From Ostrea edulis (lineage: Eukaryota), in the NCBI RefSeq assembly GCF_947568905.1, contig NC_079173.1, positions 36,208,001 through 36,272,000 on the forward strand: a stretch of DNA of 64,000 bases, in the 5' to 3' direction. Shown here in pieces: positions 1-64,000 of this stretch. Position 1 is the first letter of the stretch. Every line of letters starts with the position of its first letter. The notes under the pieces are model-generated. The model worked only from the letters and a program-made list of their open reading frames with translations, ran no database searches and had not been told where the DNA came from. The position numbers were made by a program, and so were the translations under genes.

Positions 1-12507: not shown

Positions 12508-12562
12508 TTTCTCCCGACGAGTGAGGGGAAACCATCCCCTCACGAAACAGCCTGTAGAGAAA
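12508..12562 (+). ncRNA. Type I hammerhead ribozyme with variant core in the PLE 3' region
   Basis: tttctc-CCGACGA-gtgagggga(aacca)tcccctcac-GAAA-cagcctg-TA-gagaaa: 6-bp stem I, 9-bp stem II, near-palindromic stem III ACAG-C-CTGT, GUA triplet (cut after 12556); U4 replaced by C. Confidence 0.78.
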
Positions 12563-12657
12563 TAAATGTTATGTGATTGAACTCCATCTGATCGTCAATT
12601 TATGTAGCTCCGTGAGGCCACGTCGAGCACTCTAGAAGATTATATCGGAGATTTATC

Positions 12658-12705
<48 letters not shown>

Positions 12706-12788
12706 CCGAAATTTGCAGCACTTTGTTTTTATGACAGTTTTTGAATTAGCTGTGCTGTTTTTTTTCCCCTGTTAATATAGTGGATCAG

Positions 12789-12851
<63 letters not shown>

Positions 12852-14117
12852 CTTTTTGAATTAGTTGTGTTATGTTTTTTATCTGTTGATACAGTGGCTC
12901 AGTAATATACCTATTGTGGTATACAATCACACAAAATCACGGAGGTAACGAGACATCCACCATGTGAAATATCCGTCCTCTTTTTTATTTCGCAATCAAA
13001 TATTTCTGTTGTTGGTCAATACACAGGTCACTCGATTTATAAACGCAACACGGTCATAAAGTTCACATGTACCGGGTAAATTCAATTCAATGCTTAGATA
13101 CGGCCTACCTCCCTATCTGTTGTTTACACGCAGAGGGCCAATAAAAAAAGAATTTATTTCTCAATCACATTGAATTAGGAGGCTCAAAACTCAAAAAGGA
13201 AGTCATTGATATGAAATGTTAAAATCAGAAAATATATTTCTTGTCATATCAAATTTCATCATTTTGTTTGATTATAATCAACTTGGTAGAATTAAGTGGG
13301 TAAATTTCGAGATCGTGTGTTCGAATTTCATAAAGATGTTTTGTTTTTCTTTATGATTTTGATATATGCTGCAAATTTTTCAATATCACGTGTTTCTCTC
13401 ACACATCAATCATATTTCATTGTTGACAGTTTTTGTATCCAGTGTACCTTTAAACCTCTGGTATTAATCAATAATGTTAAAAGGTAAAACAATTATAAAC
13501 AACATATCAGGAATGGTGATAATTATGGAGAGGATCTTTCCAAAATCTGAAACGATCGCAATCTTCTGAATGTCTTGCTATTCTCATAGGAATTCTCTAA
13601 ACTCAATAGTCTTATCATTATCCTACTCCAAGGGGGAAAAAGTTTACAGATGCTTTATCAACAATCAACCTTAAACGTTTGCTGTAATTCCTTATACTGT
13701 AAAATCATTCATTTTCACGACTTTTAATTTTCGTGGTATGAGCTTATCGCGATTTCAAATTTACTACGTACAAGAGAAACTGAGTTACATTTATTTAAAG
13801 AATGACAAAATCAAGTCCGAAAAAATGTACTTGAAAGGCGGCGGAGCGAAACAAGAATGGGGCCATCACACTCCTCCCCTTCTTTAACCGAGAATGGTCA
13901 TATATTTGTATAAGGAGTCGACAATGATGGAGCAGTATTCCTCCATACAGAACAGTGATATCATAAATATTAAACTTGATCAGTGGAAAATAAATAAAAA
14001 ATAACTACATGTTCAGTTACATCATTTCTTACATTAATCATTTAAATCATTAACGCAGAATAACACACCTTGAACATATTACACGTACATACAGATATAT
14101 ATTTACACCTATATTTA

Positions 14118-14440
14118 CAGGGCTGTAAATTACATGGAGGCGGAGGAGGCAGCTGCCTCCTCCAACTTTTGAACCAAAAAAAAAATAAAATTTAAAGTTC
14201 ATTAGAATTTATGTTGTTTCCAATAACTAAGAACATGATACCTCCCTTAAAAAGCATTCCAAATCTTTCTTTTAGAATGAGTTAGTCAAGTAACATCTTA
14301 GAAGGCCCTAGAATCAAGGATTTTGCACGAAACGTGTTCAGTGTGCACAAAATGTGCTCAGCGTCTGGGGGCCTGGGCGGCCCCCAGACCCCCGCCTAAT
14401 TTCCTGCCTCCTCCAAATTGAAGGTTAATTTACGGCCCTG
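14118..14440. mobile_element. MITE (323 bp)
   Basis: TIRs cagggctgtaaatta / taatttacggccctg; flanking direct repeat attta at 14113-14117 and 14441-14445. Confidence 0.72.
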
Positions 14441-14981
14441 ATTTACACACGGTTTGTATTCACATACACATACAGGAATACAAGTAAACATAAGTATGTA
14501 TTAATAGTAGTCATTTACAAATACACAATGTATTTACATGTACACGGAGTATTTACATGTACACACCAGTAGTCATTGATTTACATGGACTTATGGATAC
14601 CGTATGGACATAATTTTTAACGAGGATTAAATTTGGGCATGATTAACGAATAAAAATTGAATATCGCTAATATTCATTCTATATCGAAGGTAATAGCTAT
14701 CTTTCTTGGAATTATGAAAATTTGCTAAAACTAGCTCTTGCTTAAAATCATATATACCCATAATTTATGGACAAACCGTTAAATGTGTCCCATTATTCAA
14801 TATTATAGCTACATTCATTTGATGCTTTAGTATGTTAATGTTTTTCATAGATTCTAAACAAGGGCATAAGACAATATATTTGTCCCTAATATATTAACCA
14901 GATGAATGATGCAGTAGTATTAAGATAAAAGAGTACATAGTTATGTTGTATGTATCATAATATCACCACGAATCACGTGGT

Positions 14982-15316
14982 TCATTTAAAATCACTCATG
15001 CGCATCCTCCTGTGCTCTTTATATGCAGTGCTTACGACTACGGCAAGTTCCCACCTGTTGATTCCGCGTAATACATTCAGAAGCTGTTCAACCATTTTCT
15101 TCGTTGCCTTCCGACCGCGCCACGACCATAGCATGTGATAATTCTGAACAACGATTGGTTCTCTCAGCCCGTCTACCTCACTGGTCACGTGGGTTTTGAT
15201 GCTGTGGATAACAGACTTCTGAACACCCAGTTTAAGCGCTATCTGTTCTATGGTGTGTTGATTCACGAAGGAGCTGAAGGTCAGGAGACTAGCGTGACTG
15301 AGCACCGATACATCCT
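14982..15316 (-). CDS. Terminal exon encoding a C-terminal death-domain-like fold
   Basis: Acceptor ttttcattttccag; ...IEQIALKLGVQKSVIHSIK...QNYHMLWSWRGR...VEQLLNVLRGINRWELAVVV matches death-domain helical spacing (LG..I..I, ML..W, L...L..I.R.EL). Confidence 0.7.
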
Positions 15317-15954
15317 CTGGAAAATGAAAAACAAGAAATCAAAGGACTGTAATGATCACATTGAGTCAACTTAACCTTGCATGGAAACAATTTCTCATAA
15401 AGAGTTCATTCTTTTCTGTGGACCAGTACATAGCAATAGCGATGGTTAGAGATCTGAAAATGCAAAACATTGAAAACGTGAACTGTATTTAGCATTATTC
15501 TACCCCAATATCAAACCATTTGGCCTTTGTTGTACATGTGCGTCTACTCAGGCCATGTTTCAAAGATACCACAGTGACTATGTGACGATATCATCCTATA
15601 ATCAGTAGATGCTTGAGCACGTATAACATCTTAAAAGCAAAATATTTTAAATGTTACTTAAAACGTTCTACGGTTGATGATTGGAGGAGGGGGTACGTTG
15701 GTGGCATTTTGAAGTTTAACATACCAAAGCCACTTATATATTATTACATCACCACTGTAATATGATCGATACATACTCCGTTTATCACCTCTGTTTTCTG
15801 ATTGAGTTTACGCAGTAAAGAAACAATACACTATGAGCTATTCTGGGAATAATTTCCATCTTAACTTTATAAATGTAGACATGTGTTTGCTTTTATCTAT
15901 CATAAGCAAACTTATGGAAAGATAAATTTTGAACACTTTTTACGAGTATTGGGT

Positions 15955-17727
15955 GCATCAATTAGGTTTATACAGAACATCAATTAGGTTTTTACAGAAC
16001 ATCAATTAGGTTTATACAGAACATCAATTAGGTTTATACAGAACATCAATTAGGTTTATACAGAACATCAATTAGGTTTATACAGAACATCAATTAGATT
16101 TATACAGAATATCAATCAGGTTTAAACAGAACATCAATTAGGTTTTTACAGAAGATCAATTAGGTTTATACAGAACATCAATTAGGTTTTTACAGAACAT
16201 CAATTAGGCTTATACAGAACATCAATTAGGTTTTTACAGAACATCAATTAGGTTTATACAGAACATCAATTAGTTTTAAACAGAACATATCAATTAGGTT
16301 TTCACAGAACATCAATAAGGTTTATACAGAATATCAATCAGGTTTAAACAGAACATTAATTAGGTTTTTACAGAACATTAATTAAGTTTATACAGAATAT
16401 CAATCAGGTTTAAACAGAACATCAATTAGGTTTATACAGAACATCAATTAGGTTTATACAGAACATCAATTAGTTTTAAACAGAACATCAATTAGGTTTA
16501 TACAGAACATGAATTAGGTTTTTACAGAACATCAATTAGGTTTATACAGAACATCAATTAGGTTTTTACAGAACATCAATTAGGTTTATACAGAATATCA
16601 ATCAGGTTTATACAGAACATCAATTAGGTTTATACAGAACATCAATTAGGTTTATACAGAACATCAATTAGGCTTATACAGAACATCAATTAGGTTTTTA
16701 CAGAACATCAATTAGGTTTATACAGAACATCAATTAGTTTTAAACAGAACATATCAATTAGGTTTTTACAGAACATCAATTAGGTTTATACAGAATATAA
16801 ATCAGGTTTAAACAGAACATTAATTAGGTTTTTACAGAACATCAATTAAGTTTATACAGAATATCAATCAGGTTTAAACAGAACATCAATTAGGTTTATA
16901 CAGAACATCAATTAGATTTATACAGAACATCAATTAGTTTTAAACAGAACATCAATTAGGTTTATACAGAACATCAATTAGGTTTTTACAGAACATCAAT
17001 TAGGTTTATACAGAACATCAATTAGGTTTATACAGAACATCAATTAGGTTTATACAGAACATCAATTAGGTTTATACAGAACATCAATTAGGTTTATACA
17101 GAATATCAATCAGGTTTATACAGAACATCAATTAGGTTTATACAGAACATCAATTAGGTTTATACAGAACATCAATTAGGTTTATACAGAACATAAATTA
17201 GTTTTAAACAGAACATCAATTAGTTTTATACAGAACATCAATTAGGTTTTTACAGAACATCAATTAGGTTTATACAGAACATCAATTAGGTTTTTAGAGA
17301 ACATCAATTAGGTTTATACAGAACATCAACTAGGTTTATACAGAACATCAATTAGGTTTATACAGAACATCAATTAGTTTTAAACAGAACATCAATTAGT
17401 TTTATATAGAACATCAATTAGGTTTTTACAGAACATCAATTAGGTTTATACAGAACATCAATTAGGTTTATACAGAACATCAATTAGGTTTTTACAGAAC
17501 ATCAATTAGGTTTATACAGAATATCAATCAGGTTTATACAGAACATCAATTAGGTTTATACAGAACATCAATTAGGTTTATACAGAACATCAATTAGGTT
17601 TTTAAGGAACATCAATTAGGTTTATAGAGAACATCAATTAGGTTTTTACAGAAGATCAATTAGGTTTATACAGAACATCAATTAGGTTTTTAGAGAACAT
17701 CAATTAGGTTTATACAGAACATCAATT
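15955..17727. repeat. Satellite, 21-bp unit catcaattaggtttatacagaa, about 84 copies
   Basis: Direct inspection; shared variants define a 464-bp higher-order duplication. Confidence 0.97.
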
Positions 17728-18697
17728 ACGTTTCAGACCAAAACATTCTTGAGAAACTGCTTTACATAATATTGACAAATGGTAGATGTCTCCGTCTGAA
17801 TCTTTTATATATCGAGAAATTATTCTTCTGTTTAAAGTTTTACATCGTATGACACCAGAGTATTGGAATATTTTTAGATTTGTGAATGAGGTAAACACAA
17901 GCAATACAAGATAGAGCTTTAATAATTTTATGTTTGTGACAAGAGCCAAAACAGAATATTTTAGATTTTTTATCATTTCAGCAGCACATTTAGGGAACTC
18001 AATACCAGATTTTATTAGAAAACGCACAGCTACGATTTCTCTAACATTGTAAATCAGTCCATCTCAAACATTTTGATTCTCAATAATACCCATGTGTTTA
18101 TGGTCTCTTTTAGGTGCACTACATCGTCGGAAATCCACGGTAGGTCGCATTTCTTTTACCTCCCGTGTGACACAACGCCGATATTTTGGTAGGAAGGTGT
18201 GTCTCGGCTTCTTTATACAATTAGTCGCTTTACCATTCCTTTTTGCGATATTCAACCAATGAAAACGCCCCCTATTTCCAGTGTTTGAGGGCATAGTAAA
18301 ACATGGCGTTCAAAGCAAAAATTCAAACAAGTTACAAGTTACAGTGAGATGCTTTACAACTTCTTTGTCAGTTTGTTTTGAAATCAATTTTATTCAAAAT
18401 ATAAACATACATGTATCTAACAACTTATTTCTTTATTCCTTCATCTGCTTCACTTTCGGGAACTTTGACTCATTGAATTTGCATACCCGATTTAATTTAT
18501 TCGCAAAAAAAACTGCATGCAAATGATGCGTCTGTTGGGTGAATGTTGAGGCACTCTAGAGCATAGCTGTACTGTTCAAGTGAAGTTTTTGATGACCGAG
18601 CCCTGTAACCCCGACCTTTGATATCAATGGCACAACAAAACACACTTTCATGGGTGCCGCCATTACTGTTGACGCTTACAGTTCTGGGAATACTTAC

Positions 18698-19037
18698 GGC
18701 GATTCCCATTGGTCCTCGATGGATCAGATATGGTCATGCATTTAATGAGTTATGCGAAAATATCGGCGTTGTGTCCCAAGGGAGGTAAAAGAAGTGCAAC
18801 CGACCATGGGTTTCCGACGATGAGGCAGTGCTTGTCTGTATGTAAATTAATTGTGATATTTTCATGTTTAATGATATTTATATAATATGTTCTCGATATG
18901 TATATATGTTAAAGACAGGGCCACTACGAAAGCTCAGGAAGCGAACAAGAGTCGACTGATCTGCAAGATGTTTGGGGTGATTTTCTTTTGATTTTTTTGC
19001 GGGTAAACTGGTATCTAAAGATATTATTGTTTAAGCA

Positions 19038-19103
<66 letters not shown>

Positions 19104-20281
19104 TATTATCAAGCACTCAGCTGTCTGTGTACCCCTGTTACGTCACTGTCTACATCCGCATGTCCTTGTCTAGCGTCGCTGATGCGTGTAAATTTCAGAA
19201 ACATTGAACACATGAATTGAAGTGATAGCACAAGGCATTTAATAACATTTAGATGTGATCTGCCTACGCTTTTGTTGCATCGAAGAAACACACCGATGGA
19301 TGCACATTCCCCCCTAACATAAAGACTCTAAAATGAGAGAATCCAGGCTTATCTGGTGACATCTCCACGTGAGTGAACAATTCTGGAATGGGACATAAAA
19401 GAAAGATATAATACTAAAACCCGAAACAACAACAATAACAAAACCCTACAATACCGCTCTGTAAATATAAATATATCAACCTCAGTCCACTTAATCACGC
19501 AACGACCTCGGGAGGGTATATTTCCCCATGTTAAGTCAATGACCTATAAATATTTAATTACTTCCCATAACTGAATTATATGTACACGTGTATTTGTATT
19601 TGCAACGAATAAGTTAATTGCCTGGTTACATAAGACAGGTAGTGTGGATTAATTAGATATCTACAATATAAAGCCCCTAAATTTTATCTCTCTACACCCT
19701 TCGTATTTCAGAGTCACAATAACTTCATATTATCAGTAACACCGCAGGAGTCAATTCTGACTTACAAAGCCTGGATTGGTTTCTTTCCTATTGATAACCG
19801 AGGTACCCATTTAAATGACTGTCACGTTACGATTCTCAATTAAACAGAAATAAATAATAGTGTTTGATTTCATTATGATGTTCTTTAACTGGATGCACTG
19901 TAAGTTTAAAATCTGAGTCCATAGAGTTAAGTATCCTTGCTAATATATCTACTACTAGTATATTATATTATATGTAAAAATTCGTAATTTGAAAACTTGA
20001 TTTATTCATTCATTTATTGACAGAGAGAGGGGGGAGACAGCCTGGTAATTTAAAAAGTGAAGAAATTCCAATCATTTGCACTGCGTAGCAAGGATACAAG
20101 TCCATGATGACAAAATTTCGTTCATACCATTACGTCCCCCTTAAACGTTACCCATAGAATATGAAAGTATTTAAGGTTTAGATACAAAATATAAGATTAG
20201 TGGGAACAAGTGATATGAGGACATATCCCCCGGTAACACAGAAACAGGTTTCTTCGGCTAGAGAGAGAAAGAAAGAGAGGA

Positions 20282-20345
<64 letters not shown>

Positions 20346-20512
20346 TTTTCTAGCACTCTTGATTCTGGTCGACGTGACACTCTGGGGCCGAACTCCGCAT
20401 AATTTTGTATTCATCACTGATCTAGCACGAGTCCTGGACGACTCCGCCTCATCATGTCCTCGATCCGCCTCATCATGTCCTCGATCCGCCTCTGTATTAG
20501 CACCATCCGCAA
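18698..20512 (-). pseudogene. Candidate upstream exons of the death-domain gene (20512-20345, 19014-18928, 18835-18698); the last has an in-frame TAA
   Basis: All three have AG/GT ends, lengths of 168, 87 and 138 nt (multiples of 3) and phase 1, matching the death-domain exon; TAA at 18752-18750. Another possible exon ends at donor 21392. A candidate exon at 15453-15376 does not fit the phase. Confidence 0.45.
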
Positions 20513-22074
20513 CTGACATTATCAGAAAGTTTAGAATCAATCATTCAGTGCACCATAGCCTCAAGGAACACTTTGTTTTAGATTAGACACGTTTGTTGTG
20601 CGTTAACCCATCATTTCGTTGTTATAAGATCGCAGTTCATTTCATGAAATAATCGTCTTACAATAAAAAAAAAAGTATTATCCAATGTTTTGGCTGCCAT
20701 TAAATACACAGATTTAACCTTAACATGCAATTGATATTGAAAACCATGTACGTCAAGTTTACATACTTACTGTAAATCCGCTTTGGGAAATTCTCCAATA
20801 TCTGTTTACGTGTCGGGTTCATGTACCTGGACAGGATTTTAAGTCTTCTTAACGTTGAGCCCGATTATTATTTCTAATGAGAATTGATTAATTAAAGTGT
20901 GCATATAAATGCAAAGTATTAGCTTTACATGTGTATGTTTTTAGTACAGAGACCTAGGCGTTTAAATGGCCACGATAAATAACCGTTTAGTGCGTGTACT
21001 GTATAAATGAGCATTTTCATAGCTTTATAATTCTACCTAATAGTGCACCCATTAAAAGTCATTATAAAGTAGATGGACAATCTTATAGGTAAGTTTGCAA
21101 ACACGATGTTTTTGATTATATATATATTTGTACGACAATTTCTAAGTGGCGCCGTTTTGGGATTACAACCATCAGGTGGAATAAGTTTTCCAGGTTTTTA
21201 ATTGATTAACTGTCGGGTAATATTACTTTTTAATATACCGAAAAATGCTACATTCTATTTGTAAATTTGAAGACAATTTCCCCCAGAAATGTCAGAGACG
21301 AAATAGAGCTAACTGCAAAGCTAATCCCCACTGGAGCGTATTCAATCTTCTCTCCCAGTCCGTAATACGTGGACGAACATATTATGTACACCTGTGATAT
21401 CACTGACCACGTCCAACTGACCTTCCATCTGGGTCATGTCACGCCGTCTGCTCATGATCAACTTTACGTTACGTATGAACTGCAATCCATTGTATTTACA
21501 TTTCCAGTGTTTTTGGCCTTTGATATCGTTACCAATTGTAATGATAGCCATTTCCTCATGAATGCGGTGCAGTTGTAAACAATGCGCGTATGGATCGTGA
21601 TATAGTGCGTCTATTTTAACGGCTGGGAATTCTATCAGAATGAAATAGAACGTAAATTAAAAAGAATTCATTTAAGAGCGTTCGATTGATGACCGGGAGG
21701 TCCTGCTCGTCCATACTGTGGTCGTGTCCTATCTATAACGTACAAATAAGCACTGTTCTTTATGGAACTGTCACTACCCGTTTTAACGACTTACGTCCGC
21801 ATGCGGGGCGAACGCTCTAACCTCTCGGCCACGGCGGCGGTACTTAGACGAAGCTTTACATGTTTTTCAGTTATCTTTTCGTCAAGATCTCGACGCCATT
21901 TTTTACTTTCTCTTCATATGTTTTAACCAAACTTGCATCTGAAACAAGGAATATCATTGGCTGATTTCATTTTAGTGTATTGCGTTATCCTCCGTCCTGA
22001 ATAGCCAACACCTTCCACTGTTGCACCCCCTCTTCACCCCAGCTAGGAGTCAGTGTGTAAGAATACAAAATTGT

Positions 22075-22520
22075 TCTGTCTTGTTAATTCGTATGACATC
22101 TCTGAGAATTCTTCCCTCGGATTGAAACATCACCAGCTTCAAGTGAAATGTCACAGATTCACATGTAGACCTATGCACGGCGCCGAGAGCCATAGCAGTG
22201 AGGGATCACTATCGTAACACTGTGAGGGTCTCATCCGAAAGACCCGGAACTATCATATTTAAATGCCGAACGTTTGGCGAAATCGCCAAACGCTCGTCAT
22301 CAGGTGTGAATGTCACGGGTCCTCGGAGATGACCTTAAAAACGGATGACCCGTGTCAGAGTAGGTGTGGCACGCTAAAGAACCCTCACTGTTCAATGGCT
22401 GTAAGCGCCGAGTATAGGCCTAAATTTGAAGCCCTTCACCGGTCTTGGTGATGTCTCCATATGAGTGAAAATTTTTCGAGTGAGACGTTAAGCAAGATAC
22501 AATCAATCAATCAATCAATC
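22075..22520. mobile_element. Two SINE bodies joined head-to-head at a short palindrome
   Basis: Centre cgtttggcga-aa-tcgccaaacg (22271-22292); left arm on -, right arm on + ending in (CAAT)n. Confidence 0.65.
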
Positions 22521-23062
22521 CTTCAACGAAAATGAATTTCCGAAAATCAATCGACGGTATCTGTCGATTGGCCACAAATTCTGCACCATGTTGCTATGCA
22601 TTTTATGTTTGTTTTCGGTCGATTATAAACATCGTTTTCTGATTGGCTACACGCTATTGGCTGCAACACCAATCTTATGTTCCGTCTTGAACTAATGTTT
22701 TGAATGGTGACTGATGTCAAGGGTTAGTGCGATGTAACGAATCAATAACCCTTGACTTATGGAGATGTGCAACAATATGAAAAAAACATCTCAGCTGATA
22801 AAAACTCGCAGTTTGTGCCCAAAGTGAATTCTTGATCTTATAAATGAAAACCAGACGCAATGTTTAAAAGAGGATTACTAGATAGTTTTTCGTATGATTT
22901 TCTTTATTAGAATAATTTCCTCCACTTAAGAAAAACACAGGAATCCAGGAGTCCCTCTGCATTTGTCTTGTCTCATTAGATAGTCACCAATTTTCGAAAC
23001 CTTACTTTTATCCTCAATTTCATATTTTCATTGTTTTTATACTGTCTATTTCAACAGACTGA

Positions 23063-23338
23063 TCCCTTGGAGACCCGGGTTAGAATAGTTCTTCAGTACC
23101 CCTAGCTTGTCGTAAGAGGCGACTAAATGGTGCGGTCCTTCGGATGAGACCGCAAAAACCGAGGTCCCGTGTCACAGCAGGTGTGGCACGATAAAGAATT
23201 ATCCCTCCCTGCTCAAAGACCGCAAGCGGCGAGCTTAGGCCTAAATTTTGCAGCCCTTCAGTGGCAATGGTGACGTCTCCATATGAGTGAAATATTCTCG
23301 AGAGGGACGTTAAACATATAAAATCAAATCAATCAATC
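23063..23338 (+). mobile_element. SINE-like repeat (central domain possibly Meta-type)
   Basis: gacccgggttagaatag...gtcgtaagaggcgac...cccgtgtcacagcaggtgtggcacg...gagggacgttaaa plus (CAAT)n tail; multiple copies in the window. Confidence 0.7.
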
Positions 23339-24167
23339 CAGTTCCATTTACTGTTCATCAAGATGTCTAAAAAGTACTGTTACAGTATATATTCTTGATG
23401 ATATGCTTTCGCCGCCTTCCGCATGCGGGGCGAACGCTCTAACCTATCGGCCACCGCGGCGGTTTCATTTGAGTTTCATTTGAGAATCAATAGCATTAAA
23501 GAAGATGCTATTTGAATGTACACATACTTAAAACATTATATACCGAGGCTGGTCCCACCCTGGAGTCAGAACCTCTACCCTGAGGGAAATAAATAAAAAT
23601 TTTGGTTGACATATTCCTGCTCTACATGGCTATGCATTTAGTTTTTCTTACAGATGTACGGTTGTAGAGATGAATGTTTTTGAAAATTTTCATATTTTGA
23701 CAGTTTGAGTCCAGTCCCAACGGATAGTAAGGACCCGGGGCTGCAGAGCCCTGAACTTTATGTTCCCATTGCCTCAAATACACTCCATACTGAATATGAA
23801 AGGAATTGGAATTAAAAGTAGTTATCAAAAAGTTAAAACTGTAAAATTGGTAATGGAAGACGACGGACGTAGACCATTAGCAATATGTCACCTGGGTGAT
23901 TTAGGTGACTTGATAACTTTAACTTTTATGTGCTAGTTGTTCAGGTGTAAAGAGCCGTGCAATTGATCATTTGTTACAGATATCCATACTCGTGATAATG
24001 CATACAGTATATACATGTAGAAGCCGTTAGGGAGTGAACAATATTAACGAGTCTTGTAACAGCTAAGAGTTAATTTTCTTTGCACTTCAGTGTCTGTTTC
24101 GGATTAATTAGTCCTGGTTTGTTTTGATTATTATTTTACACATAATATGTCCGTGGCCGGGATTTAC

Positions 24168-25263
24168 AAACAAGAGGCCCATGGGCCATATCGCTCACCT
24201 GAGCAGCAATAAAAAACGCTTGAGCAAAACTATCATTATACAAGCAGCTTGGTTCAGAAAAACAAACTTTTCAAAGGCCGATTAATAATTCATTAATTAT
24301 CAATTTTAATTATCAAACTTGACCACAAATTCATTAATCATAATATGCCCATGTAGACGGGCATGACCTTTCATACTAACAAATTTCATCTAAGGATGCT
24401 TTGTGCCAAGTTTGGTTTCCTATATATTCGCAAGTAAAACTTTGATCCCCAATTGTGGCCCTACTTTAACCCTAGGGGCCGTGATTTTTTACAAATTTAA
24501 TCTCCACTATGTCAGAAAGCTTTCATGTAAATTTATACTTTTTTGGCCTAGTGGTTTTTGAGAAGATTTTTAAATGACACCACCTTATTTTTGTGATTAT
24601 CTCCCCTTTGAATGGAGCATGTCACTTCATTTGAACAAACGTCGATCCCCTTTACCTAAGGATGATTTGTATCAAGTTGGAATGAAATTGGCCGAGTGGT
24701 TCTGGAAAAGAAGATTTACCTAGTATATATACACTGTATATCAGCAATGAGCATTTAAAACTTTGATCCCGTAATATGGCCCCACCCTACCTTTGGGGGG
24801 CCATGATCTGAAGAAATTTGAATCTATTCTATATCAGGAAGCTTTCAGGTAAATCTCCGCTCTTCAGGCTCAGTGGTTCTTCAGAAGATTTTTAAAGATT
24901 TTCTTTCTCTATTGTGGCCCCAACATACCTCCGGGGGTCATGATTTTAATAAACTTGAATCTCTACTATGTTAGAAAGCTCTCATGTAAATGTGGCCCAG
25001 TAGTTCTTGAGAAGATTTTTAAATGACCACCCCACACTATTTTTGCGATTACACCCCCTTTGAAGGTGACATGGCCCTTCATGTGAACAAACCTGAATCC
25101 CCTTCACACAAGAATACTTTGGGCCAAGTTTGGTTAAAATTGGCCAAATAGTTCTGGAGAAGAAGATGGAAATGCGAAAAGTTTATGACGCCGACTACGA
25201 CAGACAAAGTACAAATTTCGATTAGAAAAGCTCACATGAGCCTTTGGCTCAGGTGAGCTAAAA
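24168..25263 (+). mobile_element. Non-autonomous Helentron-like element with internal satellite-like repeats
   Basis: 5' aacaagaggcccatgggccatatcgctcacctgag; 3' palindrome agctcac...gagcctttggctc...gtgagct; internal degenerate repeats of about 160-170 bp. Confidence 0.78.
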
Positions 25264-25319
25264 CTACATTGTCGATTTTTTCAAATCAAGATATATGTAC
25301 ATGTAGCTAGATTAGTGAT

Positions 25320-27147
25320 TTTTGAGTAAACTCAGGTGACCTATTGCAATTGGTTTTCGTCCGTCGTCCGTCGTGCGTTAACAGTATTATTGAACATTTT
25401 AAACTTATTCCAGTCCAATTCTTTTCAAATTTGGTATGAAGCATCATTGGGATAAGGGGGACATAAATTGTAAATTTCACGACTCTAGCACCCCTGAGGC
25501 CCTAGGGGCTGGGCAAAAACTGCCCAAAATTGACCAATTTTCAAAAATATTCTTCTCGGGAACCACACACGTGTAAGAAAAACTAAATGCATAGTGATGT
25601 AGAACAGGACAACCTCTACCAAAATTGTAAATTTCATGATTCCCGGGGTAGGGGTTCTGACCCCAGGGCGGGGCCAAACTTGTTATATAGTGTTTATGTG
25701 CAAAACACTTTAATAACATCTCCTTTAATGTTATTGATACTAAATTGAAAGTAAATAGATATTTAGGAAGAACAGGTAGTCCTTTACCAAAATTGTAAAT
25801 TTGATTATTCCAGGGGTAGGGGTTTTGGTATCAGGGTGGGGCCAAAATGGTCAGTTATTAAATGTGTGAACAATAGACATTTTTAACTTCTTTTAATAAC
25901 TATCATTCCAATTCTTTTCAAATTTGATATGAAACATATTTAGAACAAGGGAAACATAAATTGTAAATTTCAGGATTCCTGCACCCCTGGGGCCTTAGGG
26001 GCGAGGCAAAAACTGCCCCAAAATGACAAATTTTCAAAAATCTTCTTCTCAGGAACCACATACATATAAGAAAAACTAAATGCATAGTAATGTAGTGCAG
26101 GAAGGCCTCTGCCAAATTTGTAAATTTCATGATCCCCGGGGTAGGAGTTTTGACCCCCCAAGGCGGGACCAAACTTGTTATATAGTGTCTACGTGTAAAA
26201 CACTTAAGTAACATCTTCTTTAGTGCTATTGATACTAAATTCAAAGTAAATAGATATTTAGAAAGAACAGGTAGTCCTTAACCAAAATTGTAAATTTGAT
26301 GGTCCCAGGGGTAGGGATTTTGGTATCAGGATGGGGCCAAAATGGTCAGTTTTTAAATATGTGAACAATAAACATTTAAATCTTGATAACTATCATTCCA
26401 ATTCTTTTCTTTGATATGGAACAAAGGGAACATAAATCGTAAATTTCAGGATTCCTGCACCCCTGGGGTCTATGGGGCAGGGCAAAAACTGTCCCAACAT
26501 GACAAACTTTCAAAAATCTTCTTCTCAATGACCACACATATATAAGAAAAACTAAATGCATAGTGATTTAGAGCAGGAAGGCCTCTACCAAAATTGTAAG
26601 TTTCACGATCCCCGGGGTAGGGGTTCTGACCCCAAGGCGCGACCAAACTTGTTATATAGTGTTTATGTGTAAAACACTTAAATAACATCTTCTTTAGTGC
26701 TATTGATACTAAATTGAAACTAAATGAATAGAGCAGGTACATGTAGTCTTTTACCAAAATCGTAAATTTGATTTTCCCCAGAGTAAGAGTTTTGACCCCA
26801 GGGTGGGGCCAAACTTAGTATATATAGTATTTATGTGTAGGTTTGCTAATACTGTATAAAATATATATGCATACTTAGAAATAGCAGAAAAGGATGTACA
26901 AAACATGACTTTAGGATGAGTCCAAATTAGTCATATATTTTGATGTTTTAATGTTAATACACCTATTATTTAATTTGAGGACAGTGAAGTTTTAAGAACA
27001 CATCTTGTTTTATACTGTTGCTGAACATTAGAATTTAGCTTAGATATTCAGAACAGGAAATTTTGTTCTAGATTTCATAGCCCATGGAAGTAGTGATACT
27101 TTTTCACTAGTATTCAGGTGACCGATAAGGCCTGTGGGCTTCTTGTT
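25320..27147 (-). mobile_element. Non-autonomous Helentron-like element with three internal blocks of about 480-490 bp
   Basis: Same ends as 4176-4932; internal block restarts near 25466, 25957 and 26433. Confidence 0.75.
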
Positions 27148-27305
27148 TCTTGATGATGTGTAAATGCCATTTTTGTAAATAAAACACCAATCTCAAATGT
27201 CAAGGTCGTTCTGTCACATGTCAGGTTTGTATCGACACTTTTTGAATATCCTGCCACTGCTACTACAAGTTTCTGTATTTTCTTTTTAAATTTACATATG
27301 AAACG

Positions 27306-27740
27306 ATAACGAACAGCGATCAATCTCATAATTCCTAGAAAGAATACAAAATTACAAGTAGGGCAAACACGGACCCCTGGACACACCAGAAGTGGGATTA
27401 GGTGACTAGGATGAGTAAGCACCCCCTGTTGACCAGTCACACCCGCCGTGAGCGCCCTATATCTCGATGAAGTAATCCGTAGTTAAAATTAATATGTAAA
27501 GAACAGGCTAACAATTGGTATGATACACGCCAGACAGAATTCGACCTATAAATAACGACAGGTTATATGGATTTGTAAATTAAATCCTTATAATGACCAA
27601 AGAATTTGCAAATTGCGTACTTTAAACGAGACTGTTGAAACCTCTGTGACATAAACTTATTTGTCAGTAGCCTGCCTCGATTTAAAACTGATCACACGCA
27701 GAACATGTATATTAACTTTGCACAAGAAGTTTTACACCAA
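27306..27740 (-). mobile_element. PLE 3' end (same family as 9690-10185)
   Basis: Shares ctcacggcgggtgtgac...cacctaatcccac...gtccaggggtccgtgtttgccc and RT C-terminal remnants. Confidence 0.7.
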
Positions 27741-28129
27741 TAATTTTGTATGAGTAGATTAGGATTTTGAATATATGTGGCCAACAGTGTAGCTATATTT
27801 CAGATTTCTGAATTTTCTTTCCATTTCCATCTGCCGTCATGATTGCGTGATATTTTGTTAATTTATGCATCTTGTAATAATTGCTTTTCTTATTAAACCA
27901 TAGATGGCCTTATATGCAAATTCTAAATTTGCATATATTTTCGTATTCTGTCAACATGACCATACAATATTCTACTTTAGAAGTTATAGGCATCTTCATT
28001 AGGATTGACAGAATGTATATTCAATATCTGATGTTTGCAGCTCCGCTCTGGCGGCCGTTTCACCAACTGATCGTAAACAGACTTTGTCGTGCACGTATAC
28101 GAGCGTTCTACGAGTCATAGCAATACAGT

Positions 28130-28695
28130 AGTGCAACATTTAGCGTTCTACGGGTCATAGCAGTAGTCGTAGCATTTGATAGCAGTAGTCGTAGCATTTC
28201 ATAGTAGTAGTGGTAGTATTCATAGCAGTAGTGGTAGCATTCATAGCAGTAGTGGTAGCATTTTATAGCAGTAGTGGTAGCATTCATAGCACTAGTGGTA
28301 GCATTCATAGCAGTAGTGGTAGCATTCATAGCAGTAGTGGTAGTATTCATAGCAGTAGTCGTAGCATTTTATAGCAGTAGTGGTAGCATTCATAGCAGTA
28401 GTGGTAGCATTCATAGCAGTAGTGGTAGTATTCATAGCAGTAGTGGTAGTATTCATAGCAGTAGTCGTAGCATTTTATAGCAGTAGTGGTAACATTCATA
28501 GCAGTAGTGGTAGCATTCATAGCAGTAGTGGTAGTATTCATAGCAGTAGTGGTAGTATTCATAGCAGTAGTCGTAGCATTTCATAGTAGTAGTGGTAGCA
28601 TTCATAGCAGTAGTGGTAGTATTCATAGCAGTAGTCGTAGCATTCATAGCAGTAGTCGTAGCATTTCATAGTAGTGGTCGTAGCATTTCATAGCG
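28130..28695. repeat. Minisatellite, 21-22-bp unit tagcattcatagcagtagtgg, with 106-bp higher-order period
   Basis: The gtagcattt variant recurs at 28255, 28361, 28467 and 28573. Confidence 0.95.
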
Positions 28696-28973
28696 CAGGC
28701 GCACTTACTTTTGCGATTTACATGTCAGGATAATATAGGACAGACTAATTTTCCTTAATGTTTATGGAACTTAGTATTGAAAAATAAAGCACAATCTCAA
28801 AAATTATAAATGCCATATTTTAAGGACACTCCATGCTCAAGTGACCCTTATATCAACGTGTTCACCGAGAAGTAATCAATATACAAGTCATGTATATCAA
28901 TCATAAAATAATTAAAATACGAAGTAAGAATTCATACACTTGTATAAATATTGTTGAAAATTATAACAGGATT

Positions 28974-29120
28974 AAACATTCCTTTTGAAGAATTTATCGA
29001 TGTGTGAACTCTGGACATTTTACTCACAAACTGAATTAAAGTGCGAAGCACTTTTATGTTAAGTTTGCGAGTAAAATGTCCAGAGTTTACACATCGATAA
29101 ATTCTTCAAAAAGAATGTTT
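28974..29120. repeat. Fold-back hairpin, 59-bp arms
   Basis: 28974-29032 versus 29062-29120, 3 mismatches; inner stem aaagtgc-gaa-gcacttt. Confidence 0.9.
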
Positions 29121-31751
29121 GATTCTTATAATTCCAATACTTATCATTTCCATTAGTGGAACTCTTCAAATTAAAGGCGCGTAAAGTCGTGCTACCGGGA
29201 CAACATACGTAAACATTACTTAGGCATACATAATATAAATTATGGTATCGGATACATATTATATATAACCGACTGCAAACCACAACACTGATTAAAATTC
29301 TAAAGTCAAATTTAGGAATTGATTATTCTTACAAGAAAACAGACGAACTTATTAAACTATGTGAGGGAGAGAAGGTACTAAATCTGCCAAATCTGACCGA
29401 TATAAAGCATCAATCGCAAGAAGAACTGTGAAGGGAAAAACCTATATGCACATCCAACACAAGAACCTTTCTTGTAATTAATGTGATTAATATGTTTTTA
29501 AAGTCTGTCAGACTATGAAGACATTCTATTTTATCATACAATTAGGACAGGTTCATATGGACTTGGTAATCGTACACGAAACCCCCCCCCCCCCCCCCGC
29601 CCTTCAATTTCCATATTTAAGAACAAGTTATATATATATGCCAAACTGCATTTTTAAAGACGTTTATAACACTAATTAACACAACTAATGCGTTTCCAAA
29701 CTGCATTTAAGCTATTTTGAAAATTACAAAATATTGATGGATTTAGGACAGAGAACATCATTGTTTGGAATTTTTAAAATAGGTGTGGTGGAGTTTAAAA
29801 ACATGTAAAAATTTTAATACGATTGTGTTAGAATATTTGAAAAATGCAGTTTGACCGATGGTTATTTTATTTAAAAATACACCATGTATTTTAACTCTTA
29901 AAAAAAGGGGGGTGGGGTGGTATGGCCGTTTCGTTTATGTCCCAGTAATCTCGCACTTGCTCGCGAGACTTGTGCATTTTCTTACCAATGACGCACAAGA
30001 GTCACCAAAGCGCGATAACTCTAACGAGCTGGTAATGAGAAGTATTCGTTCCCTGTATCATCAATTTCAATAATTTGAATAGTTTCCCCGCACTATGTTT
30101 TTTGTTTTCAGGCGCGTATGTATACAAAGCGTTTTTGGATTTATTGATGTGTAAATTCTCCTTCAGATTTATTTTTGTCCAATCTAAACAATTGTAATAA
30201 ATAACATTGGAATTATACTATGGTAACAAACACATTCAAATATTTACATCTTTGTATAAATTACAAACAATATAGTCTAATTAATTAGCCCCATTTTTCG
30301 CAAGCTTTAAGGCCGTTATTATTGTATCCTTATTTAAATCAAGGATCCATCGACTTTCTCCCTCCATATCTCCAAGAAGTCGAGTAAATAATGGCACAGA
30401 CTGACTTCAGGCAGAGCCAGCATGACAGCCGTGCCGTTGTAATCATTTACTTTATATTGCGCGTAGAAGTGTTTACGACAGCCGTACAGTGCAGTTACGA
30501 TCAATATTGGTCGTAAATCACAATTCTTAACTTTAGTGAAACGGACGTACCCGACACCTCTACGTGTTACGTTCGGTTAGTGAAACGGTCGCTTGGTTCC
30601 CTACCCACCAAACTCATTTTAAATTGCATCCAGTTTACGCGCTAAAAATGTCCATCCTAGCATTCGGGAACACTGTATTCAGACAGAAGTACGACCATTC
30701 CCAAAGTTGTTATTGGCCTCAGTGTTCTTTAGTATTATGTACTCATTTCAATTGTCTTAAGCCTAACAGTCAAGATTACAGAGAAGACATTTTCAGGATC
30801 CCGCTTCCGCATTCCAGTCCCTGACAATGAATTTCACAATTTAGGTGGCCTTGTCCATCAATTTTGGAAGCTTTAAGGGATAGGGATTACGGAATTCACG
30901 ATATATGTTATCATTACAGCATACATACTTTATACACATGTACCAAATTTAGCAACATGATCCAGTAGTGGTTCATAAGAAATAAACTGGTAACCTGTTG
31001 ACCTCGCTCCTCTCGTGTACAACAGGTAAGCGCCAATTTTTGACAGCCAGTATTTGCATTCTCTACCCAGAGTTCCGTGCGCTCCTCGCACTACACCTCT
31101 GTCAACAGCTTTTTACAGAAATCTTGTAAAAGTTTCTATTATCCAACATATATGTTTTGGAATAAATATTTAGTCATATTATGATATGCTTTGGTGCAAT
31201 CAAATTGATGCTTACTGTAAATTGTTTAAAATCGCCGGGGTTTTTTTTGTCCTAAATTTGGAACTACAGTCTACTTCGTAATATGCGTATGAATGTAGGA
31301 CATACACGTAGTGGATATTTAAATGTAAACATAGAATCAAAAGTAACAAAGGCTTTAAAAATACGATAAAACTTGTAAAATAAGAGACAAACAGCAAAAT
31401 AGTAAATATGTACTTATTAAAGTGCCAGTGGGTTATGAAAAGAGCCTGATGTATCACCTGTTGCCTGAACTTTTAAAGGGAAAGGAAACCGAGAATGATT
31501 GTTTATATCATGTGATTATATTGTTACGTGATTCCAAGCGTTGACAGAGGTGTATGAGAAGCTTGCGTAACGAGCCCTCTGGTGAGAGACTGCCAGTATT
31601 TGGGCTGTATCGTTATCTCACGCGTATTACGAGAGTTCATTTCAAAACAACAACGACGCTAGCGATGACGTCACAGTCGACTACATTATGTTACGAATAT
31701 ATGCGGTGAAGTATGAAGCGCGAGATTCGAGAAAGCTAAAACGGCGCTACC

Positions 31752-31846
31752 CAATCTAATTAAAATCAGACTTCTTAGATCCGCGCATTATACTCTGCGT
31801 AAGAGTATACGGCGCGGATCTAAGAAGTCTGAATTTAATTAGAATG
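31752..31846. mobile_element. 95-bp hairpin MITE with 10-bp TSD
   Basis: 35-bp TIRs with 2 mismatches; cggcgctacc at 31742-31751 and 31847-31856. Confidence 0.82.
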
Positions 31847-32222
31847 CGGCGCTACCATTGGGAATCTCTACAGTGCGACATGAAAATTAATTGACCAATG
31901 AAATTGGCTCATTTGCGCTAATCAAAGTACCGCTTACCCGTTGTAGCGGGGAACCAGTTTACAGAAGAAATTGCACAGAGAGCAATAGGTCATCGTGATG
32001 ACTCGGATGAATTAAAATTTCCTTGCTTCAGATGAAATTTAAACACGTTCAGTGAGGATACATTAATGTTTTGATCATGGGAACTCGCTTACCTTCTTAA
32101 AACAATAAACATTTTAATTGATCCATTTATATTTATATTATTAATCCAAGTAGCATATACATTTGTTATAGAAAAACTCACTGGTGTACACATGTCACAA
32201 TCTATACATTAATTCTGCATCG

Positions 32223-33164
32223 TTAAAGTCTCGTTGTCATCATTGGCGAGGGTGGATTTTGCATGCAGATCAAATCCCGTCTAGAATCTTTATGTCTTTT
32301 GGCGAATGTCTTTAACAATGATTGGAATAATACACGGGCTCTCTTTGAATAAATAAAGTAAATGATTGGGTTGACCGATGCATTCACCAACCACATGATT
32401 CTAGCAACGATCAAGATGTGTTTACATTGTCTTTCATCTTGGCAAACCTTGTTGTAATTGAGTATAAAACAAATTGGAAATAGCAGAGCTGATAATATGT
32501 AAATGAAAAGAATCACAGTAAGCATGCGCGACATTCGCCGGATGTGACGTTTTAGATCTGGAATATTGATAGAATGATGCAGTTCATGTACCTTTTGAAC
32601 ATGAAAAAATACCATGAAACACACAGGCACTACTAATAAGTAACCCCTAAAGCTGAGAACGACGATCTGTATGTCAATCTCTGGAATTCTGAACCGGAAT
32701 ATGAAATATAAACCTCCAAATATCACACTAAATATCCACAATGCAATAGACCATCTGATTATTGTGCGAGTTTGTATCAGACGTGCTTTGATTGGATTCC
32801 TTATGTAAAAGTATCGAAGCCCTAAAAACAAAATCACGTGGGCCGCCGACGCATGCGTAGTCGCGTACGTCATTGCCATGAACAGATCTCCATACTCGTT
32901 TCCAATCCGCTGGTTAACGTTCTCCACGACAGCCTGGACGATGTAGCATACCAAACAAGCAAGGTCAGCTAGCACCAGTGTAGCCAACACCATGTAAGTA
33001 GGCTTATGAAAGGCCGGGTCACTCACAATTTTTGTTATGGCTATCGTATTTCCAATTATCCCCAAAGATGTTAAGAACACAACAACGACCGCAAAATCCA
33101 CGGACTCCAATTCTAAATACACCGGTATTATATGTTCAGGTCTGTCGATATCTGAGGTGTTCAT
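32223..33164 (-). CDS. Class A (rhodopsin-like) orphan GPCR, single coding exon, about 313 aa
   Basis: Seven hydrophobic segments; GN (TM1), LADL (TM2), LRY in place of DRY, W (TM4), P (TM5/6), NASVNPIIY (TM7); ATG at 33164; acceptor at 33181. Confidence 0.9.
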   Translation of the reverse strand: MNTSDIDRPEHIIPVYLELESVDFAVVVVFLTSLGIIGNTIAITKIVSDPAFHKPTYMVLATLVLADLACLVCYIVQAVVENVNQRIGNEYGDLFMAMTYATTHASAAHVILFLGLRYFYIRNPIKARLIQTRTIIRWSIALWIFSVIFGGLYFIFRFRIPEIDIQIVVLSFRGYLLVVPVCFMVFFHVQKVHELHHSINIPDLKRHIRRMSRMLTVILFIYILSALLFPICFILNYNKVCQDERQCKHILIVARIMWLVNASVNPIIYFIYSKRARVLFQSLLKTFAKRHKDSRRDLICMQNPPSPMMTTRL

Positions 33165-33499
33165 CCTCACACGAAGGTAACTGTATAAAAATAGTTATAT
33201 TTAGTAACAGGTATCATGTATACATGCATTAGTTATGGAGGAACGTGACAGAAATGTGCTCAGTCTTGTGCCAGATTTCAGCTACATCTCTTACCCCTAT
33301 TTTCTTGCAAACTGATATTGCTTTCTGTTGATTTCAAGGTTACAGGTAAAAAGCCAAGGTCAGTGGAAGGGGAAATCTATGAATTTCTTGTGTGCAGGTT
33401 ACGTTCGTTATCCGTATTTTGTCAGATTTGCAAGAATACCCTTCACGAATTTCATTTTCAGGAATGTTACTTTATATGCAAATCCGGTGGTGTGGAATG

Positions 33500-33750
33500 T
33501 AACAGTACTAGCAATTACACAGGTACCTGTACTAACAATTACACAGGTACCTGTACTAACAATTACAAAGGTACCTGTACTAACAGTTACACAAGTACCT
33601 GTACTAACAATTACACAGGTACCTGTACTAACAATTACACAAGTACCTGTACTAACAATTACAAAAGTACCTGTACTAACAGTTACACAAGTAATTACAC
33701 AAGTACATGTACCTGTACTAACAGTTACACAAGTACCTGTACTAACAATT
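33500..33750. repeat. Minisatellite, 21-bp unit acctgtactaacaattacaca(g/a)gt family
   Basis: About 12 copies; explains the repetitive ORFs at 33318-33828. Confidence 0.93.
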
Positions 33751-34388
33751 GAAAGACATGTAAAGTTAAACTTGTCCAACCAAAGGGAGGTTACAACCTC
33801 TGAAGTCCTCCAAGATACGCCACTCTGAAAAATTATAGAGGAGGGGTGCCACTCCCCGACTCCCCTTCTGGATCCGCCAATGAGTTGAAATACGTTTGTT
33901 TAAGGATTTCACTGACATACACGTTCAGATGAATCATGGATGATGCATTTTTTAAAAAGTAATTTATTTATCTGGACGGTGAGTGGAGGAAAGGGATTAT
34001 AATTAGGGGGGGGGGGGGGGCAGTTACTATGGATGATGATATTCATAATTTGATTGTTTTAATCATCACATTTAAACGAATTATTCTCCCAAGTTATTTT
34101 TATCAAATGTAATACATTGCCATTGTGTTTGGTTACTTGTCATTTTAAGAAACATCCATGTTTCTGTGTTAATACATATGCAAGGCACCACGTAGAGGGT
34201 ACACAGCGGCTAATGGGGTTAGATTTCACGAAATTATACGTTGTTAGAATCCATCAACTTAACAATTAACGTTTAATACGATTTTTTTCATTCAGAAATA
34301 TAACATTTTCGTTGATAAGATAAAAATGTTGATCTCGGTTTGACTATCCGTTTTCGTTGTGGATTTAGTAAAATCTTTCATGAGCATC

Positions 34389-34564
34389 GTAACTGGTAAT
34401 TAGTAATCTATATATTTAGATAAAGGCTTTCGGTAACTGGTAATTAGTAATCTATATATTTAGATAAAGGCTTTCGGTAACTGGTAATTAGTAATCTATA
34501 TATTTAGATAAAGGCTTTCGGTAACTGGTAATTAGTAATCTATATATTTAGATAAAGGCTTTCG
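34389..34564. repeat. 44-bp tandem repeat, 4 copies
   Basis: gtaactggtaattagtaatctatatatttagataaaggctttcg. Confidence 0.95.
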
Positions 34565-34700
34565 GTTTTCCAACTTTTTTCCTAACCTTAAGGATTTACG
34601 TTATCTCTGAAAATTAACTATTTGAAGAAACTCCTTACGTTACACATGTATTAATGTATATGTGATACCTCAAAACCATATATATATATATGTATGTATG

Positions 34701-34751
<51 letters not shown>

Positions 34752-35596
34752 AATTTTCTCCACGTACCATTGTGACGATTTCATACAACCCATGTATTTT
34801 TTCCAATTATTTACATTTTCGAAATCTTTCAAAGAAATAATTGTTTTACGTTAAATTGTACGATCACTGGCACGTAAGTATTTTTATAAAAAATTATAAA
34901 TGAAACATCAAAAGTTTGTTTCTGGAAAAAAAACTGTAACATTTCATACTAGCGTTTCAAGCATTCTTGCCGAATACTATTAAACAAATTGTGAGAAAGT
35001 TTTAGTAATTCAAGCAAAGGAATGCGTATAATTCCAAGCCATGTAAAATCTTACCGTGAAACATCCAGAATACTCTATAACTGTCCTCCGTCGATAAATA
35101 TCAAAATGACATCAGAATTCACATTGGGGCTCTCTTTTATAATTCAATCGATCACTATCACCGGTTTTAACCCAGCTGTAGACGCTGTCGATTTTCAGTC
35201 CACTTGTGATTTTATTATTAATGCCCGAGATTTATACCGGATGTTTTTTAGGACTGAGGAATCGTGATGGGCAATCCGTGTTTATTTCATCAATCAGAAC
35301 AATGCAGATGTTTTCCGATATTGCTTTTTAACGACTAGACGCCATTATCGTTTGGACGCGATCAAATGTACAATCATACGGGACATTGAGTGTCGTATTG
35401 TTAACGGTGCAGATGGAGTTTTTGTTGGTTTATGTACCCCTGAAATCCAGTCTTTCGAGATAATATATCCTCACCTAGAATATAGTGCACGTGTCCTTGC
35501 AAACTTGAATCTGAGTAACATCAAATATACGTCATAACCTTTTTGCACCCACCCGTCTATAGGCAGCCTGTGCATTACATACTTTTTTGTCTGGAT

Positions 35597-35885
35597 TTAA
35601 TAAGAATTGCCATTATTTTTTATAAGAATTGCCATTATTTTTTTTAATAAGAATTAGCATTATTTTAGATAAGAATTAGCATTATTTTAGATAAGAATTA
35701 CCATTATTTTTTTTTATAAGAATTACCATTATTTTTAATAAGAATTACCATTATTTTTATATTATTTTTAATAAGAATTACCATTATCTTTTTAATAAGA
35801 ATTACCATGATTTTTTAAAATAAGAATTACCATTATTTTTGATAAGAATTACCATTATATTTTATAAGAATTACCATTATTTTTA
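35597..35885. repeat. Minisatellite, ataagaattaccatta plus variable T-run (about 20-24 bp)
   Basis: About 13 copies seen directly. Confidence 0.92.
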
Positions 35886-36334
35886 AGTGTCCAAATACGA
35901 TTAACAATCACGCGGGATACATTCATCATAGTAAGAAAAAATAATACTGTTAACAATTGAACTTCACAATGTAGTTTTCCATATCCTTGGTTTAATATTA
36001 GGTTAAAACATGTAGGGGATGGTAAAGATTAAGAATGACAGTAAAAGGTATTTTTGTAGTTATTTTTACCGGTTGAAGTAACGATAATCGTAATTTTTCT
36101 CCACTTTCCAAATCCTTCCTCATTGGGTAGAAACTACAATTGCTCTAGATAGTGGTATTATAAAACGTTAAATGCATGTGCGTCGTGTACATTTTCAACT
36201 TTTGGACGAATGCTATTGGGTCATTCTCTTTCCAAAATTGACATGTGGTATTAGATGTATTTAAGTGAAGATACAAAAATGGTCCCTATCTCTCTGGGTT
36301 ATAAACGTGACTAAAATTGACTGATTGTTTTACG

Positions 36335-36592
36335 TACTGTCGAGAATTCTTCACCAAATGTAGGGAAAATACCACAAAGGACCATAGCAGTGAGAGTTTT
36401 TTTTTTTCGTGTCAACACCTGCCGCGACGCGGGACCTCCGTTTTTAAGGTCATATCCGAAAGACCCGTGAAACTCACTTTTAAATATCGAGCGTTATTTT
36501 AGGTTTGGCACGGCCATGGCAGGAGCGGGGCTCGAACTCAGGACCTCCCGGTAATGAAGCGAACGCTCTATCTCTGAGCTACCGCGACCGGT
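36335..36592 (-). mobile_element. tRNA-derived SINE
   Basis: Head ggtcgcggtagctcagagatagagc (A box) and gagttcgagcccc (B box), followed by the shared central domain. Confidence 0.72.
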
Positions 36593-36689
36593 TAGAAAAA
36601 GTGCAATCTTTAAAATGATGAGCAGGAAGCCTCAACAAAAGTATAAAATTCGTGGCATAATTGCCACGGTTCTGCTGCTAGAGTAGGCT

Positions 36690-36960
36690 TTTTGAAAGGT
36701 GAAGATAAGGAACGGTGTTCAATCTCATAATTCCTATAAGCAATACAAAATAGAGAGTTGGGCAAACACGGATTTCTGGACACACCAGAGGTGGGATCAG
36801 GTGCCTAGGAGGAGTAAGCATTACCTGTCGACCGGTCACATCCGCCGTGAGCCCTATATTTTGATCAGGTAAACGGAGTTATCCGTAGTCAAAATTATTG
36901 TGCCAAGAACGGCTTAACAATCGGTATGAAACACGTCAGACAGCATTTGCCCCAATGATA
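36690..36960 (-). mobile_element. PLE 3' end, single-copy 39-bp segment
   Basis: Same family as 9690-10185. Confidence 0.72.
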
Positions 36961-37609
36961 AATATTAAGAATTATGAATAGCATTTACAACAAACGAACC
37001 CTTGTGGTTCTTGAGAAAATTTTATCTGCACAACGTTGAATCCTCTTATAGCGTGGCCTTCACCACTGTTTGAACTAACGAGAATCTTCATTATATATAA
37101 ATACATGTAATTTCAAATCCTTTGCCCTATGCAGGAAACCTGTAATTACACTACATGACTGAGCTTTCTTATCAATTTAACGACTTATGTCGCTCACTTC
37201 AGTAATTCACTATTAACGAGTTACAGAAAAAATATTTATAGTTAGAATGAGGGTTTGGTTAATCTAATTTACATGTAACAAAAATTTGAATTTTAAAATT
37301 TTAAGATGAGTTTCTAAGATAGATACTATTGAAAATCTTAGAAAACAAAATTTAGTTACATGTGTTAAAAAAAATTCAACAAAAATGTCGCTAATATACA
37401 AGTAATTTTACAAAGTTAAGTATGAAGTTGTTCATTTTTCATTTCATGGGGAAAATTAATTTACCTTTGTATTTAAGCCTTTCCGCTGCCAAATTTCTTT
37501 CGTAAGACTACCAAATGAGTTTATTACTTTTATCAGTATCCAATATCTTTGAAATATTATGCATGCTGTTATAACTAATTATCGGATCCCACGTAGTCTA
37601 TGTACGGCA

Positions 37610-38075
37610 TCCTCGATTCACGGTGAGTGTGACCGGTTGACAGGGAATGCTGACTCCTTCTAGCCACCTGACCCCACCTCTGGTGTGTTCAGGGGTCCGT
37701 GTTTGTTTGACCCCACCTCTGGTGTGTTCAGGAGTCCGTGTTTGTTTGACTCCACCTCTGGTGTGTTCAGGGGTCCGTGTTTGTTTGACTCCACCTCTGG
37801 TGTGTTCAGGGGTCCGTGTTTGTTTGACCCCACCTCTGGTGTGTTCAGGGGTCCGTGTTTGTTTGACTCCACCTCTGGTGTGTTCAGGGGTCCGTGTTTG
37901 TTTGACCCCACCTCTGGTGTGTTCAGGGGTCCGTGTTTGTTTGACCCCACCTCTGGTGTGTTCAGGGGTCCGTGTTTGTTTGACTCCACCTCTGATGTGT
38001 TCAGGGGTCCGTGTTTGCTCTACTCTTAATTTTGTATTCTTTATGGGATTTATGAGATTTGTCATGGTTCGTTAT
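37610..38075 (+). mobile_element. PLE 3' end with a 39-bp segment amplified about 9 times
   Basis: Unit tgaccccacctctggtgtgttcaggggtccgtgtttgtt embedded in the family 3' UTR. Confidence 0.8.
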
Positions 38076-38399
38076 CTTCTATTTTGTAATGTTTTAATCA
38101 GACGGACTTTAAAAAAGCAAGCGATTAAGTTTGCTATAACGATAATTTATGCCATATTGGCCGGTGTTTTTACTTCTCGTGTGGATTCTGGACAGGGGCA
38201 CGGTAATGACGTCTTGGTGCTGCATTGCTTTGACTTGCATTTAACACTAGGTTGTAGCCTCATTTACTATCTGAACTGTGGATATTTGTAACATCTGTGT
38301 ATATACTAGTCATGCTAGAAAAAATATCCCTCGAGAGGTTGCGTCAAACTCACAACGGCAGCTGTTCAGCCTCAATCTGGGTCACGACACACCGTTTGA

Positions 38400-38990
38400 T
38401 TATAAAAAAAAAAATATTTGAATTAAGTCAAATCTTCTAAATAATTATAAGTGGAAGAGTCGGAGACAAAGACAAAAATATTATTCAAAATAATATTGAA
38501 CAGTTCTGGTCCAAGTATCGAGTCCTGTGGGACACCTTTGAAAGGAGCTGGAAAACTCCCCAAATTTTGATAGACTGATATTTATCACTAAGATAGCTAT
38601 CCAGAAGACCGTAGTGTTTAAGCTTTAGGAGAAGCTAATCTTGGATGAGACAGTCGAAAACCCTGGATAGATCCATAAGGATGGTTACTACATACTTATT
38701 CCCATCCAAGGCTCTCTCTCAATCTTCTAGGATCCTAAGCAAGGTGGATTGACATCCATACCGGCTCTGAAAGTTGCAAGGAATGGATGAATGATTTTAA
38801 AATATTCAGGAAGTTGTGGATGGCTGGTAAAACACTGACAGATCTATAGTTTCATTTCTCTAAAAGACTGTTTTTCTTATGAATAGGACAAACTTTAGCT
38901 TTCTTTAGTGAATTAAGGAAGACAGAATTTTCTCAAATTGACAGAAAGATATGCAAGTGGTTTAGCGATGGGTGGCAAAGCCAGTCTTAA
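38400..38990 (-). mobile_element. Decayed CR1/L2-group LINE RT fragment
   Basis: Broken frames read LKKAKVCPIHKKNS...NYRSVSVLP and ILMDLSRVFDCL...LLKLKHYG..SYLSD. Confidence 0.68.
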
Positions 38991-40307
38991 TTAAGGTGAT
39001 CGCTGCTCCTCGTGCGACTTATCAACATTAATGGTTAAAAGTGCAAAAACTGTATTAATTTCCATTCAATATAGTTCAATTTAATCAATAACCAAAGAAA
39101 ATGTGTATGTTGCCACATTTCTAAAGATGTCAGACATACAAAAACGGAAGTACATGTATATGTTAGTAAGAAAATCACACATTTTCGTTATACAGAATAA
39201 TTAAAAATGGATAAAAACTTCTTGAAATGACAAATTTTATATGCCAACAGTCTAAAAATAAACCACGTTAATTCATAAATATGTATAAATTAATTGTGGA
39301 TATTAAGGAAATCATATATGATAGACATGCAGTAGAAGAAATGCCAGCATAGGAGTTATTGCCCTTGACAACATTTTTTTAATTATAAAGAATTGGTTAT
39401 CTATGGAAAATATAAAAACTTTCAGTATCAATAGATAACAATGATTACATTTTTTTAAATTTTTTTTTTTTTATTTTATGCAGTGATTAAAATTGCTCTG
39501 AGAGATATATTTCTATCATGCGCAAAGTTTTATTCAATAAAGATTTTTGCAGAAACCTAAAAGTAATAGTTTGTCTATACTTGTGGCTTTCTCAATAATG
39601 ATTTCATTTACATGTTTAGCGGGAAAACTGACGCTGTTGACCGGAAGATGTAAAGGCGAGAAAGAATGTTGACTGCACTGTAATGCTTTATGAGTAAAAA
39701 TACAATGGCCCTTGTAAGCGATGTGGCCCATGAATTGCATACTCCCGTAAAGAGTTTGTATCTAGCTTGCATTATTAATTAAAATTGATATACTAGTATA
39801 CCTTTCTGCGCCAGCAGCAGAACCCGGATAGAGACAGTGCGCCATCTGGGAACTTCATAACACAAAAGTTTCATTTAACAAGTTTAGAAATCCGTGGTTC
39901 ACGTTAATACGAGTAATATTGATTTCATAAAGTACATCAACCACAGAATATCGAAATGAGTTGAAGTAAATGTGAACTGGGCAATTATATTTTCAAAATA
40001 GGTGTAGGAAGTGCTGATGAAATAAAACCCACCGAATGTAGCTCTACTTAATACCCGTTTAATGTTGATTAACTGGGATGTGTTTGTCATCACCCCGAGA
40101 ACATCACAAACACTATTCGTTGTGTGAATTGTCAATTATTGCGATGACAGTGTAAAAAGGGGAGATCGCCCAGAAACATGTCATATATTGGTACATATGT
40201 GTTATTTAAAATTGCGTAATGATCTCCCTTGATATATAAAAATAATTAATGTAAAAAAAAAAAAAAAGACAATCTAAAAAGGGGAGTTCATCCAAAAATA
40301 TATCAGG

Positions 40308-40573
40308 CACCTGATCCCACCTCTGGTGTGTCCAGGGGTCCATGTTTGTCTGATCCCACCTCTGGTGTGTCCAAAGGTCCATGTTTGTCTGATCCCACCT
40401 CTGGTATATCCAGGGGTCTGTGTTTGTCTGATCCCACCTCTGGTGTGTCCAGGGGTCCATGTTTGCCTTATACCACCTCTGGTGTGTCCAGGGGTCCATG
40501 TTTGCCCAACTATCTATTTTGTATTGTTTATAGGAGTTATGAGATTGATCACTTGTTCGTTATCTTCACCTTT
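40308..40573 (+). mobile_element. PLE 3' end with a 39-bp segment amplified about 5 times
   Basis: Unit tgatcccacctctggtgtgtccaggggtccatgtttgtc. Confidence 0.8.
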
Positions 40574-41459
40574 CATATTATACATTGTTACTAATTAAAG
40601 TGGCATAATGATCTCCCCTGATAGCTATACGGTCTGGAATATTTTATACACGTAATCTGTTGGTGAGGAAATACGTGTCCGTGTTCTACACGAATCAAAG
40701 AAGGCAATCATATAGTAACAGATGCTCACAAACTTGGTAGACGCCATTATACATGAATCTGAAGTCTTTGTGGGTTTTATCAAACCCAACTGGTGTCGTG
40801 TATCATTATGCAAATCAGCCATATTTTTAAGCATTGTCCAATTCTGAGTTGTGATTAACATGTTGGGATGCGATAAAAATACAGAAAAGTGGAAAAAACC
40901 AAGCTCCAATCAAAATTAAGAACATTATATAACTTTCTCTACAATGGATTCTTTACTTCCCCACAATAATGTTTCTGTCATTTCTGTCATTATTTCTATA
41001 TCTAATGTAATGTCAAAATTACAACAAAGTATTGTAAGTTGTATGAATCTTTTTAATATGTCAGCGGCGATTTTATATACTGTAAAATGTTTTAGTCATT
41101 TAATAAACAATCGGTAGATGTGACTTTGGCGGCGAACTCTCGGTAGCGATAACCTACTGACTGTGGCTTTTGTCATTGCGCGCGTTTCGCAATCGGGAGC
41201 ATGTGAGTTTGAGGAAAAAACACGTAATTGTGACATCATGATTGTGTTTAAATGACTTCAGCCTGTAATATGATTATTTACCACCAACTTACTAGCCAAT
41301 CAAAATGCGCCATAATAGTTACATAGGTTATGATAATAGTTGTCCAGCTCTAATCACAGAGGTACGATTTACATGTACCATTGTCTGCGCTACTCTAACA
41401 ATGAAAAGTGAAGATCACGAACAATGAGCAATCATGACTGCTGATGAGAATACGGGCAT

Positions 41460-41700
41460 GGGATCAGAGGTGGGATCAGTTGCCTAGGAGTAAGCATCTC
41501 CTGTTAACGGTTCACCTCACCGTGAACCCTATAGCTATATATAGAAAGAATAGTCTAACTATTGGTATGACGTCAGACAGCATTCCATAGAAAGAATAGT
41601 CTAACTATTGGTATGACGTCAGACAGCATTCCACTTAATGAGAAGTTCTATTTGCAAATTAAAGCATTATAACGACCATAGAATTATATAAAATTTTGAC
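41460..41700 (-). mobile_element. Degenerate PLE 3' end containing a 47-bp tandem duplication
   Basis: gaggtgggatcag..cctagg..gtaagcat; duplicated atagaaagaatagtctaactattggtatgacgtcagacagcattcc. Confidence 0.55.
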
Positions 41701-42369
41701 TTTGTTTTACAAACATGTTACGCTGGTTCTACATGTACCCAAGGTCAAACTGACCCCTATTTATGTTGAGGTGGCAACAGCAAACATCAAACTGGACATA
41801 GTAAGACATTGTCTGCTAAATATCTTGGGAAACCTTTGCTTCACAGACAATTTTTTTTTTTACACCGATTCCCTTTGAGAAATAAATGGCCCCTATTATT
41901 TCTAAGGTCACAACTATTCTGGACATAGGAAAACATTGACCGCCCAATTTCTTGAGAATTCTTTGCTTGAAAGAGATCAAACTTGATACACTGGTACATC
42001 TTAAGAAGTACTTATAGATTAACCCTATTGATTTTGAGGTCACAATGTCATGGATCAAACTATTCTGGAGAAAAAGAAAATTATTTCAGCTCAATATTTT
42101 GTGAACCCTTTGATAACAGCCATCACTCTTATTACATGTATATTGGTGCTCTTAAAGACCAGATTACCTCCTTGGTTTTCAAGTCAGAAGGTGAAATGAC
42201 TGTCAAGGAAATGTCCACTCGGTATCTTTAGATATCAGACTTGGCATTGTGATTGCTCCTGGCTAGTAGATAACCAATATTTATTTCACTATTATTTCAG
42301 ACATTCTAAATTCAGAGTTGATCATTTTCAATATTGCAACATGGGGAGAGCATATAGGCTTCTAAAAAG

Positions 42370-42706
42370 AAAATCCTTTTTATGATATAATTTAGCATCA
42401 ACGAAATATGACAGCGAAAAACTACACTATTTGAATTTATGTATTTTTTTTTTTTAATTCTTGGTCAAGATGTAGCGTGTAAAACCTCATGCAAAATCGC
42501 CATTCTTCATTTTTACGGTGTCGTCTGGGTTGGAAATAAAAATCCTTTTTATGATATAATTTAGCATCAACGAAATATGACAGCGAAAAACTATACTATT
42601 TGAATTGATGTACTTTTTTTTCAATTCTCGGTCAAGATGTAGCTTGTAAAATTTCATGCAAAATCGGCATTTTTCATTTTTACGGTGTCGTCTGGGTTGG
42701 AAATAA
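42370..42706. repeat. 169-bp tandem duplication
   Basis: Copies start at 42370 and 42539. Confidence 0.9.
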
Positions 42707-44251
42707 CGTCAAGAGTAAGCACCCACAACACGCATACGACGAATCAATACCATCCCTAATCATTCGATTTTCATTTATGAAATGAAGGACGTTCCCTTTT
42801 TCTTCCATACGAGATCGTTAGACTTGCGTGTACCTGAATCAATACCAGTTCATCATCGAGTACTGAAGTTGCATTAATCGTTTGGCTAGTCGTGTTTAAT
42901 TATTGCGCAATGATTACATTACGTGATTACAGTCAAGTTTAATTTTCACTCCCACACAGAAAATGAAATTGCTAATGCAAAATCAGTGTCTATAATTTCT
43001 TCTCTTCTTTCCAGTTTTACCTTTCCCCAAAATACAACGAACAAAATTTAGACTTATAATTATTATTTTATGCCTAAAATAGTTAAGCAGTTTTAATTGG
43101 TATAATTTTCATGCAGTGTTCTGGTGGGGGGGGGGGTGTTCTCTCGGGTTCTCGCTGGTTCAGTTCATTCCGGTCCGGCATTCGGTGGTTGTCCGTGTAC
43201 GGTACATACCCCCCCCCCCCCCCACACACACACACGCACACACATGCGCACGTGCACATATAATAACTAATTAGATAACTAACTAAATACTTCTGTGTAC
43301 GATTACAGTTCTGAATTAATATGAAAAAGTTGCACACAGTCTTTTGAATGACTTCGTTACTTTGTGTTAAGTCTGTTTAAGTAGTTTGTGTATTCGTTAG
43401 TTTGTTGAGCACACTGTACAAGAATTATCTATCTGTTACACCATTTTTATCAAACTTACAGGAATAATTGAAGATCATACTTTAAATTTCAAGTTGACTT
43501 TTACATCTGTGCGCCACAACTACAAAATCATGCTCAGTAGAATTTTCATTGAAATAAGATGCCTTTGTAATTATCTAAATCAGAAAACCCACAGTTTGAA
43601 TCTAGATGACATTTGACTGCATATGTTATGCAGATCAAATTCTACGTTGATACTTTATCAAGAAAAGACTGGGTTTTTTGTTACCTCCATCGCATCATAT
43701 CACGAATAGAGACGACAGCGAAATCTAGACAGATCTGCTATATATAATAGGTCCATGCCTAGGTCAAGATGACATATTGAACAATCGTAATTTTTGTGGG
43801 ATTGATGAAAATATTATTTTCATAATTATATCCACGAAATGCTCACAATCTTGCCTGAATTTTTTTTTCTGAGTGATCTGAATATTTGAGTATCTAATTG
43901 AAGCACCATTGATTTTCCTTAAAACAAATGTTGCATTGGTATAATTTGTTCTACTTCTACAGCTCTCGTCTTCAGTATGTAACAATGACTGCATCCACTT
44001 TGCTATGTTGTCGCAATCACACGATGAGATTTGGCAAACATGTTGACCACTTTAAAACTCTCAAAGGGATCGCTAATACCATTTCCCCCAAATTCATTAT
44101 TAATATCTGGAGAATTTCGATGTTCCTAATGATACCATATATCATGGGGTACAACTGTATACATTCCACTCCACTTAGTGATGGACATGATTTGGTAGTG
44201 CATATAATCAGATAATCCCATGATCTGATCAAGTGGCACTCAAATATTTAA

Positions 44252-44763
44252 AGGAACTGATTCACGATTTTCCTCCTTTGTTTTTCACTTTAAATGATCA
44301 AAATCTACATTAAAATATGATTAGAAGGTTTCACAAAAAATTAAGGTTATTCATCATGAGAGAAGCTCATTTTTGAGTGTTTATTATTTGTTTTGAAAAC
44401 AAAGATTGAGGTGTATTATTGTTTACGGGGTTTTCAAAATAAATGGATATTGATCCAAGTTTATTCTATATATCACACCTCAAGTATACTTTAGGTAAAA
44501 TGTGTCATTTAAAAGTTAAAATTTGTGATTTTACAAAATAAAGATGCTTTAAATTACAAAATTAACGTTTCACTGGTTTGTTTGTTTATATAAAAAGACT
44601 CGAGTCTTTGTTTACATAACACAGAATCAAAGCTACAGTATTGCTCTTATCCTTGCAGTCAGACCGTCCAAATTTTGGTTGTCAACATTAAATGAGCTAT
44701 ATTTTTAATTTTTAACATAAAAAAATGAAAAAGATTTCTTTCGAAAAACGTGAACCAGTCCCT
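44252..44763. mobile_element. Non-autonomous DNA transposon with TTAA target (Kolobok-like)
   Basis: TTAA-aggaactgattcacg ... cgtgaaccagtccct-TTAA; RR termini. Confidence 0.72.
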
Positions 44764-45780
44764 TTAATGCTGAAGACTTCCATCTTCTCACATGCTCTAT
44801 TTCTGTACTATTTCAAAATTTAATGCATGCAGAATTAAAAATCTCACTGACTCGGAATGAGCGAGATTTGTACGAGAACTATAGATCCCAATTTAGTAAC
44901 AAGGATGAAAACTGATATTGGGTCAAAAGTTTGGAATTAAAATGCAGAACAAATGTCCTGAATGTTTTGTCAGAGAGCAAAACAGGATTGCATCATACAA
45001 ACACAACGCTAACGACCTTTGAATGGTAAAAATCAACTGTATAACGATTGGAATTTTAGCCGTGTTGATAGAGGCGCCTTTGTATCGTAAAAAGCAACGG
45101 CATGAACCAAAGTATTATATGTAGATGTTTGATAAAGGCGTCTTTATATCGATAAAGACTAGAGTTTTAACTGTTTTAACAGAGACATCTTTGTATCGTA
45201 AAGAAGCAGTCTGGTATAACGATAGATAAAGTTGAAGTTTTAGCTATTTTATTACAGGAGTCTTAAAAACCCAACAACGATAAAGATTGAAGTTTTAGTA
45301 AAGGCGACTATGTATCGTATGAACAACGGTAAAGATTGAAGTTTTAGTTGTTTTAATACGGGTGCCTTTGCATGATAAAAAAATCCAATGAAGATGGGTG
45401 GTTTTGCTGTTTTGATCAAGGAGTATATATATTTTGATCTATAGTCCTAATTTGTAAGGTAAAAACAACCGGAAAGATAGTTTTTTGCTCGTTTGATAGA
45501 TGCACCTTTACCAAAAATAATCTGTTATTGAACTCTAAATCAGAGCAAATATCCGCTCTAATAACAAGCGGGATATAATTTGTGTCAGCAAAATAATTTT
45601 AATCATCCACAATAAGGCAGAAATGCATGTAAAAAACACAACAACTGAAAATTAGTCAATCCCACGACGAAGCTGAATGTGGAACAACATGTATGGTTTA
45701 TGTCTGTAATGATATAATCCACCGCCTTATAGTTTTAATTTGCTTTGGATGATGATGTATTTCGCTAGCAAGTTATACAG

Positions 45781-47403
45781 TTAATGAAATAATTTCATCA
45801 ATAGATTGTTATATTCTATCACACTTTCCATGCTTTCAAAACAGACGGATGAACCTATATACCACGTGTTGAATTGACCCTGCATATCCAGGATATCCCA
45901 TAGATAACCCCTATTTGCCTCTGGGATGCGGAATCTCGGAAAATAATATCCCCACTTGATCTGTTCCAAAATCTTAGGATTCGTTTTATCAAATCTTTGC
46001 AGATGCGCAGATAACTTTGATTGGATAATGAAGTCGATGTCCTTTGTCCAAGGATTTTCTGTTCCATACTGATAGTACATAACTGTTTCTTGCGGGTTTC
46101 TATCAGGACCATTTTCCCGAATTCCCAGACGATGAGGATCGCCCGTGATGTTATTCTTGGCGTGGTAAGTGTTGTAGGTTGCGTACACGGGATAAGTCGG
46201 CTGCTCTATGTCACTGTTGTAGTACGATTGCGGGTCCCGGCCGCGTCTGCCATTGTCAGATTCTATGAGAGTTGTGACGTAGTTAGCGTTCGTCAGTGTA
46301 CTAAAGAGACTCTTTTCCTTTGGGTTGAAATCTACGATACGGAATAAAGAATTCATCGCTGGGGTGAGGATCAAAAAATCAAACCTCTCCGTAATAAGAA
46401 GCGGATTCCCGGGTATTTTGTAAATTACATTTATCCCAGATGGCCCAACTTGTCTTTGAATGCTTTTGATATCAGTTCCTAGAAGTATATTCAATTTGTT
46501 TCGTTCAGCTATTTCAGTAACAAGGGTTTGAAATCCTCCACGTAGAATCCAGAAACCGTTTTCAGGAGTAAAAACGCCCCTTATTACGGTGGGAGGAACC
46601 CACATCAGCCCGTAGACCGCCGCTGTTTCGTTGATATATCCATACCCATTTGTTGTAAGAAATGTTCTGAAAATTGGTGCCAAAAGTAATAAGTCATTCC
46701 GCTGTAAGAAATCTAGTACCGATCCCTGAATTTGATTGAGGACTTCCGGTGTTGGTCGTGGCATAAGTTCGCTGGAATAATTGCCAAACAAACACCGATG
46801 GAGTCGGTCGTACCTTTCAAGAGCAGCTTGCACGCGGCGAAGGGCGGCTTGTGGTGTTGCCTCCCCTGTGTTTCGAACCAGGAGGTTTGTCCAAGTAGTC
46901 TCCTCTGAAATGAGAAAGAAAAATGTTTATATTATCTTTCGAATTACTTGTCGCCCTGTGGGGATCCGGGTTAGAATAGGATCTCAGTACCCCTTGCTTG
47001 TCGTACGAAACTTCTAAATGGGTCTGTCCTTCGGATGAGATAGCAACAAGAGTACCGCGAATGGTACATAATACGCTCGTGAAAATGCTTACTAGGGTGT
47101 TTTTCTTAAGCCATAGTTGGTAGAATTTTGCTTCGGGTAGTATTAGCCATCATCAGGCTGTGAATACTTTCTTTGCATAATGTGAATATTTCCTAAAATG
47201 GACTAAGTTCGACAACCTGTAATTTTCTTAAAAATTGAAGGCAACCAAAACCCTTCCACATGCACATCTTCCATACACATACAAATATTTTGTAAAATAA
47301 GAAGGTCCTCATTTGAAAACTGTAGAAAGAAAAATAAAAGACAAATCATGTACTCTTTATGCGATATTTCCTCAAAACTTACTAAGTTCCACAACCTGCA
47401 ATT

Positions 47404-47444
<41 letters not shown>

Positions 47445-50400
47445 AAGGCAATTGAGATCCTTGCCACTTGCACATCTTCAATATCCATACAAACACTCTG
47501 TAAAACGAGATCATCCTTACTTGAAAAGTGTGGGAGAAGTTAGCCGGACAAATTAGGTACCCTCCACATAACAATAATTTTCAAATAAAGGGGCAAAACT
47601 CCTGCAAGAAGATCGAAATGGATTAAAATTGCACTAAGATCTAGAGTGGTCCACAAAGAAGCTACATAGTAAGTGTCAGCTTGATAGGTGACAGAGAAAT
47701 GAAATTAGAAACAGAAAACCCCTAACGGACGGACAGACGGACGTACAGACATTGCTGTACCATCTAAACACGGGCGTATAAAATCCGATGCCCCGTGTCA
47801 CAGCAGATGTGGTATGATAAAAATCCCCCCTGCTCAAAGGCCGTATAAGCGACGAGCACAGGCCTCAATTTTGTAGCCCTTCGCCGGCAATGATGACGTC
47901 CGAGATTCGGTGAAGGCGTCAGTCCAAATATTCAGCCGAGATTATATCGTATACAAGCAGGGCAGCATTATACAGGGTACTTTAATTGATTGGATATTGT
48001 ATAACGTCCCTCTCGAGAATTTTTCACCCATGGAGATGCCACATTGCCGGTGAATAGCTGTATTTGTCCTATGCTCAGCGCTTACGGCTTTATCGCACCA
48101 CACCTGTTGTGACACGGGGCCTCGGTTTTTTTGATCTTATCCAAAGGACCGCCCCATTTAGTCGCCTCTTACGACAAGCAAAGGGTACTGAGGACCTATT
48201 CTAACCCGTGAATGCGGATATACCTTGATTAGAACTGAAGTGTATCAAATATATAAGTATTCATGCTCACCTTGATCACTCTCCCACACTGTGGAGAGTC
48301 CCTTAGGTCGGATTTGAAATCCAACGTTGTATCTTTCCATTAATTTTGCTACCTGATCGTAAATATCGCTCATAAAAATTGTTCCAAATTCATTCCAAAC
48401 GCCCCTGTAGAATCGTGAGTAAGATTTTCCACCCACTTCCTCTCGTTGTTCTAAAATTTTGACATTTTTATAGCCACGTTCCTGTAATACAAGTCGCAAG
48501 AATTACATCGATTCAAAGGGAAATAATTTTTCATATTCTTTACATGTGTAGTAATGAGTTTACAATTGTAAAGTTCTGCAATAACTGTAGGTAAAATGAA
48601 AATACTATTATGTCTTCGGGTGTCACATTGCAATTGCCACAGTGTAGCAAACACAAATTGAATGGACAATTAAACAATGCAGGTTTGTGATATTTCTCGT
48701 GCATTCGTCGTTTTCCTCTTATGTTACATGTATGTATCATTCAGATATAAAGCAAGGGGTACGTGAGTTTTAGCAGTCATCTAAGTATCATAATGTAAAG
48801 AAATTGATTAGAAGGTTTGGATTTTAAAAGTGCCAGCGTGCACCTTTAAACCTTAAGAACTGGATGTCTATAGTTTTTTTCTCGTCCAAGATGATTCTTG
48901 TAAAGTTATCTAAATATCCAAAAATAGGAACAGCGATCTTCACCAAATTATCACGAGTCAGGGGGATATATATTGCCTGATAATATTGTTTCGTTATGTA
49001 CAACGTTTGTGTCAAATACTTCCTCCCATGCCTTTCGATAACAAAGGTATGGTCTGCAATATATATTTCTTACAGATTTATTTGTTCTTGAAGACGAAGA
49101 ATTCGCTCGGCGTCATCACAAATTGTCGCAACCTTTGTATGATAACTTGATTTCTAAAACATTATCCATTATAAAATTGATGTCCGACAAATGCTTCTTC
49201 TCGATTTATCATGAGTTTAGGGTCATGACGCATTTTCTAAGGGCTTTCCCCAACAGAATTTTCGATTGAAGGGTTGTTTCTACGTTACTTTTAATAATGA
49301 CTTTCACTTTGTTAAATGAAAGGTGAGGGGAACGAACAGTGATCATTTTCATAAGGAATACAAAATAGAGAGTTGATTAAAAACGGACCCCTAGATATAC
49401 TAGAGGTGGGATCTGGTGCCTAGGAAGAGTAAGCATCCCTTGTCGACGGGTCAGTCAGTATTTCGCAAATTCTATGGTCATTATAAGCCATTATAATGAT
49501 CTAGTTAGTCAATATAACCTATCATTAGGTCAAATGCAGTCTGACGTGTTTCATACTGATTGTTAGCCGTTCTTGACACACTGATTTTGACTACGGATAA
49601 CTTCCGTTTACCTCATCAAGTTATAGGGCTCAAGGCGGGTGTGACCGGTCGACAGGGTACGCTTACTCCTCCTAGACACCTGATCCCAGTTCTGGTCTAT
49701 CCAGGAGTCCGTTTTTACCCGACGCTCTATTTTGTATTGCTTATAGGAGTTATGAGATTGATCACCGTTCGCGTTATTTTCACCTTTCATGTTAAAAACT
49801 GGTTTATTCCCCGACAGGACGGTGACCCCAAAATTCATACATTGTATTCCCCTAGCTATAAAGCTGCCACACGATATGCCTTATACAGTCACGGAAAGCA
49901 ATATATCACCTAATTTAGGCTGAGAAGATTTTGTCCTATGGATAAACGCGTAAGGCATCGTGTCTGAGTGCAATACAGACCTTTAGCAGGGAAGCCATGT
50001 GCACTCCACCTATTCCAGCTCCGACGATGGCGATGCGGTCGTGAATGGATTTTGGACCATTTATCGCTGGGTATCCCATGGACACTCTCTGAAAAAATGA
50101 TTTTACAGCCCATTGTAATCATCAAATGTATAATGTTACTAAGGTTAAAGGTTATACTAATGTTAATAAGCGTAAGCTTAGCGAACATGGAGTTACTGAT
50201 ACTCGGTCAGTCGGTCAGAACATGAATGGCAGGAAATGCAACTATACTGCCTCCAGTTTAATATTAGCTTGATGAGTGGAGGACCGTTAGCTTCGTAATG
50301 GAGAGATAGCGAGATCGAGCCCCGCTCGTACCATGGCCGCGCCAAACCTAAGACGGTAACATAAGTCGTGATTGCTCCTTCGCCAAACGCTCGGCATTTA

Positions 50401-51571
50401 GAAGTGAGAATCACATTTGGATATGGCCGTAAAAACGGTGGTCCCGTGTCGCGGCAGTTTTTTGGCACGCTAAAGAATCCCCCTGCTACGACCAAGCATG
50501 GGTCTAAAGAGGTACTTCATCTGCAGTCAGTGACTTCTCATTATGAGCAAAAAAAATTCTCGAAGGGACGTAAATAAAATAAACAATCCCCCAAACAATA
50601 TTTGTTAATGAATATCGTACAGTACTTTCTTGGGAGTGTGGGATATGTCACCCGTGCTTTGTATAGACTTCTGCTTTTGACATGAAAATCTCCCAATTTT
50701 TCATCCTCGTCACTCAGTTACACGAAGATTAATTAACTTTAACTGATAGTTAGTGTCTGTTTACATTGTACAACTAAGTACATGTACAATGTAAAGGTAG
50801 GAGTCAAATGGGTTCATAGGTTTTAAAACTATGGATACAAATATTTTTATGCCCCCGAGTCTGTACGTTTGTCTGTCCGTTCGTTTTTGTTTCATTTCTC
50901 TGTCACATATCAAGCTGAAACTTGCTATGCAGCTTTGTGGATCACTTTGAATCATGTTGCAGTTTTGATCAATTTCCACCTCCCTTGCAGGAGTTTTGAC
51001 CCTTTATTTGAAATATAATGTCTTAAGTTTGTCAGCCTAACTCCTCCCACAATTTCCAAGTGAGGCTCTTCTTTTACGAAGTGGTTGCATGTGCATGTGG
51101 CACGCGTTTTCATTTTCTTCCATGTTTGAGAAAATTACAGGTTGTTAAACTTTGTCAATTTTGGGGAAATATTTTACACGCAGAGCGCTTGATTTGTCTG
51201 TTTACCTCCGGTACGTTTTTAAGCTAGGACCCTTTCTTTTCACACGTCGCAGCTTGACAATGGCTGATAAGTTCTACATCTCCTGTATAAACCTGTTATA
51301 TGCGAGTTACATTCCGTTACACTTGTTCGATATATTGTGCATGGTAAGAAATTCTTCGTCATTTGGAATCTAGATACATAATGATTGATATTCCTTACGA
51401 TAAAATCATACCCTGTTCACATGAGGAACTTAATTCGCATTAAATGTAAGTTATTATTAAATCTATACTGCGTCACTATGTTGCTAAATGTAAATTTAAA
51501 GCTTCTAAAAACTTGAATTGAAAGCGCTAAAGCTTTATTAAACGTCTTCGTGTTTCTTTTTTATCTTTTTA

Positions 51572-51628
<57 letters not shown>

Positions 51629-51982
51629 CAATAAAATGCAGTTCCAAAATTAGTGGGTTTTTTAATTTCGCGTACATGTTCATTTAGAAATGCATATTTA
51701 ATGCGCATTAATAAGTTTACTTCGCATTACCGTCGTGTAAACATTCGGATTAATTTAATGTGCATCATTTTGTTTCGCATTGAATTCAATACGAAGTAAA
51801 AATTTAATGTGCATCCGTGTGAACAGGGCATTAATATATATATATATATATATATATTTAAAATGACATACACGTACATGTACCTTATATGCATCACACT
51901 GAAAATTCGCAGGAAATTCCACATATCCTTTAACACTAGGAGTCAGCCCAGCTGTTCCAAATAGAAGTATTATTAATAACAT
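45781..51982 (-). CDS. Secreted FAD-dependent oxidoreductase (amine oxidase fold; PUFA isomerase-like), 4 exons, 513 aa
   Basis: Exons 51982-51884, 50088-49981, 48481-48271 and 46904-45781 all have GT-AG ends and compatible phases (0,0,1). Signal peptide MLLIILLFGTAGLTPSVKG; Rossmann motif RIAIVGAGIGG...ILE...VGGK; C-terminal NTWYIGS..CFE. Confidence 0.9.
46955..47920 (+). mobile_element. SINE split by a Helentron-like insertion of about 730 bp (about 47041-47775)
   Basis: The SINE 5' part ends at ggatgaga (47040) and resumes near 47780; the insert starts aacaagag and ends ggacagacggac...gggcgtataa. Confidence 0.6.
47985..48210 (-). mobile_element. SINE-like repeat
   Basis: Reverse complement of the 23063-23338 family. 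Confidence 0.7.
49313..49790. mobile_element. PLE 3' end with an inverted copy of its last 140 nt or so at the 5' side
   Basis: Minus arm 49313-49453; plus arm 49457-49790. Confidence 0.72.
50280..50585 (+). mobile_element. tRNA-derived SINE (degenerate)
   Basis: Similar to 36335-36592. Confidence 0.6.
51498..51536 (+). ncRNA. Decayed type I hammerhead at a PLE-like 3' end abutting (TA)n
   Basis: aaagctt-CTAAAAA-cttgaatt-GAAA-gcgc-TA-aagcttt: 7-bp stem I and palindromic AGCGCT stem III retained; core and stem II mutated. Confidence 0.5.
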
Positions 51983-52689
51983 GTCTATATAGCATATACT
52001 ACCGCACTATTCAGACTTAAAACGCAACATTGTCACCACGCTGTAATAAAATAAAGATTGTTGTCATGCGTCGTGACCTTCTAATCTGTCATATGTCCAT
52101 GTATGGCTGTCAAAAACGATGTTGCTAAAACACGAAAAGGAAAACGAAAATATTTTGTTTCCTCATGCTGCACAATTTCACCGCAGCTCTGTTTTTGCTG
52201 AGTTAGATTGACACCAATGTAGAGATGAAACATGTCAGAAGAGTATATAAACTCTGACAGGGGATCAGCGTAACCGCGAATCACACAATGCAAAATGCCG
52301 ATTCCCTAAAATTAAAAATGTACAATATATATGCTCAAGAAAATGGAAAATATTGTATGTTATAATGTTACGCATGATCGGAAACCCACGGTTGATTACA
52401 CGTCGTTCCTCTCTCCATCACCTGTGGGTTCATTCATTCTCTCGTTCTCTTTTGACTTTTTGGTTTATTTTACCTTAATTTTATTTGAGGAAAGGCATGT
52501 TCTGTTAAAATATTCATTAAAAAAATAGTATTTTCATAAAAGAAATCTTGGTATAAAGCTACGTAATACATCTCTATAAAAATGTGAAATAGAATAAATC
52601 GTTTACTGAAGATGTTTTTAATTTTTTTGAATTTTTTAAATCAAAGGTGGATAACTCTTACAAACAAAAGATGATTTACCGGGCATGTG

Positions 52690-52990
52690 AATGATTTAGG
52701 TACACTACCACAAGATTTACTGTATAATTTTTGTCGCTTTAGATGCAGTAGCCATAAATTGCCAATTGAATCTGGCAGATTTTTAAGTATTGATAGATCT
52801 GAACGATTATGTACTCTTTGCAACAAACTAGAACTAGGTGATGAATTCCATTATCTGTTCAGTTGTACTTATTTGAAAGGTGTAGATTCTTGCCAAAACG
52901 CTTAACTGATTGTCAAAATACTATTAGCTATAGTAAGTAAAGGCAAATATACTATGATAGGACTTGCCAAATTTATCAAGTTAGTACTGT
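52690..52990 (+). mobile_element. Non-LTR retrotransposon ORF2 C-terminal fragment
   Basis: FRCSSHKLPIESGRF...ERLCTLC...GDEFHYLFSC Cys/His motif. Confidence 0.72.
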
Positions 52991-53828
52991 CCATATTTGT
53001 ATGATATTACCTTCCTGTTGTGTTTCGTTCATTGTGTTCATCAGTGTTGTTGTTGATTTTACCTTTTTTGAATTATTGTGCTCCACGTGGATCATTCTGT
53101 GAAAAAAAAAAATTTAAATTTTTTTTTCAAAGTTTCAGAATCTGATCTTTCATCATTATTCAACAATAAACAGTCATCTTGATTAAAATCATTCAAAATT
53201 GTTCAATCTCTTTTCCTTATATATTGAATGCCTTAATTTTCTGACAATAAACACAGCTAGTTAGTTTAAAAAACAAGTGCGTCTAATCAATGCATTTTAA
53301 AGAAACAAATAGGTGTATAAAATGTCGCATGTTTATTATTCATCTGAAACTCAAATAAAAGACACTATCAATTTATAAAACAAATTTACATATTTTTAAT
53401 ATTACGTTAAAATTACATAAGGCATTGAAGAGGAAAACAACAAAATTCCGACAAGTGTTTTATTTCTTCAAATCATTGATGCACCGGTACTTCACAGTAG
53501 AATCCATTTCTTAATTTGTATTTATACGTTAGACAAACACTGATTAAACATAATCGTTAGTATCTAATGGATATACTATGGTTGGGTGGTAAGTATTGTG
53601 ATAGACCAAATGTTTTCAAATTCCGTAAAATAGTTACAATTTCAAATGTTACATCATTGAAAAATTTATTTTCGTTGACATAGAATATACTAGGATATGC
53701 CCAATCAACATAGTATATCTATTCTATGCCTTCTTCACTTATCTATCACTATATTCATTGCAATGATATTATTTATGTCCCGTGGGGATTCGGGTTAGAG
53801 TAGGTCCTCAGTACCCCTTGCTTGTCGT

Positions 53829-56800
53829 TGTGTTATCTTTAATGGGTTCCTATAAGGCTAATATAAGCCTTAATAAACTAAAACAATGGCGGTTGTTCCA
53901 TGCTTGTTTTATTGTGTACCTCAACATGAATTGATGACATCATACACAGGAATGCAATGCACAAGGGGTCGTCTCAAAACATATAAATGTTACATCTTCC
54001 CTCTTATAAAAATAAATGAGCTACCATAGCTTCCCAAGATAGTGAAATTTGTGTAAAGTTGCACCAACAATACTTATGTAAAGACATACATGATGTTGTA
54101 AGTTATGCTGTGTATGTTATTATGATTTGACGCATGACATATCTTTAAGTGAACACTAAAATTAACAAACTAAAAATAAAACTGTAACTACTTGTTCTAT
54201 GTAACTAATACCACATGTAGCATTTCTAACACAGTACAAATTATCCCCTGGATATGTACATCAAATGCAATAGAATTGTTCATGTCCTTCCTATCAAACC
54301 TCATTTTATGGTACTGATCTTAACCACAAAAGCAAAATTACATTTCTTCAATTAATCTCAGTGGTTTCTTAACTGACCTACCAGACCTTGTGGTCCCTGA
54401 CATATTTTGTGCAGGTACATAACTGGTGCTAACAGACATATCATGGCTAAGTGATTGAGTATTTTCATCATCACATGGATTTTGACTAGACTGACATACA
54501 TTATCATTGTTTTGACAATCATATTGCTCAAATGGTGTAAACTGTTCATTTGAATGCAAAATATGCCTGCGATTTCTGCGGTACATATGTCCATTTTCGG
54601 TCTGAACCAAGTATGACCTCGGAGCAACTCGGTCTATCACCTTGCCACGGTTAATCCAGTTACTGTCACTATGATCCCGAAGTCGGACGGTTTGCCCTGG
54701 ACTCAACGGCAGTAGTTCTTTCGTGTTTTTGTCATGATACTGTTTTTATTTCAGTTTCTGTTGCATTTTTGTTCTTTCATAAGATTCTGCTTCACGGTTC
54801 TCACGACAACTATCAGCCATTGGTAAGTTTGAACGTAGTTTGCGGCCATTGTTCAGCATTTCCGCTGGTGATTTTCCATCGAGTATTGGAGTTGCACGGT
54901 AGATGAGTAAACTCATGTGGAAATCGGATCCATCATTAGCAGCTTTTTTCAATAAACCTTTTACGAAGCCTACGGTTTTCTCCACTAACCCATTCGATTT
55001 TGGGTACAATGGACTTGATGTATGATGTTGAAAATCATACGACTTTGCAAATTCACTGAATTCAGCTGATTTGAATTGTGGTCCGTTAGCACTGAACACT
55101 ATTTTAGGTATGCCTTGGCCTGAAAACTCATATTTCATTGCCTTAATGACTGACTGACTTGAGACACTGTGCAAACGACACACTTCTGGATAATTGGAAT
55201 AATAATCACACAACACAAGATAATTTTCTCCTTTGAATACACACAAATCTGCTCCCACTTTTTCCCACGGATAGTTGCATACATCATGTGGTCTTAGCGG
55301 TTCAGGCGGTTGTTTTGGACGGAATTTGATACATGTTGAACATGAATTCACCATTTCCTCGATTTGTGCATTCATTCCCGGCCAATACATCACTTGTTTG
55401 GCTCGATTTCGACATTTCTCAATCCCAAGGTGACCTGTGTGGATTTTGCTAAGCATCTCCTTTCGTAATGACATAGGGATGACAATACGGTCTGTTTTCA
55501 TGATGATCCGATCACATAGACTCAACTCGGTCCGTACATTCCAGTACTCCAAGATTTCCTTAGGACATTCAGTGCGCGTTTCTGGAAACCCTTTTGCGAT
55601 TACTTCTGCTAGTAGCTGTAATTTCGGATCCTGTTGCGTTTCCTCACAAATCATCTGTAATTTACGATCCGATATCGGTAGGCTCCTAATGACAGAGTCT
55701 ACATACACTTTTATATCCTCCTCCTGTGCTGATTTGGTCAGTTTCGTGGACATATCCAAACCTCTAGATAGCGCATCAGCTGTATGCATACATTTTCCTG
55801 GCATGTAGCCAATATGCAGATCGTATTTCTGTACCCTCAACAGAAGTCTTTGTAATCGTATTGGACAGTCATTCAGAGACTTCTTAAAGATGCTCACAAG
55901 AGGTTTGTGATCAGTTTCCACTTCTACAGTCTGTCCAAATATGTATTGGTGGAAATGTCCACATGCAAATGATATGGCCAGTATTTCTTTCTCGATCTGA
56001 GCATATCTCGTTTCTGCATCAGACATAACTCGCGACGCATATGCCACCGGCATCCATTCGTTGTCATGCCTCTGGAAGAGCACCGCTCCAAGTCCAGAAC
56101 TAGAGGCATCTGAAGAGATTTTAATGTCTTTGCTCGGGTCAAAGAATTTAAGTACCGACGTACTTGTTAATATGGCCTTCAGCTCATCAAATGATTTCTG
56201 TTCAACAATAGTCCACTGAAATTGGTTCTTTTCCTCTGTGAGATTTCGTAAAACTTGTGTTTTCGACGACAAGTCTGGAACATATCTGGCTTGGTAATTC
56301 AACATGCCTAGAAAGCGTTGTACGTCTTTCTTACTTTTTGGAGTCTCAAAGTTCGTTATGGCCTTGACCTTGGCCTCGTCCGGCTTAATTCCTTCTGCAG
56401 ATATTGTGTCACCGACGAATGTAAGTTCCTTCACTCCAAATACACATTTTTCGTGATTCAGTTTGAGATTTGCATTGCGCGAAGCATCGAAGACCTGCTG
56501 TAGTCGTTCGTTGTGTTCTTGTAACGTTGTGCCCCAAACAATGATATCATCCATGATTGTCGTACATCCTGGTATGTGCTCATATATCATGTGAATGGTC
56601 CTGTGATATATCTCTGGAGCTGATGAGATACCGAATGGTAGACGTAAAAATCGATATCTTCCGAATGGTGTACTGAAACAGGTAAGTTTTGAGGAATTCT
56701 GATCTAGTTTCATTTGCCAGAATCCAGTGCGAGCATCAAGTTTACTGAAATAATGCGCATTCTTGAACTTCGCATGAATCTTATCTCGCGTTGGCAGTTT

Positions 56801-58475
56801 GTAATGTTCTCTCTGAATTGCTTTGTTCAGCTGAATAGGGTCCAGACACACACGGATCTTTCCGTCTTTTTTTGGAACGATTACAATGGGGCTCACCCAG
56901 TCTGTATGTTCGGTTTCTTTACATACGACACCCATCTCCTCCATGCGTTTAAGTTCGTCTTGTAGTTTTTCGTGCAACGCAAAGGGTATTTTGCGACATG
57001 GACTCACTACTGGTGAAATGACTGAATTTACGGATAATTTATGTTCACCCGGTAAACATCCTAGTCCTTCGAACAAGTCTTTATTTTGATCCACCATCTG
57101 TGCAGTAGTGTCTGTAACCTTTGTGCAGTTTTCTATGGTGTATGTGCGTTTGACTAGTCCTAACTTGTCACAAGCTTTTACGCCTAAGATTGCTGTCGAC
57201 GCGTCCTGAACTATCACAAAGTAGACCTTTGCAGCTTTGTCATGATGTAACACATCCAGTATGCATGCTCCTAAGACCAGAATACTATGCTTGCTGTACG
57301 ACATGAGCTGTATATTCGTCTTGTGGAGTTTTGGCTTCCATCGTAGGCTGCGATACTGTTTCTCCAGCAAGATGTTGACTTGACTACCTGTATCCAATTT
57401 GTAGTTAATTTCCTTGCCATTGGTGCGTAGTGTCACACGTCACTCCTCTGGTTTATCAGGTTGAACCGTCTCCAGAGCGTCGATAAAGAAAGCTAGTTCA
57501 TCCTGAATGTCGTGAATATGTTTCTTTTTCTGTGTTTTCTTTTTACTGCTGCTTTGTTTGCCTTTTGATCTGCAAACTTTTGCATAGTGATTTGCACCAT
57601 TGCACTTATTGCATATTTGACCCATGGCTGGACAAGTCTTATGAGAGTCATCATATCCACACCGTCCACACAACTGTACGCGACCTTTACTTTGTTTAGC
57701 TCCATGTAGTTTCCTGTCTTTGGGTCATGTACCGACCGCATGTACCTCTGATGGAGGGACAATAATTTTAATTTGTTCCTTTGTAGACTCAGCTGCTCTA
57801 CAGGTTGCAAGTGCTTTGTCTAACGTGAGGTCGACAGTACGTAGCAAGCGCTCTTTAAGTGCGTTATCTGGTACTCCACAAATAATCCTGTCACGAATGA
57901 GCGAATCTACTAAATCACCAAATTCACAGTTTTTTGCCATAGTTCTTAACTGCGTTACGTATTGATCGATGGTTTCATCTGATCTCTGTACCCTCGTGAA
58001 GAATTTGTGTCTTTCGTAAGTTGTATTTCGTTTTGGAGTACAATATGCTTCAAATTTCTCGAGAATTTTTTCTAATTTGAACTCCTCATCCGGTCCAAAC
58101 ACAAAAGTGTTATAGACTTGCACTGCCTTCTCTCCTACTACGTGTAAGAAAATGCATGCTTTTTCCTTATCATCCTTTTCGGACGCACCTGTAGCATTCA
58201 TATAAATATCAAACCTTTGTTTGAACTTCTTCCAATTTTCGGCCACGTTGCCCGTGAGCACAAGCACACCTGGTGGTTTCAGTTTATCCATGGTCCACTT
58301 CTGACACCATGTGTTATCTTTAATGGGTCCCTATAAGGCTTTTATAAGCCTTAATAAACTAAAACAATGGCGGTTGTTCCATGCTTGTTTTATTGTGTAC
58401 CTCAACATGAATTGATGACATCATACACAGGAATGCAATGCACAAGGGGTCGTCTCAAAACATATAAATGTTACA
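53829..58475 (-). mobile_element. Complete Ty3/Gypsy LTR retrotransposon (inactivated)
   Basis: 166-bp TG..CA LTRs (53829-53994, 58310-58475; 3 mismatches); 5-bp TSD GTCGT; PBS TGGTGTCAGAAGTGG (tRNA-Leu-like) at 58295-58309; PPT AAGAGGGAAGA at 53995-54005. Confidence 0.97.
54338..58291 (-). pseudogene. Single-frame gag-pol (gag, CCHC, protease, RT, RNase H, integrase) with three in-frame stops
   Basis: Four ORF pieces share one frame; stops TGA 57725, TGA 57440, TAA 54746; LDTGS, IMDD, SDAS, HLGIEKC...C..C; integrase SDNG changed to SANG. Confidence 0.92.
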
Positions 58476-58611
58476 GTCGTAAGAGGCGGTCCTTCGGATG
58501 AGACCACAAAAACCTAGGCCCCGTGTCACAGCAGGTGTGGCACGAAAAAGATCCCTCCCTGCTCAAAGGCCGTAAGCGCCAAGCATAGGCCTAAATTTTG
58601 CAGCCCTTCAT

Positions 58612-58643
<32 letters not shown>

Positions 58644-59078
58644 TCCTCGAGAGGGACGTTAAAGTAGTTCCACCCTGTGATGTTATAAAATTGGGCAAAT
58701 CAGTTATTTATATAAATCTATGCATGATATTGCCATAAATTTTGTTGGAGTCTTTTCCAATGGTTATTGTAAAAAAAAGAATCTTGTTAAACATAAAATA
58801 TTTCAAAAGGCTAAGTTATATAAAAATAATAATATGTTTCAAAATGTTGAATCCAAGGGCAATAACTCTGTTTTAATTGAATCCTTTTCCAAGTTCATTA
58901 TATAATAGATTTTTTGCAGAAATTTTGAATAGTTTTGTAAAGAAACATTTTTATGAAATTATAATAAATACTATTATATCGTTTTAACTAGTTTTTGTGA
59001 AAGTTTTATAATGCTGTCGAAGGAAACTTGCTCTTTTCTGAGGTTGCTATGTGATTTAGTATATGTATGTCTCGCATC

Positions 59079-62000
59079 GACTTGTTCATAGTTTCCGTAA
59101 TCAACTTCTTTTTATGAGGTCGGGTGATTAGCCCTACGCTCAACCTCGTTGAGGTGGTTTTTCTGTTGGGGTTTTCCTTCCCTTAGATGACGGTCTTTTT
59201 AAGACTATTGGATGCCATCCCCCAGGTTTTACAATAAGAAGTCGTGGGGTAAGCATAGCTATCGAGCATACTCCAAAGGATGATTTCATAGCGGACAGAG
59301 ATGCAAGCATGATGTCTACGGGCCAAAGCCGAAAGGAAGTTCGCGGACAGAGGGATATGCTAGCAAGCCCCAAAAACATCGTCAGGTTGGGATCATGGAA
59401 CGTAAGAACTATGTACTCCACTGGAAAAACCGCACAAGTAATAGCAGAAATGAAGATATACCACCTAGATATACTTGGAATAAGCGAATGCAGATGGACA
59501 GATTCTGGAAAAATCAGAACCCAGACAGGTGAAACGATACTGTATTCTGGAAGAAAAGATAACCATCACAGTAATGGAGTTGCTATTGCTATATCAAAGG
59601 AGAAAGCCAAAACATTATACGAATGGGCACCCATTAACGACCGCATCATAACTGCCAGGTTCTGGTCAAACTATATAAAAACAACATTAATACAAGTGTA
59701 TGCACCTACCAATGATGCAGACGAGGAATCAAAAGATAATTTTTACGAACAACTACAGGGAGTCATAGACAACACTCCACGCCATGATATTATAATTCTA
59801 ACTAGCGATATTAATGCAAAAGTAGGTAACAAACAGGAAGGAGAGGATGGAATTGTTGGAAAGTATGGTTTACACTCGGAAAGGAACGATAATGGAGAAA
59901 GATTTGCATCATTTTGTGCCATCAACAACTTGGTAATATCTTCAACAATGTTTAAACATAAAGACATACACAAGCAGACATGGACTTCACCAAATGGTCA
60001 ACACAAGAACCAGATAGACCATGTAGCAGTCAATGGGCGCTTTAAAAGATCTGTGTTGGATGTCAGAGCACAACGAGGTGCAGATGTCGGATCTGACCAC
60101 AATTTAGTCATCACAAAAGTAATGCTTAAACTGCACAAAATAGGAAAGAAACCAACATCTTCAACAAGATTCGAGACATGCAAACTTAAGGTACCAGAAG
60201 TTCGGAAACAATTCCAAATAGAACTGAGGAATAGATTTAATGCACTCAGTGAAGACAACACCATAGGTCCCAATCCTGATGATATAGAGGAAAGAAGGAA
60301 CAACATTAAAACTGCATATAATGAAACTGACATAAACGTACTTGGGTATAGAAAAAGGAAAAACCAGGAATGGATACGCCAGGGCAGTTGGAAAAAGGTA
60401 GAAGAGAGGCGAGTTCTAAAGGGCAAAGTAGAAAGTGCAAGATCAGAGAGATTAAGAGCTAGACTAAAAGAAAAGTATGGGGACAAAGACAAAGAGGTGA
60501 AAAGAAGTTTTAGAAAAGACAAACAACAATGGGTAGACGACATGTCGAATGAGGCACAAGAGGCAGCAAACATCGGAAACATGAAAACTGTATATGATGT
60601 AACCAAATTATTGTGCAATGAACGTCCAAAAACTGTTGAGGCAGTAAAAAACAAGGAAGGAAATCTCTTGACTAAAGAGGAAGATATAAGAAAAAGATGG
60701 ATGGAACACTTCAGCGAAGTGTTAAATAGACCAGACCCTATTGATCCTGCTGAAATACTAACAGGGGAGTCCATCGAATTAGACATAGAAACAGGTCCAC
60801 CAACAGAAGATGAGATAAGGAGAGCATTGAAAGAAATGAAATTAGGCAAAGCTCCATGTGTAGATAACATCACTGTAGAAATATTGAAATCAGACATAGA
60901 AACAACTGTCAAGGAACTACACAAACTATACAACATTGTCTGGACAACTGGAAAAGCTCCCAAAGATTGGAGAAGGGGATTTATAATAAAGTTAGCAAAG
61001 AAAGGTGACCTGACAAACTGTGGAAATTGGAGAGGAATCACACTAATAGCAACAAATGCCAAAATAATGGGGAAAATAATAATAAAAAGAATTGTACTTG
61101 GTGTAGACAGACATTTGAGAATGGAACAAGCTGGATTCAGGACAGGAAGAGGCACCACGGAACAGATATTTGTCCTACGTAATATTCTAGAACAAGCTAT
61201 AGAATGGAACTCCAACCTCTATCTATGCTTCGTCGAGTTTGAAAAAGCCTTCGACAGCGTACACAGGGAAACCCTTTGGAAGATCATGAAATCTTATGGA
61301 ATACCAGACGAAATAATCAGTATGGTTAAATTAATGTATGAAGACAGTGAATGCGCAGTTGTTGATGGAAATGGTACAACAGAATGGTTTAATGTTAAAT
61401 CTGGTGTCAAACAAGGATGCAACATGTCGGGTTTCTTGTTCCTCCTGGTAGTTGACTGGATAATGAAAAAGACAACAGCAGATAACAACTCAGGCATAAG
61501 ATGGAATATGACAACAAAATTAGACGATCTAGATTTTGCAGACGACATCGCTTTATTATCCAGCAGCAAAGATCAAATACAACAAAAACTGAACTCTCTA
61601 AACAGATATGCAGCTAGAACAGGTTTAAAAATCAATACAGGAAAAACCAAAGTTATGCGTCTAAATGCTGCAAACATCACACCAATAACATCAATGGAAA
61701 CAACACAAACGATGTGGATGAGTTCATTTACCTCGGAGCAACAGTAAGCAAGACAGGAGGTACTAATGAAGATATAAGAAGAAGAATTGGCCATGCAAGA
61801 GTAGCATTCCATAAGCTACGCAAGATCTGGAGCAATAACCAACTCAACAGAAAAACAAAAATGAAGCTCTTCAGCTCAAATGTAATAGCTGTGTTATTGT
61901 ATGGCAGCGGGACCTGGAAAATGACAAAAGGGGACGAAAAACTTGTAGATACCTTCCAGCACAAATGTCTTAGGAAAATCTTGAAGATCTACTGGCCAAT

Positions 62001-62324
62001 GAAAATATCAAATGTAGCAGTTAGAGAGATAGCAGGAGTAGCAAAGATCAGCACTATGATAAAAACACGCAGATGGCAGTGGATTGGACATGTGCTACGG
62101 ATGGATAAAAGAACACACCCATATGTAGCCCTTAGTTGGACACCAGAAGGAAAAAGAAAGAGAGGAAGACCGAAGGAAACGTGGAGAAGAACAATAGAAA
62201 GAGAGAGGAAAGAATTGGGTCATGGAAAGAGGCAGCAAGATCAGCCCAGGATAGAAGTAAATGGAGAGGACTTGTTCATGGCCCTATTCTCCACGAGGAG
62301 AGAAGGAATTAAGTCAAGTAAGTC
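59079..62324 (+). mobile_element. Full-length RTE-clade LINE (APE plus RT), frameshifted
   Basis: TSD atgtctcgcatc (59067-59078, 62325-62336); GSWNVRT, YAPT and GSDH endonuclease motifs; QAGFR, KAFDSV, VKQGC, FADD; frameshifts near 61688 and 62221; aagtcaagtaagtc tail. Confidence 0.93.
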
Positions 62325-62625
62325 ATGTCTCGCATCTTAAAAAGTGTGATGACCTATATATTTTATCTGATAATTCATTAGTTTTAACTCTGATAAATTG
62401 AAATGAATACAAATTTTAAACTTTTATCAGGATGTATGGAGTCACTTTCAACAATCAATCATATTTATGTACATTTATACACTTTTTTCTGTGAAATTTC
62501 ATTTTGTTACTTGTATGTCACTGTTTGTGGTCTGAGCAAAAACTGAACTCATACTTTATACATCCTTATAAAGAATGACCCAATTAACTCCTTGAATCTG
62601 CGCGAGATGCTAGACTAGACGTTAA

Positions 62626-62925
62626 GGAGGTATGCTACACCAGAGAAATTTGATATAGATGAAAAGTGGAGGAGTGTGCAACAATATTTTGAAATTGAAA
62701 ACTTTCTAATTTACTTAAAAATTACATTTTTAGTAGAAAGCAATCTGGAATGTTTATTTTAAACCCTGCTGGACTCGAACCCGCGATCTGCAGTTCAGCA
62801 GTTGAAGTGCCAACCTACTCATCTAGGCAATGATATTCAAAATGAATTGACAAATATTGCCAATATTTATATTTCTTTCATGTTTTAAAAGGAAGTCCGC
62901 CATTATGACGATGTAGAGTACTTCC
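62626..62925. mobile_element. Non-autonomous TTAA-target DNA transposon (Kolobok-like), 300 bp
   Basis: TTAA-ggaggtatgctaca ... tgtagagtacttcc-TTAA. Confidence 0.7.
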
Positions 62926-62971
62926 TTAAATTCCCTCAGCAGTAACAACAAAAGAAGAGCTATAGGTCTAT

Positions 62972-63226
62972 CATAACCTGAAGCACGATCCACATCTTTC
63001 TACTGATCTATAATAGTCTAGTTAAATGTTGGAATAAGCCTGAAGCACGATCCACATCTTTCTACTGATCTATAATAGTCTAGTTAAATGTTGGAATAAG
63101 CCTGAAGCACGATCCACATATTTCTACTGATCTATAATAGCCTAGTTAAATGTTGGAATAAGCCTGAAGCACGATCCACATATTTCTACTGATCTATAAT
63201 AGCCTAGTTAAATGTTGGAATAAGCA
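62972..63226. repeat. 62-bp tandem repeat, about 4 copies
   Basis: cctgaagcacg at 62977, 63039, 63101 and 63163. Confidence 0.95.
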
Positions 63227-63273
63227 TCTACCGAAGTAGTTTGGTCGGTGGAGTGAGGAGGTAGTTGTAACTC

Positions 63274-63323
<50 letters not shown>

Positions 63324-64000
63324 TCTCCATTTTTTGAGACACATACATGTATAGCATTGTTCCGTACTATGTTTTTGATCGCAATGATTCGGAGACGAGA
63401 GCGGTCCTGGGTTCGAGCTTTACTGATACACAAACATGTATCTTAGTCGCATCAAACAATAAGTAGTTTGGGGTTTTCTTTCAATGAAATGTATAGTGAA
63501 AAACTGAAATGAGGACTCACTTATGGCCAGGTACTGTAGTATACCCCTACCACCTCGGTGGCCTCGCCTTTTTCGTTGATTCACAAACTGCCATGGCGTC
63601 ACGGTGACCTAATTCGTAGCCGCGTGGGTATATTTCTGGTTCGTATTAGCGCTTGTTATCGGGGATGATGCAGGATCACGTCCTCCGTCTCCAAATGTTG
63701 TTTGAAATATGAAAGCCTCGGTTAACGTCTCGGGTTTTATATTCCTCGACCTCGGAGGTTATCCAAAATGAAAACGTGACCTTTATTTCTTAAATATTCT
63801 TACTAACCGACGGTTGATATCTCATGAACCTTCAACTTTTGAAATATGCTATTCACTGTGTAAGTGTATACTTGACCCAATTTACGAGCAAGCTACCCGC
63901 GTAAATATCATTAAAAAGTATTTGAAACGACTAAAATGTAGATCTATATAAGATATGTCTTTATGTACCCCAGGCTCCTCGTTATACCGGTGGAAGAGCT

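What the first reader, a model, noticed from the sequence alone, without database searches (positions are those of the whole stretch)
45781..51982. Secreted flavoenzyme resembling polyunsaturated fatty acid double-bond isomerases
Seen: a clean 4-exon gene encoding a signal peptide and an FAD-binding amine-oxidase-fold protein. Inference from recalled sequence patterns: RIAIVGAG...ILE...VGGKSYS..YRG...EFG, T.NGYGY.....AVY, W...GGFQ.L and WGYYFPR......G....I..MQGQ.NTWYIG....FE appear colinear with Propionibacterium acnes linoleic acid isomerase (PAI), rather than with MAO or LAAO. A secreted red algal polyenoic fatty acid isomerase and fungal CpaO-like enzymes belong to the same broad group. An extracellular PUFA-conjugating or related enzyme in a bivalve would be an uncharacterised lipid, defence or digestive activity.
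Basis: partly seen in the sequence, partly recalled or inferred. Interest (0 to 1): 0.7.

Follow-up and report, generated by a model that had tools for sequence, protein, structure and literature searches.

The report
Oyster PAI/PFI-type secreted flavoenzyme gene
This is a real, expressed four-exon oyster gene for a probably secreted FAD enzyme whose closest solved relative is the bacterial fatty-acid double-bond isomerase PAI; orthologues in other bivalves are already labelled "polyenoic fatty acid isomerase-like", and I found no report of an assayed animal member.

Summary
A minus-strand gene with four exons at 51982-45781 encodes 513 aa. All introns are GT..AG, and spliced transcript contigs from a close relative join exactly at the three predicted junctions.

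Family profiles hit P. acnes PUFA isomerase PAI (2b9w) over its full length at E 1e-40 to 7e-56. L-amino-acid and monoamine oxidases match only through the N-terminal FAD motif, at E 1e-13 to 1e-20. A model of a 74%-identical orthologue gives PAI Z 36.8, CpaO 28.8 and all others 27 or less. The window's own exon-4 product gives 26.2, 21.1 and 17.4 or less.

The family is large and mostly eukaryotic. Bivalve and cnidarian members form one clade, and oyster and scallop share two intron positions, so this is not a recent gene transfer.

NCBI already names the Pacific oyster and scallop orthologues "polyenoic fatty acid isomerase-like". This scan found a paralogue earlier on another piece of this genome (s1-271540).

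Isomerase activity is inferred only. PAI's carboxylate-clamp Arg88 is Ser in oysters and is absent from every bivalve and cnidarian member I inspected.

Verdict: new member of a known kind, of moderate interest.

The parts
51884..51982 (-). Exon 1 (coding part): start codon at 51982-51980, residues 1-33, GT donor at 51883-51882.
   Evidence: The spliced contigs of X1 and X2 cover 51884-51993 and run on past the laid stretch, so the 5' UTR is at least 11 nt.
51926..51982 (-). Predicted signal peptide, residues 1-19 (MLLIILLFGTAGLTPSVKG).
   Evidence: Hydrophobicity analysis, and equivalent leaders in orthologues. Inferred; no signal-peptide predictor was run.
49981..50088 (-). Exon 2, residues 34-69. 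It contains the dinucleotide-binding GAGIGG motif at 50005-50022.
   Evidence: Weak Pfam NAD_binding_8 and Pyr_redox_2 hits on the exon alone. Junctions confirmed.
48271..48481 (-). Exon 3, residues 70-140 (the last codon is split). It holds ILEQREEVGGK at 48425-48457 and the position aligned to PAI Arg88, which is Ser132 here, within 48284-48301.
   Evidence: Pfam Amino_oxidase scores 23.5 bits against a cut-off of 19.8. Arg88 alignment. Junctions.
45781..46904 (-). Exon 4, residues 140-513 plus the stop codon at 45781-45783. It encodes the substrate domains and the C-terminal FAD-binding segment. Motifs: TTNGYGY at 46636-46656, WGYYFPRF at 45931-45954, MQGQFNTWYIGSSVCFES at 45832-45885. N-x-S/T sequons at residues 181, 231 and 391.
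   Evidence: Alone it has no Pfam or NCBIfam hit, and its only PDB sequence hit is PAI. Its AF2 model gives PAI Z 26.2.
45567..45780 (-). Probable 3' UTR of about 214 nt, with ATTAAA at 45598-45603.
   Evidence: The X1 contig has 533 letters beyond position 46100. Sequence read.
46905..48270 (-). Intron 3 (1366 nt, phase 1), at the same alignment position as a scallop intron.
48482..49980 (-). Intron 2 (1499 nt, phase 0), at the same alignment position as a scallop intron.
50089..51883 (-). Intron 1 (1795 nt, phase 0). It holds dispersed repeats and a (TA)n/(TATA)n tract.

Best explanation
Shown: the locus is an intact, transcribed oyster gene under purifying selection. Its 513-aa product has an N-terminal leader, a non-covalent-type FAD-binding Rossmann motif and the complete three-domain architecture of the PAI family. 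That family is a distinct branch of the flavin amine-oxidase superfamily. Its characterised members are P. acnes PUFA isomerase (PAI) and, according to public naming of the orthologues, the red-algal polyenoic fatty acid isomerase (PFI).

Inferred mechanism: after the leader is cleaved, the roughly 57-kDa glycoprotein is exported. It binds a long-chain polyunsaturated lipid in a hydrophobic channel over the flavin. FAD N5 takes a hydride from an allylic or bis-allylic carbon and returns it two carbons away, through a carbocation intermediate. This shifts a double bond into conjugation with no net redox change, as described for PAI.

PAI's Arg88 carboxylate clamp is replaced in every bivalve and cnidarian member I inspected. 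The way the substrate is held, and perhaps the substrate class or the position of attack, therefore probably differs from PAI.

I put family membership at about 0.9 and PUFA or polyene double-bond isomerisation as the actual activity at about 0.4-0.45. The confidence figure given for this explanation refers to the activity, which is the weaker claim.
For: Gene model and transcription.

Purifying selection: 18 synonymous against 6 non-synonymous differences to the organism-A transcript in exon 4.

Sequence:
- Exon 4 alone hits only PAI in the PDB (E 5.7e-5).
- The bivalve/cnidarian profile A1 hits PAI at 1.5e-40 over both halves; the next hit is an LAAO at 1.2e-13, mostly N-terminal.
- The broad profile A2 hits PAI at 7e-56 against 1e-20 for the next.

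Fold:
- Orthologue model (pLDDT 85): Foldseek top hit is 2b9w, E 7.7e-28, TM 0.73/0.83.
- VIA on the same model: Z 36.8, rmsd 2.5 A over 418 of 423 PAI residues; CpaO 28.8; all others 27.1 or less.
- Window's own exon-4 model (pLDDT 86): PAI Z 26.2, CpaO 21.1, all others 17.4 or less.

Public names: 'polyenoic fatty acid isomerase-like' for Mizuhopecten, Pecten and an earlier Crassostrea gigas record. The ESM Atlas has a mollusc cluster of that name at TM 0.83/0.89.

PAI mechanism: described as ionic, via a carbocation, in PMC13076199.

Leaders: eukaryotic members carry them, whereas the bacterial-type members I inspected start at the Rossmann motif.
Against: - No activity data exist for any animal member in the searched literature.
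- PAI Arg88 aligns with Ser132 here. It aligns with Ser, Thr, Asp or Ala in all inspected bivalve and cnidarian members, although Arg is the commonest residue at that column in the wider family (46 of 140).
- PAI Phe168 aligns with Asn here and with Gln or Asn in most of the family.
- Identity to PAI is only about 19-20%.
- The next-closest solved relative, CpaO, is an H2O2-forming oxidative cyclase, so this branch is not chemically uniform.
- The Ptilota PFI sequence was never compared directly.
- Secretion rests on a hydrophobic N-terminus only.
- The transcript evidence comes from a relative that is about 97% identical, in runs whose RNA status is a guess, although the joints are absent from the DNA runs.
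Confidence: 0.45

Rival explanations
1. It has the same fold and family but is a net oxidase or dehydrogenase. FAD abstracts a hydride from a hydrophobic, non-fatty-acid substrate (an alkaloid-, terpenoid- or amine-like metabolite, or an algal toxin from the diet) and is re-oxidised by O2 to give H2O2, as in CpaO. The role would be defence or detoxification in a secreted compartment.
For: CpaO is the second-best structural match (Z 28.8 and 21.1) and forms H2O2 stoichiometrically (PMC13003489). The carboxylate-clamp Arg is lost in the animal clade. Oysters show lineage-specific tandem expansion, which is typical of environment-facing genes: consecutive LOC numbers on one contig in two Saccostrea species.
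Against: PAI is clearly closer than CpaO, by 5-8 Z units and by an E-value of 1e-40, while CpaO is not among the top sequence hits. Nothing here bears on O2 reactivity.
Confidence: 0.3
2. It is an isomerase or desaturase for another polyene or lipid class, such as esterified PUFAs, fatty amides or alcohols, or dietary carotenoids. It would use the same hydride-shuttle chemistry without a free-carboxylate anchor.
For: Arg88 is replaced and a hydrophobic residue sits at the Phe193 position. The superfamily contains FAD-dependent carotenoid desaturases, which match at Z of about 16-25.
Against: Carotenoid enzymes are no closer than ordinary amine oxidases. NCBIfam CrtI and CrtD hits cover only the N-terminal motif and lie far below the cut-offs.
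Confidence: 0.15
3. It is an ordinary secreted L-amino-acid or monoamine oxidase of the molluscan defence type (the escapin/achacin kind).
For: Pfam Amino_oxidase is the only family hit. My own background knowledge, not checked here, is that molluscs secrete LAAO-type toxins.
Against: LAAO and MAO match only the N-terminal 80-100 residues, at E 1e-13 to 1e-20, against 1e-40 to 7e-56 over the full length for PAI. On the window's own substrate domains they score Z 17.4 or less against 26.2 for PAI.
Confidence: 0.04
4. It is a recent horizontal acquisition from a bacterium or alga, or contaminant DNA in the assembly.
For: The closest solved relative is bacterial. The family is patchy in animals, seen here only in bivalves and cnidarians.
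Against: - The gene has three spliceosomal introns, two at the same positions as in a scallop orthologue.
- Transcripts are spliced.
- The neighbours in the window are typical of an animal genome: a rhodopsin-type GPCR, a B-box ORF and retroelements.
- The bivalve clade has support 0.98 and bivalves plus cnidarians 0.94.
- Relatives occur in an ichthyosporean, a chytrid, oomycetes, a foraminifer, a dinoflagellate and a chlorarachniophyte.
Confidence: 0.02

Closest known systems
[quoted passage not shown]
   Same: It is the best and only full-length PDB match by sequence profile (E 1.5e-40 and 7e-56). All three domains match by fold: Z 36.8 with rmsd 2.5 A over 418 residues on the orthologue model, and Z 26.2 on the window's exon-4 model. 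Shared motifs are GxGxxG...E...GGK, GYG, W.YFP and MQG..NT.Y.G.
   Different: Identity is about 19-20%. PAI has no leader, whereas this protein has one. Arg88 aligns with Ser, Phe168 with Asn and Phe193 with Val followed by Phe. The oyster protein is about 70 residues longer in its mature form. Its activity is untested.
[quoted passage not shown] 2002, cited in PMC7700177)
   Same: Public annotation names the oyster and scallop orthologues 'polyenoic fatty acid isomerase-like'. From my recollection of the 2002 paper, not checked here, PFI is a eukaryotic flavoprotein of about 500 aa with a signal peptide and glycosylation. It converts arachidonate and EPA to conjugated trienes (PMC7700177).
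   Different: The PFI sequence could not be retrieved, so its identity to this protein, its placement in the tree and its residue at the Arg88 column are unknown.
CpaO, beta-cyclopiazonate oxidocyclase, PDB 9kp8
   Same: It is the second-best structural match (Z 28.8 and 21.1). Its authors report PAI as its own closest structural homologue (PMC13003489).
   Different: CpaO has covalent 8-alpha-N1-histidyl FAD, carries out net oxidation with H2O2, and has divergent substrate domains. It is clearly more distant from the oyster protein than PAI is.
Manduca sexta salivary hexenal isomerase Hi-1 (GMC oxidoreductase)
   Same: It is an animal, secreted, FAD-dependent C=C isomerase with no net redox change. 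Its authors suggest a PAI-like role for FAD (PMC13076199). So a secreted flavin isomerase in an animal has a precedent.
   Different: It has an unrelated fold (GMC family, PF00732/PF05199) and a C6 aldehyde substrate.
L-amino-acid oxidases and monoamine oxidases
   Same: Same superfamily (Pfam PF01593) and the same FAD-binding domain.
   Different: Only the N-terminal FAD motif aligns by sequence. Z is 9-10 units lower than for PAI.

Membership tests
Flavin amine-oxidase superfamily (Pfam PF01593) | N-terminal beta-alpha-beta dinucleotide-binding motif GxGxxG, an acidic residue at the end of strand 2, and a following GG motif | tested here: met
   IAIVGAGIGG...KILEQREEVGGK lies in exons 2-3. 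NAD_binding_8 hits it.
Flavin amine-oxidase superfamily (Pfam PF01593) | Score above Pfam's gathering threshold for Amino_oxidase | tested here: met
   The exon-3 fragment scores 23.5 bits against a cut-off of 19.8. Full-length orthologues score 42-61 bits.
PAI/PFI-type PUFA double-bond isomerases | Full-length sequence homology to PAI that exceeds homology to any other solved flavin amine oxidase | tested here: met
   PAI at E 1.5e-40 and 7e-56 over both halves. The next hits, at 1e-13 and 1e-20, are N-terminal only. Exon 4 alone hits only PAI.
PAI/PFI-type PUFA double-bond isomerases | PAI's three-domain fold, including the two domains outside the FAD site | tested here: met
   Z 36.8 with 418 of 423 PAI residues aligned, on the model of a 74%-identical orthologue. 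Z 26.2 over PAI residues 97-423 on the window's own exon-4 model. Both are predicted models.
PAI/PFI-type PUFA double-bond isomerases | The Arg88/Phe193 gate that fixes the free carboxylate. This role is recalled from Liavonchanka et al. 2006 and 2009; those papers were not readable here. | tested here: not met
   Arg88 aligns with Ser132. The column is Arg in 46 of 140 family members but never in the bivalve and cnidarian members inspected. The Phe193 column holds Val250, with Phe251 next to it. The alignment has gaps nearby, so a shift of a few residues is possible.
PAI/PFI-type PUFA double-bond isomerases | Redox-neutral conversion of methylene-interrupted double bonds to conjugated ones | not testable with these tools
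   This needs an enzyme assay. No report on an animal member was found.
PAI/PFI-type PUFA double-bond isomerases | Direct sequence relationship to Ptilota filicina PFI | not tested
   The PFI sequence was not retrieved by any search. Only source-given names, 'polyenoic fatty acid isomerase-like', support the link.
CpaO subfamily | Covalent 8-alpha-N1-histidyl FAD and CpaO-type substrate domains | not tested
   The histidine position was not mapped. The structural match is clearly weaker than to PAI.
L-amino-acid / monoamine oxidases | Homology across the substrate-binding domain | tested here: not met
   Only the N-terminal 80-100 residues align, plus one short stretch. Z is 17.4 or less on the substrate domains.

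The most novel reading that the evidence does not exclude
Bivalves and cnidarians share an old, secreted clade of PAI/PFI-type flavoenzymes that has dropped the carboxylate-clamp arginine. If these enzymes conjugate dietary EPA, ARA or DHA, or their esters or amides, outside the cell, they would be the first animal PUFA double-bond isomerases. They would also be a previously unknown source of conjugated polyene lipids in marine animals, with a possible role in digestion, defence or signalling.
Probability: 0.3. Interest if true: 0.6.

Novelty: new member of a known kind. Interest (0 to 1): 0.35.

Why it matters
I found no report of an assayed animal member of the PAI/PFI family, in a library that omits most subscription journals. 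Only a handful of members of the whole family are characterised, although it has at least 635 clusters (50% identity) at E 1e-30 or better.

A secreted version in filter feeders that take in large amounts of algal EPA and DHA is a reasonable candidate for an extracellular lipid-modifying activity. Conjugated PUFAs also have commercial and pharmacological interest.

The gain over public knowledge is modest, however. Orthologues already carry the 'polyenoic fatty acid isomerase-like' label, and this scan had already followed up a paralogue.

This report adds:
- splice junctions confirmed by transcripts;
- a fold test on the window's own substrate domains;
- intron positions shared with scallop;
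- the finding that the inspected bivalve and cnidarian members lack PAI's Arg88.

Tried and rejected
- Retrieving the Ptilota PFI sequence failed. I tried three word-index searches, the exhaustive profile search and three cluster look-ups. P0066, also 500 aa, turned out to be an unnamed intronless ORF on a 2.2-kb contig of GCA_024449935.1.
- The PAI structure paper PMC1413795 is not held. A search for papers naming Arg88, Phe193 or Phe168 returned only unrelated DNMT3A papers. The roles of those residues therefore rest on my recollection.
These are pattern-based scans, so a blank says little. One bacterial-looking contig does carry a member (P0040 on L003).
- The context of P0057 is not on record.
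- Literature searches for the oyster locus identifiers, and for conjugated polyenes in bivalves, found nothing relevant.
- The FgLAI12 paper does not say which protein family that fungal isomerase belongs to, so I make no claim about it.
- The ESM Atlas feature search listed fungal amine-oxidase and prenylcysteine-oxidase clusters at saturated scores of 0.97-0.99. I judged this uninformative and did not follow it.
- NCBIfam gave only N-terminal motif hits far below the cut-offs.
- L001 (Logan SRR25445034) is genomic, not a transcript.
- There is no tandem paralogue inside the window.


Full report
OBSERVATION

The finding's coordinates hold a minus-strand gene. Reading the sequence gives four exons: 51982-51884, 50088-49981, 48481-48271 and 46904-45781. 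Each intron starts with GT and ends with AG, and the intron phases are 0, 0 and 1. Spliced in a script, the exons give 1542 nt, which is 513 codons plus a stop.

The product aligns end to end with annotated oyster proteins. Examples are P0009 over residues 1-523, and P0002 from Saccostrea echinata at 74% identity. No second copy lies in the window.

I laid four public runs on 46100-51999. Two runs of a closely related organism (X1 and X2, about 97% identical, guessed to be RNA) each hold one contig that skips exactly 46904|48271, 48481|49981 and 50088|51884, with CT..AC ends on the plus strand. The DNA runs of the window's own organism (X3, X6) run through the exon-intron borders instead. The gene model is therefore correct and the gene is transcribed, at least in that relative.

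Of the 24 differences between that transcript and the window in exon 4, 18 are synonymous and 6 are not. That is the pattern of purifying selection.

An ATTAAA lies at 45598-45603, about 31 nt before the point where the transcript contig should end. The end point is an inference.

WHAT THE PROTEIN IS

The curated libraries see only the general flavin amine-oxidase features:
- Pfam Amino_oxidase and NAD_binding_8 hit exons 2-3 and the orthologues.
- The 373 residues encoded by exon 4 have no Pfam hit.
- No NCBIfam hit reaches its cut-off; only N-terminal motif matches appear.

Against PDB sequences, exon 4 alone has a single hit: P. acnes PUFA isomerase PAI, 2b9w, at E 5.7e-5. Profiles built from relatives sharpen this.

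| Profile | PAI (2b9w) | Next best |
|---|---|---|
| A1, 20 bivalve, cnidarian and protist relatives | E 1.5e-40, 143 bits, both halves of the protein | LAAO, E 1.2e-13, essentially the first ~80 residues |
| A2, 34 sequences from the whole family | E 7e-56 | E 1e-20, N-terminal only |

Fold comparison gives the same ranking.

| Model | PAI | CpaO (9kp8) | All other amine oxidases, PPOX, desaturases |
|---|---|---|---|
| P0002, 74% identical orthologue, pLDDT 85 | Z 36.8, rmsd 2.5 A, 418 of 423 PAI residues | Z 28.8 | Z 27.1 or less |
| Window's own exon-4 product, pLDDT 86 | Z 26.2, rmsd 2.9 A, 322 residues, PAI 97-423 | Z 21.1 | Z 17.4 or less |

Foldseek on the P0002 model also puts 2b9w first, at E 7.7e-28 and TM 0.73/0.83. 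I modelled the exon-4 product because the spliced protein has no reference to hand to the tools. It contains the substrate domains.

FAMILY AND HISTORY

The exhaustive profile search found 635 clusters (50% identity) at E 1e-30 or better, and 1893 at E 1e-10 or better. All of the best 150 score higher than PAI does.

Named members include:
- oysters: Saccostrea, Magallana;
- scallops: Mizuhopecten, Pecten, Argopecten, Ylistrum;
- cnidarians: Actinostola, Sanderia, Hydractinia;
- an ichthyosporean (Amoebidium), a chytrid (Terramyces), oomycetes (Aphanomyces), a foraminifer (Nonionella), a dinoflagellate (Effrenium) and a chlorarachniophyte (Lotharella).

One member (P0040) sits on a densely packed, bacterial-looking contig. 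The structure search of the ESM Atlas lists many bacterial clusters just below the mollusc cluster.

In a FastTree of 140 members, the bivalve sequences form a clade with support 0.98. Together with the cnidarian-containing groups they form a clade with support 0.94.

The scallop orthologue P0035 has exon borders at residues 71/72 and 143/144. These are the alignment positions of oyster introns 2 and 3. The anemone gene has no introns.

Taken with the spliced transcripts and the animal-type neighbours in the window, this rules out contamination and a recent transfer. An old transfer into early animals cannot be excluded.

Oysters have two subfamilies. The one holding this gene shares about 65-75% identity within itself. 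A second subfamily is about 45-50% identical to it. The first forms tandem arrays in two Saccostrea species, shown by consecutive LOC numbers on one contig.

WHAT IS ALREADY KNOWN

NCBI names the Mizuhopecten and Pecten orthologues 'polyenoic fatty acid isomerase-like'. An earlier record of the Crassostrea gigas orthologue (XP_034309230.1) has the same name. The ESM Atlas has a mainly molluscan cluster of 60 members with that automatic name, which is the best structural match (TM 0.83/0.89).

The full-text library holds only two papers that mention the enzyme. Both refer to the red alga Ptilota filicina. None mentions the oyster loci.

This scan had already followed up a paralogue on another piece of the same genome and reached the same conclusion (s1-271540). 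That note calls the genome flat oyster. My data say only that it is an ostreid 66-74% identical to Saccostrea and Magallana proteins.

HOW IT PROBABLY WORKS

Shown: an FAD-binding motif, PAI's architecture, a hydrophobic leader, three N-x-S/T sequons and no C-terminal retention signal.

Leaders are present in the oyster, scallop, anemone, dinoflagellate and many unnamed eukaryotic members. The bacterial-type members I inspected begin at the Rossmann motif, as PAI does.

Inferred: export, then PAI-like chemistry. The flavin takes a hydride from an allylic carbon of a polyunsaturated chain and returns it two carbons away, via a carbocation, which gives conjugated double bonds with no net redox change. 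This mechanism is summarised in PMC13076199.

The main caveat comes from the alignment. By my recollection of Liavonchanka et al., Arg88 together with Phe193 fixes the free carboxylate in PAI. The papers were not readable here.
- Arg88 aligns with Ser132. Arg is the commonest residue at that column in the wider family (46 of 140), but it is absent from every bivalve and cnidarian member inspected.
- Phe168 aligns with Asn225, and with Gln or Asn in most of the family.
- The Phe193 position is hydrophobic: Val250, with Phe251 next to it.

The animal clade may therefore hold its substrate differently or act on another lipid class. Because the next-nearest solved relative, CpaO, is an H2O2-forming oxidative cyclase, a net oxidase activity is the main rival.

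I put family membership at about 0.9, PUFA or polyene isomerisation at about 0.4-0.45, a CpaO-like oxidase on another hydrophobic substrate at about 0.3, another polyene or lipid class at about 0.15, and an ordinary LAAO or MAO at below 0.05.

VERDICT

The function remains an inference, and the novelty is limited because the label already exists in public annotation and in this scan.

What this report adds:
- junctions verified by transcripts;
- a fold test on the window's own substrate domains;
- intron positions shared with scallop;
- a bivalve-plus-cnidarian clade;
- loss of the Arg88 clamp in the inspected members of that clade.

Novelty class: new member of a known kind. Interest: 0.35.

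Noticed in passing
window 54746-57436 (-): An uninterrupted 896-aa ORF with reverse transcriptase, RNase H, integrase zinc-binding and integrase core domains. It is an LTR-retrotransposon pol (Ty3/gypsy-like domain order) about 3 kb upstream of the gene.
   Followed up: partly
window 59309-61747 (+): An 812-aa ORF with an endonuclease/exonuclease/phosphatase domain and a reverse transcriptase, so a LINE-type element. The adjoining ORF at 61714-62340 carries DUF6451.
   Followed up: partly
window 32223-33170 (-): A single-exon 315-aa ORF with a rhodopsin-family 7TM receptor domain (E 4e-18).
   Followed up: no
window 1460-3016 (+): A 518-aa ORF with an N-terminal B-box zinc finger. It may be a TRIM-like gene. 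Earlier notes of the scan place hammerhead-bounded retroelements in this part of the window.
   Followed up: no
window 48070-48266 and 49252-49842 (introns 3 and 2): The summed contig depth in the DNA runs is 10^5 to 10^6 times that of the exons, with many joints and loose ends. These are high-copy dispersed repeats inside the introns.
   Followed up: no
P0016 (Logan, 436 aa): This oyster subfamily-B protein matches the query twice: residues 214-352 map to its 3-138, and residues 205-512 map to its 126-432. This is either an internal partial duplication or an assembly artefact.
   Followed up: no
L003 (Logan SRR21358347 contig, 8001-9440): A family member without a leader (P0040) sits on a compact, bacterial-looking contig. 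It lies next to a multicopper oxidase with a CopB-like part, a methyltransferase, a D-Ala-D-Ala carboxypeptidase and an MFS transporter.
   Followed up: partly
L005 2001-3569 (Actinostola sp.): The sea-anemone family member is encoded by one uninterrupted ORF, whereas the bivalve genes have introns.
   Followed up: partly
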